Program-made: the position numbers and the translations under genes
The notes under the pieces: generated by a model
The model's database searches: none
Told to the model about the DNA's origin: nothing
The model's input: only the letters and a program-made list of their open reading frames with translations
Shown: piece by piece, positions 1 to 64,000 of the stretch
How positions within the stretch are numbered: the first letter of the stretch is position 1
How the letters are laid out: every line of letters begins with the position of its first letter
Assembly (NCBI GenBank): GCA_944326155.1
Contig: CALVCV010000001.1
Coordinates: 121,184-185,183 of the forward strand
Direction of reading: 5' to 3'
DNA: 64,000 nucleotides
Origin: an uncultured Bacilli bacterium
GTDB taxonomy: Bacteria > Bacillota_I > Bacilli_A > ML615J-28 > CAG-313

Positions 1-1324
1 CAACATATCGATGTTCTTCTTCACTATATTCAAATAATGGCCAATTGACTACCCATAAAAAATTAAATTTAGATTGATCAATTAAATTCATTTCTTTAGC
101 GATTTGTAGTCTTAAAGCGCCTAAAGCAAAATTACATACTTCAAGTTTATCAGAAACGATTAAGATCAAATCTTCATTAGAAATTGCAAATTCATCAACT
201 AATTTTTTTGTTAAGTCTTCATTTAAAGTTTTAATAAATGAACCACTAAATTTAAAATCTTCATATTTTAACCAAGCAAGACCATTTGCATGATATTTCT
301 TTGCTAATTCAGTAAGACGATCAATTTCTTTACGTGAATATTTTTGAGCACCATGATGTACAATAATACCTTTTACTTTATTACCTAAACTAATCTGTGT
401 TTGAAAAATATTAAAAGGTACTCCACTTGCCCATTCTGTCATATCTGTAAGAAACATATCAAATCTTGTATCAGGCTTATCTGAACCATATTTATTCATT
501 GCTACATCATAATCCATTTTAATAAATGGTATTTGAATATCTTGATTTAAAACCTTTTTCCATACATATTTTAACATTTTTTCAGTAATATCTTGAACAT
601 CAAGTTCATCAACAAAACTCATTTCAACATCGACTTGTGTAAATTCCAATTGACGATCGGCTCTTAAATCCTCATCACGAAAACATTTTGCTATTTGAAA
701 ATACTTTTCAAATCCTGCAACCATTAATAATTGCTTATACATTTGTGGTGATTGTGGTAAAGCATAAAATGAACCAGGATAAATTCTAGAAGGAACTAAG
801 AAATCTCTTGCTCCTTCAGGAGTTGATTTCCCTAAATATGGAGTTTCAATTTCAATAAAACCTTCTTCATCAAAAAAGTTACGAATGGCAATAACAGCTT
901 TATGTCGCATCATTAAATTATATTGCATAACAGGTCTTCTTAAATCTAAGTAACGATACTTCATTCTAGTATCTTCTAAAGCGTCTGTTTGATCTTGAAT
1001 CAACATTGGTGGATTTTCAGCTTCATTTAAAATAGTTAATTCACTCACATTAATTTCAACATCACCTGTAGGAATGTTTTTATTCTTGTTTTGTCTTTCT
1101 ACTACAATACCTGTTACTTTTAAAACATATTCATTTTTTACATCTAATGCTTTATTATAATTAGCATTATCTGGTTCAACTATCAACTGAGCAATTCCTG
1201 TGCGGTCTCTTAAATCTATAAAAATGAGCCCTCCAAGATTTCTTTTTTTACTACACCAGCCTAGTAATGTAACGTTTTCTCCTACATTTTCGATTCTAAG
1301 TTCACCATTTGTTCTAGTACGCAT
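1..1324 (-). CDS. aspS: aspartyl-tRNA synthetase, N-terminal ~440 aa; C-terminus lies beyond the window start
   Basis: Manual minus-strand translation from ATG (rc of 1322..1324): MRTRTNGELRIENVGENVTLLGWCSKKRNLGGLIFIDLRDRTGIAQ... Class-II AspRS motifs FYALPQSPQMYKQLLM and FRDEDLRADRQLEFTQVD. Absent from the ORF track because it runs off the edge. Confidence 0.85.
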   Translation of the reverse strand, partial: MRTRTNGELRIENVGENVTLLGWCSKKRNLGGLIFIDLRDRTGIAQLIVEPDNANYNKALDVKNEYVLKVTGIVVERQNKNKNIPTGDVEINVSELTILNEAENPPMLIQDQTDALEDTRMKYRYLDLRRPVMQYNLMMRHKAVIAIRNFFDEEGFIEIETPYLGKSTPEGARDFLVPSRIYPGSFYALPQSPQMYKQLLMVAGFEKYFQIAKCFRDEDLRADRQLEFTQVDVEMSFVDELDVQDITEKMLKYVWKKVLNQDIQIPFIKMDYDVAMNKYGSDKPDTRFDMFLTDMTEWASGVPFNIFQTQISLGNKVKGIIVHHGAQKYSRKEIDRLTELAKKYHANGLAWLKYEDFKFSGSFIKTLNEDLTKKLVDEFAISNEDLILIVSDKLEVCNFALGALRLQIAKEMNLIDQSKFNFLWVVNWPLFEYSEEEHRYV

Positions 1325-1334
1325 ATTATTTTCT

Positions 1335-1575
1335 CCTTATCAATAAAAGGGTAATGTCAAAAATATAATTTCTTCATAATTTATGAAAAAGACACTACTT
1401 TATTTTTCTAATTTTTTAATAAAAAATAGAGCGACTTATTATCATCTTAAGGACGAAGATTACTCCGCGGTACCACCTTAGTTTGGACAAGCCACTCTCT
1501 ATTATTGCTTAACGTGCAAAATGCGTTTTCTCCCAATTTGTCAGATTGTTCAACGAAAAAAATGTTTACTAAAAT
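1335..1575 (-). promoter_or_regulatory. T-box leader upstream of aspS, candidate Asp (GAC) specifier
   Basis: Minus-strand RNA contains AAGGUGGUACCGCGG (rc of + 1466..1480), matching the conserved T-box sequence. A UGACA motif (GAC at + 1540..1542) is a candidate specifier. An AGAGA motif lies just before it. I did not resolve the terminator/antiterminator pairing by eye. Confidence 0.5.
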
Positions 1576-1603
1576 ATTATACTCAAAATTATTTTTATTT
1601 CAA
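1576..1603 (-). promoter_or_regulatory. sigma-A-type promoter for the aspS leader
   Basis: Minus strand TTGAAA (rc of 1598..1603), 16-nt spacer, TATAAT (rc of 1576..1581). Confidence 0.45.
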
Positions 1604-1619
1604 GTAAATTTACTTGTAA

Positions 1620-2831
1620 TTATTTTTTATCACGCCATGATTTATCAAATTTATCAAATTTTTCATTTTTGGTTTTAGTTATTTTTGGCATTCCTTTTTT
1701 TAAAATATTCATACCAATATCAGAATTAATACTTTTAATTAAATGATCAATTTGATATTCTTTTTGTTCGCTATCTAAAGAATCAAAAATTGAAAATTGC
1801 TTAATTTCATCTTTCGCTTCAATAAGTTTATTTGCTGAAACCCCAATAAGACGTAAAGGTGAAGCATCATCATAAAATTCATCAAATAAATTTTCAAAAA
1901 GTTTATAAATTCTACGATTATCAGATGTTGGATTGACCATACTAACACTTTTACTCATCGTTTTAAAATTACTATATTTTAATTGTAAAACAAAATTATA
2001 AGCTTTAAAATTATGTTTTTCCATTCTATTGCACATCGTATTGGTAAGCAATTTAATAATTAATTTCATATTATTTACATCATACTCATCATGATCAAAC
2101 GTTTGAGAATTACTAATTGATGAAACATCATTAAAACGATTAGCATCTACTTCATTTGAGCCATTTCCATTGGCATGTGAATAAAGGCTTACCGCATTCG
2201 TTTCACCAATTACTTCCTTTAATAATTCCATATTGTTAAAATTAGCCAAATCACCTATTGTTTTAATTCCTATTGTTAAAAGTGTAGCAAGAGTTTTTTT
2301 ACCTACACCATACATTTCTTGAATAGGAAGTGGCCATAATTTTTCTCTAATTTCTCTTTTTCTTAAAACAGTGATTCCTAATGGTTTTTTCATATCAGAA
2401 GCCATTTTGGCAAGAAACTTATTTGGAGCAATTCCGATACTACAAGGAAGACTAAATTGACGTAATAAATCCTGTTGAATCTTTTCTGCTAAAGAAAGTG
2501 CCTCATCTGGTTTACAAACATCTGTAATATCTAAATATCCTTCATCAATACTGGCTGGTTCTACAAGGGGAGTAATTTTTAAAAAATATTCAAAAAATTT
2601 TCTAGAATATTCACTATAAAGTCCCATTGAAGGTTCAACTATAATTAAATCAGGGCACTTACGTTGTGCATCACTAACACGCATTGCAGAACGTACGCCA
2701 TATGGTCTTGCTTCATAACTTGCCGCAAGAATAATACCCCTACGATTGTTAGCATTTGGAGCAACTGCTATTTTTTTACCTTTTAAACTAGGGTTTTGTG
2801 CTATTTCACAACTTGCAAAAAAGCAATTCAT
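1620..2831 (-). CDS. dinB: DNA polymerase IV (Y-family, DinB)
   Basis: 403 aa. MNCFFASCE aligns to the DinB motif (D)MDCFFAAVE. The palm and little-finger regions are recognisable. The frame stays open upstream of the annotated ATG up to a TAA at 2895..2897 (see findings). Confidence 0.9.
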   Translation of the reverse strand: MNCFFASCEIAQNPSLKGKKIAVAPNANNRRGIILAASYEARPYGVRSAMRVSDAQRKCPDLIIVEPSMGLYSEYSRKFFEYFLKITPLVEPASIDEGYLDITDVCKPDEALSLAEKIQQDLLRQFSLPCSIGIAPNKFLAKMASDMKKPLGITVLRKREIREKLWPLPIQEMYGVGKKTLATLLTIGIKTIGDLANFNNMELLKEVIGETNAVSLYSHANGNGSNEVDANRFNDVSSISNSQTFDHDEYDVNNMKLIIKLLTNTMCNRMEKHNFKAYNFVLQLKYSNFKTMSKSVSMVNPTSDNRRIYKLFENLFDEFYDDASPLRLIGVSANKLIEAKDEIKQFSIFDSLDSEQKEYQIDHLIKSINSDIGMNILKKGMPKITKTKNEKFDKFDKSWRDKK

Positions 2832-2934
2832 GTCAATATGAAAAATAATTCGATTTTTTTTAATGCTAACACTTCCCTTTTTAAAAAAAATATGTTATAA
2901 TATATTCGTAATTTTATGTGAGGTGAATAGTAAT

Positions 2935-3144
2935 ATGAGTAAAAAACTTGAGAAAAATGGAAAAACTCCTAAAAAAATGGTTCAAAAAAATAGAAAAGCT
3001 GATGGTACAGAAGAATATTACATCACCACAGCACCTCAAAAAACTTTAACTGGTAAAATAATTATTTGGACATTAGTAGCTTTAATGGCACTTGGAAGTG
3101 TAGGGAGTTTAATCGTTGCAATTATTCAAATCATGAGTAAATAA
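2935..3144 (+). CDS. small membrane protein, 69 aa from MSKKLEKNG with one C-terminal TM helix
   Basis: ORF-track entry 2863..3144, trimmed to Met 2935. A GAGGTG RBS lies 9 nt upstream. Extended -10 TGtTATAAT at 2893..2901. Basic N-terminus followed by TM segment IIIWTLVALMALGSVGSLIVAII. Confidence 0.4.
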   Translation: MSKKLEKNGKTPKKMVQKNRKADGTEEYYITTAPQKTLTGKIIIWTLVALMALGSVGSLIVAIIQIMSK

Positions 3145-3152
3145 TACTTACT

Positions 3153-3184
3153 AAAAAATAGAAGTTAAAAACTTCTATTTTTTT
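3153..3184. terminator. bidirectional intrinsic terminator between the small + gene and spo0A
   Basis: Hairpin AATAGAAGTT-aaa-AACTTCTATT (3157..3179), flanked by an A-run on the left and TTTTT on the right. Confidence 0.7.
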
Positions 3185-3968
3185 ACGCTAGATATCTCAT
3201 TTTCTTTTGACGTTTATGTTCTAAACGAAGTTTATCAGCAATCATAGCAATAAATTCAGAGTTCGTAGGTTTAGATTTATTATAACTGATTGTATAGCTA
3301 AAAATATCACTAATTGCGTCAACATTACCCCTTACCCAAGCAATTTCAATTGCATGACGTATTGCCCTTTCCACTCTTGAGGAAGTTGTTCCAAAAGATA
3401 TAGCAATTTCTGGATATAAAACTTTTGTAATTGAACCTAATATCTCAACATTATCATAAACCATTGCAATAGCTTCTCGTAAATACATATAACCTTTAAT
3501 ATGAGCTGGTACACCAACCTCATGTAATATCGAAGTAATTTCGCTATCTAAATCGGCATCAATATCATTTTTTACACTTTCTTCGCCTTCAGTGGTCATT
3601 CCTAAAATCAGTTGATATAATTTTTTGCCATCTACAGGTTTCATAATGATGTAATCCACATTTAATTGATTTAATTTTGTATTTACATAATTACTAATAA
3701 ATTGTGTCATCACAATAATGCGACGAGGTTGATGATATAATGTGGTATCTTTTTTAATGTTTTCAATTAAATTAATACCATCTACACCATTTAAGAATAA
3801 ATCAACAATAAGTACATCAACTTGTGTTACTTTTAAAGTGTTATAAAGATTGGCTTCGTTATTGTATGTACCTATTAAATTAATTTCTTCATATTTTTTT
3901 AGGAATGTACTAATTCCAGGTTCGTTATCATCGGTATTTTCTACGACAACCATTTTCAATTTTTGCAT
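3183..3968 (-). CDS. spo0A: sporulation master response regulator Spo0A
   Basis: Receiver domain with an acidic pocket (TDDNEP), the phospho-acceptor Asp in VLIVDLFL, and conserved Lys in IIMKPVD. The C-terminal Spo0A-specific DNA-binding domain carries the signature [16 protein letters not shown]. Confidence 0.9.
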
Positions 3969-4154
3969 AATATTTCCCCCTTTATTATATTATATGCAGT
4001 AATATTTTATCAAAAAAGAGGGTATTTAGCAAGTAATATATCTTTTTTATAAGTTTTTTAGAATATTTTTTAGTAATACTATGTTTTTTTATAGTAATAT
4101 TTTGTTAAAATAAAGGTTAATATTTATATTTTTGTTATTTATAGCACTTTTTTG

Positions 4155-5153
4155 TCAATTTCTTAAATCAACAATTTCATTAATCATCCATTCTATATGC
4201 ATTCCATAGCCATAAATTGGATTTTCGACAGTTACGTGAGAAACTGCACCAATTATTTTACCATTTTGAACAATTGGACTACCACTCATTCCTTGAATGA
4301 TGCCACCTGTTTCGTGAATTAAATCACTATCTGTTACTTTATAACGAATTCCTTTAGTTGCTTTTTGATTTTGTAAATTAACATCTGTTATTTCAATATC
4401 ATAGGATTCAATATCTTTACCACTAATTGTAGTATAAATTTGTGCCTTGCCTTTTTTGATTTCATTTTGCTCTGCTACTGCTAGTTTAGTCTTATTTTGC
4501 GTATTAGTCATAAATTTTCCATACAATCCTGAAACATCATTTAATAAAATTTTACCAATTGCAAGATTTTCCATTGAAGCTCTTTTTTCTCCTGCAATAC
4601 CAGGTTCTGCTTTTTTAATAGATGATACTGTTGAATAATATAAACTTCCACCATTATTTTTTAATAAAATTTGATTTTCATATATGGCATGTCCTAGTGA
4701 ACCAAAATAATTGTCATTAGTAATAAAGGTAAGTGTACCAATACCTAAAATTTGATCTCTAATATATAAACCAATTGATGGTTCAGCATTTTTGTTTTTA
4801 ATAATATCAATTTTAGTCGTTAAATTTTTTTCACCTCTACAAATAAAAAGTTCAACACTTTCACTATTACACTTTTTTAAATAATCCTGTAACTGATTGT
4901 TATTTTCAATTTTAATACCATTAATACTTTCAATTTTATCACCTAATTCAACATTTGATTCTTTCCATGGTATTTTTTTTCCATTTGATGTTTGAACTTG
5001 GTATTTACCAACAACATATACACCTGTTTTCATCTTTATGCCAATGGAATCGCCACCTAAAAAAACATAATCATCACTTTTTGCGTCCACTTCTAATGTC
5101 AAAGTTAGACTAAAAAATAGTAGAATTAGAAAAAATTTGATAATTTTTTTCAT
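4155..5153 (-). CDS. spoIVB: SpoIVB signalling serine peptidase (S55 family, PDZ domain)
   Basis: Signal/TM N-terminus, a PDZ-like middle region, and the catalytic motif QGMSGSPI. It sits immediately upstream of spo0A, as in Bacillus. Confidence 0.85.
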   Translation of the reverse strand: MKKIIKFFLILLFFSLTLTLEVDAKSDDYVFLGGDSIGIKMKTGVYVVGKYQVQTSNGKKIPWKESNVELGDKIESINGIKIENNNQLQDYLKKCNSESVELFICRGEKNLTTKIDIIKNKNAEPSIGLYIRDQILGIGTLTFITNDNYFGSLGHAIYENQILLKNNGGSLYYSTVSSIKKAEPGIAGEKRASMENLAIGKILLNDVSGLYGKFMTNTQNKTKLAVAEQNEIKKGKAQIYTTISGKDIESYDIEITDVNLQNQKATKGIRYKVTDSDLIHETGGIIQGMSGSPIVQNGKIIGAVSHVTVENPIYGYGMHIEWMINEIVDLRN

Positions 5154-5237
5154 TTTTGTCCTCCTTTCTTATTTATTATTGCCTAAATAAAAAAAATAAA
5201 AAGTGTTTTTATATGGTTGTAAAAACACTTTTTTCTA

Positions 5238-6914
5238 TTATTGCCTATATATCATATTTTTTGCTAACTCTTTACTTTTGCCGGTTTTGTCGGTTGGCGA
5301 AATCATTTTAGCAAGTTCTTCAATTCTTTCATCATCATTTAATTCTTTAATCATTGTAATAGTCTTATTATCAATTATTTTTTTTGTAATTAATAATTGC
5401 GTATCCGATTGACTTGCTACAATTGGTAAATGCGTAATCGCTAAAACTTGTGTATGCTTAGAAATTGATTTCAATTTTTGCGCAACTTGATAAGCAACTT
5501 CGCCACTAACACCACTATCAATTTCATCAAATATAATTGTTGAAAGACTGTAATTGGCAATTAAATGTGTTTTAATTGCCAACATTACTCGTGACATTTC
5601 ACCACCTGATGCAATTTTTGATAAATCCATCATCTTTTCACCAGGATTAAATGATATCATAATATTAACAATATCTATGCCATTTTTTAAAAGACTATTT
5701 TTTTGGTTTTGATTTAAATTAGAAGTAAAAACAAAATTAATTTGTACTTTATTTAACATTAAATCACATAAAGTCTTTCTGATATTTTCAACTAATTTAT
5801 TTGCATTTTCTTTACGCAATTGACTTAAATTAATCGCCTTGTCAAGAGCAAGTTTGTAATATTTTTCAACCTTCTCTTTCATTTGTTTTTGAATATAATC
5901 ATCATCTTCTAAAATTTCCAATTTATTTTTTAAACTATCACGATAATTAATAATTTCTTCAACTGACATTTTATATTTATATTTCAAGTCTTTTAAAAAA
6001 TTGATACGTTCAATTAATTCATTGAAATAATCTTGATTGAACTCTAAATTATTTAATTTTTGACCTACTTCAGATGCGACATCTTTTAAATCATAATAAG
6101 CATTTTGAACAACTTCTGACAATTTTTGATACTTTGTATCAATATTGCCTAATTTTTCTAAAGCATTTGAAATTTCATATAGTGTAGTATTTATATTATT
6201 ATCATCAAAATCTTTTTTTATATTTGACAAATTTTTGAAAATAAGTTCATAATTGTTAAGTAAATTATATTCTGACTCAAGTTTTTCTAACTCACCCTTT
6301 TTCAAATCTGCTCTTAAAAGCATTTGATACTGATACTCTAAATATTCTTTTTCTTTATGGTAATTTTCAATGTTTAAAGTTAGTTCTTCATATTCTTTTT
6401 GAGCATCTAAATACACATTACGCAATTTTTGATACTCTTTTAATAATAAAATAGTAGATTGATCATCAATAAAAGATAAATAATTCTTAGGTTCGAAAAG
6501 TTTTTTAGTATCATTTTGTGTATGAATATCTGCAAGTGTTTGACCTAGTTGTATAATTTGATTCATCGTAACGACAGCACCATTAACTCTTACTAAACTT
6601 TTACCATTGCTAAAAATTTCTTTTCGAATGATCAGCAAATCATCCTCTAAAAGATTATATTCTTCTAAAAGTTCTTTAGTATAAGTTCCTAAATTAGTAA
6701 AAACTCCTTCAATAGTTGCTTTTTGCTCACCAGTTCTAACCATACTAGCAGAAGCTCGATCTCCTAGCAATAAACCAATTGCATCAATTAATAGTGATTT
6801 ACCAGCACCAGTTTCACCTGTAATTGCTGTAAAGCCTTCATTAAAATCAATACATAAATTATCAATAATGGCAAAATTTTTAACTGTTAAACTTTGCAAC
6901 AACTTAATCACCAA
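5238..6914 (-). CDS. recN: DNA repair protein RecN
   Basis: 558 aa. N-terminal Walker A GETGAGKSLLIDAI, a long coiled-coil middle, and a C-terminal SMC-like signature. Conserved position next to spoIVB. Confidence 0.9.
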   Translation of the reverse strand: MVIKLLQSLTVKNFAIIDNLCIDFNEGFTAITGETGAGKSLLIDAIGLLLGDRASASMVRTGEQKATIEGVFTNLGTYTKELLEEYNLLEDDLLIIRKEIFSNGKSLVRVNGAVVTMNQIIQLGQTLADIHTQNDTKKLFEPKNYLSFIDDQSTILLLKEYQKLRNVYLDAQKEYEELTLNIENYHKEKEYLEYQYQMLLRADLKKGELEKLESEYNLLNNYELIFKNLSNIKKDFDDNNINTTLYEISNALEKLGNIDTKYQKLSEVVQNAYYDLKDVASEVGQKLNNLEFNQDYFNELIERINFLKDLKYKYKMSVEEIINYRDSLKNKLEILEDDDYIQKQMKEKVEKYYKLALDKAINLSQLRKENANKLVENIRKTLCDLMLNKVQINFVFTSNLNQNQKNSLLKNGIDIVNIMISFNPGEKMMDLSKIASGGEMSRVMLAIKTHLIANYSLSTIIFDEIDSGVSGEVAYQVAQKLKSISKHTQVLAITHLPIVASQSDTQLLITKKIIDNKTITMIKELNDDERIEELAKMISPTDKTGKSKELAKNMIYRQ

Positions 6915-8700
6915 TCTCTTTCTGTAAATCTTCTAAAGAAATATGATATTCTTTTAGCAATTCATGGCGCAAACCAACTTCTAAGAATGTATTTTTTAAA
7001 CTTAATAATTTCACTTTAGGATACAAGTTAGTTTGATTATAAAAGCGTAAAATAGCATCGCCCAAGGAACCTTTTTCATATACTTCTTCATACACAATAA
7101 TTTTTCTCTTATCTAATGCAAGTTTAATTAAAACTTCTTCATCTACTCGTGATAGAATACTAGCATTTACTAATGAAATTTTTAAATTATGGACTTTAAT
7201 AAATTCTTTTGTCTCTTGATATAAAATACCATATGTTATAATAGCAATATCACCATCGTTTTCAACTGTCCATTTTGGTTGATAACAATACTTTACAACT
7301 TCTTTTGCTATTTTTTCTTTCGAATAACGAATCACTACAGGTCCTGTTAGACTGTTTATAGCATAGTCAAGCATCGATAATGCTTCGCTACCATTTTTGG
7401 GTGCTAAGATTGTTATATTAGGAATTGAACTAAGATATGATAAATCAAAAATACCTTGATGAGTATCACCATCATTACTGACAATACCTGCATGATCAAT
7501 ACAAATAATAACGTGTTCACTAGAACGTGCTATATCGTGTACAATTTCATCATATGCTCTTTGTAAAAATGTAGCATAACAAAACAAAATAGGTATCAAG
7601 CGGGCATGTGCCATGCTTGCAGCCATAACAGCCGCGTTTTCTTCGGCAATCCCCACATCAATAAATTGTTCAGGACATGCTTTAGCAAAAAATTCTAAAC
7701 CACTGCCTAACATCATTGCGGGAGTAATGACACGCAATAGATTGCCTTTTTTATTGTTTTTTACAAAATCTACAAGAAAATTTGCTAAGAGATGCCCATA
7801 TGTAGTGTAATTTGTATCTATTTTAAAGATACCTTTTTCAATGTCAAAAGGTGGAACACCATGCCATGCACCAAACTGATCTTCTTCAGCAGGCAAATAA
7901 CCTTTTCCTTTCTTAGTTATTACATGTAATATAATAGAATGATGACAATTTTTTGCATATGAAAGATACTTCACTAATTCTTTGATATTATGACCATTAA
8001 TATTTTCAAAATATTCAAATCCTAATGACTGAAATAAATTAATCTCGTCGGAATTTGCTTCAATCATTTTATGTAAAGTAACTGGTGTAATCTTACGTAT
8101 GAAACGCATTTTACCCTTGGTTCGTACACTACTAAAACTTTTAGCAAGCGAACCGACATTTTTAGAGATACCCATTTCATTGTCATTTAAAATAATAATC
8201 ATCTTTTGGTCTTGATGATCACCCAAATAATTCAACGCTTCAAATGATAATCCATTCACAATTGAAGCATCACCTACTATCGCTATAACTTCACCGATTT
8301 CATTTGGAAAATTTTTTTTGGCCTCAAGATATCCAAGACCTGCAGAGATAGCTGTTGAACTATGTCCTGCTTCAAAAGCATCATGAGATGATTCAGCATA
8401 TCTAGCAAACCCACTAAGACCCTTAAATTTTCGAAGACTCGCAAATTCTTTTGCGCGGCCAGTTAATATTTTATGGGCATATGTTTGATGTGAAACATCA
8501 AAAATAATTTTATCTTTTGGACTATCAAATACTTTATGAATAGCAATTGTTAATTCAACAATTCCTAAATTAGATGCCAAATGACCACCATTTTTACTAA
8601 CCACTTCTATGATTTTCTGGCGTATTTCTTGTGCTAAAGAGTCTAATTGCTCATAATTTAGTTTTTTTAATTCTGTCAAATTGATTTCATCCAACATCAT
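6904..8700 (-). CDS. dxs: 1-deoxy-D-xylulose-5-phosphate synthase
   Basis: 598 aa. TPP-binding GHSSTAISAGLG / GDASIVNGLSFEALN and the transketolase-like C-terminus. Confidence 0.9.
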   Translation of the reverse strand: MMLDEINLTELKKLNYEQLDSLAQEIRQKIIEVVSKNGGHLASNLGIVELTIAIHKVFDSPKDKIIFDVSHQTYAHKILTGRAKEFASLRKFKGLSGFARYAESSHDAFEAGHSSTAISAGLGYLEAKKNFPNEIGEVIAIVGDASIVNGLSFEALNYLGDHQDQKMIIILNDNEMGISKNVGSLAKSFSSVRTKGKMRFIRKITPVTLHKMIEANSDEINLFQSLGFEYFENINGHNIKELVKYLSYAKNCHHSIILHVITKKGKGYLPAEEDQFGAWHGVPPFDIEKGIFKIDTNYTTYGHLLANFLVDFVKNNKKGNLLRVITPAMMLGSGLEFFAKACPEQFIDVGIAEENAAVMAASMAHARLIPILFCYATFLQRAYDEIVHDIARSSEHVIICIDHAGIVSNDGDTHQGIFDLSYLSSIPNITILAPKNGSEALSMLDYAINSLTGPVVIRYSKEKIAKEVVKYCYQPKWTVENDGDIAIITYGILYQETKEFIKVHNLKISLVNASILSRVDEEVLIKLALDKRKIIVYEEVYEKGSLGDAILRFYNQTNLYPKVKLLSLKNTFLEVGLRHELLKEYHISLEDLQKEIGD

Positions 8701-8717
8701 TAGACCCCCTATTTTAT

Positions 8718-8912
8718 TTAAGCATTCGTTACGTCATCTTTTTTTACGATAACTTCCTTTGCTTCATCTAATCTTTTTTTACATTCTAAGCTGATTTCCA
8801 TACCTTTTTGATATTTTTTAACAGATTCTTCTAGTGATAATTTACCGCTTTCTAAACTCGTAACAATTTCTTGTAATTCATTTAAAAGTTCTTCAAATGT
8901 TTTATTTTCCAT
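8718..8912 (-). CDS. xseB: exodeoxyribonuclease VII small subunit
   Basis: 64-aa helical protein directly downstream of xseA. FEELLNELQEIVTSLESG is typical of XseB. Confidence 0.85.
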   Translation of the reverse strand: MENKTFEELLNELQEIVTSLESGKLSLEESVKKYQKGMEISLECKKRLDEAKEVIVKKDDVTNA

Positions 8913-8921
8913 TTTGCGCTC

Positions 8922-10313
8922 CTATTTTAAGATAGCATCAATCGTGCCATCACTCATTTTTATTTTAATATTGTCATCCTTTTGCAACTTCTTTATCGAA
9001 TTAATAATGACATTATCTTTATAAACAATACTATATCCTTTATCCATTAGATTAAAAGGATTTAAAATAACTAGTTTGTCTAATAGTCCATTTAGACTGA
9101 CTCCTAAATTATTGATGTTTGTTTTTATCATTTTTTCGATAGTAATCTTATTTCTAGCTGTCTGTTCATCATAATAGTCAATTTTTTCTAAAAGTAAAGC
9201 AGGTCTAAAGCGACTACTAAACCCATTATATTTAGCAAGATTGGCATCATAAATTTTGTCAATTGCATTTGTTAATTTTAAATTACATTCATTTAGCGCA
9301 TTTTCCATATTTTTAGTAATCATCTTAGGACTATAATTTTTTAATTTTTCTAACAGATAATCCAATTCCTTTTTTTTACTATCAATGATTTTGTCAAAAT
9401 TGCTTAAAACATAAGAATAAGCAGACGTTTTCCAGTTATTAAAAGATGTCACTAAAATATTTTGAATGGCTGAGGATAAACGTTTTGAATTAGCAACTAA
9501 TAACTGAATCACGTCTTTTTTATCTTTGCTAAGCAACATTGCAGCGCCGGTTGGTGTTGGTGCCCTATGTGAGGCAACAAAGTCACAAATGGTGTAATCT
9601 CCTTCATGACCAACCGCACTAACTGTAGGAATGGGAGAGGCAAACAAAGTTCTCGCAAGATTTTCATCATTGAAACAAGATAAATCTTCAAAACTACCAC
9701 CACCACGACCAATAATGATTACATCAGCATCATGATCTTCATATACTTTTTTTAATGCTCTAATTAAATCTTTAGGTGCATCAATTCCTTGGACTAAAGC
9801 AGGATATAATTTTATTTTTACAAGAGGAAATCTTCGATTAAAAGTAGAAATAATATCACGAATTGCCTCACCTGTAGGTGCTGTAATAACAGCTATCTTT
9901 TCAGGGTACTCAGGAAGTGGTAATTTCTTACTTTCATCAAAAAGTCCCTCTTTTGCAAGTTTATCCTTTAAATCAATAAATTGTTGATATAAAAGTCCAA
10001 TTCCCGTTTCTACCATCTTTTTTACAACAATTGCATAAGTACCTTTTCTTTGGTAGACTTGAATTTTACCTACTACTTGGACACTCATGCCATCAACTGG
10101 TTTAAAGTTTAAAGTTGTATTATATGGATAAAAAAACATTGCAGAAAGTTCTGACGTATCATCTTTTAAAGAGAAGTAACAATGTCTGCCAGAGTATTTA
10201 AAATTAGAGATTTCTGCTTGAATATAAACTTCTTGCAAATTTATATCTTCATCAAATTTAAAACTAATATATTTATTGATATCACTAACTGTTACAAATC
10301 TTGTATTATTCAT
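8922..10313 (-). CDS. xseA: exodeoxyribonuclease VII large subunit
   Basis: 463 aa. N-terminal OB-fold (YFSLKD, VVGKIQVYQRKGTYAIVV) and the catalytic core. Confidence 0.9.
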   Translation of the reverse strand: MNNTRFVTVSDINKYISFKFDEDINLQEVYIQAEISNFKYSGRHCYFSLKDDTSELSAMFFYPYNTTLNFKPVDGMSVQVVGKIQVYQRKGTYAIVVKKMVETGIGLLYQQFIDLKDKLAKEGLFDESKKLPLPEYPEKIAVITAPTGEAIRDIISTFNRRFPLVKIKLYPALVQGIDAPKDLIRALKKVYEDHDADVIIIGRGGGSFEDLSCFNDENLARTLFASPIPTVSAVGHEGDYTICDFVASHRAPTPTGAAMLLSKDKKDVIQLLVANSKRLSSAIQNILVTSFNNWKTSAYSYVLSNFDKIIDSKKKELDYLLEKLKNYSPKMITKNMENALNECNLKLTNAIDKIYDANLAKYNGFSSRFRPALLLEKIDYYDEQTARNKITIEKMIKTNINNLGVSLNGLLDKLVILNPFNLMDKGYSIVYKDNVIINSIKKLQKDDNIKIKMSDGTIDAILK

Positions 10314-10737
10314 AAACGTTTTTGGCGATTACATCAAGTAATCGATTATTAAATTTCACTTGCGCATTATTTTCCAAATTACTATATTCACGCGTAATCA
10401 ATAACGCTTCATCAATAACAATATTTTTCGCAATTTTTTCAAACTTCATTTCATAGGTTGCACTCCTGATGATAGCTCTATCTACATAGGAAAGCCGATC
10501 AAGGGTGTAGTTTGTTAAGGATGCACTGATGATTTGATTAATTTCATCAAGATGGTCAAGTGTTCCTCTAAATAGTTTTTCACTATATTTATAATCAATT
10601 TCAACTTGATATTCGTATTCCATTTCTAAATTTTTAATATCATCGAAACATTTTATACTTTCATCATAATTATAATTATTTAAATCCATATTATAGAGTG
10701 CTAATACAGTTAAAATTCTTCCATTATGTCTTTTCAT
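10306..10737 (-). CDS. nusB: transcription antitermination factor NusB
   Basis: 143 aa, all-helical, with a RILTVLALYNMDL-type N-terminus. Conserved position upstream of xseA. Confidence 0.75.
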   Translation of the reverse strand: MKRHNGRILTVLALYNMDLNNYNYDESIKCFDDIKNLEMEYEYQVEIDYKYSEKLFRGTLDHLDEINQIISASLTNYTLDRLSYVDRAIIRSATYEMKFEKIAKNIVIDEALLITREYSNLENNAQVKFNNRLLDVIAKNVYE

Positions 10738-10754
10738 TTTTGCTTTTTCCTTAC

Positions 10755-12389
10755 TTAATTAAGTATAATTTCAAATGGGATAACACCAATTTGATTGGCA
10801 CTAAGATTATTACCATATATAAAACTATCTTGAGCATAACATATTTTTGATAATTTAATATAAGTCAGTTCTTCAGACGGCGAACTTATTGTGTCATCTA
10901 AAATAGATACTTGATCTGTTTCGACTGCTAAAAGATCAATGATAATTTGATTATGCTCAAAAGTATATTTAACCTCTACTTCCTCACCTTCAATATCATA
11001 AAACTTTAAGCCTTGGATTATATCATATTTATCAAAACTATTTACATTTGTAAATACAAGTCTAATTCTCACTTGTGCATCAGTAGAATCATATTCTTTT
11101 ACAGCATTATTTAACATTGGGGCATGATGAGCATTGATACTAAATTGATATAGTCTGCGACAAACTTTCATATAGTCAAGACCTAAAATTTGTAAATTAG
11201 CTAGATTTTCACTATCAATTTCGTATGCTTCTAAATATTTATCATTTACTGAATCATAAACAACGGCTAAATCATATGTTGGTACAATTTCAAAGCGATT
11301 ATAATAATTACATGTATTACTTTGTATTAATCTCAAAATTGCAGCATTGGCAACTTGATTGGTACCTTCTTGAAGATAAAAAATCCTATTTTCAACTAAA
11401 AAACTATTTTCAATTTCGGATAACATAGTATATAACATTTGACTATACACATTTTGAAAAGTATTGATATCATAATTTATATTATTATTCGCATCTATTA
11501 AGTCAGCAAGGCCTTGATGAATAACGATATTTGCATAACTCATCCCTTGCAATTTAGTAAGATACCTTTCTGATAAATAGGACATATCATCTTCTTCTAA
11601 AACTTGTGAATTTGTATATAAGTTCTTACTTACTAAATAATCTTTAATTACTTTTCGTGAGTCAATAATCTCACGACTTAGCCACTGATAAATATTTGAA
11701 TCTTGACTTGTAGCAAAAACAACTGAAATTGGTCTGCGATTCCAACTATTAAAAGTACTTTCAATTTGTCTAATCAATTGATAACCAAAATGAGATATTT
11801 CACGCTGAGCAGGAACCCATTCTTCGTTTAAATAAAACATAAAAGAATAATCTAATTGTCCATTTGCAGGTAAAAGGCTAGTATCAACAGGCACTTCTTC
11901 TTGAATTGGAAAATCGACATTTTCTAATTCATCTCCCATTATCATCCAAACTTCACCAAATTTGATATTGGTATATGTTTCATGATAAATTTCAGTTGAA
12001 TCATAAATTTTTAGTGTATATTCTTTCATACTAGCATCAGGAGTAGCTAAAGATAATCTCCAAAATCCATCATTATCAGTATTACCATAAACCTCACTGA
12101 CTAAAGAATTTTTATAGTTATATAATGCCGCAACCATCACAACACCAGGATTGGATTTACCTTCAATTTTTAAAGTTGAAGAAGCTTGAAAAACAGCATC
12201 ATCTTTCACATATTCGGTGACTGTAAATTTTTCAGTTGGTTTAGAACCGATAGGAATTTTTATGCGATGAACACATCCGCTCGCAAATAAACACCATGCG
12301 AATGTATTGATGATTAAAATTATTTGAAATATTTTTTTCATTATATCACTCCTTCTATGTATTATATCATAAAACATCACTTTAATCAA
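10755..12389 (-). CDS. large secreted lipoprotein of unknown function
   Basis: 544 aa. Signal peptide with lipobox LFASGC. No motif I can place. Cotranscribed with nusB across an 18-nt gap. Confidence 0.5.
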   Translation of the reverse strand: MIKVMFYDIIHRRSDIMKKIFQIILIINTFAWCLFASGCVHRIKIPIGSKPTEKFTVTEYVKDDAVFQASSTLKIEGKSNPGVVMVAALYNYKNSLVSEVYGNTDNDGFWRLSLATPDASMKEYTLKIYDSTEIYHETYTNIKFGEVWMIMGDELENVDFPIQEEVPVDTSLLPANGQLDYSFMFYLNEEWVPAQREISHFGYQLIRQIESTFNSWNRRPISVVFATSQDSNIYQWLSREIIDSRKVIKDYLVSKNLYTNSQVLEEDDMSYLSERYLTKLQGMSYANIVIHQGLADLIDANNNINYDINTFQNVYSQMLYTMLSEIENSFLVENRIFYLQEGTNQVANAAILRLIQSNTCNYYNRFEIVPTYDLAVVYDSVNDKYLEAYEIDSENLANLQILGLDYMKVCRRLYQFSINAHHAPMLNNAVKEYDSTDAQVRIRLVFTNVNSFDKYDIIQGLKFYDIEGEEVEVKYTFEHNQIIIDLLAVETDQVSILDDTISSPSEELTYIKLSKICYAQDSFIYGNNLSANQIGVIPFEIILN

Positions 12390-12415
12390 TTAAATGATTA
12401 TGAAGATAATATAAA

Positions 12416-12456
12416 AGTGTATAGGAAACCATTGTCCTATACACTTATTGTTTTTT
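12416..12456. terminator. intrinsic terminator between trmL and the lipoprotein gene
   Basis: Hairpin AGTGTATAGGA-aaccattg-TCCTATACACT (12416..12445), followed by a T-rich run. Confidence 0.55.
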
Positions 12457-12635
12457 AGATACTCTAGTAGTTGAATCAAATACTTCTATTTCTTCTTCTA
12501 AATGATTACGATACATTTCAGGATGACGATAAAAATATTCATCGTTTTCAACTACTGAATGAATTGGTTTTGTCACTTTATCTTGCAAATTATCACTTCC
12601 AGTAATAGTTTATGGAAATACAAGTGGCTTATACT

Positions 12636-13154
12636 TTATTTTAAAAGCCAATCTTTACCTTTTAATGTTTCTGGTTCAAATCTTGATAAATCATTATAAT
12701 CTTGTTGCCTTAATGCCTCAAAAATGACGATTGCAGCAACATTACTGATATTAAGTGAACGAATTTTATCATTAATTGGTAATCTTATACAATCATCTAA
12801 ATGTTGTCTCAAAATTTCTTTAGGAATGCCAGTTGATTCTTTACCTATAACAAAATAGTATTTTTCATTAGAATCATTTAATTTTAATTCATGTGGAGTA
12901 TGAAAGCCATAACGTGTAAAAAAATACATTTTTCCATTGTTTTGACTTATAAAATCTTCCCAATTTTCATATACCTTAAAATGCACATTTGGTAAATAAT
13001 TTACAGCAGCCCTTTTTAGGCTTGCATCATCTACTTTAAAACCAAGAGGTTTAATTAAATGCAAAAAAGTATCCGTACCTACACAAGTTCGCATAATATT
13101 ACCAGTATTTTGTGGAATTTCTGGTTCAAACAAAACAATATTATTTTTTGCCAT
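12636..13154 (-). CDS. trmL: SpoU-family tRNA (cytidine/uridine-2'-O)-methyltransferase, TrmL-like
   Basis: 172 aa. N-terminal LFEPEIPQNTGNIMRTC and SPOUT-type C-terminal motifs (ESTG..., NVSNVAAIVIFEALRQ). Confidence 0.75.
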   Translation of the reverse strand: MAKNNIVLFEPEIPQNTGNIMRTCVGTDTFLHLIKPLGFKVDDASLKRAAVNYLPNVHFKVYENWEDFISQNNGKMYFFTRYGFHTPHELKLNDSNEKYYFVIGKESTGIPKEILRQHLDDCIRLPINDKIRSLNISNVAAIVIFEALRQQDYNDLSRFEPETLKGKDWLLK

Positions 13155-13162
13155 AACAATTT

Positions 13163-14584
13163 TTAATTTACTCCTTCATGAATTTTAACAATTTTTTCTT
13201 GCATTTTTGACACTTTAGGTTTGAAATCAATAAATTTATAAAGAAATGTGCCTAAAATGGCTGCGCCAAAATTACTAATAACCATGGCATACCAAACACT
13301 TGCTGGACCAATCTTAATAATGTTCATTAAAAACCAAATAAGTGGTAATCTAAATACCCAAAGTCGAGCGCTAGCAAGCAATAAGCTTAAACCAGTTCTA
13401 CCTGCACCTTGAAAACATCCTGTCCAAATTTGGAATATCCCCATAAGAGGTAAACCTAATATTAAGAAATATAAAAAATAAACACACATATTAAAAGCAC
13501 GTGGATTATCAGTTTTGTCTATAAAGATACTTACAAGCGGTCCTCTTAAAAACATCAAAAAAACTGCTCCCCCTATCGTTATCACAAAAGATATTAACAT
13601 CGACATCCATAGGCTTCGTTTTGCTCGATTAATTTGACCAGCCCCAATATTTTGACCTATAAAAGTAGCCAATACTGTTCCGACTGACATTGCAGGAAAT
13701 AGTAATAATGAATTGATACGATTACCAACACCAATTGCATTAATAATATATCCATCAAAATCTGCAACTAAACTATTAATTAAAAGAAAACCAAAGGAAG
13801 TAAAGGCTTGTGATATAGCAGCAGGCATACCTATGACAAAGAGCATTTTAGATAGTCTATAGTCAAATTTTAAATCTTTCCATTTTAGTGGCAATATGTT
13901 ATTTTTCTTTTGCATCATCAAAATAAAGCATACAGGAATAACAATCATATTTGCCACAACTGTAGCAAGAGCTGCTCCTTTAATATCCATTCCAATAATA
14001 TCAACTAAAAACCATGTTAAAATAATATTTAAAACTACGGAAACAACGTTTAACACAACAGGTGTTACCGTATCACCAGTTGACTGACGACTTGCTTGAA
14101 AAGCATAAATGATAAAAAGACCAGTTTGTTCAAATGAACGGAATTGTACATATTCAACTGAATATTTGTACAAATCACTGTTTGTATCTATTCCCATATA
14201 TTTTATGATTAAAGGAGTAAAAATGAACAATAGGATATTAAATACTACACCCACAATAATCGATAATAATAATAATTGTCCACTTGCTTTTTTGGCTTCT
14301 GCTACTTGATTTGCACCAAGATATTGACTCATAATCGCCGTTCCAGCAACCATTAAACCAAGCGCAAGAGCTTGACAAATTTGCATGATAGGACCAGTAA
14401 TGGTAATTGCTGAAACTTGTGCTTCTACAATCTCTATAGTATCATCAATATTGCTAATAAAATACATATCAACAATATCATGTAGCGATTTAAATATATT
14501 ACTAAACATAATTGGTAAGGCAAGTAAAATGATACTTCTTACAATTCTTTGATCTTTTAAAATTAAATAACTTTTATTTTTCAT
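13163..14584 (-). CDS. MATE-family multidrug efflux transporter
   Basis: 473 aa, 12 predicted TM helices, MATE-like internally duplicated topology. Confidence 0.85.
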   Translation of the reverse strand: MKNKSYLILKDQRIVRSIILLALPIMFSNIFKSLHDIVDMYFISNIDDTIEIVEAQVSAITITGPIMQICQALALGLMVAGTAIMSQYLGANQVAEAKKASGQLLLLSIIVGVVFNILLFIFTPLIIKYMGIDTNSDLYKYSVEYVQFRSFEQTGLFIIYAFQASRQSTGDTVTPVVLNVVSVVLNIILTWFLVDIIGMDIKGAALATVVANMIVIPVCFILMMQKKNNILPLKWKDLKFDYRLSKMLFVIGMPAAISQAFTSFGFLLINSLVADFDGYIINAIGVGNRINSLLLFPAMSVGTVLATFIGQNIGAGQINRAKRSLWMSMLISFVITIGGAVFLMFLRGPLVSIFIDKTDNPRAFNMCVYFLYFLILGLPLMGIFQIWTGCFQGAGRTGLSLLLASARLWVFRLPLIWFLMNIIKIGPASVWYAMVISNFGAAILGTFLYKFIDFKPKVSKMQEKIVKIHEGVN

Positions 14585-14724
14585 AATGTTATCTTTTCAT
14601 CCTATTATTTTTTAATTTTATATTATTATATCATTTTTTTTCTTTTTAATAAAGTAATTTATTTTCTTTTTTAGTGTATTTTTTTAACAATTATGATAAA
14701 ATATGAAAAAAAGGAGATTTTAAT

Positions 14725-15984
14725 ATGAAACCACTTGCATATTTAATGAGGCCTCATAGTTTTGATGATATCGTAGGTCAAGACCATCTAGTAGGTGAAA
14801 ATGGTGTAATTAGAAAAATGATTAATTCCAATCATCTTTTTTCCTTTATTTTATATGGAAATCCTGGATGTGGTAAAACAACTATTGCTCTTGCAACGTG
14901 TGAGATGGCCAAAATTAAATCCTTTAAATTTAATGCTTCTACTGACAATAAAGAAATATTAAAACAAATTATGAATGAGACAAAATTTCTTGATAAAGCC
15001 ATTATCATTGTTGATGAAATTCATCGTATGAAAAAAGATATTCAGGATTATCTATTGCCTTTTGTCGAAGACGGCACTATTATATTAATAGGCCTTACTA
15101 CTGTTAGTCCATATCATTCGGTTAACCCTGCTATTAGAAGTCGTTGCAATATCTATCGTCTAAATGATTTGACAACTGATGATTTATTAAAAGTTTTAAA
15201 ACGTGCCCAAACATATATTGACCGCCCTTTAAAAATTGATGCGGATGCTTATAATTATATTATTTCTACCGCAAATTCTGAAATTAGAACATTGATTAAT
15301 AATTTTGAGACCATTGCTTTTACTTCGACTGAAAACCATATTACTCTTGATATTGCAAAAAGTTATATTCAAAAACCAAATGTTGCAATTGATGCCAATG
15401 GTGATAGTTACTATGATACACTAAGCGGTTTACAAAAATCTATTCGAGGTAGTGATGTAGATGCTTCCTTGCACTATTTAGCTAAACTCATCATCGCAGA
15501 CGACTTAACAAGCCTAAGTAGAAGACTTTTAGCAATAGCTTATGAAGATATTGGACTTGCCAATCCTACAATAGGTCCCCGTGTCAAAGCAGCAGTTGAT
15601 GCCGCAATTGACCTTGGAAATCCAGAAGCAATGTTGCCCCTTAGTGTAATTGTTATTGAAATGGCATTATCTCCTAAATCAAATTCGGCTTATCTTGCAA
15701 TTCATAGTGCTTTAGATGACGTGAATAATGGAAATACTGGTAATTTACCTCTTCACTTAAAAAATTCTTATTCTTTTAATCCTAGCCAAGGCCCTTATTT
15801 ATATCCTCATGATTATCCTAATGCTTGGGTATATCAACAATATTTACCAGATGCTATCAAAAATCGCAAATATTATTATCCAAAAGATAGCTCTAAAATT
15901 GAGATTGGTCTAAAAGAACGTTATGAATTAATTGAAAAATATAAAATGGATGCTATCGCAAAATTACATGCAAATAAAAAATGA
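14725..15984 (+). CDS. rarA: replication-associated recombination protein A (AAA+ ATPase RarA/MgsA)
   Basis: 419 aa. Start MKPLAYLMRPHSFDDIVGQDHLVG, Walker A GNPGCGKTT, Walker B IIIVDEIHR, and the MgsA C-terminal domain. Confidence 0.9.
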   Translation: MKPLAYLMRPHSFDDIVGQDHLVGENGVIRKMINSNHLFSFILYGNPGCGKTTIALATCEMAKIKSFKFNASTDNKEILKQIMNETKFLDKAIIIVDEIHRMKKDIQDYLLPFVEDGTIILIGLTTVSPYHSVNPAIRSRCNIYRLNDLTTDDLLKVLKRAQTYIDRPLKIDADAYNYIISTANSEIRTLINNFETIAFTSTENHITLDIAKSYIQKPNVAIDANGDSYYDTLSGLQKSIRGSDVDASLHYLAKLIIADDLTSLSRRLLAIAYEDIGLANPTIGPRVKAAVDAAIDLGNPEAMLPLSVIVIEMALSPKSNSAYLAIHSALDDVNNGNTGNLPLHLKNSYSFNPSQGPYLYPHDYPNAWVYQQYLPDAIKNRKYYYPKDSSKIEIGLKERYELIEKYKMDAIAKLHANKK

Positions 15985-15990
15985 TGTACT

Positions 15991-17646
15991 TTAAAACATA
16001 TCATTTTTTTTTGGATTTATACTTGATTGTTCACTTTCAGTCATTTGTAATAGAGTCATTCGCAGAATAATACTTTTGTATAATAGATAACCTTCAACTT
16101 CATGATTTAATAAATCAAATCTTTGATAACCTAAATATTTTTTAGAATATTCGCTTTCTTGATCTAAGAAAATTTTATATTGAAATAAATTTAATAAGTT
16201 TTGATATTTTAAAGTTGTATCATTTAAATGAAAAATAAAAAAATAACCATAAGTTGTTGTCACTTCTATCATATACATAATTTTTTCTAACAATTTACTA
16301 TCAGTCAAAATTTTTTCACAACCAGTAATAATAATTAGTTCGTAACTTATTTTGGTCGAATTTTTGCGATTGTATTCTTCAATCGTTGAAATATTTAAGG
16401 TATTAAATTTATTAATTCGTTCACTTACTTTCACCAAAATATGATCTAATTCACCAATATCAGTGCTAGTGGCAAAATTACTACTTTTTAGTAAATCAAT
16501 ATAGTAATATTTGATATTGGATTTATAATACATCATAGCAAGAATTAAGCTATCAATATAAAGGCTTACCCTTTTAATATTACTTCCAAAAATAACAAGT
16601 CTTGTATTGGTCGCATCAAGAGCTACTAATTCATTTCTATCATCAATGCCAAAGATGATTTCATTATCTGATATATTTTGTAATTCATATATTCTTAAAG
16701 GTGTAGGAACTAAATTATTGATTTCTACTAATAATTCTTTTGTATTTTCGTCTTTTTTTAGTTGGAAATTGTGAATGTAATTTTTTAAATTTCTGTCAAA
16801 AACCTCATAACTAAAGTTATAATGAGAATTAATAAAATAAACTGTAATATTGCGACAAATAAGATATGTGATGTCATTGTAAAAAACATTCATACTATTT
16901 AAAACTTTTTTAATGGTATCAACATTTCTTTTGGCAAATTCAAATTCACGGCTATAATATTCAGTACTATTTACTTTGCTAATTTTAAATTTTATTTTGG
17001 TTTTGGTATATGATTTATCATATTCATCTACTTTATTTTTTAAATTCTTGGTTATTTTTTTATAGGAAAAATAAATTTTTTTACCAAAATCAATTATCAT
17101 TTTAATGAAATCTTTTATCGTTTTTTTACAGATGAAAACAATACCTAAAAAAAATAATAAGATGCTAATAAAAATAACTCCTATTTCTGATAATAAATAA
17201 TAACATAGATAAAATAAAATTGCTCCAATAATACCGCCACCACTAATAGAATCAGCACTTTCAGTACTAAAACTATTAACATATAATTTTATTGTTGTAA
17301 CTAAAATATTTCCTTCATACGATTTAAGATAGCGATGCATACTAAAATGTGATAAAAGAATTAAAGATAAAATCATCATAAAAATTCCTAAATAGCGAAT
17401 ATTATTAATTTTTAATCTAGTATGCACAATGATACATCGAATTGCATATAGTATCATAAGTAAAAAAATTAAAAAATACCAATCACCAAATAAGACTTTT
17501 GTAATAAGCATTAAATATTGGCCTACTAGACCCATTTTAGAAATAGCCAACATTGATAATACCAATAGTACGATACCTAAAATTTCATAATGAAAAAGTC
17601 TTTCTTTTTCTTTAATTCCAATATTTTGTACTTTTTCTTTTGCCAT
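15991..17646 (-). CDS. FtsK/SpoIIIE-family membrane protein with degenerate ATPase motifs (predicted pseudo-translocase)
   Basis: 551 aa. The N-terminal 4-TM domain aligns to the SpoIIIE/FtsK N-terminus: FHYEILGIVLLVLSMLAISKMGLVGQY, FGDWYFLIFLLMILYAI, SGGGIIGAILF. The C-terminal region aligns to the motor core, but Walker A reads LVIFGSNIKRVS and Walker B reads YELIIITGCEKIL. There is no gamma domain. Confidence 0.6.
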   Translation of the reverse strand: MAKEKVQNIGIKEKERLFHYEILGIVLLVLSMLAISKMGLVGQYLMLITKVLFGDWYFLIFLLMILYAIRCIIVHTRLKINNIRYLGIFMMILSLILLSHFSMHRYLKSYEGNILVTTIKLYVNSFSTESADSISGGGIIGAILFYLCYYLLSEIGVIFISILLFFLGIVFICKKTIKDFIKMIIDFGKKIYFSYKKITKNLKNKVDEYDKSYTKTKIKFKISKVNSTEYYSREFEFAKRNVDTIKKVLNSMNVFYNDITYLICRNITVYFINSHYNFSYEVFDRNLKNYIHNFQLKKDENTKELLVEINNLVPTPLRIYELQNISDNEIIFGIDDRNELVALDATNTRLVIFGSNIKRVSLYIDSLILAMMYYKSNIKYYYIDLLKSSNFATSTDIGELDHILVKVSERINKFNTLNISTIEEYNRKNSTKISYELIIITGCEKILTDSKLLEKIMYMIEVTTTYGYFFIFHLNDTTLKYQNLLNLFQYKIFLDQESEYSKKYLGYQRFDLLNHEVEGYLLYKSIILRMTLLQMTESEQSSINPKKNDMF

Positions 17647-17704
17647 TATTTCACCTTCTACACTAGTACTATTTAATCATATTGCATTCGTTTTTTTTGT
17701 AGAA

Positions 17705-17741
17705 AAAGAAAAACACTCTAGAAATACTAGAGTGTTTTTAC
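17705..17741. terminator. intrinsic terminator downstream of rpmG
   Basis: Hairpin AACACTCTAG-aaata-CTAGAGTGTT (17712..17736) with flanking A and T runs. Confidence 0.7.
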
Positions 17742-17896
17742 TACTTTTTAGTTTTTTCTTTGTGTAAAGTTGTTTTTTTACAACGTGGGCAATATTTTTT
17801 TTGTTCTAAACGATCTGGAGTATTACGTTTATTTTTTTCGGTTAAATAATTTTCTTCGCCACATTCAGTACACTTTAAAATAAAATTAATACGCAT
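17741..17896 (-). CDS. rpmG: 50S ribosomal protein L33
   Basis: Not in the ORF track (51 aa). Manual translation: [51 protein letters not shown]. Carries the L33 CxxC...CxxC zinc ribbon. GGAGGAA RBS. Confidence 0.85.
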
Positions 17897-18011
17897 TTCT
17901 GAATTCCTCCCGATAAATCATATTAATTATACACCAAAATATTTTATTTATCAAGAGATTAGAACTAAAATTTACACTATTTTTAACAACTCGTCTACCA
18001 TAAAATACGTT

Positions 18012-19172
18012 TTATTTAGCAAGTTCAAAAATTCGCATAACATCTTGATAATCTAATTCTTTTACACCTATAATTTTTTTCGTTTGATTTTGAGTTGCAA
18101 GATTTGCAAGTCGCGCAAATTCTTCTTCATATATTTGTTCATCGGATAATCTAATTGGCATATTTAAAGTTTTAAAATAGTCTTCTAAAGTATCAATGGT
18201 TTTAATTACCACATCACCTTCAGTTATATGAAAGACTTCAGCACCCAATTTTTGCCATTTATCAAGAAAAAGTTCTTTAGTATATCTTGCCCAAGCAATA
18301 AATAAAATTGATAATCCAGCACCATGTGCAACACGATCATACGCACCACTTATGATATGTTCAAGTTTGTGAACTGTAAAATACATTTTTGATCCAAGTC
18401 CTGTTAATCCATTATGAGAAAAACTACTTGCAATCATTAAAGTAGCTCTAGCATTATAATCTCTAGGATTAATCATTACTCTTTTTCCTGCCTTCACAAC
18501 AGATTTGATTAAGCCAAGGCTAATTTCATCTGTAAAAATTAAATCGTCTACATCAGAGAAATATCTTTCAAGTGTATGCATCATGATATCAACGATACCA
18601 CATGCAGTTTGGAATGGTGAAACACTAAAGGTGAGTATTGGATTCATAATAGCAAACTTTGGTCTAATTAAGTCACTATTAAAACCATTTTTAATATGAA
18701 TTTTACCATTGGTTATGACACATGAATTACTAAGTTCGCTGCCTGCTGCACTAATAGTTAAAATAACACCTACAGGGAGCACCTTTGTTGGTAATTTTTC
18801 ATGTGCATTAAAACACCATGGATCATCATCAATTAGTGCACCACAAGCAATTGATTTACCTGAGTCAATTACTGAACCACCACCAACAGCTAATATAAGC
18901 TCAATTTTTTCAGTTTTGACAAGTTTTACTCCCTCACGAACTAATTCAATTTTTGGATTAGGTTCAACACCACCAAGTTCAACATATTCAATATCATTTT
19001 TTCGAAGTGAATTGGTAACAATATCATATAATCCACTTTTAAAAATGGATGATTTACCATAATGTAGTAAAATTTTTTTATAACCCTCTTTTTTTAAGAT
19101 TTCCCCAATTCTTTTTTCTTCATCTTTACCAAAATAGATTTTTGTAGGTGATACAAATTCAAAATTATTCAT
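18012..19172 (-). CDS. iron-containing (group III) alcohol dehydrogenase
   Basis: 386 aa. NAD-binding motif GGGSVIDSGK and the Fe-ADH His cluster. Confidence 0.85.
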   Translation of the reverse strand: MNNFEFVSPTKIYFGKDEEKRIGEILKKEGYKKILLHYGKSSIFKSGLYDIVTNSLRKNDIEYVELGGVEPNPKIELVREGVKLVKTEKIELILAVGGGSVIDSGKSIACGALIDDDPWCFNAHEKLPTKVLPVGVILTISAAGSELSNSCVITNGKIHIKNGFNSDLIRPKFAIMNPILTFSVSPFQTACGIVDIMMHTLERYFSDVDDLIFTDEISLGLIKSVVKAGKRVMINPRDYNARATLMIASSFSHNGLTGLGSKMYFTVHKLEHIISGAYDRVAHGAGLSILFIAWARYTKELFLDKWQKLGAEVFHITEGDVVIKTIDTLEDYFKTLNMPIRLSDEQIYEEEFARLANLATQNQTKKIIGVKELDYQDVMRIFELAK

Positions 19173-19812
19173 AAATTACCTTTCTAATAAATGGCACAAA
19201 AAGTCCACCAAAACTATTACCTAAAATAATGAATAAAAGTGCAAGAAAACTTTCCCCACTATAAACCCCAGCTAAAGAGAAATAAAACATATCTGCGACA
19301 CAGTGTTCAAAACCACAAATAATAAAGCCTGCTACACATAACATTAAAACAACATATTTACCAAAGTTATTATTTAATTTTGCAAAACCTTCGACTGCAA
19401 AATAGATTAACATACCGCAAAAGAAACCTAAAATAAGTAGTTCCCACCAGCTGTAATCAAGTTTTGTAAGAACAATATTTTCAATAATTTTACTTCCCAA
19501 AGTTTTATTCATCAAAAAGCCTACTAAAACAGCACCTACATAATTTCCTATTAAACCAAGTAACAATTGAATACTATAGGTTATACCTTCTTTTTGACCA
19601 ATTTTATCTGCAAGATAGCAAATTTTACCAGTATATAGGAAAAAGCCAAAATTACAAATTAATATTAGACCAATGGTAAACAAAAAAGCAGGAACGATTA
19701 TAAGTGAGGTAGTCTCTTTGGCTTTAATAAACAAGAATCCACCAATTCCAATACAAATTCCAGCTAAAATAGCCTTGATAAAAATCACACTATAAAATCT
19801 AACTTTAGTCAA
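19165..19812 (-). CDS. formate/nitrite transporter (FNT) family membrane protein, short form
   Basis: 215 aa polytopic protein with an FNT-like signature CGFEHCVADMFY. Overlaps the adh start by 8 nt. Confidence 0.5.
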   Translation of the reverse strand: MTKVRFYSVIFIKAILAGICIGIGGFLFIKAKETTSLIIVPAFLFTIGLILICNFGFFLYTGKICYLADKIGQKEGITYSIQLLLGLIGNYVGAVLVGFLMNKTLGSKIIENIVLTKLDYSWWELLILGFFCGMLIYFAVEGFAKLNNNFGKYVVLMLCVAGFIICGFEHCVADMFYFSLAGVYSGESFLALLFIILGNSFGGLFVPFIRKVIYE

Positions 19813-19824
19813 TATATCACCTCC

Positions 19825-20472
19825 TTACTTAAATTTTTCATTTGATATAAAAATATTCTTGATTGCAATAGGTTCAACAGGAAAATTTTGAAATGCATAA
19901 TGTGGAGTATATGTTTGTACTTTGCTAATTTCAAGAATTACATCAATGCTTTTACTATCGGTTACTTTACCAAATGCAGCATATTGACCATCCAAATAAT
20001 CACATTTTGCACTACATAAGAAAAATTGTGAAGTGGCTGAGTTCATAACATTCGTTCTAGCCATAGAAATAACGCCAACTTCATGTGTAATATCATTTTT
20101 ATCCCATCCATTGGCTTTAAATTCGCCATAAATTGCTTCAGTTTGAGGCAATTCTTCTAAAATATTATTTGTAATTTTATATCCTCCTGTTTGAATCATA
20201 AAATCTTTGATTATTCGATGAAAAATCGTATTTTGATAGTATCCCTCACTAGCTAACTTTACAAAGTTTTCAACCGTAAGTGGAGCTTTATCATGAAATA
20301 ATTCTAAATTAATAGATTCTTTGTTTTCTAAAACAATTTGTGCATATATTGGTTTATCCATATCAATACTTCCTTTCTTACAAGATGACATCATGACACT
20401 TACAATTATTGTAATAAAAACAATACAAATTTGATACAATTTTCTCCTACATATACCCTTATATTCTATCAA
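19825..20472 (-). CDS. cyclophilin-type peptidyl-prolyl cis-trans isomerase, lipoprotein
   Basis: Cyclophilin motifs FHRIIKDFMIQTGG and MARTNVMNSATSQFF. The ORF-track start is a TTG. A lipoprotein signal (...IIVSVMMSSC) suggests the internal TTG near 20439 is the real start, preceded by AGGAGA. Confidence 0.8.
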   Translation of the reverse strand: MIEYKGICRRKLYQICIVFITIIVSVMMSSCKKGSIDMDKPIYAQIVLENKESINLELFHDKAPLTVENFVKLASEGYYQNTIFHRIIKDFMIQTGGYKITNNILEELPQTEAIYGEFKANGWDKNDITHEVGVISMARTNVMNSATSQFFLCSAKCDYLDGQYAAFGKVTDSKSIDVILEISKVQTYTPHYAFQNFPVEPIAIKNIFISNEKFK

Positions 20473-20506
20473 ATTTCAACAACAAATTTCAACAAAAAAG
20501 TAAAAC

Positions 20507-20536
20507 AAAAAAAATAGATAATATATTATCTATTTT
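20507..20536 (-). terminator. intrinsic terminator after recO
   Basis: Palindrome AAAATAGATAAT-at-ATTATCTATTTT overlapping the recO stop codon, followed by a U-run on the minus strand. Confidence 0.65.
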
Positions 20537-21296
20537 AAACAATTTTTTTTAAAATTTTTTTTGCAATTGAACGAAAATCCAGATATTTTTCATAATATTT
20601 ATCAATGAAACTATCAAAATTTAAATGTGTATTCGCGATTAATGATAAAAATATATCATCAATTTTGTCTAGTTTAATTAGATATAAATATTTAAAAATT
20701 TGCGTTTCCTCTTCATCTAACTCACAATGAGTAAAATAAGAACAATCTATGCAACAGCCTCCACCAAGATTAATTGATAAAAGTAAGTTGGTAGTTTTTT
20801 TATGACATCTACAACATCCTTCTAAATTAGGGGCAATCCCTAGCAAATAAAGTAATTTAATTTCAAAAATTTCTAAAATAACTGTATGATAGTCATACTG
20901 ATTAAGTAATTCAAAGATTTTCTTTACAAAATTATATAAAAGTTCATGATCTAATACATGTTCAGTAAAAGTAAGTACTTTTTCAATAATCACTTGTGCA
21001 ATCATATTTTTTTCATATACATTTTTTAAATTTGTAAAATTTTGAGTAATATATCCTTCAGTAAAGGTAGATAAATTCTTTCCTTCAGCTATCAAAAAAT
21101 CAACTTCGAGGGGTACAATCGTATATTTTTTGTTACCACTGTTCATTTTATTAGCACCTTTTAAAATAACATGATCTAAACCATCTATTGTTAAAATATT
21201 CAGTATTTTATAATTTTCCTTAAAATCCTTTGAACTTAGAATAATTCCCCGTTTCTTTATCAGTGTTTTCATAAGCTTCTTCTTTCTTTTTAGCAA
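20535..21296 (-). CDS. recO: DNA repair protein RecO
   Basis: 253 aa. N-terminal OB-fold region and C-terminal Cys cluster (CCRCHKK...CCIDC). Conserved era-recO order. Confidence 0.7.
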   Translation of the reverse strand: MLKRKKKLMKTLIKKRGIILSSKDFKENYKILNILTIDGLDHVILKGANKMNSGNKKYTIVPLEVDFLIAEGKNLSTFTEGYITQNFTNLKNVYEKNMIAQVIIEKVLTFTEHVLDHELLYNFVKKIFELLNQYDYHTVILEIFEIKLLYLLGIAPNLEGCCRCHKKTTNLLLSINLGGGCCIDCSYFTHCELDEEETQIFKYLYLIKLDKIDDIFLSLIANTHLNFDSFIDKYYEKYLDFRSIAKKILKKIV

Positions 21297-21442
21297 ACTT
21301 ATAATTCAAATAATCTTCAATATGACCTGTCGTCATAAATTTATCCCAGCATTGTTTGGCACTCTTTTTAGGCAATTTTATCACTCCTTAACTTTAGGAT
21401 GAATTAAAATTGCCATTTTATACTTTGGTAAATCTTGCAAAT

Positions 21443-22348
21443 CTAATCTTTAGGTTTAAAATAACCCAATTCTTTTAATTGACTTTTTTTGTTGCGCCAA
21501 TCTTTTTCAATCTTGACAAATAGTTCTAAGTGGACCTTGCAATTTAAGAATTTTACCATTTCTTTACGCGCTTCAGTACCAATTTTTTTTATCATTGATC
21601 CTTCTTTACCAATAATAATTTTCTTTTGTGAGGCTTTTTCAATAATAATTGTAGCGTATATTTCAATTAAATTAGTATATTCTTTAAAACTTTCAATTAC
21701 CACCGCAACGCTATATGGAATTTCTTCTTTGGTATTTAAAATAATTTTTTCTCTAATTATTTCAGAAATAACAAATCGTTCTGGTTGATCAAGTAATTGA
21801 TCTTCAGGATAAAACATCGGACCAAATGGTAAATGATTTTTGATAAGTTCTATTAACAAATCAATTTGATAGCCACTATGTGCACTAATTGCTAGACTCT
21901 CTTTAAAAATATTATTTTCTTTATATGTAGCCATATTTTTTGTAAGTTCTTCATTATTTTTCACTAAATCAACTTTATTAGCTATCAAAAAGATTGGAGT
22001 TTTGACACTTTTTAAATTTTCAATAATAACTTTATCACTTAGGCCAATTGGTTTTGTGGCATCTATCAAATATATAATTAAATCAACTCCCGATAAGGCA
22101 CCGTAAGCAAATTGATTCATCACTTCACCAAGTTCATTTGTAGGTTTATGAATTCCTGGGGTATCAATAAAAATAATCTGTTCTGTATTTGTTGTATAAA
22201 TACCTTGAATTTTATTACGTGTCGTTTGGGCTTTTGGGGATACAATAACAACTTTTTCTTGTAAGATTTGATTTAAAAGTGTGCTTTTACCTACATTTGG
22301 TCTACCTATTATACTTACAAAACCAGATTTAAAATGTTTATTTTGCAT
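21443..22348 (-). CDS. era: GTPase Era
   Basis: G1 GRPNVGKST, G3 DTPG, G4 NKVD, and a C-terminal KH domain. Confidence 0.9.
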   Translation of the reverse strand: MQNKHFKSGFVSIIGRPNVGKSTLLNQILQEKVVIVSPKAQTTRNKIQGIYTTNTEQIIFIDTPGIHKPTNELGEVMNQFAYGALSGVDLIIYLIDATKPIGLSDKVIIENLKSVKTPIFLIANKVDLVKNNEELTKNMATYKENNIFKESLAISAHSGYQIDLLIELIKNHLPFGPMFYPEDQLLDQPERFVISEIIREKIILNTKEEIPYSVAVVIESFKEYTNLIEIYATIIIEKASQKKIIIGKEGSMIKKIGTEARKEMVKFLNCKVHLELFVKIEKDWRNKKSQLKELGYFKPKD

Positions 22349-22745
22349 CTAAATCACGCTCAGAAAAAATAAATGGCATTAAATCTTTTACATATACCTT
22401 TTTATAAGTTTTATCAAGTCTAAATAAAGTAATTCTACTATTAGGCATCATTAATTCTAAAATAACTTGTCTACAAGCACCACATGGATATAAAAATTCA
22501 TCGCTTTTTCCAATTAACACTAATTCTTCAATATCTTCTTTGCGATACCCATTTGAATACGTTGCGAAAAGCGCACTTCTTTCTGCACAATTTGAAAGAC
22601 CATATGAAGCATTTTCCACATTAGCACCCAAGAAATAATCACCATTTTTTAAGATAACTAGTGCACCAACGTTAAATTTTGAATATTTTGCATATGCATT
22701 ATTATATGCTTTTAATACTAATTCATATTTTTCATTTATTTCCAT
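22338..22745 (-). CDS. cdd: cytidine deaminase
   Basis: 135 aa. Zinc ligands CAERSA and PCGACRQ. Confidence 0.85.
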   Translation of the reverse strand: MEINEKYELVLKAYNNAYAKYSKFNVGALVILKNGDYFLGANVENASYGLSNCAERSALFATYSNGYRKEDIEELVLIGKSDEFLYPCGACRQVILELMMPNSRITLFRLDKTYKKVYVKDLMPFIFSERDLDAK

Positions 22746-22763
22746 ATTTTTCCCTATTCTTCA

Positions 22764-23213
22764 TTATCTAGTAATTTTTAATTCGTTTAAAATCCGATCT
22801 TGCAAATCAAACATAACTTTTTCTTCTTCTTTTTCTTCATGATTGTATCCTAAAAGATGTAAAATACCATGCGTCATTAAAAAAGAACATTCTCGTAAAA
22901 GTGAATGTTGATATTCATTCGCTTGAGCAATGATTTTTTCTTTACATATAAAGACATCCCCTAATTCATAAGGTAACGCACCAGTTGGCTCAGCATCGAC
23001 ATACGCAAAAGATATTACATCAGTTGGTGCATCTTTTTGGCGATATTCTTTATTAATCCTATGTATTTGTTCTAAATCAACAAAAATGTAACTCATAATA
23101 TGTCTAGTTTTAATATTTAGAATTTTCGATGTTCTTTTTAGGATTTTTTTGGATAATTTATATAAATTAAAACCAAGATGAATTTGATTGTCCACTACAT
23201 TGCTTTTTATCAT
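22764..23213 (-). CDS. ybeY: endoribonuclease YbeY (rRNA maturation factor)
   Basis: Metal-binding motif HGILHLLGYNHEE and NVLSF-type motif DVISFAY. Overlaps phoH by 47 nt. Confidence 0.85.
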   Translation of the reverse strand: MIKSNVVDNQIHLGFNLYKLSKKILKRTSKILNIKTRHIMSYIFVDLEQIHRINKEYRQKDAPTDVISFAYVDAEPTGALPYELGDVFICKEKIIAQANEYQHSLLRECSFLMTHGILHLLGYNHEEKEEEKVMFDLQDRILNELKITR

Positions 23214-24195
23214 ATACTTCCTCGTATCGCTCTATAATTTTTGAAACCAATGGATGTCTCATTACATCATATTTAGTAAATTGAATATGTTTAATCCCTT
23301 CGATATCTTTTAAAATTTGTGTAGATTCAAATAAGCCACTTTGGACTTGATGTGGTAAATCTACTTGAGTAATATCACCAGTTATCACCATTTTAGAGTG
23401 AAATCCAAGACGCGTAATAAACATTTTCATTTGCTTAGTTGTTGTATTTTGTGCCTCATCGAGAATGATAAAGGCATTATCTAAGGTTCGACCACGCATA
23501 TAGGCAAGTGGCGCAATTTCAATTACACCTTTTTCGATAAGTTTATCAATGGTTTCTTTGCCCATAAATTCATAAAGAGCATCATAGATTGGGATTAGAT
23601 AGGGATCTACTTTTTCTTTTAAATCACCAGGAAGAAAACCTAATTTTTCACCAGCTTCAACAGCCGGGCGTGTAATAATAATTTTTTTAATTGTATTTTT
23701 CTTGAGGCAGTTTACCGCATAGGCTACTGCTAAATAAGTCTTTCCTGTACCGGCAGGTCCAGTTACAAAGATGATATTGGCTACATCTAACGCATCAATA
23801 TATAACTTTTGAGTTAAAGTTCTGACAATAATTTGTTTACTTTCAAAAGTATTTAAAATAATTTTTTTATTTAAATAGAAATTTTTAATTTGGTCGTCAA
23901 TAATATCTTCATTAATACTATCTTTAAAAAGCATGATTATATGCACAAGATCTCTTTCTTCAAGATTAATCCCATTTTTAATAAGCCAAAAAATTGTTTC
24001 CAAAATACGTTTTGTTTTTAAAAATAATTCCAAATTATTTTCCTGTAATTCTTTATCAATCGTAATAAAGCCACTAATATGATTTAATTTGATATTTAGT
24101 TGAGAGGAAATAACTTGCATATTTCGGTTATTTGGACCTAGGAATTTTTTTTCAATATCTATATTTTCAAATTGTAATATGGTTTGAAATGCCAT
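23167..24195 (-). CDS. phoH: PhoH-like ATPase (YbeZ)
   Basis: Walker A GPAGTGKTYLAVA. Conserved phoH-ybeY-cdd-era-recO block. Confidence 0.85.
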   Translation of the reverse strand: MAFQTILQFENIDIEKKFLGPNNRNMQVISSQLNIKLNHISGFITIDKELQENNLELFLKTKRILETIFWLIKNGINLEERDLVHIIMLFKDSINEDIIDDQIKNFYLNKKIILNTFESKQIIVRTLTQKLYIDALDVANIIFVTGPAGTGKTYLAVAYAVNCLKKNTIKKIIITRPAVEAGEKLGFLPGDLKEKVDPYLIPIYDALYEFMGKETIDKLIEKGVIEIAPLAYMRGRTLDNAFIILDEAQNTTTKQMKMFITRLGFHSKMVITGDITQVDLPHQVQSGLFESTQILKDIEGIKHIQFTKYDVMRHPLVSKIIERYEEVYDKKQCSGQSNSSWF

Positions 24196-24284
24196 TGAAT
24201 CACCATTCTTTCACAATTATTATAACAAAAAAAAGAAAAAATATAAAGCAATTAACTAATTTGTCGTTAAAATTATCATTTTTT

Positions 24285-24334
24285 TTGACAATATAACAAT
24301 GTTATGGTAAAATGTTTAGTGTAACATTGTTACA
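24285..24334 (+). promoter_or_regulatory. sigma-A promoter with two related palindromic operator candidates
   Basis: -35 TTGACA 24285..24290, 17-nt spacer, extended -10 TGgTAAAAT 24305..24313. Palindrome ATAACA-a-TGTTAT (24293..24305) lies inside the spacer. Palindrome TGTAACA-t-TGTTACA (24320..24334) lies between the -10 and the RBS AAAGAGG. Confidence 0.6.
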
Positions 24335-24346
24335 AAGAGGTATATT

Positions 24347-24955
24347 ATGATTTCAAAAAAAGATTTACTTATTAAAACAAATATTTCGTATGGTCAACTA
24401 TATCGGTGGAAACGTCAAGGGTTAATTCCTGAAGAATGGTTTGTTAAAACTAGTTCTATAACAGGACAAGTTACTTTCTTTGATGAAGATTTAATAATAC
24501 CTAGAATCCAAAAAATCTTAGATTTAAAAGATGAATTTTCTATTGATGAAATCAAACAAATTTTAAACCCTTCGCCAAGCGAAATTACCTTTTCCCTCAG
24601 TAAACTAAATAAATTACAATGCTTTGATGGACGAATTTTAAAAAAACTTGTTGATCATGAAACCGATTTGAATATTAACGAAGTAGTAATTTTGTACGCT
24701 TTATCTAAAGCACGAAAGGATATTGAAAAACATTTTTATAAAATTAAATTTGATATTACACTTTCTGAATTTAAAAATTTTGATTTTACTAACGCGAAAA
24801 TGGCACTTATTTCTAAAAAAAGAGAAGGATATATTCTTTTTTTCAATGATTCATTGATTGCTTCAGATAGTGAACTTGAAATCAAACATTATAATTTAAG
24901 TGATTTACAACAAGAACTTTTAGAAATTATTCGCAAATTATCTTATCGAAATTAA
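24347..24955 (+). CDS. YhbD-like protein with an N-terminal MerR-type helix-turn-helix (DUF4004-like)
   Basis: 202 aa. N-terminal KKDLLIKTNISYGQLYRWKRQGLIPEEWF resembles a MerR-type HTH. Followed by a bactofilin-like gene, as in the Bacillus yhbD-yhbE-yhbF arrangement. The family name is recalled from memory. Confidence 0.45.
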   Translation: MISKKDLLIKTNISYGQLYRWKRQGLIPEEWFVKTSSITGQVTFFDEDLIIPRIQKILDLKDEFSIDEIKQILNPSPSEITFSLSKLNKLQCFDGRILKKLVDHETDLNINEVVILYALSKARKDIEKHFYKIKFDITLSEFKNFDFTNAKMALISKKREGYILFFNDSLIASDSELEIKHYNLSDLQQELLEIIRKLSYRN

Positions 24956-24964
24956 GGAGGCAAT

Positions 24965-25660
24965 ATGGAAGATTTAAAAATTAGTGGTTATGGTAAAGCA
25001 AATGGAGGCAATTTTAAAAAAATCGTCATTACAGGCTTTGGCGAAATTTTTGAGGATGCAATTTGTAGCGACTTTCATGGTTCTGGTTCAGTTAAAATTC
25101 GTGGCAAATTACAAACTGAAAATTTAAAATATAATGGGGATGTCAGTGTCGATAATAATCTAATTACAAATACTTGTGATGTCACAGGTAAACTTAGTGT
25201 AAAAGGAAATATTATATCAAATAATATTTCGATATTCGGTGATATAGGTATTCTTGGCAATTGTAGCAACAGCAATTTCATTAAAATAAATGGAAATTTA
25301 TCATGTTATGGTAATATTACTTGTGAAAGTTTTAAATTAAATGGAGGATCAATTTCTATTAATGAAGAATTATGTGCTGAAATAGTCGAAATTAAAAGCA
25401 CACAAATTGATATAAATGAAATTCATGCTACCAATGTTGTAATTAGCAAACCATTTATCCTTAGTATGAAGAAAAAGCACATAAATATTAATGAAATTGA
25501 ATGTACATCAATTGTTGCTGCTCAGTTAAACTGTAAAAAACTATGTGCACAAAATGTAAAATTATCAAAGAACTGTATTGTAGATACATTAGAATATAGT
25601 GGAAACCTAGACCTTGAAGATGGCTGCATCATAAAAGAACTCATTAAAATTGAAAAATAG
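24965..25660 (+). CDS. bactofilin-like polymer-forming cytoskeletal protein (YhbE/YhbF-like)
   Basis: 231 aa of repetitive beta-helix-type segments: G.V.V.N..I.G...V.GK. Asn/Gly/Ile/Val-rich periodicity. GGAGG RBS. Confidence 0.55.
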   Translation: MEDLKISGYGKANGGNFKKIVITGFGEIFEDAICSDFHGSGSVKIRGKLQTENLKYNGDVSVDNNLITNTCDVTGKLSVKGNIISNNISIFGDIGILGNCSNSNFIKINGNLSCYGNITCESFKLNGGSISINEELCAEIVEIKSTQIDINEIHATNVVISKPFILSMKKKHININEIECTSIVAAQLNCKKLCAQNVKLSKNCIVDTLEYSGNLDLEDGCIIKELIKIEK

Positions 25661-25685
25661 TTATGATAACATAACTATTTTTTTT
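25658..25685. terminator. bidirectional intrinsic terminator
   Basis: Hairpin TAGTTATG-ataa-CATAACTA followed by T8. Overlaps the convergent gene ends. Confidence 0.7.
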
Positions 25686-26317
25686 ATCTGATCTTCATAA
25701 TCTTTTTCGCTATAGGAAATTTTAAAAATTTCAACATCTGCTTGTTTTTTAAAATCATGCTTTGGAAAATCACATAAATATAATTTTTTTATATTACTAG
25801 AAAAATCTAAATTAAAATTTGGATTACTACTAAATAAATAAAGTTTTTCATGATATTTAAGCATAATTTCAATTAAATAACTTTTTTTATCATCTAACAG
25901 TTTAGCACCATAACATATAGTAAAGATATTTTGATATTGAGTAAGTAAGAAAAAATATAAATTAATAGCTAATAAAAAAGTTTCATATATAAAATATTGC
26001 AAATGAAAATTTTGATGAAAATGAAGAATAATAAACTCTTTTTTATAAATAATTTTATCAATTACACCAATATTTAAATAAGCTTTTAGTAATTCAAATA
26101 GATAACTGAGTTTATTAAACTCAATGGTTTCAATATGAATGATACCTGTTGTATCACGAAAATAACTAATTTCTTTTTTACAAATAATTTCTTTAACTAA
26201 ATATCGCCACATAAAAGGATATTTTTTTAAATATTGATAAGAATATTTTAAAAATTTTTCATCAACTGGTGATTGTTCAATAGAAGTTATGATATAGTTT
26301 TTATCAATTATTGTCAT
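25661..26317 (-). CDS. hypothetical protein
   Basis: 218-aa ORF. No motif recognised. The start codon immediately follows the rnj terminator. Confidence 0.4.
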   Translation of the reverse strand: MTIIDKNYIITSIEQSPVDEKFLKYSYQYLKKYPFMWRYLVKEIICKKEISYFRDTTGIIHIETIEFNKLSYLFELLKAYLNIGVIDKIIYKKEFIILHFHQNFHLQYFIYETFLLAINLYFFLLTQYQNIFTICYGAKLLDDKKSYLIEIMLKYHEKLYLFSSNPNFNLDFSSNIKKLYLCDFPKHDFKKQADVEIFKISYSEKDYEDQIKKIVMLS

Positions 26318-26349
26318 AAAAAAATCACCTCATTATATTTATGAGGTGA
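26318..26349 (-). terminator. intrinsic terminator after rnj whose 3' arm contains the RBS of the next gene
   Basis: Minus-strand RNA UCACCUCAU-aaauaua-AUGAGGUGA followed by U7, then AUG directly. The GAGGUG in the 3' arm doubles as a Shine-Dalgarno. Confidence 0.6.
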
Positions 26350-26364
26350 GACTCTTTTTTAATA

Positions 26365-28032
26365 CTATTTACTTATATCAATTAATGTACACATAATAAC
26401 AGGACGGTGTTTTGTCAAACGTAGAACCAATTTGGATATTTCTTCTTCCACTACATTAGATACTTCATTAGAAGAAAAACGCTTTTTTACTAAATTATTA
26501 TTTACAATTTTAGTTGCAAGTTCTTCAATTTTTACATCTAATTCACATTGTTTAGTAGAAAAACCTTTGGTAATACAACTTGGAACAGAAATGACTTTTC
26601 GTAATCTACTATCAAAATTAATAAGTAAAATAATTACTCCTTCTTCAGCTAATGTTTCGCGATCATTAATAATTTCCTCATTCACATTACCGAGCAATGA
26701 GCCATCAACAAAGATATCGCCAACATGAATATGACCATCTTTCACCATTTTGCCATCCACAAAATTTACAATTTCACCATTTTGTAATAAAATGATATTT
26801 TCATCTTTAAACCCTGCATCTTTGGCAACCAATGATTGTTCATACATATGACGATATTCACCTTTAATAGGAATAATATATTTTGGTTTCAACATGGAAT
26901 ATAATAATTTTAAATCATCTTTATTTGCATGTGAACTTGACAAAATCTTTTTATCAAAAACTTCAATGTTTATATCATAGCGATATAATTCATTTAGTGA
27001 TTTGATTGCATATTTTTCCGTACCTGGTACTGGTGGACACATCATGACAACTGTGTCTTTCGCATTTAATTTAATAAATTTATCATTGCCAGATGCCATT
27101 TTTAAAATACGTCTATATGGTTCATTGCGAATACCAATGGAGATGATTACTAAATCTTTTTCGGTGTTTTTATCATAATCATCTACTATTGAATCAAGAT
27201 ATACTAATTTTTCACTTGGAATAGTTAAATAATGATTATCAATAGCAATATTAACAATTTTTTCTGATTTTTTACCAATTATCGCAATTTTACGATTCAT
27301 TTCAAGTGATAAACTAATAATTTGTTGAATTCTTCGCAAATCAGACGAATAAGCCGAAACAATAATTCGATTGTCAGTATTTAATAAAATATTTTTATAT
27401 GTATGATTCAAGATACTATCATTTTTAATGCGATTGATTGCACCAGAGCCTATACTTTCACTTAGTACTGCAAGCACTTTTTGCTTACTCAAATCAGTTA
27501 TTTTGTCAAAAGAAGTTTGATATTTCTCATGACTATTTGGTGTAAAATTAAAATCCGTACAATAGACAATTGCACCATCCTTGGTATGAATTGCTATGCC
27601 AATTGATTCAGGTATACTATGTGTCGTATTGAAAAAAGATACGCTAACCTCACCAAATTTTAACATTTTATTCTCATTAATTCTAAATAGTTTAAAATCT
27701 TTTATATTCATCTTATTATCAGAAAGTAAATTTTCAATCAGTGAAATTGTAAAATGAGTTCCATAAATTCTAGTAGGAATTAATTTTAATAAATATGGTA
27801 AAGCGTTGATATGGTCTTCATGTCCATGGGAAATAAAAATGCCTTCAACTCGATCTTTATTTTCGACTAAATAGCTCATATCAGGAATTACTGCATCAAC
27901 TCCATACATGTCAATATCAGGATACTTTATACCAGCATCTAGAATAAAAATGGATTTTTCAACTTCAACAATATACATGTTTTTACCATTTTCACCTAGA
28001 CCACCTAATGCGAAAACTTTAATATTTGCCAT
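26365..28032 (-). CDS. rnj: ribonuclease J (metallo-beta-lactamase / beta-CASP)
   Basis: 555 aa. Motif HGHEDH and the MANIKVFALGGLGENGKNMY N-terminus typical of RNase J1/J2. Confidence 0.9.
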   Translation of the reverse strand: MANIKVFALGGLGENGKNMYIVEVEKSIFILDAGIKYPDIDMYGVDAVIPDMSYLVENKDRVEGIFISHGHEDHINALPYLLKLIPTRIYGTHFTISLIENLLSDNKMNIKDFKLFRINENKMLKFGEVSVSFFNTTHSIPESIGIAIHTKDGAIVYCTDFNFTPNSHEKYQTSFDKITDLSKQKVLAVLSESIGSGAINRIKNDSILNHTYKNILLNTDNRIIVSAYSSDLRRIQQIISLSLEMNRKIAIIGKKSEKIVNIAIDNHYLTIPSEKLVYLDSIVDDYDKNTEKDLVIISIGIRNEPYRRILKMASGNDKFIKLNAKDTVVMMCPPVPGTEKYAIKSLNELYRYDINIEVFDKKILSSSHANKDDLKLLYSMLKPKYIIPIKGEYRHMYEQSLVAKDAGFKDENIILLQNGEIVNFVDGKMVKDGHIHVGDIFVDGSLLGNVNEEIINDRETLAEEGVIILLINFDSRLRKVISVPSCITKGFSTKQCELDVKIEELATKIVNNNLVKKRFSSNEVSNVVEEEISKLVLRLTKHRPVIMCTLIDISK

Positions 28033-28096
28033 AATATCCTCCTTTTTTTTATTATACTAAAAAAAAGGCTTTTTTGCAAGAATTTCGTATAGTATA

Positions 28097-29479
28097 TCAT
28101 GATTTATCTATTCTTTTATTCTTATAAGGCTTACGAAATAACTGATTTAACAATGCTTTAAAATAAAACGGGATAAAAGGATATAAATAAGGTTTGCCAA
28201 AACTTTTTAATAACGACAAATAGAGTAGTAAAAAGGTAAGACTTAAGACTAGCCCGTAAATGCCAAAACAAAATACCATTAAAATGATGACTAATTTAAC
28301 AATTTTATTTGCCAAACTTAATTCATAACTTGGTGTGATATATGAACCTATTGCACTGATTGCGCCAAGTAAAACAATTTGTTCAGAAATTATACCAATA
28401 TCAATTGCCATTTCACCTATTATTATTCCTGCTATAATACCCATCGATGTAGATAAGGCATCAGGAGTATGAATTGATGCCATTCGAATAAATTCTATTC
28501 CAAGTTCCATTATCAGTAATTGGATAAAAATAGCCAAATGATTATTTTCTACTTCAAAAATTTTACCAAAATAAGTAAAATGAAAATTTTCGTATTGTAA
28601 AAAAGTAAACCAAAGTGGCACTGCTAAAAAAGATAAAATAATACCGATAAAACGAATAAAACGTAAATATGAACCAGATATCAATGTTTGTCTAAATTCT
28701 TCAGCATGCTGCATATGGTCAAAAATAGAAACTGGACCTAAAATAGCACTGGGTGATGTATCTACTATAATACCAAACATGCCTTGATATAAGTGTGAAG
28801 CAAAGGTATCCGGACGCTCTGTATATTTTACCAAAGGATATGGAGTATATGCATTTTTGATTAATAATTCTTCTAATGCTTTATCACTCATCGTTAGTTC
28901 ATCTACTTTTACATCTTCCAGTCGCTTTTTAATTTCGTTTAAATATTTTGAATTTACATAATCTTCAATATAAACCAAAGCAATATTTGTTTTACTAATT
29001 TTTCCTATCGTGTAATTAATAATTTTAAGATTTCCACTTTTTATACGTCTTCTTAAAAGGCCAATATTAATAGCAATATTTTCGGTAAAACCATCTCTAC
29101 TTCCTCTCACAACTTTTTCGCCATCTGGCTCCTCAATACCACGTGATGGATAATTTCTTACTTCTGCTATAATAGCACGTGGATCATCATCGACAAAAAT
29201 TGCTACATTACCATATAAGATAGCATCATAAATTAGTTCATAATTTTTTTCTATTGTAATACTTTCGTTTAATAATACTTTAGCAATTTGATCTATACCT
29301 AAAGTTGAGGTGTAGTTATCTAAACTATATATAATATGAATTACACCTTCGCTTTTTATTAAAAAATTTAAAAATACAAGCGTATAATTATGATATGAAG
29401 TCTCAATTTCTCGAAATGTAACATCAAATGATTCCTTATATGATAAGTCTTTTTTTAGTTTTTCAACGTATGCATTCAT
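28097..29479 (-). CDS. spoVAF: stage V sporulation protein AF (GerA-family A-subunit paralogue)
   Basis: 460 aa. GerAA-like soluble N-domain plus C-terminal TM bundle. It sits last in the spoVA operon. Confidence 0.7.
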   Translation of the reverse strand: MNAYVEKLKKDLSYKESFDVTFREIETSYHNYTLVFLNFLIKSEGVIHIIYSLDNYTSTLGIDQIAKVLLNESITIEKNYELIYDAILYGNVAIFVDDDPRAIIAEVRNYPSRGIEEPDGEKVVRGSRDGFTENIAINIGLLRRRIKSGNLKIINYTIGKISKTNIALVYIEDYVNSKYLNEIKKRLEDVKVDELTMSDKALEELLIKNAYTPYPLVKYTERPDTFASHLYQGMFGIIVDTSPSAILGPVSIFDHMQHAEEFRQTLISGSYLRFIRFIGIILSFLAVPLWFTFLQYENFHFTYFGKIFEVENNHLAIFIQLLIMELGIEFIRMASIHTPDALSTSMGIIAGIIIGEMAIDIGIISEQIVLLGAISAIGSYITPSYELSLANKIVKLVIILMVFCFGIYGLVLSLTFLLLYLSLLKSFGKPYLYPFIPFYFKALLNQLFRKPYKNKRIDKS

Positions 29480-29480
29480 A

Positions 29481-29831
29481 CTATCCTCGAGGTTTACAAA
29501 CTAAAGCGATAAGAAAAGAAAAGAAAATTGCAGCAGCAATACCTGTTGAAGTTAAATCAAAAATTCCTGTAAATAATCCCAAATAATCAGTGTTCATAGC
29601 TCCTTCTACTGCAGCATGAGTCAAAGAATGACCAAAACTTGCAATTGGCATTAGGGCACCTGCCCCTGCAAAAGCAATAATTTTATCATATAGTTGAAAT
29701 GCTTCTAAAACAGAACCCAAAACAACGAATAAAACGACTAACTGAGCAGGCAATAATTTAAAAATATCCATACATAGTTGTGCTAAAAGGCAGACCAATC
29801 CACCAAATAAAAAAGCATATAAAAAAATCAT
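29481..29831 (-). CDS. spoVAE: stage V sporulation protein AE (AEb-like)
   Basis: 116-aa membrane protein of SpoVAEb size, between spoVAD and spoVAF. Confidence 0.75.
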   Translation of the reverse strand: MIFLYAFLFGGLVCLLAQLCMDIFKLLPAQLVVLFVVLGSVLEAFQLYDKIIAFAGAGALMPIASFGHSLTHAAVEGAMNTDYLGLFTGIFDLTSTGIAAAIFFSFLIALVCKPRG

Positions 29832-30841
29832 TGTTTGCTCCTTTCTAGAGAAATTGCATGTGCGATAGCTGGAATTGTTTCACCTTGCGCAATCATAATA
29901 GGATTCATTAAAGCTCCCGTTGCAATTAATAAAACTTTACGATAAATACCTTTTTTGAGTGCATCTACAATATATCCCATGGAAACAAGACTAATACATC
30001 CACTACCGCTTCCACCCGCAAAAACCTCTTGATTTTCTAAATCATATAGCATCTTACCTGCATCATTATGATTAGTTGTTACGTTATAATTAAATTCTTT
30101 CATAATTTGTAAAAAAACTTCTGAACCATATTTAGATAAATCACCTGTTAAAATTAAATCATACTCATTGATATCAATTTCAAAATCTTCTAAATGTTGT
30201 TTCAGTGTCATTGCAGCAGCTGGAGCCATGGTTCTACCCATATCTTGAGTATCTGATAGTTCAGGATCAATAATTCTACCGATAGTTGCTCTTCTAATCT
30301 TTATGGGTGATGCAACACTAGACAAGATAGCTACTCCTGCACCTGTTGCAGTAAAAGTCATGGAATTTGGTTTTTGGCCACCATATTCAGTAGGATATCT
30401 AAATTGTCTTTCGCTTGTTGAATTGTGACTTGAGCTGACGACAAGAACATTTTCACCGAATTCCCCGTCAACTAACAATGATCCCACAATTAATGCTTCC
30501 GTACATGTTGAACATGCACTATATACTCCGAGATAGGGAATATTGAAGTCTCTTGAAGCATAGTTTGTTGCCACAATTTGATTATTTAAATCTCCTCCTA
30601 CAATAGCTTTCATATCATCAATTTTAAGTCCCAATTTTTTTAAAGCGCATAAAATGGCATCTTTTTGTAAGCGAATCTCTGCTTTTTCCCAACTTTCTTC
30701 CCCACAATATGAGTTTTCATAACTATCATCAAAATATTTACCTAGTGGACCTTTTCTTTCTCTTGGCCCAGAAATAGTTGCCGATGAACGTAAAAATACA
30801 TTATTAAATTCTATACTATTTTTTCCTCTTGCAAACATCAA
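29828..30841 (-). CDS. spoVAD: stage V sporulation protein AD
   Basis: 337 aa, thiolase/KAS-like fold, conserved position. Confidence 0.8.
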   Translation of the reverse strand: MMFARGKNSIEFNNVFLRSSATISGPRERKGPLGKYFDDSYENSYCGEESWEKAEIRLQKDAILCALKKLGLKIDDMKAIVGGDLNNQIVATNYASRDFNIPYLGVYSACSTCTEALIVGSLLVDGEFGENVLVVSSSHNSTSERQFRYPTEYGGQKPNSMTFTATGAGVAILSSVASPIKIRRATIGRIIDPELSDTQDMGRTMAPAAAMTLKQHLEDFEIDINEYDLILTGDLSKYGSEVFLQIMKEFNYNVTTNHNDAGKMLYDLENQEVFAGGSGSGCISLVSMGYIVDALKKGIYRKVLLIATGALMNPIMIAQGETIPAIAHAISLERSKQ

Positions 30842-30842
30842 A

Positions 30843-31331
30843 TCACCTAAATAAATAAATTACGTTTCCGACAATAAAAGCACTAAGCACTCCTGCAACA
30901 ATTACCGCTCCCGCAAGTTTAAACATATTAGACATTATCCCTAAAATAATACCTTCACTTTTACTTTCTAATGCTGATGAAGTCATCGAATTAGCAAAGC
31001 CAGTAATTGGAATGATAGTACCAGCACCTGAAAATTGACCAATTTTATCAAAGATACCAATTCCTGTTAAAAGGCTTGTTATACCTACAATCACAATATA
31101 CATCAAACTTATTGCTTTATCTTTTTCAATATTCAGTAAATCTTTAAAAAACCATAATATTCCTTGTGCAAATAAACAAATTGTACCACCTACAAGAAAT
31201 GCTTTAATAGAATTTAAAAAGATAGGTCTTTTAATAGTATTTCTATCCAATACTTTTTTAAAAATACTTTTTTCCATGAAATTACTTCCTTTCATGTTTT
31301 TAGTATTAGTATTTTTTACCATTGTATACAA
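30843..31331 (-). CDS. spoVAC: stage V sporulation protein AC
   Basis: 162 aa, 4 TM segments, glycine-rich GAGTIIPITGFANS. The ORF-track start is a TTG; the in-frame ATG is at 31322. Confidence 0.8.
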   Translation of the reverse strand: MYTMVKNTNTKNMKGSNFMEKSIFKKVLDRNTIKRPIFLNSIKAFLVGGTICLFAQGILWFFKDLLNIEKDKAISLMYIVIVGITSLLTGIGIFDKIGQFSGAGTIIPITGFANSMTSSALESKSEGIILGIMSNMFKLAGAVIVAGVLSAFIVGNVIYLFR

Positions 31332-31343
31332 AAAAGTGAAAAT

Positions 31344-31649
31344 TTACTTTTCACTTTTTGAAATTGTGGTTGTAGTTTGAATAAATTCCCATGTTTCATC
31401 ATATTGAATATCAACTTTTCGCAAACTTTTTTTTATTGCTTGCAAGATAATTGGAATAGCAAATTTTGCAAAATTGCAATTTTTTTGTAAATCATATAAT
31501 CTAACCGCTTGAATTAATCCTCTAAACCCAGCTTGTAACAAAATTTCTCTATTTTGATATGGAACATTCATCTTATCCACTAATAGATAAACTAAAATTA
31601 GATTCTCATTGATGATATACTCATAATTATGATAGTTCCATCTGTTCAT
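31344..31649 (-). CDS. sigF: truncated sigma-F-like protein (sigma region 2 only, 101 aa); possible pseudogene
   Basis: It aligns to SigF/SigG region 2.1-2.4: ILVYLLVDKM..., LLQAGFRGLIQAVRLYDLQKNCNFAKFAIPIILQAIKK. It overlaps spoIIAB by 23 nt, as native sigF does. It stops 12 nt before spoVAC. Regions 3 and 4 are absent. Confidence 0.6.
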   Translation of the reverse strand: MNRWNYHNYEYIINENLILVYLLVDKMNVPYQNREILLQAGFRGLIQAVRLYDLQKNCNFAKFAIPIILQAIKKSLRKVDIQYDETWEFIQTTTTISKSEK

Positions 31650-32064
31650 TATACTTTTTCACCATTAATACTTTTGTTCCTTCATTTAGTTTTGATTTCA
31701 CCTCTAGTTTATCCGTAAAAACCTCCATAATTGTAAATCCTAATCCAGCTCTTTCTTCTTCTAATTTAGTTGAAAAAAGAGGTTCTCTTGCTTTTTCAAC
31801 ATCTTCAATTCCCACTCCGTCGTCGATTACTTCAATATAAATATTTTTGGCATCATATGATAAATTTAATTGTACATATTTATTTTCATTAGATAGACAA
31901 CCATGTACAATGGCATTTGTTACAGCTTCAGAAATAACTGTTTTTACCTCATTTAGAAAATTAAGTGGTAAGTCTAGCCCTACTAAAAATCCCACTCCTA
32001 CGGTTCTTGCTAACATGACATTATCTACTTTTGCCAAAAAGGATGTTCTAATTTCATTATACAT
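31627..32064 (-). CDS. spoIIAB: anti-sigma F factor (serine kinase SpoIIAB)
   Basis: 145 aa. Close match to the B. subtilis SpoIIAB pattern: EIKTVISEAVTNAIVHG, GVGIEDVEKAREPLFSTK, GLGFTIMEVFTD. Confidence 0.85.
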   Translation of the reverse strand: MYNEIRTSFLAKVDNVMLARTVGVGFLVGLDLPLNFLNEVKTVISEAVTNAIVHGCLSNENKYVQLNLSYDAKNIYIEVIDDGVGIEDVEKAREPLFSTKLEEERAGLGFTIMEVFTDKLEVKSKLNEGTKVLMVKKYNEQMELS

Positions 32065-32414
32065 TACATTACCTCCACAATTTTAGCTGCCTCTGTTTCG
32101 TTTGCAGCAACACTACAAATTTTTTTTAGCCCTGACAAATTAAAAATTCGCTCAATTAGTCGATTCATTGAACAAATTACAATTCTACCATTTCTTCTTC
32201 TTACCTGCGAATACCTTCCGATTATAAAACCTACACCACTACTATCCATAAAATTTAATTTTTCAAAATTAAATATTAAATATTTTATCTCATATTTGTC
32301 TATTAGTTCACTTATCCTAATTTTCAATTTTTCAGTTACTGCTTGATCCAATTCCCCATTTAAGCGAACAAATAACATATTTTTTCTAATTGACATTTGT
32401 ATATTGACTGACAT
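32064..32414 (-). CDS. spoIIAA: anti-sigma F factor antagonist (STAS domain SpoIIAA)
   Basis: ORF track gives 32064..32606. Trimmed to MSVNIQMSIRKNMLFVRLNGELD at 32414, with a GGAGGGG RBS. STAS motif FMDSSGVGFIIGRY carries the phosphorylatable Ser. Confidence 0.8.
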   Translation of the reverse strand: MSVNIQMSIRKNMLFVRLNGELDQAVTEKLKIRISELIDKYEIKYLIFNFEKLNFMDSSGVGFIIGRYSQVRRRNGRIVICSMNRLIERIFNLSGLKKICSVAANETEAAKIVEVM

Positions 32415-32535
32415 CTTATCCCCCTCCATTAAAATTTTAACATAAATTATTACTTGATACAAAAAGAATTGATTACCAAAAATAAAGCTCTCATAAAACG
32501 ACATTTTATTAAGGGCTTTATTTATCAAAAAATAT

Positions 32536-32576
32536 ATAAAAACAGAGTTTTTTGTATAATAAACTCTGTTTTTATT
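32536..32576 (-). terminator. intrinsic terminator after dacF
   Basis: Hairpin AAAACAGAGTT-ttttgtataataa-AACTCTGTTTT (32538..32572) followed by a U-run on the minus strand. Confidence 0.65.
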
Positions 32577-32577
32577 A

Positions 32578-33738
32578 TCATAATATCTTAGAAAATATAA
32601 TTGCAAATAATTCTAAAAAATTACTCTTTTTAACTTTTTCTTTTAACTCTAAATCAATAATTTTATATAGTTTATCATCAATATAAACGTATAGCTTACC
32701 TATTTTTTGTCCTTCACCACTAGTAATTTTTTGATCATCAATTCTAATTTCGTAGTTAATTATGCCATCTTTAGCATTTTTCTCAATCATCCTTGCGATG
32801 TCTTGCGATAAAACGATATTATAGATAGATGGATTCATTAAAATATTTTCTTCTGTTTGTACGATTGAACCTTTTGGACTAATTAATTGTTTTTCGAAAT
32901 TAGCAAAAGTATAGTTTAACAAATTGATGGTATCTTGATTACGACCATCAACTGTAGGAGCACCCATGACAACTGAAATAATACGCATTCCATTTGCTTT
33001 TTTAGTAGCTACAAGACAATATCCTGCTTGATTTGTCCACCCTGTCTTGAGACCATCAATTTCATTTTTTCCTTTAATCAATTTGTTCGTGTTGACAAGC
33101 CAAAAAGGCTTATCAGTGTCTTTTCGTAAATAAGTTTCATACATTGACGATAGAGGGATAATCTCATCACCATATTTTGCAAGCAATTCTCTAGCAATGA
33201 TTGAAAGATCATGTGCTGTAGTAACATGACCTTCTTCATGAAGACCTGTTGCATTTAAATAATGTGTATTTTTCATACCCAGATTAATTGCTTCCTCGTT
33301 CATTTTCTTAACAAATAGTTCCTCAGTACCTGCAACAGCTTCTGCTAGTGCTACTGCAGCATCATTGGCAGAAGCAATAACAACAGCTTTTAGCAAATCA
33401 TCAACTGTCATTTGTTCATTTGGTGCCAAATAGATTTGACTACCTCCCATAGAAGAGGCATATTCTGAAGTGGTAATCAGTTGATCATGCTTTAATTTTC
33501 CATCATGAATGGCATCCATAATTAACTTAATTGTCATAATTTTAGTTGTACTTGCAGGAAATCTTACTTCATCCATCTTATATTCATATAGAATGTCACC
33601 CGTATCTAACTCAATAACAATACCACTTTTTGCTGATTTTAATAAATTGTCTTCTGCATGAACCCAAATTTTATTACAAAATATCATTACCAAAAATACA
33701 ATAACTATGAGTAAACCTTTTTTACATCCTTTTTTCAC
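32578..33738 (-). CDS. dacF: D-alanyl-D-alanine carboxypeptidase (PBP5-like; DacF by position)
   Basis: 386 aa. Signal peptide, SxxK motif ASTTKIMT, and SxN/KTG-type motifs. It lies immediately upstream of spoIIAA, as in Bacillus. Confidence 0.85.
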   Translation of the reverse strand: MKKGCKKGLLIVIVFLVMIFCNKIWVHAEDNLLKSAKSGIVIELDTGDILYEYKMDEVRFPASTTKIMTIKLIMDAIHDGKLKHDQLITTSEYASSMGGSQIYLAPNEQMTVDDLLKAVVIASANDAAVALAEAVAGTEELFVKKMNEEAINLGMKNTHYLNATGLHEEGHVTTAHDLSIIARELLAKYGDEIIPLSSMYETYLRKDTDKPFWLVNTNKLIKGKNEIDGLKTGWTNQAGYCLVATKKANGMRIISVVMGAPTVDGRNQDTINLLNYTFANFEKQLISPKGSIVQTEENILMNPSIYNIVLSQDIARMIEKNAKDGIINYEIRIDDQKITSGEGQKIGKLYVYIDDKLYKIIDLELKEKVKKSNFLELFAIIFSKIL

Positions 33739-33800
33739 TATATCACCACTTTAATGTATGAAAAAAAGCAAAAAAATATAACAAAAAAGCATAAACCTTT

Positions 33801-34718
33801 CTAAGATTTATGCGGAATAATAAAATTAATTTTTTCTTTATGAATTGTAACTTCAAAAGTTCGATTGATTCTAGTTTCACCATCTAGGCAACCAACTAAA
33901 TCATTTTTAGCAATAATTCGAATATTTATTCCTCTTCTATATACTAATAATTTTTGAAAACGTGGATTATTAACATGTAACCCTTTTTTATAAAATTTAA
34001 TAAGTCTTGCAAAAGTAAAAATTGAGACTTTCTTTACAACTAATATATCAGCAAGTCCATCTTGATATTCAGCATTGGGTGCGCATTTATAACCTCCGCC
34101 ATAATATTTCGCATTTGCGATAGTAGCAAGCATCATTTTTCCACTAAAAATTAGTTCATCATCAACATATACATCAACAACATCTCCTAATTTAGGCGAA
34201 ATAATATTTTTAAATAGTGCATAATTATATGCTTTTTTAATAGTTTTAAATTTTCTACGATACCTAATTTGATCATAATTGGCACGTGCGTCAAAACCAA
34301 AATTGGCAACATTTAAAATATATTCTCCACTTGATTCTAAAACATCAATTTTCATTTTTTTGCCAGTCAATTGCTTTTCTAAAGTATAGAAATCATATTC
34401 AGGAAAAGTTTTTAAAAAATCATTACATGATCCAACAGGAATAATACCAAAATTAACATGTGGATAATTAATAATTCCATTTAAGACTTCAAATGATGTA
34501 CCATCTCCGCCACAAGCAAATACATTAATATCTTCTCCTTGATGGATTTCACATATTTTTTTAGTTAATTCTGTAGCATTATGGGGTGATTTTGTTATCA
34601 ATATTTCAAATTCATTACTGTTTTTTAATTCTAATTTTATTTCATCTAGTTGTTTTTGAACTATTTCTACTCCTTTGCCCTCCCCTGCAACTGGATTAAC
34701 AATAAAAAAATTCTTCAT
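33801..34718 (-). CDS. DAGK-catalytic-domain lipid kinase (YegS/DgkB-like)
   Basis: 305 aa. Motifs NPVAGEGKG and GGDGT. Confidence 0.8.
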   Translation of the reverse strand: MKNFFIVNPVAGEGKGVEIVQKQLDEIKLELKNSNEFEILITKSPHNATELTKKICEIHQGEDINVFACGGDGTSFEVLNGIINYPHVNFGIIPVGSCNDFLKTFPEYDFYTLEKQLTGKKMKIDVLESSGEYILNVANFGFDARANYDQIRYRRKFKTIKKAYNYALFKNIISPKLGDVVDVYVDDELIFSGKMMLATIANAKYYGGGYKCAPNAEYQDGLADILVVKKVSIFTFARLIKFYKKGLHVNNPRFQKLLVYRRGINIRIIAKNDLVGCLDGETRINRTFEVTIHKEKINFIIPHKS

Positions 34719-34735
34719 AAACTCCTCATGTATCT

Positions 34736-35872
34736 TTAATTGTTATATTGAATATTGTTATAATCTTTTATAATATGTTCTAAATCATCACGAATTGTTA
34801 TATGCTGTGGGCATAGAGTTTCACATCTACCACATTTTACGCATTTATCAGCAAATTTATCATTTTTAATAAAATGATTTACGCGATTTTTAAAGGTTTC
34901 TTTGTTATCATACATACCATATTGATTCCAAATAGCAAAATTTCCTGGAATATCAACTCCAAAAGGACATGGCATACAATATCTACAAGCTGTACAACCA
35001 TTTTTAAGGCGCTTTCTTAGGTTTGTAACTACTTTTTCATACATTATTTTTTCATCATCTGATAACTTTTGATAATGTGAAAAAGTATCTACATTATCTT
35101 TTACTTGCTCCAAATTAGACATACCACTCAAAATAACATTGACATTATCTAAATCTGCAACATACCTTAATGCATAAGATGAATCAGATTTACGGTTTTC
35201 TCCAATACCAAAAATATCACTAATTTCTTTAGGTAATCTTGCTAAAAGACCACCTTTAATTGGTTCCATAATTACCATTGGAATATGTTTTGCTTTAGCA
35301 AGTTCATATCCTTTGATACCAGCTTGTGTATCCTTATCAATATAATTGAATTGAATTTGACAGAAATCCCAATCATAATAATTTATTAATTCTTCAAATA
35401 CACTATATTTATCATGAAAAGAAAAACCTAAATATTTAATTTTTCCCTCTTTTCTAAATTGTTCACATATTTCAACAATACCTAACTCTTTAACTTTATC
35501 TAAAGATTCTTGATTCATTGAATGTAACAAATAAAAATCGATATAGTCAACTTTTAAACGATGTAATTGATCATTAAAAATACGATACACATCTTCTTTA
35601 GTATTGATTTGCCAAATTGGTAATTTTGTAGCTAAGAAAAAACTATCCCGAGGGTATTTGCTTAAAACTTTGCCTACAAAAGGCTCAGATGCACCACCAT
35701 GATAAGGATAGGCTGTGTCAATATAGTTTACACCATTTTTAATTGCAAAATCTAACATTTCTTCAGCTTTTTCTTCATCTATTTTGCCATCGACCATTGT
35801 AGGAAATCTCATGCAACCAAAGCCAAGAAGTGATGTTTCGATATTTAACTTATCAAATTTACGATATATCAT
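34736..35872 (-). CDS. aldo/keto reductase with a C-terminal 4Fe-4S ferredoxin domain
   Basis: 378 aa. AKR TIM-barrel N-domain, then CRYCMPCP... and CVKCGRCETLCP cysteine clusters. Confidence 0.8.
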   Translation of the reverse strand: MIYRKFDKLNIETSLLGFGCMRFPTMVDGKIDEEKAEEMLDFAIKNGVNYIDTAYPYHGGASEPFVGKVLSKYPRDSFFLATKLPIWQINTKEDVYRIFNDQLHRLKVDYIDFYLLHSMNQESLDKVKELGIVEICEQFRKEGKIKYLGFSFHDKYSVFEELINYYDWDFCQIQFNYIDKDTQAGIKGYELAKAKHIPMVIMEPIKGGLLARLPKEISDIFGIGENRKSDSSYALRYVADLDNVNVILSGMSNLEQVKDNVDTFSHYQKLSDDEKIMYEKVVTNLRKRLKNGCTACRYCMPCPFGVDIPGNFAIWNQYGMYDNKETFKNRVNHFIKNDKFADKCVKCGRCETLCPQHITIRDDLEHIIKDYNNIQYNN

Positions 35873-35992
35873 ATAGACCTCCTATCTTATAAGATTATAT
35901 CACACATTTATTTTTTTTTTTAAAAGAATGCATTAAATAGACATTTTCATATTAAAATATGTTATAATTATCATAAATTTGGAGGTAAAATT

Positions 35993-36982
35993 ATGAATCA
36001 ATATAAGACAAAATTAGATTTATTAGAAACAGAGATGGCTATAAAATTTATTAAAGATAATTTTGAAAGAGATTTTAGTGAAGCTTTAAATTTAACTAGA
36101 GTATCTGCTCCTTTGATGGTTTTACCCGAATCAGGGTTAAATGATTATCTAAATGGCTATGAAAGGCCTGTTAGTTTTGATGTTCTTAGTTTGAAAAAGA
36201 ATGTTGAAATTGTACAATCTTTAGCAAAATGGAAAAGAATGGCTCTTGCCAAATATGGTTTTTGTCCAGAAAGTGGTCTATATACTGATATGAATGCAAT
36301 AAGGCGTGATGAAGAATTAGATGAGATGCATTCTGCTTATGTTGACCAATGGGACTGGGAAAAAATTATTACTAGAGATGAACGTAATTTTGATTATTTA
36401 AAAAAAACAGTTCAAAAAATTTATAGTGTGATTCGTCTTTTAAGTTATAAAGTTGCCAATCGTTATCCTGAACTCGCAATAGAACTACCAGCTGATATCT
36501 TCTTTGTTTCAACAACTGAACTTGAAAAATTATATCCTACTTTGTCAAGAAAAGAACGCGAAAATGAAATTACAAAAATCCATAAAGCTGTATTTATTTA
36601 CCAAATTGGTTGGAATTTAGCCGATGGTAAACCCCATGATGGTAGAGCCGCCGACTATGACGATTGGCTTTTAAATGGAGATATCGTTTTATGGTATGAT
36701 GTTTTAAATCGTGCTTTTGAGATTTCTTCAATGGGTATTCGAGTTGACGAAACATCAATTGTTAAACAATTAAAAGAACGTAACGAAGAATATAAAATTA
36801 GTAATCCATTTGTTCAAGGTATCCTAAATAACACTTTACCACTTACAATAGGTGGTGGTATAGGTCAATCTAGACTTTGCATGTATTTTTTAAAGAAAAA
36901 ACATATTGGTGAAGTTCAATCATCAGTCTGGGGTGAAGAATATCTAAAAAATTTAGCAAAGGAAAATATTCACTTGTTATAA
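35993..36982 (+). CDS. asnA: aspartate--ammonia ligase (asparagine synthetase A)
   Basis: 329 aa. AsnA-type class-II aaRS-like fold and SSMGIRVD motif. Extended -10 TGtTATAAT near 35957..35965. RBS GGAGG. Confidence 0.9.
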   Translation: MNQYKTKLDLLETEMAIKFIKDNFERDFSEALNLTRVSAPLMVLPESGLNDYLNGYERPVSFDVLSLKKNVEIVQSLAKWKRMALAKYGFCPESGLYTDMNAIRRDEELDEMHSAYVDQWDWEKIITRDERNFDYLKKTVQKIYSVIRLLSYKVANRYPELAIELPADIFFVSTTELEKLYPTLSRKERENEITKIHKAVFIYQIGWNLADGKPHDGRAADYDDWLLNGDIVLWYDVLNRAFEISSMGIRVDETSIVKQLKERNEEYKISNPFVQGILNNTLPLTIGGGIGQSRLCMYFLKKKHIGEVQSSVWGEEYLKNLAKENIHLL

Positions 36983-36994
36983 AAGAAGGCAAAA

Positions 36995-38179
36995 ATGCAA
37001 AAATTATTAGTAAAATTATTTATTAAGGATTACCAAAAGATTCATGATCCTAAAGTTCGTAGCAAATATGGCACGCTATCAGGAATTACGGGAATTGTTA
37101 GTAATATAATCTTGTGTAGCATTAAAATTATTCTTGGTATTATTACCGCAAGTCTGTCCATTCTTGCAGACGGAATCAATAACTTAACAGATGCTGGTTC
37201 TTCTGTTATTACCCTTGTTGGTTTTAAATTATCAAGTATACCAGCTGATGAAGATCATCCTTTTGGTCATGAAAGAATTGAATATATTACTGGTCTTATC
37301 ATATCATTTTTAATCTTAATTATTGGTTTTACCCTAGGTAAAGAATCAGTTACAAAGTTAATCACCAAGGAAGTTACACAAACAATTTCATTTAGTATTA
37401 TTATTATAATGATTCTATCGATTTTAATTAAACTTTGGCAATCGATATTCTACCGTAAAATGGCTAAAGCTATTAATTCAGAAGCCCTATTTGCAAGTTC
37501 AAAAGATAGTTTAAATGACTGTATTTCAACATCAGCAGTTATTATTGGATTAATTATTTTTAAATTTACAAATTGGGAACCAATTGATGGTATTTTAGGA
37601 ATAATTGTTGCCATTTTTATTTTAATTTCAGGTATAAAAATGGTCTTTGAAACAGTCAATCCATTAATTGGCACAAAACCCACACAAGAAGAAATTAATA
37701 GTATTACAAAAAAAATTTTAAGTTACCAAGGTGTTATTGGCGTTCATGATTTAGTTATTCACCATTATGGTAGTTGCACTACTTTTGTAACAGCCCATGT
37801 TGAAGTACCAAGTGATGAAGATATTGTTATTAGTCATGATATCATTGACAATATTGAAAGAGAATTACGTACTCAATTGGGCATTGATTTAACGCTTCAC
37901 ATGGACCCCGTCGATATCAAAAACCCTAGAACCAATGAATTACGTCAAAAAGTTGTAAATATTATAGAAAGTATTAGTAAAGATTTATCTATTCATGATT
38001 TTAGAGTTGTATATGGTGATACACATACCAATTTAGTATTTGATGTAGCTATGCCAATTAAATTTAGTTGTAGTAAAAAAGAACTAAAAGATTTAATTAC
38101 TAGCGAAATTAAAAAATTAGATGAAACTTATTTTCCAGTAATTCAAATTGATCAACTATATAATCGTAATGAAGAATAA
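36995..38179 (+). CDS. cation diffusion facilitator (CDF) family metal efflux transporter
   Basis: 394 aa. 6 TM plus a C-terminal cytoplasmic domain. LADGINNLTDAGSS with HD/His sites. Confidence 0.85.
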   Translation: MQKLLVKLFIKDYQKIHDPKVRSKYGTLSGITGIVSNIILCSIKIILGIITASLSILADGINNLTDAGSSVITLVGFKLSSIPADEDHPFGHERIEYITGLIISFLILIIGFTLGKESVTKLITKEVTQTISFSIIIIMILSILIKLWQSIFYRKMAKAINSEALFASSKDSLNDCISTSAVIIGLIIFKFTNWEPIDGILGIIVAIFILISGIKMVFETVNPLIGTKPTQEEINSITKKILSYQGVIGVHDLVIHHYGSCTTFVTAHVEVPSDEDIVISHDIIDNIERELRTQLGIDLTLHMDPVDIKNPRTNELRQKVVNIIESISKDLSIHDFRVVYGDTHTNLVFDVAMPIKFSCSKKELKDLITSEIKKLDETYFPVIQIDQLYNRNEE

Positions 38180-38213
38180 AAAATTCACAAATTAATTGTG
38201 AATTTTTTATTTT

Positions 38214-38948
38214 TTATAAAAGTATTTCCGAAAAATTTACATATTCTAAATCTAATATATCTTGTATTACTATATTTGCATTCTTATTCCATGAAACCAT
38301 ATTAATAGTATAAACACTAAGTCCTGAATTGGCATATGAACTATTATAATCAACTAGATTAATCTTACCACCTCTAGTCCTTATGTAATCAATTAATTTT
38401 TTTAAATCAGATCTTGAAAATAGTTCAACATGAATTTCAAGTGTATTGGAATTCTTAGTAAAGATTTTTTCCAATCTTGGTAAGAAAACAAAGGCAACTA
38501 AAGCAAATATTGTACCAATAATACCAACTGTATAAAAACCGATACCAATTGATAAGCCAATACATGCTGAAACCCAAAGACCTGCTGCCGTCGTTAATCC
38601 TTTAATTTGACTTCTTGATGTTACTAAAATTGTACCTGCACCTAAAAAACCAATACCGCTTATAACTTGTGCACCAAGCCTACCAATATCTCCTTGACCA
38701 TATACCTCAAAAATATATTGATTTGTAAAAATGGCAATCATTGCACCAAGTGACACCAAAATATATGTTCTAAATCCTGCTGCATGTCTTCTTCTTGCTC
38801 TTTCCAAACCGATTAAACCAGCACAAATAAATGTTAAAATAAAACGAACTAATATAGACCAAATTGAAATATCGCCAATAAGATCTTCAAGTCCTAGCCA
38901 ATTTGTAATCGGATCAATATAATTTATATTACTCATTTCAAACATCAT
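38214..38948 (-). CDS. mgtC: MgtC/SapB family membrane protein
   Basis: 244 aa. N-terminal MgtC TM domain, C-terminal ACT-like domain. Confidence 0.75.
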   Translation of the reverse strand: MMFEMSNINYIDPITNWLGLEDLIGDISIWSILVRFILTFICAGLIGLERARRRHAAGFRTYILVSLGAMIAIFTNQYIFEVYGQGDIGRLGAQVISGIGFLGAGTILVTSRSQIKGLTTAAGLWVSACIGLSIGIGFYTVGIIGTIFALVAFVFLPRLEKIFTKNSNTLEIHVELFSRSDLKKLIDYIRTRGGKINLVDYNSSYANSGLSVYTINMVSWNKNANIVIQDILDLEYVNFSEILL

Positions 38949-38979
38949 TCAATTCTCCTTCATTTTTCTTTATATTTTA

Positions 38980-41022
38980 TTAATATTTAAAAACGATAAT
39001 TCCAGGTTTATCAATTACATAAGTTTGTACTTCTTCATCAACTATTTTTGTTCCATCAAATACTAATCTACTACCAGGTGCTAAAATTTTTATATGTTTT
39101 TCATAGTCATTGCTAATAATCATTTTATATATATCTTTATCATTACCAAAAAACCATAATTGAGGTAATTCAAAAGAAGTATCTAATTTAATATATTTTT
39201 CAACATCTAAATTATTACTACAAGATAAAGCAAATATTCTACTTCTTAGCAGTAGTAAATCTTCTAATATTTTGCTTAAATTAGGATTATGATCCCATAT
39301 GATACCATTAATTTCATCACTTGCATTATAAGAATTATCAATAAATTTTTTAGTTCTTAATAATTCTTGGCCAGCATGAATAAAAGGTATACCACAAGAT
39401 AATAAAACCATTCCTAAAGCTAATTTTAAGTAATCTAAAATTTCTTCGGTTGAAAAATTGGGCCTTTTTAATCTAATTAAATCATATAAAGTGTAATTAT
39501 CATGACATTCGACATAATTAATTGATTGGTTAGTAGACAAAAAAGCTTTATTATTATAACGAGCCGTTAAAAGATTGAAAATTTCAATTTGATTTAATTT
39601 TTCACCTATTAAATAACCACTACTATTATCAATGCCTCTTAATTTATTTCTAAAATAATCATTAAAGAACGAAATAGATGGTAATTTATCAAAATTATTT
39701 AGATTTGCTCTTTTGTTTTCATCCAAAACAACATCCATATTCCATCCTTCACCATAAAGCATCGTCTTAGGATTAATCTTTTTCGTATGATCTACAATTA
39801 GTTTCATTGTATCAATATCAATTAAGCCCATTAGATCAAAACGAAAGCCATCAATCTTATAAAATTTTTGATAATACTCTATAGTATCTAAAATTAATTT
39901 TCGTACCATTAAATGTTCAGTACATAAATCATTCCCACACCAAGATGAATTGGTCAAATAACCATATGCGTTGGTTCTAAAAGTATATCCTGGAACTAAT
40001 TTTTCAAATGGAAACCACTTATTATCATATACATGATTAAAAACTACATCCATATTAACTCCCATGCCAATTTTATGAATCGTATCAATTAAAACTTTAA
40101 GCTCATTGATTCTTTCATAAGGATCATTGGGATTTTTACTAAAAAAACCACTGGGCACCATATATTGCATGGGATTATAGCCCCAATTGTATAAAAAACC
40201 ATCTTTTTTTTCATCACGAATATTTTCATCGACACCACCAAAAGCAAAAATCGGTAATAATTGAAGATGCGTAAATGGCATTTTTTTAATATATCCTAAA
40301 CCATAGGTGGAATTTAGCGAATCTATTAAGGCATCATATGTTCCTTTATTTTGTGAAGTAGTTAGTGATGTTGCATCTCTAATATTCAGTTCATAAATAC
40401 ATGCATTTAATTCATCATCATTTAATTTTCGATAATAATCATGTTTCATCACGTAAGTTTGTTTTTTATCAATTACATAATTGAATTCATTATTAGCATT
40501 TGATGAAATAGCATAAGGATCTAACGTTTCATCAAAAGTTTGATTAACTCTAAATTTATAATAATATTTACAACCTTCTAAATCTTTATGAATGGTAACT
40601 TCCCATAAACCTTTTTGTTGATAAATCAATTGATAACTAATTTGATCAATAATAACCGATATTTCTTTTATAACAGGCGACCATATTCTAAAAATCGTTT
40701 TTTCTTTACTATATTTAAAGCCAAGCCAATCATCAAAATAATATTTCTTATCAAAATTGTGTGATCTGGTGATTTTGCCTAATTGTAAAAATTCGCTTCC
40801 GATATTTTGAATTTCAATGTATGTATCAATATTAGGTTCTAATTCCTCTAAACTTTTTAAATATACATGCTGATAAGAATCTTTAATTTCCAAACGTTGA
40901 ATAATTAATGGTATTTTTTTGTCTAAAACTTTTGCATAAATCAATTTACCACTAATATTCATATTATTAGAAATAATAATTTTAACATCATTAAAGTCTT
41001 CTAAATATGCGGAAAAAATCAT
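38980..41022 (-). CDS. type I pullulanase-like glycoside hydrolase (GH13)
   Basis: 680 aa. N-terminal CBM-like region. GH13 catalytic motifs GFRFDLMG, EGWNM, YVECHDN. Confidence 0.8.
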   Translation of the reverse strand: MIFSAYLEDFNDVKIIISNNMNISGKLIYAKVLDKKIPLIIQRLEIKDSYQHVYLKSLEELEPNIDTYIEIQNIGSEFLQLGKITRSHNFDKKYYFDDWLGFKYSKEKTIFRIWSPVIKEISVIIDQISYQLIYQQKGLWEVTIHKDLEGCKYYYKFRVNQTFDETLDPYAISSNANNEFNYVIDKKQTYVMKHDYYRKLNDDELNACIYELNIRDATSLTTSQNKGTYDALIDSLNSTYGLGYIKKMPFTHLQLLPIFAFGGVDENIRDEKKDGFLYNWGYNPMQYMVPSGFFSKNPNDPYERINELKVLIDTIHKIGMGVNMDVVFNHVYDNKWFPFEKLVPGYTFRTNAYGYLTNSSWCGNDLCTEHLMVRKLILDTIEYYQKFYKIDGFRFDLMGLIDIDTMKLIVDHTKKINPKTMLYGEGWNMDVVLDENKRANLNNFDKLPSISFFNDYFRNKLRGIDNSSGYLIGEKLNQIEIFNLLTARYNNKAFLSTNQSINYVECHDNYTLYDLIRLKRPNFSTEEILDYLKLALGMVLLSCGIPFIHAGQELLRTKKFIDNSYNASDEINGIIWDHNPNLSKILEDLLLLRSRIFALSCSNNLDVEKYIKLDTSFELPQLWFFGNDKDIYKMIISNDYEKHIKILAPGSRLVFDGTKIVDEEVQTYVIDKPGIIVFKY

Positions 41023-41038
41023 CTTTCATCCTCCCTAT

Positions 41039-41599
41039 TTATTCGTCAATATTAGAATCATCATAACTTTTTTTATTACTTTCAATCACAATTAATGTGC
41101 CAATTCCCACACAAGCCGTAGTAAGTAAGGCAAAAAATATTGAAATCGTCCAATTTACTTCTTCTTTTAACCATCTTCCTGCAGGTATATAAAATTTTTT
41201 ATCATTTTTTTCATAATTATCTACATTTATATAACTAATTTCAAGTTCCAAAGTGCCAGTTTGCCAATTTTCAATCGTGTAATTAATTTGATAATAATGT
41301 TTGTGTTTATCATTTTCATTATCGACTTGATGATAATATTCAATATTTGAAAAAATTTGTTCAATATCGGCAATTTTAGAAGTAATTGCTGTGATAATAA
41401 TTTCTTTTTCGGTACTCCAGCTTAAAGATAATTCAACTTTTAATTTTCCATGCTCACGAATTTTAGCTGTTTCAAATTCAAAATTTTCAAATTCTACATC
41501 ATCTTCTATAGCAAACACCTCATTTGATGATTTGCAACAAATACAACAACAAATCGTTAAAACTAATAATAATAATGCTATTTTATTTATTTTTGTCAT
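41039..41599 (-). CDS. membrane-anchored protein with an N-terminal Cys cluster (CCCICC) and a C-terminal TM helix
   Basis: 186 aa. Signal-like N-terminus LLLLVLTICCCICCKSS. C-terminal TM segment ISIFFALLTTACVGIGTLIVI. Confidence 0.4.
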   Translation of the reverse strand: MTKINKIALLLLVLTICCCICCKSSNEVFAIEDDVEFENFEFETAKIREHGKLKVELSLSWSTEKEIIITAITSKIADIEQIFSNIEYYHQVDNENDKHKHYYQINYTIENWQTGTLELEISYINVDNYEKNDKKFYIPAGRWLKEEVNWTISIFFALLTTACVGIGTLIVIESNKKSYDDSNIDE

Positions 41600-42045
41600 T
41601 AACGATCACGCTCCTTAAAATTTTTTAAGTATTTATTCAAGGAAGCATTACTAATTTTAACTCTCAAAACGGAAATTAAAACAATAATAACAAGACCAAT
41701 TACTAAAAACATAATAGTCGCGATAAATAATTTAACATTATAAATTAAGTCATAAAAATAAAGCAAATAACCTGTTATTAAAATAATGGCTGATAAAAAT
41801 AAATAGATTACAATAACTTGAACAACAATCGAAATTTTATTTATTTGCAAAAACCCCAATAAAAACAAACTAGCAACTGATGAAATAATAGCAAAAATGA
41901 TTAAATTCTTACCAAAACTAATATCTTGATAAATATACTCCGAAATACTTGCAAAAATAATTGTAATAATGGCAAAAATTGTTAGGGTCATAACAAAATA
42001 ATTGGTAACAAGACTTTTTATTGGTAGTTTTTTCTTCTGTTTCAT
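41599..42045 (-). CDS. small polytopic membrane protein (candidate LytTR-system membrane partner)
   Basis: 148 aa, about 4 TM. Lies 13 nt downstream of the LytTR gene. Confidence 0.45.
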   Translation of the reverse strand: MKQKKKLPIKSLVTNYFVMTLTIFAIITIIFASISEYIYQDISFGKNLIIFAIISSVASLFLLGFLQINKISIVVQVIVIYLFLSAIILITGYLLYFYDLIYNVKLFIATIMFLVIGLVIIVLISVLRVKISNASLNKYLKNFKERDR

Positions 42046-42057
42046 TATTTTATTCTC

Positions 42058-42495
42058 CTATCCATTTAATTTTTGCTTAAAAGCTCTTGCATATACTCGA
42101 GTAATAATCATACGCTCATTGTTTATTAGTACAGCACTAATTCTTCCATTAACAAGAGTACTAACTTTTTCAATTTTATTGATATTTAAAATAATAGTTC
42201 TTGCAACTTGTATAAAAGATGTTCTAGCCAATATCTTAGTTAATTCTTGAAGTTTATAATTTACTTCATAGACATTTTTTTCTACATATGCAAAGACGCG
42301 ATTTTCCACAGCTTCAAAATAAAAAATATCGTCTAGGTTTAAAACATACGTTTCGCCATCCAATTTTCCATTAATCGTAATATAGCTTGTACGGATATAA
42401 TTACTAATTTTATGGATTTTATCATCTATTTTTTTACATTTAATGAAAATTTCTGTTTCTTCTAAATTTGAAACTTCATCAATTTGTAATTTCAT
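42058..42495 (-). CDS. LytTR-family DNA-binding protein (stand-alone, no receiver domain)
   Basis: 145 aa. LytTR-like pattern in KISNYIRTSYITINGK...FIQVARTIILNINKIEKV. Confidence 0.65.
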   Translation of the reverse strand: MKLQIDEVSNLEETEIFIKCKKIDDKIHKISNYIRTSYITINGKLDGETYVLNLDDIFYFEAVENRVFAYVEKNVYEVNYKLQELTKILARTSFIQVARTIILNINKIEKVSTLVNGRISAVLINNERMIITRVYARAFKQKLNG

Positions 42496-42512
42496 AAGTC
42501 ACCTCGCTGCTT

Positions 42513-43337
42513 CTATTTAAAACGGTTGCGGTATGTGCATTTCTTACACAATTCAAAATAGGGCTTCCGATTATTAAAGCCTAAAAGAGCTTCTTGACAA
42601 GTTTTACTAGCAAGTAAAGTAGGTAAATCATTAGTTAATAAATTACCAATTTTCGTTTTTCCCTGATAATCAAGGCAACACAAACAAAGCGTACCATCAT
42701 TTAAAATAGCAAACTGTTTTTTTCCACCATAACAGTTTGTTAAAGTGGTATTATAACTATGTTCTAGGGAAGGCCAAGTAAATTCGTCTGCTTTTGAAAT
42801 ATTAATATTAATACTACTTTTTACTATAGGTTGATAAATTTGTAATACTTTTTGTGTTAACAATAAATTAGTCAAATAATTTTTATTATTCCATAATCTT
42901 AAATTTATAGCAATCAAATGTTCTTTTTTTGATCTTTTTTCTAAAAATTCATTTAAATGCTTAAAATACAAATCTTGCTCAGCTTCATCAAAATTAATTA
43001 AACACTGGAGAGAAATATTTAATTTTTGTAAATATTGATATTTTAAGAGTTGATTTTCATATTTATATAACAACACTCCATTGGTAGTGATACCAAAAGG
43101 AATTTTATGTACTTCACAATAATCTAATATTTTGATAAAATTAGGATGCAAGGTAGGTTCGCCTAAAACATGAAAATAAAGAATTTTAATATACTCATGA
43201 ATTTTATCAATAAGTTGTATAACCATTTCAAATGGCATAAATTTATGTTTTTTAACATTAGATGATGGACAAAAAGGACATTTTAAATTACATGCTGTAG
43301 TAATTTCTAAGTAGAAATTATATTTTCTTTTGTTCAT
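42513..43337 (-). CDS. radical SAM enzyme with a C-terminal Cys-rich (SPASM/twitch-like) extension
   Basis: 274 aa. CNLKCPFCP is the CxxxCxxC motif. C-terminal Cys pattern: C-x15-C-x-CC...C...C-x2-C. Confidence 0.8.
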   Translation of the reverse strand: MNKRKYNFYLEITTACNLKCPFCPSSNVKKHKFMPFEMVIQLIDKIHEYIKILYFHVLGEPTLHPNFIKILDYCEVHKIPFGITTNGVLLYKYENQLLKYQYLQKLNISLQCLINFDEAEQDLYFKHLNEFLEKRSKKEHLIAINLRLWNNKNYLTNLLLTQKVLQIYQPIVKSSININISKADEFTWPSLEHSYNTTLTNCYGGKKQFAILNDGTLCLCCLDYQGKTKIGNLLTNDLPTLLASKTCQEALLGFNNRKPYFELCKKCTYRNRFK

Positions 43338-43894
43338 TTGTCAATTTCTTCAAATTCCGCATCAATAAAACTATTACCATTTGCTTGTTCCTCTTGCTTT
43401 TTAAAATGATTATTCGAAATAAATAGTAAAATAAATCCGTATGCTATAATCAAAATAGATATAATACGTAAAACCCACATACCTATATTTTCAATACCAC
43501 AAAAAATTAGCATTAAAGAAATAATGATTTTATATATTGCAATGCTAAATAAATCTTTTATTTTTTTAGTAAAAATTGCCATCAAAATTGTATAAAGCAA
43601 AAAACAAATACCTAAAATTAATGATACTAATCTCGATGAAAAAAACAATATAAATATACCAAAAATTATTTTAATAATACCATCATATAAATAGTTTTGA
43701 TGAAATGAAAAATTTATTTTCTTAATATTTATATGAATATATATAATGATACCACCAATAATGATTAAGCAAATTCCTAATATTTTTACAATTGCGTTGA
43801 TGATTGCGTCTCCAAAAGGCCATACAATGAGTGCAAAAATGGTACCTAAAATAATATAATACATACCAATCATAGATTTTTTATTCATAAACAT
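43334..43894 (-). CDS. polytopic membrane protein
   Basis: 186 aa, 5-6 TM. 4-nt overlap with the radical SAM gene. Confidence 0.5.
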   Translation of the reverse strand: MFMNKKSMIGMYYIILGTIFALIVWPFGDAIINAIVKILGICLIIIGGIIIYIHINIKKINFSFHQNYLYDGIIKIIFGIFILFFSSRLVSLILGICFLLYTILMAIFTKKIKDLFSIAIYKIIISLMLIFCGIENIGMWVLRIISILIIAYGFILLFISNNHFKKQEEQANGNSFIDAEFEEIDK

Positions 43895-43904
43895 ACGTTA
43901 ATCC

Positions 43905-44243
43905 TTATATAGTAGTTTTAGCAAAAAGTTTCAAATTTTTATTTGGCATAACTGACTCATTAAATAAAGTCATACATTCTTCATCTAAATACCAAGTATC
44001 TATATCTTGATAAGAATAAGAAAGAATTATATCTTTTTGTTTATAATATTTTGTATAGACTAGTTTTCCATCTACATAATAACGAATACGAAACTTTTTA
44101 AAAAAAATTAAGTATGCAATTAAGATAAACCATGGTAAAATGCCTAAAGTAAGCAAAATAATTTGAAAAGCATACCAATTTTTGCCTAATTCGTCAGCGG
44201 GAACATTTTCTAGTAATAAAAAAAAGCATCGAATATTAAACAT
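43905..44243 (-). CDS. small single-pass membrane protein
   Basis: 112 aa. One TM helix (FQIILLTLGILPWFILIAYLIFF) and a Tyr/Lys-rich C-terminal domain. Confidence 0.4.
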   Translation of the reverse strand: MFNIRCFFLLLENVPADELGKNWYAFQIILLTLGILPWFILIAYLIFFKKFRIRYYVDGKLVYTKYYKQKDIILSYSYQDIDTWYLDEECMTLFNESVMPNKNLKLFAKTTI

Positions 44244-44964
44244 TATTTGTCTCCTTTAATTCTAAAATACGATATTTCCATTTTTTATTCAATATAGTTA
44301 AATATTTTTTTGATGTTAATAGTATTAATTTTTGATACACAAAAAGCAAATCATTTTTTGCTCCTTCATCTAAAAGTTTTTGATATACTTTTTCCATATG
44401 AAGAGCTACTAATCGGTAGTAATAATATGCATTAATTGGTTTATTTAAATTATAAAAAGCATTAGCTAAAAACAATTTAGATAAAACTATAAATTTTAAA
44501 TCTTCATTGGTTTTGGTCTTTTTATATAATTGTTTTGCCTTATGTAACATTTTTTTACTAGTTATAACAATATAATTGCCATCATTATTATCAAACATCA
44601 AATTAATCGTTTTGATATACCAATCAATTAAATATCTTAATTCATCCATGCTAGAATTAATTTCTGATGAATCTTGCAAAATACCAATAATTTTTTGATA
44701 CCAACGTTGAACTAAATCTTTTCTTGAATTATTCACATAATACTCACTTATTTTTTGATAACATTCTATCACTTTTAGGCGATCTTTATGAGAAAAGGTG
44801 TGGCGATATAGATTTTCAGCAATTCTACAAGTTTTTAAATATAACTTTTCAGCTTCAATCATGTTTCCATTTAGTTCAAAATTATTTGCTTGTTGCAAGA
44901 TTTCAGAAAGCTTTATTCTTTTTTCATTGTTTGTTAATTCTTTTTTGTCAATTTTAGTTTCCAT
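44236..44964 (-). CDS. soluble all-helical (TPR-like) protein, first gene of the operon
   Basis: 242 aa. AAAGGG RBS. Overlaps the next gene by 8 nt. Confidence 0.4.
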   Translation of the reverse strand: METKIDKKELTNNEKRIKLSEILQQANNFELNGNMIEAEKLYLKTCRIAENLYRHTFSHKDRLKVIECYQKISEYYVNNSRKDLVQRWYQKIIGILQDSSEINSSMDELRYLIDWYIKTINLMFDNNDGNYIVITSKKMLHKAKQLYKKTKTNEDLKFIVLSKLFLANAFYNLNKPINAYYYYRLVALHMEKVYQKLLDEGAKNDLLFVYQKLILLTSKKYLTILNKKWKYRILELKETNNV

Positions 44965-45234
44965 TTTTACTACCCTTTCTAATTAATTATATCATTTATT
45001 CATATTTTTTTCAATTTATTTATCAATAATTAAATAAAAAAGTATTTAACTAAACAATTTACTCCTGTTTTTGATAGTGTTTTTTCTACTATTTGCAAAA
45101 AATCTTATAAATTACATCCATATTTTTAACCATCTTTTATTTTTTTATGATAACTCTAATGCAAGTTAGAAAAAATAATTATATAACTTTGCCTATATCT
45201 AAACTTTTTATCTTTTTACGAAACTATTTTTTTC

Positions 45235-45264
45235 ATTATACACTTATTTTTCACTATTTGTAAA
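45235..45264 (-). promoter_or_regulatory. strong sigma-A promoter driving the 44964..41039 operon, with an upstream duplicate element
   Basis: Minus strand TTTACA (rc of 45259..45264), 18-nt spacer, TATAAT (rc of 45235..45240). A 20/23-nt near-copy of the -35/spacer element (TTTGCAAATAGTAGAAAAA) recurs at 45081..45106. Confidence 0.5.
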
Positions 45265-45460
45265 AATTTTTAATCTAAATAATTCTTTTTCAATGCTAGC
45301 ATAAAATTATTACTTAAAATATAAATCACAATACTACTTTTGTTATTGTATGTCAATACTTTTATATAAAACAAAAAGAAAAGCGCTCATAGATGACCCA
45401 AATATTGGTATTCTATTATCGCTTTTTCTTTTTGCTTTTATAAGCCTTATCAAATTTTAT

Positions 45461-45895
45461 CTAGTGGATTTGTTCACTAAAATTATTTTCATTTAAAATT
45501 ACTATTCCATTTTTATATAATAAATCAGCTGTAATTCCATTCCCACCTACTAAATTTGAAGAGAAAGTTCCATCATATATTTTGCCAAATCCACAAGAAG
45601 GACTATTGCTTTTTAAAATGGCAATTTCACATTGATTCTCATTGGCAATATCCAATGCACGAAGCGCACCTTTTATAAAATTTTTGGTAACATCAAGATT
45701 ATTTTTAGTAATAACCTTATTTTGTCTTACTTCGCTTGGTACTCTAGGAGTTTTTAATCCACCCAAAACTTCAGGACATATCGGTATGAGATGATAGTTT
45801 TTTTCTAAATTCTTAACACTAGGACATAGATTATTTTTACCATTATATTTACAATTAATACCTAATAAACAACTGCTCACTAAAATATTCATCAA
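45461..45895 (-). CDS. DUF523-family protein
   Basis: 144 aa. N-terminal ILVSSCLLGINCKYNGKNN matches the DUF523 signature. Confidence 0.65.
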   Translation of the reverse strand: MMNILVSSCLLGINCKYNGKNNLCPSVKNLEKNYHLIPICPEVLGGLKTPRVPSEVRQNKVITKNNLDVTKNFIKGALRALDIANENQCEIAILKSNSPSCGFGKIYDGTFSSNLVGGNGITADLLYKNGIVILNENNFSEQIH

Positions 45896-45902
45896 AATCT
45901 CC

Positions 45903-46568
45903 TTAATTATTATTTTTAACTATAGGTGAATAGTTTCCTAACATAGTATGATCTAAGTTATCTTTGGCAAGACAAAGTTGCATTTGATATTGTAAAATAT
46001 CTCTTTTATAGTCTTCCATTCCAAAATTATCATATAGATATTTTGCATAATCATAAGCTTCTTCAAACATCGAAATTCTACGATATAAGTCAACAATAAT
46101 TAATCTAATATTTTGATTATCTTCGTCCTTTAGTGATAATTCCAAAAAATGAATTGCTTTACTGCGCGTTTTTAAAGCAGTAGTTGTATCTTTGCTATCG
46201 TCAGCCATCCAACTTGCTCTTAGATAACTCATACCAGCTTTTTTAGCATCCCTTTTTTCTAATAATAAAGCAATTAACATAAATTTTTTTAATGCAAAAT
46301 TAATATTAGCATTGTTTAATATAAGTTGATAATGTTCATCATCAAGTTCACTCTTTTGAAAATCAATTAATATTTGACGAATATCATAATTGGTGTATCC
46401 ACATTTTGGACATTTTTCAACCATCAAATGCATGAAAGTTCTAGCTATTCCTGGAGGTCTTGTATCTAAATCACGCATGCCAAAAGTTTCATCATTATAT
46501 AATTTTTGATAATGATAGTTATACCCACAAACTGCACATTTCTTTTCAATATTTTTAATAGTATTCAT
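45903..46568 (-). CDS. zinc-ribbon + TPR-like protein (DUF2225-like)
   Basis: 221 aa. N-terminal CAVCG...CPKCG zinc ribbon, helical repeat C-terminus. Confidence 0.45.
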   Translation of the reverse strand: MNTIKNIEKKCAVCGYNYHYQKLYNDETFGMRDLDTRPPGIARTFMHLMVEKCPKCGYTNYDIRQILIDFQKSELDDEHYQLILNNANINFALKKFMLIALLLEKRDAKKAGMSYLRASWMADDSKDTTTALKTRSKAIHFLELSLKDEDNQNIRLIIVDLYRRISMFEEAYDYAKYLYDNFGMEDYKRDILQYQMQLCLAKDNLDHTMLGNYSPIVKNNN

Positions 46569-46575
46569 TTTTTTA

Positions 46576-47511
46576 CTATCTTAAATCCAAAATCGGTTTC
46601 AATAAAGGAGCAATTTCCGTAATTGAAATTGGATCTAAGATTCCTTCTTCTTCTTGATATTCTTGGGAATATTCAAATGACATCTTTGCAACAATATGAA
46701 CCCAAGATTTATTCTTGAGTTTTAAACCTAAGGTTTTTGTACATAAATGGCCATATAATTGTACATCATTTGCGCAACAAGTCATAGCATATCTTCCTGC
46801 AATAAAACTATTTTTTGGTAACTTTCTAGATATGGTAACCATTGCATTAAATTCAATAATGCGATTTTCATACCTTTTAGGATTTTCAAAAGTATCAATA
46901 TACCAACGACCATAATCTTCATCTTTGATTTGAATAATTTCAGCATTTAAATCATATGGAAGTGGTTCTTCAAAAGCTTGCTGTATAATTCCCTCACTAT
47001 TCATTATCATAAATTGTGCATTACTATTCATCAATTTTAGACTAGTTTGGTATGGAGCCAATTTTGAAGAATCATCACACCGATTGAAAACTATTAAATC
47101 AGAAAGTGCTATCATATCTTTAAACTTTTGTCTTAAATTATTGTAGTATATTTCAAATGTTGAAGCATTAATAAAAGTAATCGATTGAGCTATTTGATAA
47201 CCATCAGGGAAAAAAACTTTATTCATATTCCACATACAATTCATCTCAAAAATTACTCTATCAGGTAAATATCGAGCAGCCAATTCACTTAAATATTCAG
47301 GCGTTAAATCTTCTTGAGAATCAATTTTTACTAAACTAGTATTATATTTTCTAGCAAATTCTTCGGCTAATTCTATTTCACCATCTTCACATTGAATGAC
47401 AAGAGTTCGACCATTTTTAGAAAATCCATCTTTTTCGATTGCGTCAATAATAAAAGTTGTTTTACCAGAATCCAAAAAACCATTAATTATAAAAATTGGT
47501 ATTTCCATCAT
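46576..47511 (-). CDS. COG0523 (CobW/G3E) GTPase paralogue lacking the CxCC motif
   Basis: 311 aa. Walker A GFLDSGKTT and a CobW C-terminal domain. No CxCC metal-binding motif. Confidence 0.75.
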   Translation of the reverse strand: MMEIPIFIINGFLDSGKTTFIIDAIEKDGFSKNGRTLVIQCEDGEIELAEEFARKYNTSLVKIDSQEDLTPEYLSELAARYLPDRVIFEMNCMWNMNKVFFPDGYQIAQSITFINASTFEIYYNNLRQKFKDMIALSDLIVFNRCDDSSKLAPYQTSLKLMNSNAQFMIMNSEGIIQQAFEEPLPYDLNAEIIQIKDEDYGRWYIDTFENPKRYENRIIEFNAMVTISRKLPKNSFIAGRYAMTCCANDVQLYGHLCTKTLGLKLKNKSWVHIVAKMSFEYSQEYQEEEGILDPISITEIAPLLKPILDLR

Positions 47512-47521
47512 TAGTTTTTAC

Positions 47522-48670
47522 CTACTTTACTAAAATGATTTTTTCAAGATTTTCTTTATTAAGTTTTGAACCAATGACTACAAATCTACCAATAAAATCT
47601 TCCGTGCCTTCATTAATTTGATAATCTCCACATACATAATCAAAATAATACCATTTAACATTATCGCTAGCCTTAAGAATCCCTTTAGCACGTAAAACTA
47701 TACCACAGTTATTTTCATCTTTTAGTGCTTCTAGAATTTTAGTAAGTTCTTCTTTTGAATATGATTTTGCACTTTCAAAACCATAAGAAACAAATACTTC
47801 ATCGGCATCATGATGATGATGTTCACCTTCTTCATCATGATGATGAGAGCATCCTTCACCTTCTTCATCGTGATGATGATGACAGCATCCTTCACCTTCT
47901 TCATCATGATGATGATGACAGCATCCTTCACCTTCTTCATCATGATGATGATGACAGCATCCTTCACCTTCTTCATCGTGATGATGATGACAGCATCCTT
48001 CACCTTCTTCATCGTGATGATGATGACAGCAATGATGTTCATTTTCTAATTCTTGTTTCATTTCATCAGTAATTGAAGCATTCTTTTCTAAAATTTCAAG
48101 TAACTTGAATGCATCTACATTAGGTAAATTTGCTAAAACAATATTTGCATTCGGATTTTGTGATTTAATTAGATTATAAACTTCAATTATCTTATCATCA
48201 GCCAATTTTTCTACTTTACTAATAACAATTGTTCTTGCGTCCTCTACTTGATTATTAAAAAATTCACCAAAGTTCTTAATGTATATTTTACACTTTGAAC
48301 CATCTACAACAGTTGCAACAATATTCAAGACTATATCTAATTTTAATTTTTCAACAGCTTTGATAATATCTGAAAGTTTACCTACACCAGATGGCTCAAT
48401 GACTATTCTTTCAGGATGAAAAGTATCAATTACTTCTTTCATTGATTTTGAAAAATCACCAACTAAAGAGCAACAAATACATCCAGAATTAATTTCTCTA
48501 ATATCAATTCCTGATTCTTTTAAGAAACTGCCATCTATGCCAATTTCACCAAATTCATTTTCTATTAAAACAATTTTTTCATCATTAAATCTAGTTTTTA
48601 AAAGTTGTTTAATTAAAGTTGTTTTACCAGCTCCTAAAAAACCTGAAATAATATCAACTTTTATACTCAT
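47522..48670 (-). CDS. COG0523 (CobW/YciC-like) metallochaperone GTPase with a His/Cys-rich repeat insert
   Basis: 382 aa. Walker A GFLGAGKTT and metal-binding GCICCS. Insert HHCCHHHHDEEGEG(CCHHHHDEEGEG)x4...HHHHDADE lies between the GTPase and C-terminal domains. Confidence 0.85.
   Translation of the reverse strand: MSIKVDIISGFLGAGKTTLIKQLLKTRFNDEKIVLIENEFGEIGIDGSFLKESGIDIREINSGCICCSLVGDFSKSMKEVIDTFHPERIVIEPSGVGKLSDIIKAVEKLKLDIVLNIVATVVDGSKCKIYIKNFGEFFNNQVEDARTIVISKVEKLADDKIIEVYNLIKSQNPNANIVLANLPNVDAFKLLEILEKNASITDEMKQELENEHHCCHHHHDEEGEGCCHHHHDEEGEGCCHHHHDEEGEGCCHHHHDEEGEGCCHHHHDEEGEGCSHHHDEEGEHHHHDADEVFVSYGFESAKSYSKEELTKILEALKDENNCGIVLRAKGILKASDNVKWYYFDYVCGDYQINEGTEDFIGRFVVIGSKLNKENLEKIILVK
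47813..48028. repeat. 36-bp tandem repeat (about 5.5 copies) inside the COG0523 gene
   Basis: Unit gcatccttcaccttcttcatc[a/g]tgatgatgatgaca repeated head-to-tail. It encodes CCHHHHDEEGEG on the minus strand. It also generates spurious antisense ORFs (47731..48042, 47755..48072, 47810..48049). Confidence 0.9.
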
Positions 48671-48699
48671 ATTTTTTAATACTCCTTTTATACTTTACT

Positions 48700-48752
48700 T
48701 TACTTAACTTTACAAATTATACCATAAAATCAATATTGAATGTAATTGTTAC
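48700..48752 (-). promoter_or_regulatory. promoter of the COG0523 operon with an overlapping palindromic operator candidate
   Basis: Minus strand GTGTAAC-a-ATTACAT (rc of about 48734..48750) overlaps the -35 TTACAT. 18-nt spacer, then TGgTATAAT. The 7-1-7 inverted repeat resembles Fur-family (Zur/Fur/PerR) box architecture. Confidence 0.45.
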
Positions 48753-48758
48753 ACCAAA

Positions 48759-49568
48759 TTATTTTGCATGAATATCTAATTGCGGATAAGGAATTGTAAT
48801 ATTATTGGCATCAAAAACTTTATGAACATCTCTCTTTAAGTCAAAATAAACGGTCCAATAATCTTCATTTTTTACCCATACTCTTGTAACAATATCAATT
48901 GAACTTGACGCTTGTTCTTGTTCTTTTACAAATGGAGTAGGCTCTTTTAATATTAATTCATTTTCCAGACAAACTTTTTCAATTAATTTAATTGCCAAAT
49001 CTACATTATCATCATATGAAATTGAAAATACCACATCCACTCTACGAAGTGGCTTTCTTGAATAATTAATAATTACATCGTTTGCTAAAGTACCATTCGG
49101 TATCATTACAACTTTATTATCAGGTGTAACTAGATTTGTATAAAATAACTTAATCTCCTCTACTGTTCCTCCAACATCACCTGTTTCAATATAGTCATCT
49201 AGTTTAAAAGGTCTAGTAAGAATCAAAACAATTCCACCTGCTAAATTAGCAAGTGATCCTTGGATACCAAGACCAATCGCAACACCTGTTGAAGCAACCA
49301 ACGCCGCAAGTCCTGCAGTATCAATACCTACAGTACTTGCATAAGCTAAAATTAAAAAAATTCTAATTCCCCATAAAATACATGTAAAAATAACTATCGT
49401 TATTAATTTGTCTACTTTTCCTCTTTTAATTGTTATTTTTCTTATTTTATTAATAATAATTGTTGATAACCACCATAGTAAAATAAATATTAAACTACTT
49501 ACCAATACTTTTATAAAAACATTATTCCATAATTTTGTAATAAATTCTATTATATTATTCCAATTCAT
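48759..49568 (-). CDS. small-conductance mechanosensitive channel (MscS family)
   Basis: 269 aa. 3 TM plus MscS beta-domain (GTVEEIKLFYTNLVTPDNKVVMIPNG). Confidence 0.8.
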   Translation of the reverse strand: MNWNNIIEFITKLWNNVFIKVLVSSLIFILLWWLSTIIINKIRKITIKRGKVDKLITIVIFTCILWGIRIFLILAYASTVGIDTAGLAALVASTGVAIGLGIQGSLANLAGGIVLILTRPFKLDDYIETGDVGGTVEEIKLFYTNLVTPDNKVVMIPNGTLANDVIINYSRKPLRRVDVVFSISYDDNVDLAIKLIEKVCLENELILKEPTPFVKEQEQASSSIDIVTRVWVKNEDYWTVYFDLKRDVHKVFDANNITIPYPQLDIHAK

Positions 49569-49577
49569 TTTTTTCTC

Positions 49578-51113
49578 CTACATTAATGGTGAAAAGATAG
49601 TAATTAGCCTTGAAATTACATTTTCATGCCATTTTAATTTAAAAGTAAGAGGATTAATGTAAATGGAATCATTTAATATAACTTCAAAATCTTGTTTAAT
49701 ATCTTTGATAGACTCTGTATTATACATCCAAATACCACATTCATAATGGTGCACTAAACTACGATAATCTAAATTGATTGTGCCAACTATCGCAAGTTCA
49801 TCATCTACTAAAAAGTTCTTTGTATGTAAAAAGCCTTTTTCATATTCATAAATTTTTATACCATTTTTTAATAAATCACGATAATTTGATCTCGTTAATA
49901 TAAAGATGATTTTTTTATCCGGTATATGAGGTGTAAATATTTTTACATCTACGCCTCTTTTTACAGCCATTATAAGAGCATTTTTCACTAATGAATCGAT
50001 GATTAAATATGGTGTAGCAATCCGAATTGTTTTCTTTGCTTGATTAATCATATTTAAATAAACATTTTCACCAATTAAATCAGGAAAAATAGGATTTGGT
50101 CCATCACAATATGGTTGCATAAAACCATCTGATTGATAATTATCCATTTGCACATCAGTATATTTACCATACTCTTCTTCTTTTCTAATCTGTAAATCAA
50201 AAATTTGTAAAAAGAAAACTGTTAATTGTCTAACGGCATCGCCTTCAATTCTAAGTGCACAATCTTTCCAATATCCATATTTTTCAACTAAATTGATATA
50301 TTCATCTGCGCAATTGATACCACCAACATAACCAATCTTACCATCTATTACAATAATTTTTCTATGATCACGATTATTGTGGACAGCACTTACAAAGGGT
50401 AAAAATGGACCAAACTTTACACAGTTGATTCCAATAGCTCTTATCTTTTTATAAAAATTAATAGGTACTTTAGAAATTGCCCCAATATCATCATAAATTA
50501 ATCTTACTTCAATACCTTCTGTAACTTTCTCCTTTAAAATATCAAGAATTGCATCTAACATTTTACCTTGTTCAATAATAAAATATTCAATAAAAATAAA
50601 ATGTTTAGCCTGTTTTAAATCTTCTAATAAACTTGGTAAAAATGTTTCTCCACTATTAAAATATTTGGTTTTTGTATTTTGAAATAATCCACTTTTACAA
50701 GTATTTGCAATATAATTAGATTGTCCTTCATAGTGATTTAATCTTGTTGCATCAACTTGATACTTTTTAATAGAATTTTGTAAGTCGTCGAATAATTTTT
50801 CAAAAAAATTTGTAAATTTTTTACGAACAACATTACGTGAAAACAAAAGATAAATAATAATTCCTGCAATCGGTACGAGCATGATTACTGCAAGCCATGG
50901 CATTTTTAAGTCAGCTGGCATATCGCGATTGACTAAATCAACAATCAATGCTACTTCAATTGTTTTTGTTAGAATTGGCATCCAAATGAAAATGGAATCT
51001 AAATATAAAAATCCATAAATAATTAGTAATACTTGCAAGATGATGATTGCTGCTGTAATTGTCATTCTACTAAAAAGAAATTTAAAAATTTTTTTCATAT
51101 ACTCTCCTACCAT
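49578..51113 (-). CDS. cls: cardiolipin synthase (two-HKD phospholipase D superfamily)
   Basis: 511 aa. N-terminal TMs. Two HxK(x)4D motifs: HRKIIVIDGK and HTKNFLVDDE. Confidence 0.9.
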   Translation of the reverse strand: MVGEYMKKIFKFLFSRMTITAAIIILQVLLIIYGFLYLDSIFIWMPILTKTIEVALIVDLVNRDMPADLKMPWLAVIMLVPIAGIIIYLLFSRNVVRKKFTNFFEKLFDDLQNSIKKYQVDATRLNHYEGQSNYIANTCKSGLFQNTKTKYFNSGETFLPSLLEDLKQAKHFIFIEYFIIEQGKMLDAILDILKEKVTEGIEVRLIYDDIGAISKVPINFYKKIRAIGINCVKFGPFLPFVSAVHNNRDHRKIIVIDGKIGYVGGINCADEYINLVEKYGYWKDCALRIEGDAVRQLTVFFLQIFDLQIRKEEEYGKYTDVQMDNYQSDGFMQPYCDGPNPIFPDLIGENVYLNMINQAKKTIRIATPYLIIDSLVKNALIMAVKRGVDVKIFTPHIPDKKIIFILTRSNYRDLLKNGIKIYEYEKGFLHTKNFLVDDELAIVGTINLDYRSLVHHYECGIWMYNTESIKDIKQDFEVILNDSIYINPLTFKLKWHENVISRLITIFSPLM

Positions 51114-51268
51114 TACTTATATAATTTATACATCCTATTTTTATACTCTATATTTTATTATTATATCATAATATAAATAAAATTCCAATAAAAATAGCAT
51201 TTTTACAAAAAAAATAAAAAAGTTTGATTTAAAATTATACCTTAAATCAAACTTTTTTATTCAAATGT

Positions 51269-52093
51269 TCATTTTTCAGCATCAGAAATAAATTGTTTCA
51301 TCTTATCAATTGCACCTTTTTCAATAATTTGTGCTCTTTGTCTAGAAATGGCAAATTTATTAGCAATATCACTAAAAGAATGAAAAATACCATCATCATA
51401 TCCATAACGATACTTAATAATTCTAGCCTCCCTTGGTGAAAGTTCAGTAAGAGCAGCTAAAATTAATTTGTTTTTCTCATCATTCAAAACAGCTTCTTGT
51501 GGCGTATCTTCATCATCTTTTATGATTTCAATTACACTTGTATCTTTATCTGAATCAATTACTTTATCAAGTGAAGCAACATTTGATATATCAAATAGCA
51601 TTCTCAATTCAGATGGTTTTACGCCCATTTGATGAGCAACTTCATCAAAAGTAACTTTTCTTTGTAAAGTAGATACCATTTGTTCTTCGGTTACAAAAAA
51701 TTGTTTTTTCAACTCTGATATGTTATTTGGTTGATCAGCATTTTTTAGAGCTTTATGTAACCCTTTACTAATGCTTTGTTTAATCCAATAACTGGCATAT
51801 GAAGCGAACTTAATACCTTTATGATAATCAAAACGATCAACCGCTTTAGAAAGGCCAATCATCCCTAATTGAACAATATCATCATTTGAAAGGGAGCCAG
51901 TTGGATAATAATTTTTAGCAATACTATAAACTAATTTAAGGTTAGCTTTAATCATAATGGTTTGAACATCTTCTCGAAGATTACTATGTTTTTCGAGTAG
52001 CATAAATATTTGTTGTTCTTCTTCGAATGTTAATAATCTTTTTTCGCCAAGTTCTTCACAAGTCAATAGTTCTGTAATTATATCTTTTTCCAC
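51269..52093 (-). CDS. sigma-70 family RNA polymerase sigma factor (compact RpoD-like, regions 2-4)
   Basis: 274 aa. Region 2.4 FASYASYWIKQSI resembles the group-1/2 sequence FSTYATWWIRQAI. Region 4 HTH: LSPREARIIKYRYG...ISRQRAQIIEKGAIDKMK. Confidence 0.75.
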   Translation of the reverse strand: MEKDIITELLTCEELGEKRLLTFEEEQQIFMLLEKHSNLREDVQTIMIKANLKLVYSIAKNYYPTGSLSNDDIVQLGMIGLSKAVDRFDYHKGIKFASYASYWIKQSISKGLHKALKNADQPNNISELKKQFFVTEEQMVSTLQRKVTFDEVAHQMGVKPSELRMLFDISNVASLDKVIDSDKDTSVIEIIKDDEDTPQEAVLNDEKNKLILAALTELSPREARIIKYRYGYDDGIFHSFSDIANKFAISRQRAQIIEKGAIDKMKQFISDAEK

Positions 52094-52105
52094 AAATTTA
52101 ACCCC

Positions 52106-52771
52106 TTATAATGACCAATCAATTGGTGTTTTATTATTTTTTACTAATATTTCATTAATTTTAGAAAAATGTTTACAACCGAAAAAACCATTATATGCTG
52201 AAAGAGGGCTAGGATGAGCTGCCGTTAAGATAAGATGATTCGGATTAGTAATCAATGCACTTTTTTCTTTAGCATCCCTACCCCATAAAACAAAGATAAT
52301 TAAATCGTTTTTTTGATTCAACAATTCAATAACTTTATTGGTAAAAATTTCCCATCCTCTATTTTTATGACTATTCGCATAGTGCTCTCTTACAGTTAAA
52401 ACAGTATTTAATAATAATACGCCTTGTTTTGCCCATTTAGTCAAATTACCAGTTTTAGGATAGGGAAGATTTAAATCATTAGTTAATTCTTTGAAAATAT
52501 TTTTTAGAGATGCAGGATAAGATACATTATCTAAAACTGAAAAGCAAAGTCCATGGGCCTGACCAATTTCATGGTAAGGATCTTGACCTAATATAACAAC
52601 TTTTACTTCATTATAATCTGTATATTTTAATGCGTTAAATATATCATACATTGAAGGGAAAATACGATAATTTTCATATTCAGATTTTAAAAATCCTCTT
52701 AATTTTAAGTAATATTCTTTTTGAAATTCATCTTTTAATAATTCATCCCAATTATTATTTAGTTTTACCAT
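52106..52771 (-). CDS. ung: uracil-DNA glycosylase
   Basis: 221 aa. Motifs GQDPYH and HPSPLS. Confidence 0.9.
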   Translation of the reverse strand: MVKLNNNWDELLKDEFQKEYYLKLRGFLKSEYENYRIFPSMYDIFNALKYTDYNEVKVVILGQDPYHEIGQAHGLCFSVLDNVSYPASLKNIFKELTNDLNLPYPKTGNLTKWAKQGVLLLNTVLTVREHYANSHKNRGWEIFTNKVIELLNQKNDLIIFVLWGRDAKEKSALITNPNHLILTAAHPSPLSAYNGFFGCKHFSKINEILVKNNKTPIDWSL

Positions 52772-52826
52772 ACTGCTATCCTACTTTCTTACTATTATTA
52801 TACCATTTATTTGTTTTTTTTGCAAA

Positions 52827-52856
52827 AGAAAAAGAAATCAAAAGATTTCTTTTTCT
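52827..52856. terminator. intrinsic terminator (13-bp perfect stem)
   Basis: AGAAAAAGAAATC-aaaa-GATTTCTTTTTCT flanked by T and A runs. Follows the CaCA transporter gene on the minus strand. Confidence 0.7.
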
Positions 52857-52865
52857 ACGTTTTTA

Positions 52866-53852
52866 TTAACTAATTATCGTCAAAACTAGATATCCTACAT
52901 AAACAAATAAAAGAATAAAACCTTGAATTTTAGTAAATTTTTTCATAATTAAAGTCGGTATTAAAGCAATAATGGTTACAATAAAACAAGCAGGAAGGTC
53001 AATTGATGAAACTGCTCCTAACATAGGTAGTGTATCACCATAGACCAAAGAACAAATAGGTAAGATTAAAGTTAAATCGATAATATTAGCTCCAATAATG
53101 TTACCTGCTGAAAGAGAGGCTTGTTTTTTGATTATAGCTGTAACGGTTGTAACTAATTCTGGTAGTGAAGTGCCAATAGCAATAATCGTGACTGATATAA
53201 TTCTAGTAGGTACACCACATACTTCAGCAAGAGTTTGACCATTGTTTTTTAAAAGTTCTGCACCTACTACAATACCAATTGCGCCAATAATAAATTTTAT
53301 AACATTTATTCCTATGCTCTTTTTGGATTTATCATATTGTTTTGTGTCATTGACATAGGATTCTTTTTTTGTCTTTTGAATAGCTATAATAATATTTTCA
53401 GTCATCGCTATAATAAAAATAATAAGTAAACAAATACTTGCTACCATTCCTACGCCATTAAAGAATTTGCCAAAAATTGCTATCACGAAAGATGATAGAA
53501 TAAGTAAGATTGATTTTAAAAGATATTCACTTCTTTTGATAGCAGTTGGTATACAAATTAATGCAATTGCCAAAATCAAGCCTGTATTAGCAGTCACACT
53601 TCCTACAGCATTGCCAATGGCCATATCGACAAATTCTGGATTAGCTTGTGTTTTTGCTGAAATTGCCGCAAAAGTTGAAACAAGTAATTCTGGAAGAGTG
53701 GTTGCAAGACTTACAATAGTCGCTCCAACTATTAATTTAGGAATGCCTGATACTTCAGCAAACCAACTTGCGGCATCAACAAACCAATCACCGCATTTAA
53801 TGATAATGATAAGTCCTAATAACAATAAAACTATACACCAAAAAATTTCCAT
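52866..53852 (-). CDS. Na+/Ca2+ exchanger family (CaCA, YrbG-like) membrane protein
   Basis: 328 aa. Two alpha-repeat regions: GNAVGSVTANTGLILA and GTSLPELVTTV. Confidence 0.8.
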   Translation of the reverse strand: MEIFWCIVLLLLGLIIIIKCGDWFVDAASWFAEVSGIPKLIVGATIVSLATTLPELLVSTFAAISAKTQANPEFVDMAIGNAVGSVTANTGLILAIALICIPTAIKRSEYLLKSILLILSSFVIAIFGKFFNGVGMVASICLLIIFIIAMTENIIIAIQKTKKESYVNDTKQYDKSKKSIGINVIKFIIGAIGIVVGAELLKNNGQTLAEVCGVPTRIISVTIIAIGTSLPELVTTVTAIIKKQASLSAGNIIGANIIDLTLILPICSLVYGDTLPMLGAVSSIDLPACFIVTIIALIPTLIMKKFTKIQGFILLFVYVGYLVLTIIS

Positions 53853-53976
53853 ATTGTAAATTACCTTTCTATTCCATCATTTAGAATTCCATCTTCTATA
53901 ATTTATATTATCAATTTAAAAAGTTTAGTACAATCGATAATAATCATTTAAATATAAAATACTATAAAAAATAAAA

Positions 53977-54052
53977 TGGTGCCGACAACAAGAATCGAAC
54001 TTGCGACCTGCTGATTACGAGTCAGCTGCTCTACCAACTGAGCTATGACGGC
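53977..54052 (-). tRNA. tRNA-Thr (anticodon CGU)
   Basis: rc = GCCGTCA-TA-GCTC-AGTTGGTA-GAGC-A-GCTGA-CTCGTAA-TCAGC-AGGTC-GCAAG-TTCGATT-CTTGT-TGTCGGC-A-CCA. Canonical cloverleaf with encoded CCA. One U-U mismatch in the acceptor stem (positions 5:68). Own TTGAAA-17-TAGAAT promoter at 54062..54090. Confidence 0.85.
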
Positions 54053-54130
54053 ATCCTAATAATTCTATCAAAAAAAGATATTTTTTTCAAGTAAAACTAC
54101 TATTTATTTTATTTATATTTCATACTTTTT

Positions 54131-54173
54131 AAAAGTAGAAAACTGGACAAATAGGTTTTTACTACTTGTCCAG
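54131..54173 (-). terminator. intrinsic terminator after nadC
   Basis: Hairpin CTGGACAA (54143..54150) / TTGTCCAG (54166..54173), followed by a U-run on the minus strand. Confidence 0.6.
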
Positions 54174-54184
54174 CATCCACAAGT

Positions 54185-55042
54185 TTAATTTTTTTTAGTA
54201 AAATTTTTATAAAATTTTAAACTTATATCTAATGATTTATAAGAATGAGTCAAAGCACCAACAGAAATGTAGTCAACTCCAATAAGGGCAACACTTCTCA
54301 CACGTTTTAATTCCATATTACCACTAGCTTCCAATTTTTTATCAGAATGCACAGTTTTTTTAATTTCTACTAATTCTTTCATCAGTTCGTTATTCATATT
54401 ATCTAACATAATAATATCAGCTGAAGTATTTAATGCTTCTAAAAATTCCTCTTTAGTTTCTACTTCAATTTCAACTTTCATTGCTTTTCCAACAGCTTTT
54501 CTAGCCATTTCAACAGTTTTGGTAATACTACCTACTGCAGCAATATGATTATCTTTAATTAAAACTTGATCTGATAAATTATAGCGATGATTTGTTCCTC
54601 CACCATCTCTTACTGCTTGTCTTTCTAAAATTCGTAAAAGAGGAGTTGTTTTTCTAGTATCTAAGATTTTACAGTTAGTCTCTGCTAATTCTTGTACAAA
54701 TTTTGCGGTTGTTGCAGCAATACCACTCATTCTTTGTAAAAAGTTTAAGGCAACTCTTTCGCCACGTAAGATATCACGCATTGGACCTTCAATACTTGCA
54801 ATAACATCTCCCCTATTAACAAATGTACCATTTTCTTTAAGTATTTGCATTTTTATCTTAGGATTAACTACTCTAAAAACTTCTTTAGCAACATCAATTC
54901 CTGATACAACACCTGTTGCTTTAACGATGAAACTTCCTGATAACATAACATCCTTATCTACTAAATTAAGTGTTGTTACATCATTTTCATATCCATCTTC
55001 TATTAATGCCATTTTAATTAATTCTGTTATTTTTTTATCCAT
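54185..55042 (-). CDS. nadC: nicotinate-nucleotide pyrophosphorylase (carboxylating)
   Basis: 285 aa, QPRTase fold (LDNM..., GVDYISVGALTHS). Confidence 0.9.
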   Translation of the reverse strand: MDKKITELIKMALIEDGYENDVTTLNLVDKDVMLSGSFIVKATGVVSGIDVAKEVFRVVNPKIKMQILKENGTFVNRGDVIASIEGPMRDILRGERVALNFLQRMSGIAATTAKFVQELAETNCKILDTRKTTPLLRILERQAVRDGGGTNHRYNLSDQVLIKDNHIAAVGSITKTVEMARKAVGKAMKVEIEVETKEEFLEALNTSADIIMLDNMNNELMKELVEIKKTVHSDKKLEASGNMELKRVRSVALIGVDYISVGALTHSYKSLDISLKFYKNFTKKN

Positions 55043-55043
55043 A

Positions 55044-56564
55044 TTAATTAATGCGTAAGTGACAACCTATGCTTTCCTTTCTAGCTTCAGCCGCATCAGT
55101 AATTAATTTTGCGACTGTGGCAATATTTAATGCTCTATAATAGTCTACTGTTGTGAAAGGGTGCTTGCACAAATTATTGTAATGTCTATCAATAATTCTT
55201 TGAGCAAGATGTAAGCCTTCAGTATCTCTTACAATAAATACATATTTACTCATTGTTTCTCTTATTTCTTCACGAATTGGATGATAATTATTATTATTTA
55301 CTGAAAAAGAAATCTCAATATCCCAACTTTCTACTTCAGATTCTGGCTTTTCATTAATCTTTTGTGCAATTTTTTTACCAAAAACAACACACTCTAAAAG
55401 TGAATTACTAGCTAATCGATTGGCACCATGAACACCTGAAGAGCAACACTCGCCATTTGCAAAAAGATTAGTAATGGAAGTTTCACCATCTAAATCAATT
55501 TGTACACCACCTATACCAAAATGTTCTACAGGAGCCACAGGAATTAAATCAGATTCCATATGATATCCTGATTCTAAACATTTCTCATAAATTGTTGGAA
55601 AACGTTTCATTAAAAATTTTTTACCTAAATGTCTAGCATCAATATAGACATATTGACTCCAAGTATCATACATTTCTTTCATAATAGATTGAGAAACCAC
55701 ATCTCTTGGAGCAAGTTCTAAGCGTTTATCATATTTTTGCATAAAACGTTCTCCATTAATATTTAATAAATAAGCGCCTTCACCACGAACAGCTTCACTG
55801 ATTAAGAATTTTTGACCCTTTATATTACCTATAACATCATAAAAAACGGTTGGATGAAATTGCACAAATTCCATACCACGAAGTTTTGCACCTGCTCGAT
55901 ATGCGGCAGCAATACCATCACCTGTTGCGCCATGAGCATTTGTAGAGTCTTTGTAGATTGCACCAATGCCACCCGTAGCAAGTAGTGTAGATGAAGCAAA
56001 AACATTGCAAAATTCATTATCCATTGATATAAGTTCACCACCATAACATACATTATCTTTCATAATTAAATTATATAACATATAATTTTCTATAATAGTA
56101 ACATTTTCCCGTTTTTTAATTAAAGCAATAAGAGTTTCCATAATGTTTTTACCAGTAGCATCACCACCAGCATGTAAAATTCTTCTTGTGGAATGTCCAC
56201 CTTCTCTCGTAAGAAGAATTTTACCATTTTCATCAACATCAAAAGGAACACCTAAGTCTATTAACATCTTCAAATTTTCTGATGCGTCATATACCAATTC
56301 CTTAATTGCATCTTTATCAAATAAACCTGATCCTGCTATTAAAGTATCTTCAATGTGTTTTGCCAATACTTTTTCATCAGTATTTAGTTCACCTGCAATT
56401 CCTCCTTGGGCAAGATAAGAGTTACTAAGACCTAAAGGTTCCTTAGAAGCGATAATAATTTTTTTGCTTTTATCAATATTAAGAGCAGTATATAAACCTG
56501 CTAATCCTCCACCAAGAATTAATACATCACTTGTTAATTTTCTTACTTTTTTCATATCACTCAC
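55044..56564 (-). CDS. nadB: L-aspartate oxidase
   Basis: 506 aa. FAD-binding VLILGGGLAGL and succinate-DH/fumarate-reductase flavoprotein-like motifs. Confidence 0.9.
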   Translation of the reverse strand: MSDMKKVRKLTSDVLILGGGLAGLYTALNIDKSKKIIIASKEPLGLSNSYLAQGGIAGELNTDEKVLAKHIEDTLIAGSGLFDKDAIKELVYDASENLKMLIDLGVPFDVDENGKILLTREGGHSTRRILHAGGDATGKNIMETLIALIKKRENVTIIENYMLYNLIMKDNVCYGGELISMDNEFCNVFASSTLLATGGIGAIYKDSTNAHGATGDGIAAAYRAGAKLRGMEFVQFHPTVFYDVIGNIKGQKFLISEAVRGEGAYLLNINGERFMQKYDKRLELAPRDVVSQSIMKEMYDTWSQYVYIDARHLGKKFLMKRFPTIYEKCLESGYHMESDLIPVAPVEHFGIGGVQIDLDGETSITNLFANGECCSSGVHGANRLASNSLLECVVFGKKIAQKINEKPESEVESWDIEISFSVNNNNYHPIREEIRETMSKYVFIVRDTEGLHLAQRIIDRHYNNLCKHPFTTVDYYRALNIATVAKLITDAAEARKESIGCHLRIN

Positions 56565-57501
56565 TCAATTCTAACATTTTATTTAATGCTTTACCAGCCA
56601 ATTCAATTGTCTCTTGATCTAATTTAATTTCTTCATATCTATTGCCTTGTTCAAGTAAAGCATTTTCAACGTCTATTAATTTTGTCATTTTCATTGTTCC
56701 ACAAACTAATTTTGGAGACAACATATAAAATTTTTTTGTGGGATTATCCTTTTCCAAACAATATCTTATTCCTTCTTCAGTACCAACAATAAATTCAGTC
56801 GCATCACTTTTCTTAACATAATCTAGCATTTCTTTCGTCGAACCTATAAAATCAGCCTTTTGTAACAAATCTAATCTAGCCTCAGGATGAAGAATTACTT
56901 TAGCATTAGGATGAAATGTTTTTTGACGAGCAAGTTCATCAACTGTAAGATTATGATGAATATAGCATTCCCCATCCCAAAAATCAATAGTTGGATTATT
57001 TTGATTTAAATAATTCACATATTTGGCTAAATTTTGATCAGGTACATACATAATCTTCTTTCCCATCTTTTTATAGTGATTAATAATTTTAATCGCATTA
57101 GAACTAGTAACACAAACATCACATAAAGTTTTTACAATTGCTGATGTGTTTACATAGCCAATAATAATATAATTAGGATTTTCATGTTTAAATTTTAATA
57201 AATTTTCATAACTAATTGAATCAGCCATTGAACATCCAGCGTTTTTAACAGGCAAAATTACTTTCTTATGGGGTGATAAAATTTTTGCTGTCTCTGCCAT
57301 AAAATGAACACCACAAAAAATGATAACCGAAGCCGTATTCGCTTTAGCGATTTTACTTAATTGATAAGAATCTCCAATATAATCAGCCACTGCTTGAACT
57401 TCAGGATTTTGATAATAGTGTGCCAAAATAATGGCATTTTTTTGTTTTTTAAGTTCTTGTATTCTTTTTGTAATTTCTAAAATTTCCATTTTTTTCACCA
57501 C
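56557..57501 (-). CDS. nadA: quinolinate synthase A
   Basis: 314 aa. ILAHYYQ motif and three-fold repeat architecture. Promoter TTGTTA-17-TATAAT at 57514..57542 (minus). Confidence 0.9.
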   Translation of the reverse strand: MVKKMEILEITKRIQELKKQKNAIILAHYYQNPEVQAVADYIGDSYQLSKIAKANTASVIIFCGVHFMAETAKILSPHKKVILPVKNAGCSMADSISYENLLKFKHENPNYIIIGYVNTSAIVKTLCDVCVTSSNAIKIINHYKKMGKKIMYVPDQNLAKYVNYLNQNNPTIDFWDGECYIHHNLTVDELARQKTFHPNAKVILHPEARLDLLQKADFIGSTKEMLDYVKKSDATEFIVGTEEGIRYCLEKDNPTKKFYMLSPKLVCGTMKMTKLIDVENALLEQGNRYEEIKLDQETIELAGKALNKMLELSE

Positions 57502-57550
57502 TGTTTCTTATATATTATATCACTTTTTGCATTTTATAACAAATGAAATG

Positions 57551-57584
57551 AAAAAAATGCACTAAATTTTTGGTGCATTTTTTT
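57551..57584. terminator. bidirectional intrinsic terminator
   Basis: AAAAAAATGCAC-taaatttttg-GTGCATTTTTTT. Follows the 57592..58710 gene on the minus strand. Confidence 0.7.
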
Positions 57585-57591
57585 CATTCTA

Positions 57592-58710
57592 TTATGAATT
57601 TTTAAATAAAATTACAAAAACAACGACAAAAATAAGCATAATAATGAAAATTAGAATTGAAACTTTTGCAATTGAAATTGGAACTTTACCAGTAATTTTT
57701 CCCGTCTCACCATTTGAAATAAAACGATAGTCTTTGTTCGCATATTTGTAGGTACCAATCCAAATAGGAATCAACACATATTTATACTTTATACTATTAA
57801 ATGTTGTATTAACATTCAAATAACTTACAACATCATGATTATAACCACGTAAAATTTCTCTTTTAATGATGGCATTCATTCTAATTTTCGCATTATCCCA
57901 TCCCATATTTAGACGAACAACATAATGTTCTGAACTAAAACCTGCTAAATACCTTTTATCATATTCGTATGAATTATTCGTATTAAAGGGTGAGATAGCA
58001 TTGATTTCGCTTTGGCTTATTTTAGATCCAGCGTTGACAATTAAATCATCAAAAGTCACTTGTTTACTACCACGTACATAAAAGTATCTAACTTCAGTTA
58101 TCGTTCTTCGATTTTTTCCAGATCCTACTGTTCTTGTATAATGTTTTCCTAATTTACCATCATATATCGAAAAGGTATTGCTATCAAATGTCCAAATAGG
58201 TAAATATACTCCACGCAATACAAGTTTAGGAATATTTTTTTTAACTTTAGATGGAACAAAAAATTTCTTTTTAATCCATAATGAATAGTTCTGTTTAGTA
58301 TTAGATTCAGAAATTTGAAAAGGAATTACGCGATGTGGTTTAATACCAACTAACTCATTTGTTTCTACTACTTGATTTGAGCCACAAAAAGGACATGTGA
58401 TACTGATTGCATTAGTATCTACAATATTATTGGCACCACAATTATCGCAATGAACAACTTTGGTTTCTTCACCCCAACTATTATCTTCTTTTGTGCCTTC
58501 AAAAAAGTCATTTTCTTCTTTACCTGCTTTTCCATCAAGTGTAATTTCTAATCCGCAATATTCACAATGTAAGGCACCTTTTTCTGGTAAATAACTAAGT
58601 GGTGCACCACAACTTGGACAACTATAATCTTCCGTTTTACAATTGCCTTCATCTAATTTTAAATTTTTATCTTCATCCATAATTATAATGCTTTTCCACA
58701 GTTTGTACAA
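57592..58710 (-). CDS. double zinc-ribbon protein with a C-terminal TM anchor (YdjG/YdjH-like)
   Basis: 372 aa. CPSCG...CEYCG and CDNCG...CPFCG ribbons, a 220-aa domain, then TM segment ISIAKVSILIFIIMLIFVVVFVILF. The start overlaps the upstream SPFH gene by 28 nt. Confidence 0.5.
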   Translation of the reverse strand: MYKLWKSIIIMDEDKNLKLDEGNCKTEDYSCPSCGAPLSYLPEKGALHCEYCGLEITLDGKAGKEENDFFEGTKEDNSWGEETKVVHCDNCGANNIVDTNAISITCPFCGSNQVVETNELVGIKPHRVIPFQISESNTKQNYSLWIKKKFFVPSKVKKNIPKLVLRGVYLPIWTFDSNTFSIYDGKLGKHYTRTVGSGKNRRTITEVRYFYVRGSKQVTFDDLIVNAGSKISQSEINAISPFNTNNSYEYDKRYLAGFSSEHYVVRLNMGWDNAKIRMNAIIKREILRGYNHDVVSYLNVNTTFNSIKYKYVLIPIWIGTYKYANKDYRFISNGETGKITGKVPISIAKVSILIFIIMLIFVVVFVILFKNS

Positions 58711-59744
58711 AATTTAGCACTTGAATCAACTTGTGTGCCACAATTTGGACAAAATTTTTTTGTTTGAACAGGTGTTCCACAATTTGCACAAAACTTTGCA
58801 CCTGGTGTTAGAGGTTGTTTACAATTTAAGCATACTCCTGCTGTATCAGCGGTTGCACTAACTGCTTGTTGCTGTGCATTCTGCTGCGGATTCATGGCAT
58901 TCATCATTGCATTACCCATTGCCATGCCTGCACCAAAACCAACTCCCATTTCAGCGATACCACCACCGTTAGGATTGTTTGCAGCATCTCTAATTGCTTG
59001 CGCAGTTTGATATTGAGTAAATTCATTTAATTTGCCACCAAGAGCGCCAAGTGATGATCTTTGGTCAATTGCTTTTTCTACTTCTTCTGGTAAGGAAACA
59101 TTTTCAATAACCAAATTAACTAACTTCATGCCAATTTTAGTGAACGTACCTTGCATTTTTTCTTTAATAATTTCACTTAATTCTATATATTTGGCCGGAA
59201 TATCTAAAATAGGTATTTTAATTTCACCAATAGCATCTGAAAAACCACTTACAACAATGCTCTTAAAATATTCTCTTAAAGACTCTGTTGAATAATTTCG
59301 ATTCGTACCAAAAATTTCTCGCATAAAAACAGGGGCATCTTCAATCTTATAAGAATATACACCACGAGCTCCTACTCTTACAATACCAAAATCGTTATCT
59401 CTGATACTTACTTTAGACGCAGTTCCCCATTTTTGATTAATAAATTGCTTTGTATTTACATAATATACTTCAGCTTTAAAAGGTGAATCAAAGCCATATT
59501 TCCAACTAGCAAGTTTTGTTATAATTGGCATATTATTCGTTGTAAGTTTGTGCTCTCCTTCTCCATAAACATCACAAATTTGACCACTGCTAACAAGCAT
59601 TGCTACTTGCGAAGGACGTACAATTAATTGACACCCATTCATAATTTCATCACGATCAGACATTGGATATCTATATACCAATGTTTCAGTTGAACTATCT
59701 TCCCATTCAATTACTTTTAATAATTGTCTTTTAATAAATCCCAT
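58683..59744 (-). CDS. SPFH/Band-7-like domain protein (YdjI-like) with three C-terminal zinc ribbons
   Basis: 353 aa. N-terminal SPFH-like domain, a Gly/Ala/Asn/Met/Gln-rich linker, then CLNCK...CANCG, CPNCG and CTNCG ribbons. Confidence 0.55.
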   Translation of the reverse strand: MGFIKRQLLKVIEWEDSSTETLVYRYPMSDRDEIMNGCQLIVRPSQVAMLVSSGQICDVYGEGEHKLTTNNMPIITKLASWKYGFDSPFKAEVYYVNTKQFINQKWGTASKVSIRDNDFGIVRVGARGVYSYKIEDAPVFMREIFGTNRNYSTESLREYFKSIVVSGFSDAIGEIKIPILDIPAKYIELSEIIKEKMQGTFTKIGMKLVNLVIENVSLPEEVEKAIDQRSSLGALGGKLNEFTQYQTAQAIRDAANNPNGGGIAEMGVGFGAGMAMGNAMMNAMNPQQNAQQQAVSATADTAGVCLNCKQPLTPGAKFCANCGTPVQTKKFCPNCGTQVDSSAKFCTNCGKAL

Positions 59745-59763
59745 TTTTTATCCTCCATTTTTC

Positions 59764-61305
59764 TTATTTATTTTTAAATTCAAGGGTTGCATCTACTGCT
59801 ATTTTCCAACCTTTTATCAATTCTTGACGTTTTTTATCATCTAGTTGACGCATAAATATTTTTTCAACTTGATGAAATCTCTTAATTTCTTCTTCACTTT
59901 CATAAAACCCTACTGTAAGGGCTGCAAGATACATGGCACCAAGGGCAGTTGTTTCTAAACATGTTGGTCTTACAATTTTAGCATCCAACAAATTTGCTTG
60001 AAATTGCATCATATAATTATTGACTGAAGCTCCACCATCAACACCTAAATAATTAATTGGAAAACCTGATTCAGCAATCATAACTTCCATAACATCTCTT
60101 GCTTGATACGGACTTGCTTCTATTGCCGCAACAGTAATATGATCTTTTGTTGTAGCTCTAGTAATTCCAAAAATAGCTCCTCTTGCATCATTGTCCCAAT
60201 AAGGGGTTCCAAGACCTACAAATGCAGGTACAAAATATATTCCCCCACTAGGATTTTTACCTCTTATGGATTTTTCACAATCACTTGATTCTTTAAATAA
60301 TTCCATGCCATCTCGTAGCCACTGAATCGCTGAACCTGATACAAAAACTGATCCTTCTAATGCATATTTAACCTTACCATTAAGTCCCCAAGCAATTGTT
60401 GTAAGTAAACCTTTATCTGAATAAATAATTTTATCATTTGTATTCATTAAAATAAAACAACCCGTTCCATAAGTACTCTTTGTACTTCCTTCGTCAAAAC
60501 AACATTGTCCAAACAAAGCAGCTTGTTGATCACCAATTAGTGAAGCAATAGGTATTTTTTCAAAATGTTTATCAATACTTGTAAGTGCTTTTGCAAAACC
60601 AAAAATGTGACCACTTGGATACACTTTAGGTAATATTTGTTTAGGAATATCAAAATAATTTAACAATTCTTCATCCCACTTTAATTCTATAATATTATAA
60701 ACAAGCGTTCTTGAAGCATTACTATAATCAGTAGCATGTATCTCACCTTTTGTTAGTTTCCAAAGTAAATAGGTATCAATCGTACCAAATAAAATATTGC
60801 CCTTATCAGCTTCTTCTTTCACATTTTTGACATTATCAAAAATCCATTTAATTTTACTTGCTGAAAAATATGGATTAATAATTAAGCCTGTTTTTTTGTG
60901 AAATTTCTCATTTAAACCCTTTTTTATGAGGTCATCACAAATTGCTTGTGACTGTCTAGATTGCCAAACAATAGCATTGTAGACAACTTTACCAGTATTT
61001 TTATTCCATAAAATTGTTGTTTCTCTTTGATTGGTAATGCCAATTGCCATAATATTGGTAGCTTTCAAATTAGCCATATTCATTGCATTTTTTATCGTTT
61101 GGACTGTTAATTCCCAAATTTCTTCTGGATTGTGTTCCACCCAACCATTTTTAGGGCAGATTTGAGTAAATTCCATTTGACTTTTGGCAACAATAGAGGT
61201 TTTAGAATCAAATATAATCGTTCTTGTACTAGTAGTTCCTTGATCAATCGTCAAGATGTATTTATTCACATTTTTCATAGTAATTTTTCCTATTAATAAA
61301 TTCAT
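59764..61305 (-). CDS. glpK: glycerol kinase
   Basis: 513 aa. FGGY family: YILTIDQGTTSTR and GDQQAALFGQ. Confidence 0.9.
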   Translation of the reverse strand: MNLLIGKITMKNVNKYILTIDQGTTSTRTIIFDSKTSIVAKSQMEFTQICPKNGWVEHNPEEIWELTVQTIKNAMNMANLKATNIMAIGITNQRETTILWNKNTGKVVYNAIVWQSRQSQAICDDLIKKGLNEKFHKKTGLIINPYFSASKIKWIFDNVKNVKEEADKGNILFGTIDTYLLWKLTKGEIHATDYSNASRTLVYNIIELKWDEELLNYFDIPKQILPKVYPSGHIFGFAKALTSIDKHFEKIPIASLIGDQQAALFGQCCFDEGSTKSTYGTGCFILMNTNDKIIYSDKGLLTTIAWGLNGKVKYALEGSVFVSGSAIQWLRDGMELFKESSDCEKSIRGKNPSGGIYFVPAFVGLGTPYWDNDARGAIFGITRATTKDHITVAAIEASPYQARDVMEVMIAESGFPINYLGVDGGASVNNYMMQFQANLLDAKIVRPTCLETTALGAMYLAALTVGFYESEEEIKRFHQVEKIFMRQLDDKKRQELIKGWKIAVDATLEFKNK

Positions 61306-61451
61306 TTATATTATAACATATTTTTAAATTTTTCAAAAGAAAAAACACTTAGTAGATTTTTCTTTCATTATATAATTTACATTTTTGCAAGGTAAAGTAA
61401 AAGCCTCAAATTTAGAATGAATTTGAGACTTATTATTTTTTTAACTTATTT

Positions 61452-62453
61452 TTATTCTTCTACTACTTTTTTAGCAATAGTTAAATCAACTAGATCACTA
61501 AAACGAACTTTAGTATCTAATTCTCCTGCTGTAATGATAATTTCTTGTAAACGATCAAATCCTATTTCTGAAAAAATGGGATTTATACACCAAGCATTTA
61601 TTGAACGATATCTTTCTACTACGCTAATCAATACATCTAATTCAATATCAGTAAAAAAAGGCCATATTTCTCTTGCAATTTCCTCATCAGTAGCATTTTG
61701 GACAAATTGTTGTCCTTTATACAATGCTCTTGTAAATTTTTCTATTACATCTTTATGTTGATTAAAATATTCTATTGAGGTAGAATAAGCCGTATAGGCT
61801 ATTTCTCCTGCATAATCAGCAGTTGCTCCTAATAAATATGCTCTTTTTTGGTTAATTAATGTTGTTGCGGTAGGTTCAAATAAACTAACAAAATCTCCCT
61901 CACCATCAAGAAATGCGCCTGTTAGCGCTGCAAATGCTACATCTGTTCTTACATTTACTTCTTTGGTATCATCATCTTGACCAACTTCTAAACCAGCTTG
62001 TTTAAGTACGTATTCCAAAGTCATTTCCGGAACGCCACCTTTTCTACCACCAAGAATTGATTTTCCTTTTAAATCATTTAACGTAAAATTATCAATCTTT
62101 TCCCTACCAAAAATAAAACTTCCATCTGTTCTTGTAAGTTGGGCAAAATTGATTAAATAATTAGCACGATTGTTCTTATATAAATAAATTGTAGGTTCTG
62201 GACCTTGAAGTCCAATTTGTACATCTCCTGAAAGCAGTGCTGCTGTTACTTTATCTGCACCATTTGCATTAATTAAATCTATTTTAAGGCCCTCTTCTTC
62301 AAAATATCCTTTGCTTAATGCAACATATTGTGGTGCATAAAAAACAGATCTTGCAACTTCAGCAAGTTTTATTTTGGTAAGATTGGTTTTTTTGCACCCA
62401 ACCATCGCAAATATCATCAAACCTAGACTTAATGTCATTAAAATTTTTTTCAT
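61452..62453 (-). CDS. ABC transporter substrate-binding lipoprotein (NMT1/THI5, SsuA/TauA-like)
   Basis: 333 aa. Lipobox LMIFAMVGC. NMT1-like periplasmic binding domain. Confidence 0.8.
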   Translation of the reverse strand: MKKILMTLSLGLMIFAMVGCKKTNLTKIKLAEVARSVFYAPQYVALSKGYFEEEGLKIDLINANGADKVTAALLSGDVQIGLQGPEPTIYLYKNNRANYLINFAQLTRTDGSFIFGREKIDNFTLNDLKGKSILGGRKGGVPEMTLEYVLKQAGLEVGQDDDTKEVNVRTDVAFAALTGAFLDGEGDFVSLFEPTATTLINQKRAYLLGATADYAGEIAYTAYSTSIEYFNQHKDVIEKFTRALYKGQQFVQNATDEEIAREIWPFFTDIELDVLISVVERYRSINAWCINPIFSEIGFDRLQEIIITAGELDTKVRFSDLVDLTIAKKVVEE

Positions 62454-63235
62454 TAATTTCGCTTCCTTTTTATTTTTTTCTCAATAATGTTAACAACTTC
62501 ATACATTAAAAAGGATATAACTGCTAAAACAAAGACTCCCATCATTACTAGATCCATATTAAATACTTGTGAACCATACATGATTAAATACCCTATTCCA
62601 TAACGTGAAACAATAAATTCTCCTACAATTACACCAACCCAGCTCATACCAATATTTATTTTTATAATATTAATAATATTGGCAATATTTGCAGGCAATA
62701 TTAGTTTAATTAAAATTTGCCACTTACTTGCATTAAAACTTTGTAACATTTTAATTTTTTCCTCTTCTACTTGGATAAAATAATTATATGCAGAAATGAT
62801 TGTCAAAATTAAAGAAATAGATATTGCAACTGTAGTTATGCCTTTAATACCAGTACCTGCCCAAATAATTAGAATAGGAGCCAATGCAGTTTTAGGAAGC
62901 GCATTTCCAACTACCAAAAATGGATCCATAACTTTTGCGAATAATTTATTCCACCATAATAAAATAGCTACAAATAAGCCTATCAAAGTTCCAATAAAAA
63001 GACCAAGTAAAGTTTCTAAAACTGATATGCCAATGTGACGATATATTTCGTTTGTCTTAATATAATTTGTCAATAATTTCAATATACTTGTTGGTTTACT
63101 AAATAAAAAAGAATCAATCCATTCTAAGCGAGAAGCAATCTCCCAAAGGGCAAGTAAAACAATAAGTAAAACAATTTGAATCAAAACAACTCGTATGGCA
63201 AGTGCTCTTTTTTGTTTTAAATAAGACTTATTCAT
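62453..63235 (-). CDS. ABC transporter permease (SsuC/TauC-like)
   Basis: 260 aa, 6 TM, EAA-like loop. Confidence 0.85.
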   Translation of the reverse strand: MNKSYLKQKRALAIRVVLIQIVLLIVLLALWEIASRLEWIDSFLFSKPTSILKLLTNYIKTNEIYRHIGISVLETLLGLFIGTLIGLFVAILLWWNKLFAKVMDPFLVVGNALPKTALAPILIIWAGTGIKGITTVAISISLILTIISAYNYFIQVEEEKIKMLQSFNASKWQILIKLILPANIANIINIIKINIGMSWVGVIVGEFIVSRYGIGYLIMYGSQVFNMDLVMMGVFVLAVISFLMYEVVNIIEKKIKRKRN

Positions 63236-63959
63236 TTAATAACCCCCAAATTTTATCAAAATAATACGAAAATTTGGTTGATTTTCTTTTTTCTAGTGGT
63301 GTTTTCCCTTCCAAATCGTTTATTACAATGACTTCTTTTAATTTTGCAGGTCTATGACTTAATACAAGAACCCGATCAGCCATTGAGATAGCTTCACTGA
63401 TATCATGTGTTACAAGAAGGGCAGAAACATTTTGATCTTTAATAATTTGATAAATATCATTACTTACGTTTATTCTTGTTTGATAGTCTAGAGCCGAAAA
63501 AGGCTCATCAAGTAATAAAATACTAGGTTCTGTTGCAAGCGTCCTAATTAACGCAATTCGTTGTCGCATGCCACCTGATAATTCTTGGGGATAATTATTG
63601 ATAAATTCAAACAAACCATATTTTGTCAATAATTTTTTGATTCGTTCAACTTTTTTTCTATCTTTATCTTTTTTAATTTCTAATCCAATTAAAATATTTT
63701 TGTAAACTGTCCGCCAATTAAATAAATGATCATGTTGAAACATATACCCAATATCACCATCAACAATGATTTTTCCACTTGTAGGTAATATTAATTTTGA
63801 AATGATATTCAATAAAGTTGATTTACCTGCTCCACTTGGACCAACAATTGCTACAATTTCACCTTCATTTATATCAAAACTAATGTCATCTATTACATTG
63901 AGTGCACCAAGTTCTGTATAAAAAGTTTTTTTGACATGAATAAGTTCTAATTTTTTCAT
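63228..63959 (-). CDS. ABC transporter ATP-binding protein (SsuB/TauB-like)
   Basis: 243 aa. Walker A GPSGAGKST, signature LSGGMRQR, Walker B LLLDEP. Confidence 0.9.
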   Translation of the reverse strand: MKKLELIHVKKTFYTELGALNVIDDISFDINEGEIVAIVGPSGAGKSTLLNIISKLILPTSGKIIVDGDIGYMFQHDHLFNWRTVYKNILIGLEIKKDKDRKKVERIKKLLTKYGLFEFINNYPQELSGGMRQRIALIRTLATEPSILLLDEPFSALDYQTRINVSNDIYQIIKDQNVSALLVTHDISEAISMADRVLVLSHRPAKLKEVIVINDLEGKTPLEKRKSTKFSYYFDKIWGLLNE

Positions 63960-64000
63960 ACCCCACCTCTTTTCAAGTACACTTTATCATATTATTTAAC

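What the first reader, a model, noticed from the sequence alone, without database searches (positions are those of the whole stretch)
46576..48670. Tandem COG0523 metallochaperone GTPases: one with CxCC plus a His/Cys repeat, one lacking CxCC
Two adjacent G3E-family (CobW/YciC/ZigA-type) GTPases form an operon with a DUF2225-like zinc-ribbon/TPR protein and a DUF523 protein. The first has the canonical GCICCS metal site and a 70-aa insert of (CCHHHHDEEGEG)n. The second has a Walker A motif but no CxCC, suggesting a regulatory or non-metal-binding partner. COG0523 proteins with His-rich tracts are typically Zur-regulated zinc-starvation factors. A heterodimeric CxCC+/CxCC- pair would be unusual.
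Basis: partly seen in the sequence, partly recalled or inferred. Interest (0 to 1): 0.5.

Follow-up and report, generated by a model that had tools for sequence, protein, structure and literature searches.

The report
COG0523 metallochaperone with transporter-derived soluble partner
The two adjacent "GTPase" genes are real and always travel together in gut Firmicutes, but only the first is an ordinary metal-chaperone GTPase; the second combines the two soluble parts of a zinc-linked membrane transporter in one protein with its own cysteine metal site, which gives this poorly understood chaperone family a fixed, testable partner.

Summary

- **P1** (47522-48670, minus strand) is an orthodox COG0523 GTPase. 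It has GCICCS, a CobW_C domain with the RxKG arginine finger, and a 76-aa (CCHHHHDEEGEG)n linker encoded by a 36-bp x 5.9 tandem repeat.
- **P2** (46576-47511, minus strand) has a Walker A motif, but the whole CxCC loop is deleted.
P2's C-terminal half is not CobW_C. It is a DUF1980_C domain with an OB fold and an invariant Cys-Cys-x-x-Asp.

P1 sits directly upstream of P2 in 77 of 77 informative loci. P2 relatives were found in at least 571 species genomes. No other neighbour is conserved.

In related clostridial operons, often next to a Fur-family gene (probably zur) and/or znuABC, the order is:

1. a P1-like COG0523;
2. the same CxCC-less G3E domain fused to an ArsP_1/ScfA-type permease;
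3. a membrane DUF1980/ScfB protein.

P2 equals the soluble domains of genes 2 and 3 without any membrane part.

Best reading: a co-expressed cytosolic metal (probably zinc) relay and buffer. In it, P2 docks P1 and exchanges metal between its CC-D loop and P1's CICC. This is inferred, not shown. I score it as a new variant of a known kind, interest about 0.6.

The parts
48716..48753 (-). Likely promoter of the P1-P2 operon in the 88-nt spacer after the MscS gene. It has an extended -10 (TGgTATAAT, 48716-48724) and a palindrome TGTAACAATTACA (48741-48753) over the -35 region.
   Evidence: Sequence read. The palindrome is not conserved in relatives, so I do not claim an operator. The RBS GGAG is at 48682-48685.
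47522..48670 (-). P1: an orthodox COG0523 G3E GTPase metallochaperone (382 aa). It has Walker A, ENEFGE, GCICCS, IEPSGVG, a His/Cys-rich linker, and a CobW_C domain with RAKG.
   Evidence: Pfam cobW 6e-36 and CobW_C 1e-7. Best solved relative is YjiA, 2e-16. Motif coordinates. 35% identical over its full length to the COG0523 of Zur/Znu-linked operons, E 1e-79 to 1e-87.
48467..48484 (-). GCICCS, the canonical high-affinity metal site of P1 (aa 63-68).
   Evidence: CICC is present in 73/73 P1 orthologues.
47810..48037 (-). His/Cys/acid low-complexity linker of P1 (aa 212-287): five exact CCHHHHDEEGEG units plus degenerate ends. Probably a multi-ion metal reservoir.
   Evidence: The 36-bp x 5.9 tandem repeat with 96% matches at 47822-48031. 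Every orthologue has such a tract, but the repeat units evolved independently; 13-72 His in the 17 sampled linkers.
47681..47692 (-). RAKG, the RxKG arginine-finger motif of the CobW_C domain of P1.
   Evidence: RxKG is present in 72/73 orthologues. Its function is described in PMC13001444.
46576..47511 (-). P2: a soluble two-domain protein (311 aa) made of a CxCC-deleted G3E P-loop domain and a DUF1980_C OB-fold domain.
46978..47511 (-). P2 N-terminal G3E-like domain (aa 1-178): Walker A GFLDSGKT, CEDGEIE in place of ENEFGE, FEMNCMW in place of IEPSGVG, NRCD in place of NKxD, and the CxCC loop deleted.
   Evidence: Its closest relatives are the N-terminal domains of G3E-ArsP_1 permease fusions (E 1e-14 to 1e-26, against 1e-7 to 1e-12 for COG0523 A proteins).
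46579..46971 (-). P2 C-terminal DUF1980_C domain (aa 181-311), an OB-fold beta-barrel.
   Evidence: Homologous to the soluble domain of membrane DUF1980/ScfB-type proteins, E 1e-10 to 1e-24.
46765..46797 (-). GRYAMTCCAND: the invariant G-R...C-C-x-x-D loop between two beta-strands, the candidate metal site of P2.
   Evidence: G239, R240, C245, C246 and D249 are at least 95% conserved in 79 sequences. The loop has locally lower pLDDT (78 for residues 241-250).
45903..46568 (-). DUF2225-like zinc-ribbon protein, co-oriented 7 nt after P2. A lineage-specific passenger of the operon.
   Evidence: Pfam DUF2225 8.8e-7. Present after P2 only in L001-L003.
45461..45895 (-). DUF523 / 2-thiouracil desulfurase family protein, the last gene of the tight cluster. 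Lineage-specific.
   Evidence: PF04463 5e-44. Present only in L001-L004. A 496-nt gap with promoter-like sites follows.

Best explanation
P1 and P2 are a conserved, co-transcribed two-protein module. I propose that it handles a thiophilic divalent metal, most likely Zn(II), in the cytosol, driven by nucleotide.

**P1** is an orthodox COG0523 GTPase chaperone with a CICC transfer site and an RxKG self-activating C-terminal domain. Its linker has expanded into a His/Cys/acid-rich reservoir.

**P2** is not a COG0523. It joins two pieces:
- (i) a G3E P-loop domain whose CxCC loop has been deleted. The same domain forms the cytoplasmic N-terminus of ArsP_1/ScfA-type permeases in operons next to a Fur-family gene and/or znuABC.
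- (ii) the DUF1980_C OB-fold domain of the ScfB/YcgQ-type partner of those permeases, with an invariant Cys-Cys-x-x-Asp loop.

**Proposed mechanism (inferred):**
- P2's G3E domain is a docking module. It pairs with P1's G-domain as a pseudo-homodimer, the way HypB and UreG dimerise.
- This brings P2's CC-D loop next to P1's CICC, so metal can pass between them.
- Nucleotide binding or hydrolysis gates the exchange.
- The His-rich tract buffers several further ions.

**Shown here:** domain identities, motif conservation, obligate gene pairing, and homology to the Zur/Znu-linked membrane system.

**Inferred only:** the metal's identity, physical contact between P1 and P2, and the direction of transfer.
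For: 1. **Obligate pairing.** A P1-type gene lies upstream on the same strand in 77/77 loci with enough upstream DNA. These span Bacilli/Mollicutes-like MAGs, Erysipelotrichaceae, Christensenellaceae and Lachnospiraceae. The median gap is 12 nt. No other gene family is conserved around the pair.
2. **Invariant features.**
   - P1: CICC 73/73, RxKG 72/73, at least 17 His per 60 aa in 73/73.
   - P2: Walker A 77/78 (the one miss is an over-extended ORF call), no CxCC 78/78, CC-x-x-D 78/78.
3. **P2's C-domain motif.** CC-x-x-D is present in 148/150 top representatives of DUF1980_C, out of 775 hits in 1.8 billion proteins.
4. **Fold.** A confident model shows a G3E fold plus an OB fold.
5. **Membrane-type relatives.** All seven loci examined encode, in order, a COG0523, a G3E(no CxCC)-ArsP_1 permease with a CDC motif, and a DUF1980 protein with CCAAD.
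   - A FUR-family gene lies within 6 kb in 5/7.
   - ZnuA/ABC-3 genes lie within 6 kb in 3/7.
   - One locus reads znuA-znuC-znuB-fur-A-B-C on one strand.
6. **Shared derived characters.** P2-N and the permease N-domain share the same 7-aa deletion and the CExG and IExNGxW motifs. P2-C aligns with DUF1980 C-domains. P1 and A G-domains are 56% identical.
7. **Literature.** CxCC is the Zn site of COG0523, and the RxKG C-terminal domain is its built-in GAP (PMC11672702; PMC13001444).
Against: - No Zur/Fur gene, znu gene, ArsP_1 permease or Zur-like palindrome lies within 6 kb of the soluble pair in 80 loci or anywhere in the 64-kb window. The zinc assignment therefore rests on homology to the membrane system alone.
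- His-rich tracts are equally typical of nickel chaperones.
- P2's G4 motif is degenerate (NRCD, FINC, FTKL) and its G3 glycine is not conserved. P2 may bind but not hydrolyse nucleotide, or may not be GTP-specific.
- The positive-inside rule places DUF1980_C outside the cell in the membrane-type proteins. That sits badly with a simple picture of P2 as the transporter's cytoplasmic cap.
- No direct evidence of P1-P2 contact could be obtained.
Confidence: 0.45

Rival explanations
1. P2 is a metal-free regulatory or pseudo-GTPase subunit. It modulates P1's GTPase cycle, for example as a heterodimeric co-GTPase, without binding metal itself.
For: - The CxCC loop is deleted and the G3/G4 motifs are degenerate.
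- The tight pairing is equally compatible with a regulator.
Against: - CC-x-x-D, plus G-R upstream of it, is invariant in the C-domain across 79 sequences. It is also present in the homologous domain of membrane DUF1980 proteins, which have no GTPase to regulate.
- A vicinal Cys pair plus Asp on an exposed hairpin loop is a typical soft-metal site.
Confidence: 0.15
2. The pair is still a transporter accessory. P2 acts at the membrane as a peripheral subunit of a ScfA/ArsP_1-type (or other) permease encoded elsewhere in the genome, and P1 collects the imported metal there.
For: Both P2 domains come from a permease system in which they are covalently tied to membrane parts.
Against: - No ArsP_1 gene lies within 6 kb in 80 loci or in the 64-kb window.
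- P2 has no hydrophobic segment and models as a compact globular protein.
- The taxa seen with the soluble type and those seen with the membrane type did not overlap in the samples examined.
Confidence: 0.15
3. The module handles nickel or cobalt rather than zinc. It would be a HypB/UreE-like storage and delivery system for Ni enzymes, or a CobW-like Co chaperone.
For: - His-rich tracts are hallmarks of Ni chaperones (established knowledge of HypB, UreE, Hpn).
- The best NCBIfam hits are CobW-related models, all below cutoff.
- No Zur box was found.
- One membrane-type locus lies beside Nramp and NicO-like genes.
Against: - Five of seven membrane-type operons are next to a Fur-family gene and three of seven next to ZnuA/ABC-3 genes.
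- No hydrogenase, urease, CODH or cobalamin gene is linked in 80 loci, and no B12 riboswitch was found in the 12 related loci scanned.
Confidence: 0.2
4. P2's OB fold binds nucleic acid, so P2 is a nucleic-acid-dependent NTPase unrelated to metals.
Against: - Sequence identity to those matches is 5-16%, so the similarity is generic to the OB fold.
- The conserved residues are Cys-Cys-Asp.
- The same domain occurs tethered to membrane anchors beside a permease.
Confidence: 0.03

Closest known systems
COG0523 GTPase metallochaperones (ZigA, ZagA/YciC, YjiA, YeiR, CobW, MigC, ZNG1)
   Different: - P1 reaches none of the curated equivalog cutoffs (ZigA 73.7/600, YjiA-type 80.7/361, CobW 87.2/332).
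- P1 lacks the PETEEY motif of SSN cluster 1 (sequence inspection, against PMC13001444).
- P2 lacks CxCC, CobW_C and RxKG.
- No described COG0523 has an obligate, adjacent G3E-like partner of this kind.
ScfA/ScfB = SMU.746/SMU.747 = YcgR/YcgQ (ArsP_1/COG0701 permease plus DUF1980/TIGR03943 'putative permease subunit')
   Same: P2's C-terminal domain is a DUF1980_C domain with the family's CC-x-x-D motif. In clostridial relatives this permease pair sits in one operon with a P1-like COG0523.
   Different: - P2 has no transmembrane segments and no adjacent permease.
- It scores below the TIGR03943 cutoff (63.4 against 88.8).
- The substrate of ScfAB-type permeases is unknown (PMC5584981).
G3E(no CxCC)-ArsP_1 permease fusions (annotated only as 'permease'; for example in Ruminiclostridium cellulolyticum, Clostridium estertheticum, Tissierella)
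   Same: Their N-terminal domain shares P2's deletion of the CxCC loop and the CExG and IExNGxW motifs. It is always preceded by a CICC/RxKG COG0523.
   Different: There the domain is fused to a multi-pass permease with a CDC motif. In P2 it is fused to the OB domain instead.
HypB/HypA, UreG/UreE and Cu-chaperone/P-type ATPase metal-binding-domain pairs (mechanistic analogues)
   Same: - A G3E NTPase works with a second metal-binding protein.
- G3E domains dimerise with the metal site at the interface.
- A chaperone docks on a homologous domain of its partner.
   Different: The accessory domains are not homologous. Here the second subunit is itself a degenerate G3E domain carrying an OB-fold metal site.

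Membership tests
COG0523 (for P1) | P-loop G1 motif GxxGxGKT/S | tested here: met
   GFLGAGKT at aa 10-17; cobW Pfam 6e-36.
COG0523 (for P1) | CxCC metal motif between G2 and G3 (Haas 2009, PMC2770081) | tested here: met
   GCICCS at aa 63-68; present in 73/73 orthologues.
COG0523 (for P1) | CobW_C C-terminal domain with invariant RxKG (PMC13001444) | tested here: met
   CobW_C 1e-7; RAKG at aa 327-330; present in 72/73 orthologues.
COG0523 (for P1) | Membership of a named, characterised subfamily (ZigA, YjiA-type, CobW) by curated cutoff | tested here: not met
   Scores of 73.7-87.5 bits against cutoffs of 180-600.
COG0523 (for P1) | Zur regulation (typical of the zinc subfamilies, not defining) | tested here: inconclusive
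   No Fur-family gene or Zur-like palindrome in the window or in 80 loci. The Zur motif of this lineage is unknown.
COG0523 (for P2) | P-loop G1 motif | tested here: met
   GFLDSGKT at aa 11-18; G16 and K17 invariant.
COG0523 (for P2) | CxCC motif | tested here: not met
   A 7-residue deletion at the YjiA GCICCS position; absent in 78/78 homologues.
COG0523 (for P2) | CobW_C domain with RxKG | tested here: not met
   No CobW_C hit. No RxKG in 61/78 homologues, and none at a conserved position.
G3E P-loop NTPase fold (for the P2 N-domain) | Structural similarity to YjiA, HypB and UreG | tested here: met
G3E P-loop NTPase fold (for the P2 N-domain) | GTP hydrolysis and guanine specificity (NKxD) | not testable with these tools
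   G4 is NRCD here but FINC or FTKL in other members, and the G3 glycine is not conserved. An enzyme assay is needed.
DUF1980 / TIGR03943 (ScfB, YcgQ) (for P2) | DUF1980_C domain with CC-x-x-D | tested here: met
   PF21537 3e-19; CCAND at aa 245-249; aligned with C-type proteins.
DUF1980 / TIGR03943 (ScfB, YcgQ) (for P2) | N-terminal transmembrane segments (PF09323) and the curated TIGR03943 cutoff | tested here: not met
   No PF09323 hit and no hydrophobic segment. TIGR03943 scores 63.4 bits against a cutoff of 88.8.
DUF1980 / TIGR03943 (ScfB, YcgQ) (for P2) | Adjacent ArsP_1/COG0701 permease gene | tested here: not met
   None in the window or within 6 kb in 80 loci.

The most novel reading that the evidence does not exclude
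The P1-P2 pair is a transporter-less descendant of a previously unrecognised zinc-uptake machine. In that machine, a ScfA/ArsP_1 permease carries its own degenerate G3E domain as a landing pad for a COG0523 chaperone, and the ScfB/DUF1980 OB domain holds the metal on a Cys-Cys-Asp loop.

If true, two things follow:
- ScfAB/YcgRQ/SMU.746-747, which are fitness and virulence factors of unknown substrate, would be thiophilic-metal (Zn) permeases.
- P2 would be the first defined obligate protein partner of a bacterial COG0523. It would hand metal to or from CICC within a GTP-gated G3E pseudo-dimer, with P1's His/Cys tract acting as a cytosolic zinc buffer in gut anaerobes.
Probability: 0.3. Interest if true: 0.8.

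Novelty: new variant of a known kind. Interest (0 to 1): 0.6.

Why it matters
What bacterial COG0523 chaperones actually deliver metal to, or receive it from, is a long-standing open question. Few clients are known.

- **A fixed partner.** This COG0523 subfamily has an invariant, adjacent partner in hundreds of gut and rumen Firmicutes. The partner's domains come from a permease system tied to a Fur-family regulator (probably Zur) and znuABC.
- **A concrete system to reconstitute.** It consists of two soluble proteins with clear point mutants: CICC, RxKG, K17 and C245/C246/D249.
- **A candidate function for unexplained permeases.** The link offers a metal transport role for ScfAB/SMU.746-747/YcgRQ permeases, whose substrate is unknown although they matter for streptococcal fitness.
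- **A possible docking principle.** A chaperone G-domain would pair with a degenerate copy of itself on its partner.

Tried and rejected
- **Cryptic CxCC in P2:** rejected. The loop is deleted. The only vicinal Cys pair is in the OB domain.
- **Riboswitch or other known RNA upstream:** none in the window or in 12 related loci. The structured element upstream of some Lachnospiraceae P1 genes is RNase P RNA.
- **Zur box:** I took a TGCAAA...TTTGCA palindrome from two znuA-znuC spacers of membrane-type loci. It is absent upstream of P1 in the window and in all 80 soluble-type loci. The window's own palindrome TGTAACAATTACA is not conserved in relatives.
- **Conserved neighbours beyond P1-P2:** none. 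DUF2225, DUF523 and the 242-aa TPR-like gene occur only in the closest relatives.
- **Literature:** searches for DUF1980, TIGR03943, COG3689, PF21537, PF03773, UPF0718 and YraQ+Zur found no description of the fusion or of the three-gene operon.
- **Fold search against afdb50:** the library was not available.
- **P1:P2 complex prediction:** not attempted.
- **Midpoint-rooted NJ tree:** it did not recover P2 plus permease N-domains as a clade, because the P2 branch is long. The relationship rests on bit scores and the shared deletion.
Full report
**1. The observation**

The region holds two co-oriented minus-strand ORFs, P1 (47522-48670, 382 aa) and P2 (46576-47511, 311 aa), separated by 10 nt.

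P1 matches Pfam cobW (6e-36) and CobW_C (1e-7). Its features are:
- GFLGAGKT at aa 10-17;
- ENEFGE at aa 37-42;
- GCICCS at aa 63-68;
- IEPSGVG at aa 91-97;
- RAKG at aa 327-330.

Residues 212-287 of P1 are five exact CCHHHHDEEGEG units plus degenerate ends. They are encoded by a 36-bp tandem repeat of 5.9 copies with 96% matches, at 47822-48031.

P2 has GFLDSGKT at aa 11-18 and no CxCC. DUF2225 (8.8e-7) and DUF523/2-thiouracil-desulfurase (5e-44) genes follow after 7-nt gaps.

**2.

Only aa 5-167 of P2 resemble cobW, and weakly (3.5e-10). Residues 181-300 are a DUF1980_C domain (PF21537, 3e-19). They also match TIGR03943 'putative permease subunit' at 1.9e-17, below its cutoff.

A profile of the P2 family aligned to E. 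coli YjiA shows a 7-residue deletion exactly at YjiA's GCICCS. No cryptic CxCC exists.

The C-domain instead carries G-R-x-x-M-T-C-C-x-x-D. Across 79 sequences down to 38% identity, G239, R240, C245, C246 and D249 are at least 95% conserved. So are the P-loop G16/K17, E42/G44 and E89/N91/W94.

The G4 motif is degenerate (NRCD, FINC, FTKL) and the G3 glycine is variable.

**3. Structure**

An AlphaFold2 model of P2 from 76 sequences is confident, with pLDDT 89.9 and pTM 0.78. The only softer loops are residues 41-50 (the switch-I equivalent) and 241-250 (the CC-x-x-D hairpin).

- C-domain: OB folds, namely MCM N-terminal domain (8.9), Ten1 (8.2) and RPA14 (8.1).

P2 is therefore a G3E P-loop domain plus an OB barrel.

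**4. The pair is a conserved module**

- The P2 architecture is a family of at least 665 proteins of about 310 aa.
- Nearly all record titles are gut or rumen Firmicutes: Mollicutes/Bacilli-like MAGs, Erysipelotrichaceae, Christensenellaceae, and Lachnospiraceae including Butyrivibrio and Roseburia.
- In the 80 loci fetched, a P1-type gene lies upstream on the same strand in all 77 that have enough upstream DNA. Seventy-five are adjacent; two lie 1.5-2 kb away.
- The median gap is 12 nt, and 54 of 76 gaps are 25 nt or less.
- All 73 full-length P1 orthologues have CICC, and all have at least 17 His in some 60-aa window. Seventy-two have RxKG.
- The His-rich tracts are built from unrelated repeat units such as HEHCCHSHEEG, HDHDCGCHHDHDH and HDHDEDEHEHEHHHH. 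Composition is under selection, not sequence.
- Clustering all neighbouring ORFs found no other conserved gene. DUF2225, DUF523 and the 242-aa TPR-like gene accompany the pair only in L001-L004.

**5. Where P2 comes from**

A phmmer search with the P2 C-domain against 1.8 billion representatives gave 775 hits, with CC-x-x-D in 148 of the top 150. A few hits are membrane-anchored, including a classical 3-TM DUF1980 protein.

The locus of that protein (L081) reads: FUR-family gene (divergent), then A, B and C.
- **A** is a COG0523 with CICC and RAKG.
- **B** is a 528-aa protein whose N-terminal 190 aa are a CxCC-less G3E domain fused to an ArsP_1/COG0701 permease with a CDC motif.
- **C** is a DUF1980 protein with 3 TM segments, a Ser/Thr/Gly-rich linker, and an OB domain with CCAAD.

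The B architecture is itself a family of at least 522 proteins, annotated only as 'permease'.

Six further B loci all show A-B-C, once with a YibE_F gene inserted. They come from Ruminiclostridium cellulolyticum, Clostridium estertheticum, Tissierella praeacuta, Caproicibacter fermentans, Marasmitruncus massiliensis and a Desulfocapsaceae MAG. Among the seven loci in total:
- a FUR-family gene lies within 6 kb in 5/7;
- ZnuA/ABC-3 genes lie within 6 kb in 3/7;
- Tissierella reads znuA-znuC-znuB-fur-A-B-C on one strand.

The similarities to the window proteins are:

| Window protein | Best relative | E-value | Compare |
|---|---|---|---|
| P1 | A | 1e-79 to 1e-87 (G-domains 56% identical) | |
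| P2 N-domain | B N-domain | 1e-14 to 1e-26 | A: 1e-7 to 1e-12 |
| P2 C-domain | C | 1e-10 to 1e-24 | |

The alignment shows that B and P2 share the same deletion of the GCICCSL loop. They also share CExG in place of ENEFGE and IExNGxW in place of IEPSGVG.

P2 is thus the N-domain of B joined to the C-domain of C, with every membrane segment removed.

The membrane-type A proteins mostly lack a His tract: 6 of 7 have at most 5 His per 60 aa.

**6. What is not there**

The window and the 80 soluble-type loci contain no Fur-family gene, ZnuA, ZnuB or ArsP_1 gene near the pair. There is no Rfam element in the window or in the 12 related loci scanned.

A Zur-like palindrome taken from the membrane-type znu spacers is absent upstream of P1.

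In the window, the P1 promoter region has an extended -10 (TGgTATAAT, 48716-48724) and a palindrome over the -35 (48741-48753). The palindrome is not conserved in relatives.

**7. Mechanism**

From the literature:
- CxCC is the high-affinity Zn site of COG0523 and coincides with the Ni site of HypB.
- The CobW_C RxKG motif acts as an intramolecular arginine finger.
- Clients of bacterial COG0523 proteins are largely unknown (PMC11672702; PMC13001444).
- Haas et al. define COG0523 by CxCC plus the P-loop (PMC2770081).

P1 meets all of these criteria. P2 fails two of them, so it is G3E-like but not a COG0523.

My best reading is that P2 is P1's dedicated partner:
- Its degenerate G-domain docks P1's G-domain. 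G3E proteins such as HypB and UreG work as dimers with the metal at the interface (established knowledge).
- Its CC-D loop exchanges metal with CICC.
- P1's His/Cys tract buffers additional ions.

The zinc assignment is by homology to the Zur/Znu-linked A-B-C operons. Contact between the proteins and the direction of transfer are inferred.

**8. Open problems**

The positive-inside rule places the OB domain of C proteins outside the cell in 7/7 cases. Yet P2 fuses that domain compactly to a necessarily cytoplasmic NTPase domain. Two readings are possible:
- The topology call is wrong. The exclusion of cysteines from exported proteins of Firmicutes, which is general knowledge, argues that an invariant CC pair is cytoplasmic.
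- The domain was redeployed to a new compartment.

Nickel or cobalt cannot be excluded. Whether P2 hydrolyses GTP is unknown.

**9. Comparison and novelty**

The closest known systems are:
- the COG0523 chaperones, of which P1 is a member of an unnamed subfamily;
- the ScfAB/SMU.746-747/YcgRQ permease pair, whose substrate is unknown (PMC5584981).

I found no description of the G3E-DUF1980_C fusion, of the G3E-permease fusion, or of their obligate pairing with a COG0523.

I rate this a new variant of a known kind. It is a real, widespread and uncharacterised two-gene module.

Noticed in passing
L045, L050, L051, L053, L059, L061, L065, L066, L073 (about 60-90 nt upstream of the P1 start; for example L045:4617-4641): Butyrivibrio-type loci share a conserved element of about 25 nt, TTGTTGTAGT(A/G)nnT(A/G)TAGCACAG, straddling the predicted transcription start of the P1-P2 operon. 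It looks like an operator for an unidentified regulator.
   Followed up: partly
L009:4758-4784 and L078:1974-2000: CIRCE-type (HrcA operator) inverted repeats TTAGCACT-N9-AGTGCTAA lie immediately upstream of P1 in 2 of 73 loci. In L009 the repeat overlaps the -35. This hints at stress regulation of the pair in some lineages.
   Followed up: partly
L081-L087 (for example L084:2038-8420): A three-gene operon recurs beside Fur-family and/or znuABC genes: a COG0523, a CxCC-less G3E domain fused to an ArsP_1 permease (CDC motif), and a DUF1980 membrane protein. The permease fusion alone has at least 522 members, annotated only as 'permease'.
   Followed up: yes
L085:8384-9619 and L086:4737-6017: A YibE_F-family membrane protein is inserted between the COG0523 and the permease fusion in L086, and lies next to DUF1980 in L085. 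It may be a further component of the membrane-type system.
   Followed up: no
window 36995-38179 (+) and 38214-38948 (-): A cation-diffusion-facilitator efflux gene (Cation_efflux 2e-41, ZT_dimer 2e-19) and an MgtC-family gene lie about 9 kb from the pair. No link to P1-P2 is shown.
   Followed up: no
window 42058-43894 (-): A radical SAM/SPASM protein (42513-43337) is flanked by a LytTR-domain protein (42058-42495) and small hydrophobic ORFs. This may be a peptide-modification cassette.
   Followed up: no
L046:4344-4699, L047:4380-4742, L070:1733-2091, L074:3535-3899, L076:1-177: RNase P RNA lies upstream of P1 in several Lachnospiraceae loci, directly adjacent in L046, L047 and L076. It explains the structured-looking sequence there and is not a riboswitch.
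   Followed up: yes
L053 and L067: In two loci the P1 and P2 genes are separated by 1.5-2 kb instead of a few nucleotides, presumably by an insertion. The content was not examined.
   Followed up: no

Follow-up and report, generated by a model that had tools for sequence, protein, structure and literature searches.

A YdjI/YdjG-type SPFH and zinc-ribbon gene pair without pspA or ydjH neighbours: a probable two-gene membrane-scaffold module

How might an SPFH protein that has no membrane anchor of its own work with the zinc-ribbon membrane protein encoded beside it, when neither PspA nor YdjH is found at the locus? Functional work on the YdjI-type SPFH subfamily has all come from the four-gene operon of Bacillus subtilis, where the roles of direct anchor and signalling partner are attributed to YdjH and that of effector to PspA. 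The window considered here (the whole stretch of DNA that was analysed, 64 kb in length) holds a natural version of this system without either. It has a GC content of about 28% and includes a Spo0A gene, and the nearest relatives are labelled as Bacilli or Acholeplasmataceae metagenome-assembled genomes (MAGs), from gut metagenomes. The two adjacent open reading frames (ORFs) of the original prediction, referred to below as gene A and gene B, are present on the minus strand (Table 1). The pair is a cut-down form of a known system; two-gene arrangements of this kind, without PspA and YdjH, are common, and on balance it is probable that the pair constitutes a membrane-scaffold module of YdjI (SamI) and YdjG (SamG) homologues in which gene B recruits gene A.

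Table 1. Positions in the window of the two genes, their protein domains and the adjoining signals
Feature	Position	Strand	Remarks
Gene A	58683..59744	-	353 aa, ORF; soluble SPFH protein, YdjI/SamI homologue
SPFH/Band-7 domain of gene A	59046..59678	-	residues 23-233, PF13421
Low-complexity linker of gene A	58836..59030	-	residues 239-303, rich in A, G, N, Q, M
Double zinc ribbon of gene A	58686..58832	-	residues 305-353, four CxxC
Gene B	57592..58680	-	362 aa from ATG at 58680; tail-anchored zinc-ribbon membrane protein, YdjG/SamG homologue
Zinc ribbon 1 of gene B	58555..58620	-	C21, C24, C39, C42; ribbon family matches weak
Zinc ribbon 2 of gene B	58384..58449	-	C78, C81, C96, C99; PF08271 sub-threshold at residues 88-111
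Central alpha+beta domain of gene B	57688..58347	-	residues ~112-331
C-terminal TM helix of gene B	57598..57672	-	residues 337-361, one residue beyond
Gene A Shine-Dalgarno GGAGG	59752..59756	-	7 nt upstream of gene A ATG, direct sequence reading
glpK stop codon	59764-59766		19 nt upstream of gene A ATG
Terminator-like hairpin and U-run	57536..57595	-	immediately 3' of gene B

The 28-nt overlap between the two genes that had originally been described arose because the longest ORF was called, and it holds only with a TTG start at 58710. That codon, which has no Shine-Dalgarno-like sequence upstream, was passed over for the ATG at 58680; judged from the sequence, this ATG is most likely the true start, following the TAA of gene A by 2 nt (TAAttATG) and giving a product of 362 aa that matches the length called for relatives (P0001, 99% identical to gene B, also has 362 aa). 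The relatives L015 and L023 have the same junction, and the stop-to-ATG spacing lies between -4 and +13 nt in 19 of 23 two-gene clusters. The genes are tightly coupled despite the loss of the overlap, and the 2-nt spacing together with the weak ribosome-binding site of gene B suggests that their translation is coupled as well. The hairpin that follows gene B has a minimum free energy of -20.1 kcal/mol (z -6.1; 0/200 shuffles fold as well); it was overlooked by a simple consensus terminator scan and was revealed by folding. A sigma-70 consensus scan performed no better than on shuffled sequence (24 sites, with 24.3 expected), and an Rfam scan of the window returned a single tRNA and nothing else.

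The SPFH/Band-7 assignment of the N-terminal part of gene A proved sound. Specifically, the PF13421 (Band_7_1) profile matches with an E-value of 1.4e-77 (bit score 260.5 with a cut-off of 24, covering positions 1-210 of the 211 in the profile), the AlphaFold2 (AF2) model has pLDDT values mostly between 80 and 93 across the domain, and the top Foldseek matches of the model are stomatin, prohibitin, HflK/C, erlin and flotillin (E 5e-10 to 1e-6). The low-complexity linker is likewise as predicted (A14 G9 N8 Q8 M6 in 65 residues, with pLDDT below 55) and aligns with the equivalent G/M/N/Q stretch in Bacillus YdjI. The C-terminal region, on the other hand, had been read as three zinc ribbons; the CxxC motifs number four (at residues 305, 319, 332 and 346), and therefore form two four-cysteine ribbons, as reflected in the double zinc ribbon family PF12773 (DZR), which spans residues 305-350 with an E-value of 4e-12, while PF13240 matches twice. 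All 120 nearest homologues of gene A carry PF13421 and ribbon families and have the four CxxC motifs, as opposed to two in Bacillus YdjI; P0270 is 100% identical to gene A. No transmembrane (TM) segment was detected in the protein (maximum 19-residue Kyte-Doolittle value 1.24, no hydrophobic helix in the model), and only short helices are modelled after residue 233.

For gene B, the predicted layout is borne out: two N-terminal ribbons, then a domain of about 220 aa, and one TM helix at the C-terminus. Its CxxC motifs lie at residues 21, 39, 78 and 96, and the eight ribbon cysteines are invariant among 63 homologues and aligned with those of Bacillus YdjG. The TM segment reaches a Kyte-Doolittle value of 3.6 (19 residues, 340-358), within a model helix at 337-361. 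The central domain is confidently predicted as two units, each consisting of a helix on a curved sheet, and is a YpeB-related, NTF2-like alpha+beta domain whose best solved structural match is YpeB. The match to YpeB/PepSY-type domains (PDB 5boi, 2gu3) is weak, with 75-78 aligned residues at 12-17% identity, and unlike them the domain of gene B is predicted to be cytoplasmic and is joined at its N-terminus to zinc ribbons. Since the only TM segment is at the extreme C-terminus, the ribbons and the tandem YpeB/PepSY-like domain would face the cytoplasm, an orientation that both the ribbons and the TM position favour. Searches of PDB sequences found no relative with a solved structure, the NCBIfam search gave no match above any cut-off, and the PHROGs search gave ribbon-level matches only.

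The resemblance to the Bacillus ydjGHI module that was pointed out originally is correct, and goes further than resemblance, as both proteins are homologous end to end to their Bacillus counterparts. In BLASTP comparisons with Bacillus stercoris, residues 1-339 of gene A align with residues 1-322 of YdjI (29% identity, E 7e-45) and residues 19-341 of gene B with residues 5-316 of YdjG (28% identity, E 3e-42); a multiple alignment of gene B and YdjG is collinear through the eight invariant cysteines, an NGxTGK..P.S motif and the TM segment. Bacillus YdjI scores as Band_7_1 and a ribbon, and YdjG as Zn_Ribbon_TF. More specifically, B. subtilis YdjI/SamI has in common with gene A a PF13421 SPFH domain, a low-complexity G/M/N/Q linker, a C-terminal zinc ribbon and no TM segment, and YdjG/SamG has in common with gene B two N-terminal four-cysteine ribbons, a YpeB-related alpha+beta domain and a C-terminal TM segment, an architecture already described for Bacillus (PMC8581546; PMC11237479). 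Because the Bacillus proteins already carry these domains, nothing has been redistributed between the two proteins here, contrary to what had been proposed for the ribbons and the TM segment. By sequence, therefore, genes A and B are ordinary full-length relatives of YdjI (SamI) and YdjG (SamG).

The original prediction also left room for the two genes to be independent in other genomes. In 35 of 41 informative clusters at 90% identity, the YdjG-like gene has an SPFH gene immediately upstream on the same strand, so that the pair does co-occur; with no SPFH gene nearby in the other 6/41, the pairing is not obligatory. Gut Firmicutes frequently have the two-gene unit, which also occurs in Proteobacteria, and the SPFH-to-YdjG order is found on replicons of Vibrio, Comamonas and Enterococcus, including Vibrio and Comamonas plasmids. 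Additional genes may accompany it: a TPM gene is next to the pair, without PspA, in Enterococcus gallinarum, and DUF1858 is present in many Clostridia-type loci. At the locus itself, the flanking genes are glpK, nadABC and an ABC transporter, with synteny kept in relatives at 48-78% identity, and the pair is probably on a shared transcript with glpK.

By analogy with YdjI, YdjG and YdjH of B. subtilis, the tail-anchored gene B protein would recruit the soluble gene A protein to the inner face of the membrane, where self-assembly of the latter would yield an SPFH oligomer with an organising or stabilising effect on the membrane under stress. YdjI is soluble in B. subtilis and its membrane foci require both YdjG and YdjH, while two-hybrid experiments reported YdjH, not YdjG, as its direct partner (PMC8581546). 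As there is no YdjH here, gene B would have to bind gene A directly or via an unlinked partner. A PspA-type effector may be encoded elsewhere, or the module may work without one, which is plausible because the phenotypes of samI mutants are independent of PspA (bioRxiv 10.64898/2026.02.06.704340). A role in membrane fluidity or stress signalling would be an extrapolation from Bacillus proteins that are 28-29% identical.

A broader, tentative reading, which we regard as possible but would not yet call likely, is that the SPFH and YdjG-like pair is the ancestral, self-sufficient core of the system. The tail-anchored ribbon protein would then bind the soluble SPFH protein directly, both of them acting on the membrane with neither the ESCRT-III-like PspA nor a TPM partner, and the further components would be lineage-specific add-ons: PspA and TPM in Bacillus, only TPM in Enterococcus, and DUF1858 at many loci of the Clostridia type. 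If the pair does work alone, the YdjG-YdjI contact would be the conserved core of the system, and the locus would offer a simpler model for how an anchorless SPFH protein reaches the membrane. The gain is incremental, as the literature already covers both families, their architectures and their mutual link.

The absence of a pspA neighbour, which had been noticed from the start, was confirmed across the 64-kb window, to which the statement applies. With phmmer, Bacillus PspA found nothing in the window (best E 1.4), and neither did YdjH/TPM; the same search over 90 related non-Bacillus loci (within about 10 kb), a comparison suggested by the original prediction, found none of either, whereas PspA and TPM adjoin the Bacillus-type YdjG in the positive controls L095 and L096. 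PF04012 and PF04536 are absent from Pfam scans of 10 window ORFs of PspA-like or TPM-like size, and the PspA and TPM families are recurrent neither among 119 neighbouring ORFs of 23 loci tallied by Pfam family nor in the precomputed Pfam annotation of four contexts. These results weigh against reading the pair as half of a split Psp-type system, as does the observation that the four-gene type falls into a subfamily of its own, which is well conserved, orders its genes differently and has only one ribbon on YdjI. Several points favour such a split: YdjI is required for PspA foci in B. subtilis (PMC8581546), PspA-free abbreviated operons of another band-7/flotillin system have been proposed to use PspA homologues encoded elsewhere (PMC11237479), and the TPM gene without PspA in E. 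gallinarum shows that components can be gained and lost. A split system is unlikely here, though it deserves consideration.

Far less probable is that the pair belongs to phage defence, for instance as an abortive-infection module whose SPFH and ribbon proteins sense infection and disturb the membrane. The suggestion came with the original prediction, and there are reasons for it in the literature, since phage SPP1 induces the pspA-ydjGHI operon of B. subtilis and YdjI has been co-purified with a CBASS cyclase-PspA species (PMC11153139); moreover, one four-gene operon (L095) is flanked by restriction-modification genes, and a few distant homologues are on phage-labelled contigs. However, PADLOC gave no significant match (best E 0.16 for gene A and 0.014 for gene B, both over ribbon-only stretches), the syntenic housekeeping flanks are unlike a variable island, the IMG/VR scan returned zero relatives, and matches were found in just 8 of 50,697 phage records and 12 of 72,556 plasmid records, all below 33% identity. 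The link to phage defence is not upheld.

It is equally hard to credit that gene B is a nucleic-acid-binding or transcription-related zinc-ribbon protein with a function unrelated to that of the SPFH gene, even if it weakly matches the TFIIB, RpoP and PriA ribbon models and its homologues bear database names such as TFIIB-type, RPC12/RpoP or 'phage replication protein'. These ribbon matches are all below curated cut-offs and cover just 25-40 residues, the remainder consists of a YpeB-like domain anchored in the membrane, and the fact that the pairing with the SPFH gene is conserved and closely spaced speaks for a common function. A functional tie to glycerol metabolism or lipid-precursor supply through the probable glpK transcript has only a slim chance of being right: the glpK stop is only 19 nt from the gene A start and glpK is directly upstream in the closest relatives, but it occupies that position in only 6 of about 25 informative clusters and is not there in the Clostridia-type, Vibrio, Comamonas or Enterococcus loci, so that what looks like synteny limited to one lineage led to the rejection of a tie to either glpK or nadABC.

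The two-gene membrane-scaffold module that we favour can be set against several known systems. [quoted passage not shown] The Bacillus operon has a sigma-W promoter; the pair is probably transcribed with glpK. The logic may be analogous to that of E. coli PspABC, where membrane proteins recruit or regulate a peripheral oligomer at a stressed membrane, but there is no homology to PspB or PspC here and no PspA. The QmcA-YbbJ and FloA/FloT-NfeD operons and the HflK/C-FtsH complex likewise place an SPFH gene beside the gene of a small membrane protein; they share the SPFH fold with gene A, and a membrane-associated oligomer is likewise expected. No NfeD-family partner gene is found at this locus, the neighbours being glpK and the YdjG-like gene, and the long coiled-coil region of these types is missing from gene A. 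While QmcA, FloA/FloT and HflK/C have their own TM or hairpin anchor and are partnered by an NfeD-family protein or a protease, the arrangement here combines a soluble SPFH protein, which has no hydrophobic segment, with a tail-anchored zinc-ribbon partner.

ORF calling placed two head-to-tail reading frames on the minus strand, as in the original prediction: gene A, encoding an SPFH protein homologous to YdjI (SamI), and gene B, encoding a zinc-ribbon membrane protein similar to YdjG (SamG). Gene A begins at an ATG with GGAGG 7 nt upstream. In the initial listing gene B took its start from a TTG (57592-58710), producing the originally proposed 28-nt overlap with gene A, but this start was rejected and the overlap is a product of longest-ORF calling. 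An ATG at 58680, 2 nt past the gene A stop (TAAttATG), yields a protein of 362 aa, the same length as P0001 (a database protein 99% identical to gene B) and near the length at which relatives are called. Since, in addition, the N-terminus from this ATG aligns with the first residues of homologues in a multiple alignment and TAAttATG-type junctions recur in related contigs, this start was adopted; the two genes are still tightly coupled despite the loss of the overlap.

Features of the window and of related loci collected for comparison (L-numbers)
Feature	Location	Strand	Remark
Gene A	window 58683-59744	-	353 aa
Gene B	window 57592-58680	-	ATG start at 58680 adopted
glpK stop to gene A start codon	window 59745-59763		19 nt
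Promoter-like and terminator-like sites	window, about 61300-61430		upstream of glpK
Spo0A homologue	window 3183-3968	-	Response_reg + Spo0A_C
DUF4004 protein, then protein with sub-threshold bactofilin match	window 24347-25660	+	
DUF1858 gene (examples; others exist)	L009:9787-9981, L014:9802-9999, L055:9676-9891, L064:9653-9895		between SPFH and YdjG-like genes
YdjG-like gene without SPFH neighbour	L073:9902-11047, L083:9656-11029, L087:8891-9985		
YdjG-like gene without SPFH neighbour	L093		
~245-aa protein	L073:9021-9761, L083:8693-9421		just upstream of YdjG-like gene
Vibrio coralliilyticus plasmid	L097, NZ_CP048695.1		SPFH, then YdjG
Enterococcus gallinarum megaplasmid	L098, NZ_CP116511.1 22417-25594		SPFH, YdjG-like, TPM gene
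Comamonas odontotermitis plasmid	L099, NZ_CP083452.1 161458-163938		SPFH, then YdjG

Residues 23-233 of gene A match nearly the entire Pfam profile PF13421 (Band_7_1, E 1.4e-77). Its AlphaFold2 model, based on 54 homologues, averages a pLDDT of 76, with high values across the SPFH part and low ones along the linker; among solved structures it comes closest to stomatin, prohibitin, HflK/C, erlin and flotillin. Both results bear out the SPFH/Band-7 N-domain read earlier. A scan of the protein for a hydrophobic segment found none. Residues 239-303 are enriched in A, G, N, Q and M, and the tail carries four CxxC motifs (at 305, 319, 332 and 346). These make up two 4-Cys ribbons, matching the double-zinc-ribbon family PF12773, rather than the three first counted. 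Both the four motifs and the combination of PF13421 with zinc-ribbon families occur in 120/120 closest homologues, and gene A has every testable feature of YdjI-family membership.

Likewise, gene B has every testable feature of the YdjG family, although searches against Pfam and NCBIfam returned nothing above model cut-offs, only short ribbon matches. The two N-terminal ribbons and single C-terminal transmembrane segment predicted for it were recovered, with CxxC pairs at 21/39 and 78/96, eight Cys invariant across 63 homologues, and one markedly hydrophobic helix right at the C-terminus. With the ribbons N-terminal and the sole membrane segment at the very end, the protein would be tail-anchored, its entire mass cytoplasmic. 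Its AlphaFold2 model is confident (pLDDT 88.7, pTM 0.81) and comprises two units, in both of which a helix packs against a long, curved sheet.

Only a short gap separates gene A from glpK (glycerol kinase), so the pair probably shares a transcript with glpK and the transcription unit probably starts upstream of that gene, where promoter-like and terminator-like sites were also noted. A strong hairpin with a U-run directly 3′ of gene B (-20.1 kcal/mol, z -6.1) means that the unit probably ends just after it. A functional link to glpK was rejected: of about 25 informative clusters, just 6 have glpK immediately upstream, and the adjacency is therefore read as synteny limited to one lineage. The suggested phage-defence role is likewise unsupported, as PADLOC gave no significant match for either protein, an IMG/VR scan gave no relatives, distant homologues appear in only 8 phage and 12 plasmid records, and the flanks are housekeeping genes (glpK, nadABC, an ABC transporter) whose synteny holds in relatives with as little as 48% identity. 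Elsewhere in the window, a Spo0A homologue (E 2.9e-42) suggests that the host is an endospore-lineage Firmicute and not an Acholeplasma-like mollicute; some relatives of the gene pair are labelled Acholeplasmataceae. A DUF4004 gene is followed directly by one whose bactofilin match stays below threshold (25.7 bits, cut-off 27.9), on the strand opposite to most window genes.

The gene B family is large, with 10,353 matches at E <= 1e-3 and 2,806 at E <= 1e-30 in a profile search against 1.84 billion representative proteins. Grouping ninety non-Bacillus loci by their gene B protein at 90% identity gave 53 clusters; orthologues do co-occur, a same-strand SPFH gene lying directly upstream in 35 clusters and being absent within reach in 6, while 12 were too short to judge. 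The stop-to-ATG spacing is -4 to +13 nt in 19/23 two-gene clusters. Outside the clade, the SPFH-YdjG order is found on Vibrio and Comamonas plasmids (the latter with an SPFH protein annotated as a helix-turn-helix fusion), and an Enterococcus megaplasmid adds a TPM gene with no PspA. The two-gene unit therefore has a wide distribution, the Bacillus operon being one elaborated form of it. The Enterococcus arrangement is intermediate between the window pair and that operon. A three-gene variant, absent from the window, has a gene for a small DUF1858 protein (about 64-70 aa, HCLGC motif) between the two; it occurs in at least 12 of the 35 clusters with the pair. The six clusters without a reachable SPFH gene are YdjG-like genes on high-GC contigs, two of them preceded by a protein whose N-terminal half reads hydrophobic.

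As originally noted, there is no pspA neighbour. Specifically, phmmer with Bacillus queries found neither PspA nor YdjH (SamH, a TPM-domain protein) in the 64-kb window or the 90 related non-Bacillus loci, and Pfam scans of ten suitably sized window ORFs found neither family; PF04012 (PspA) and PF04536 (TPM) were not recurrent among 119 neighbouring ORFs from 23 loci, and precomputed Pfam annotation listed neither in four distinct contexts. As positive controls, Bacillus-type YdjG proteins of Tissierellales and Epulopiscium were located in pspA-G-TPM-SPFH operons. Such proteins (P0390-P0509) are 67-76% identical from non-subtilis Bacillaceae genera to these two groups; the checked loci (L095, L096) retain the four-gene order, and restriction-modification genes flank the operon in L095.

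Homology, domain architecture, conserved tight pairing and the local lack of PspA and TPM genes are direct observations. In B. subtilis, the soluble YdjI depends on YdjG and YdjH for its membrane foci (PMC8581546); on this ground we somewhat favour recruitment of gene A to the membrane by gene B. The C-terminal helix of gene B would anchor it, all else being cytoplasmic, and the recruited soluble SPFH protein may, like others of its kind, oligomerise at the inner face of the membrane. What weakens this model is the absence here of YdjH, reported from two-hybrid assays as the direct partner of YdjI (PMC8581546), so gene B would have to bind gene A directly or another partner would be encoded elsewhere. 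The main alternative, a split system whose PspA and TPM genes lie at a distance, is rather unlikely and is not fully exclusive of recruitment. A 2026 preprint reports that SamI restrains SamG-SamH signalling, with PspA-independent phenotypes (10.64898/2026.02.06.704340).

For comparison, a B. subtilis-group pspA-ydjG-ydjH-ydjI locus was retrieved via a published ydjG primer sequence (PMC8581546); its proteins match PspA_IM30, Zn_Ribbon_TF, TPM_phosphatase and Band_7_1 plus ribbon, respectively. The proposed link to this module holds: the alignment of gene A with YdjI starts at residue 1 and reaches the ribbons (29% identity, E 7e-45), that of gene B with YdjG starts at the first ribbon and reaches the membrane segment (28%, E 3e-42), and the multiple alignment is collinear. 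Like gene A, YdjI has a low-complexity stretch and a C-terminal ribbon (one, whereas gene A has two), and YdjG, like gene B, has two ribbons, a central domain and a C-terminal membrane segment, as also stated in PMC8581546 and PMC11237479. Ribbons and anchor have thus not been redistributed between the proteins; these are normal architectures. As a system, the pair departs from the operon in three defining features, having no PspA gene, no TPM gene and the SPFH gene ahead of the ribbon-protein gene. Because both proteins nevertheless belong to their families, the pair is classed as a reduced form of an already known system, and one that is common in databases.
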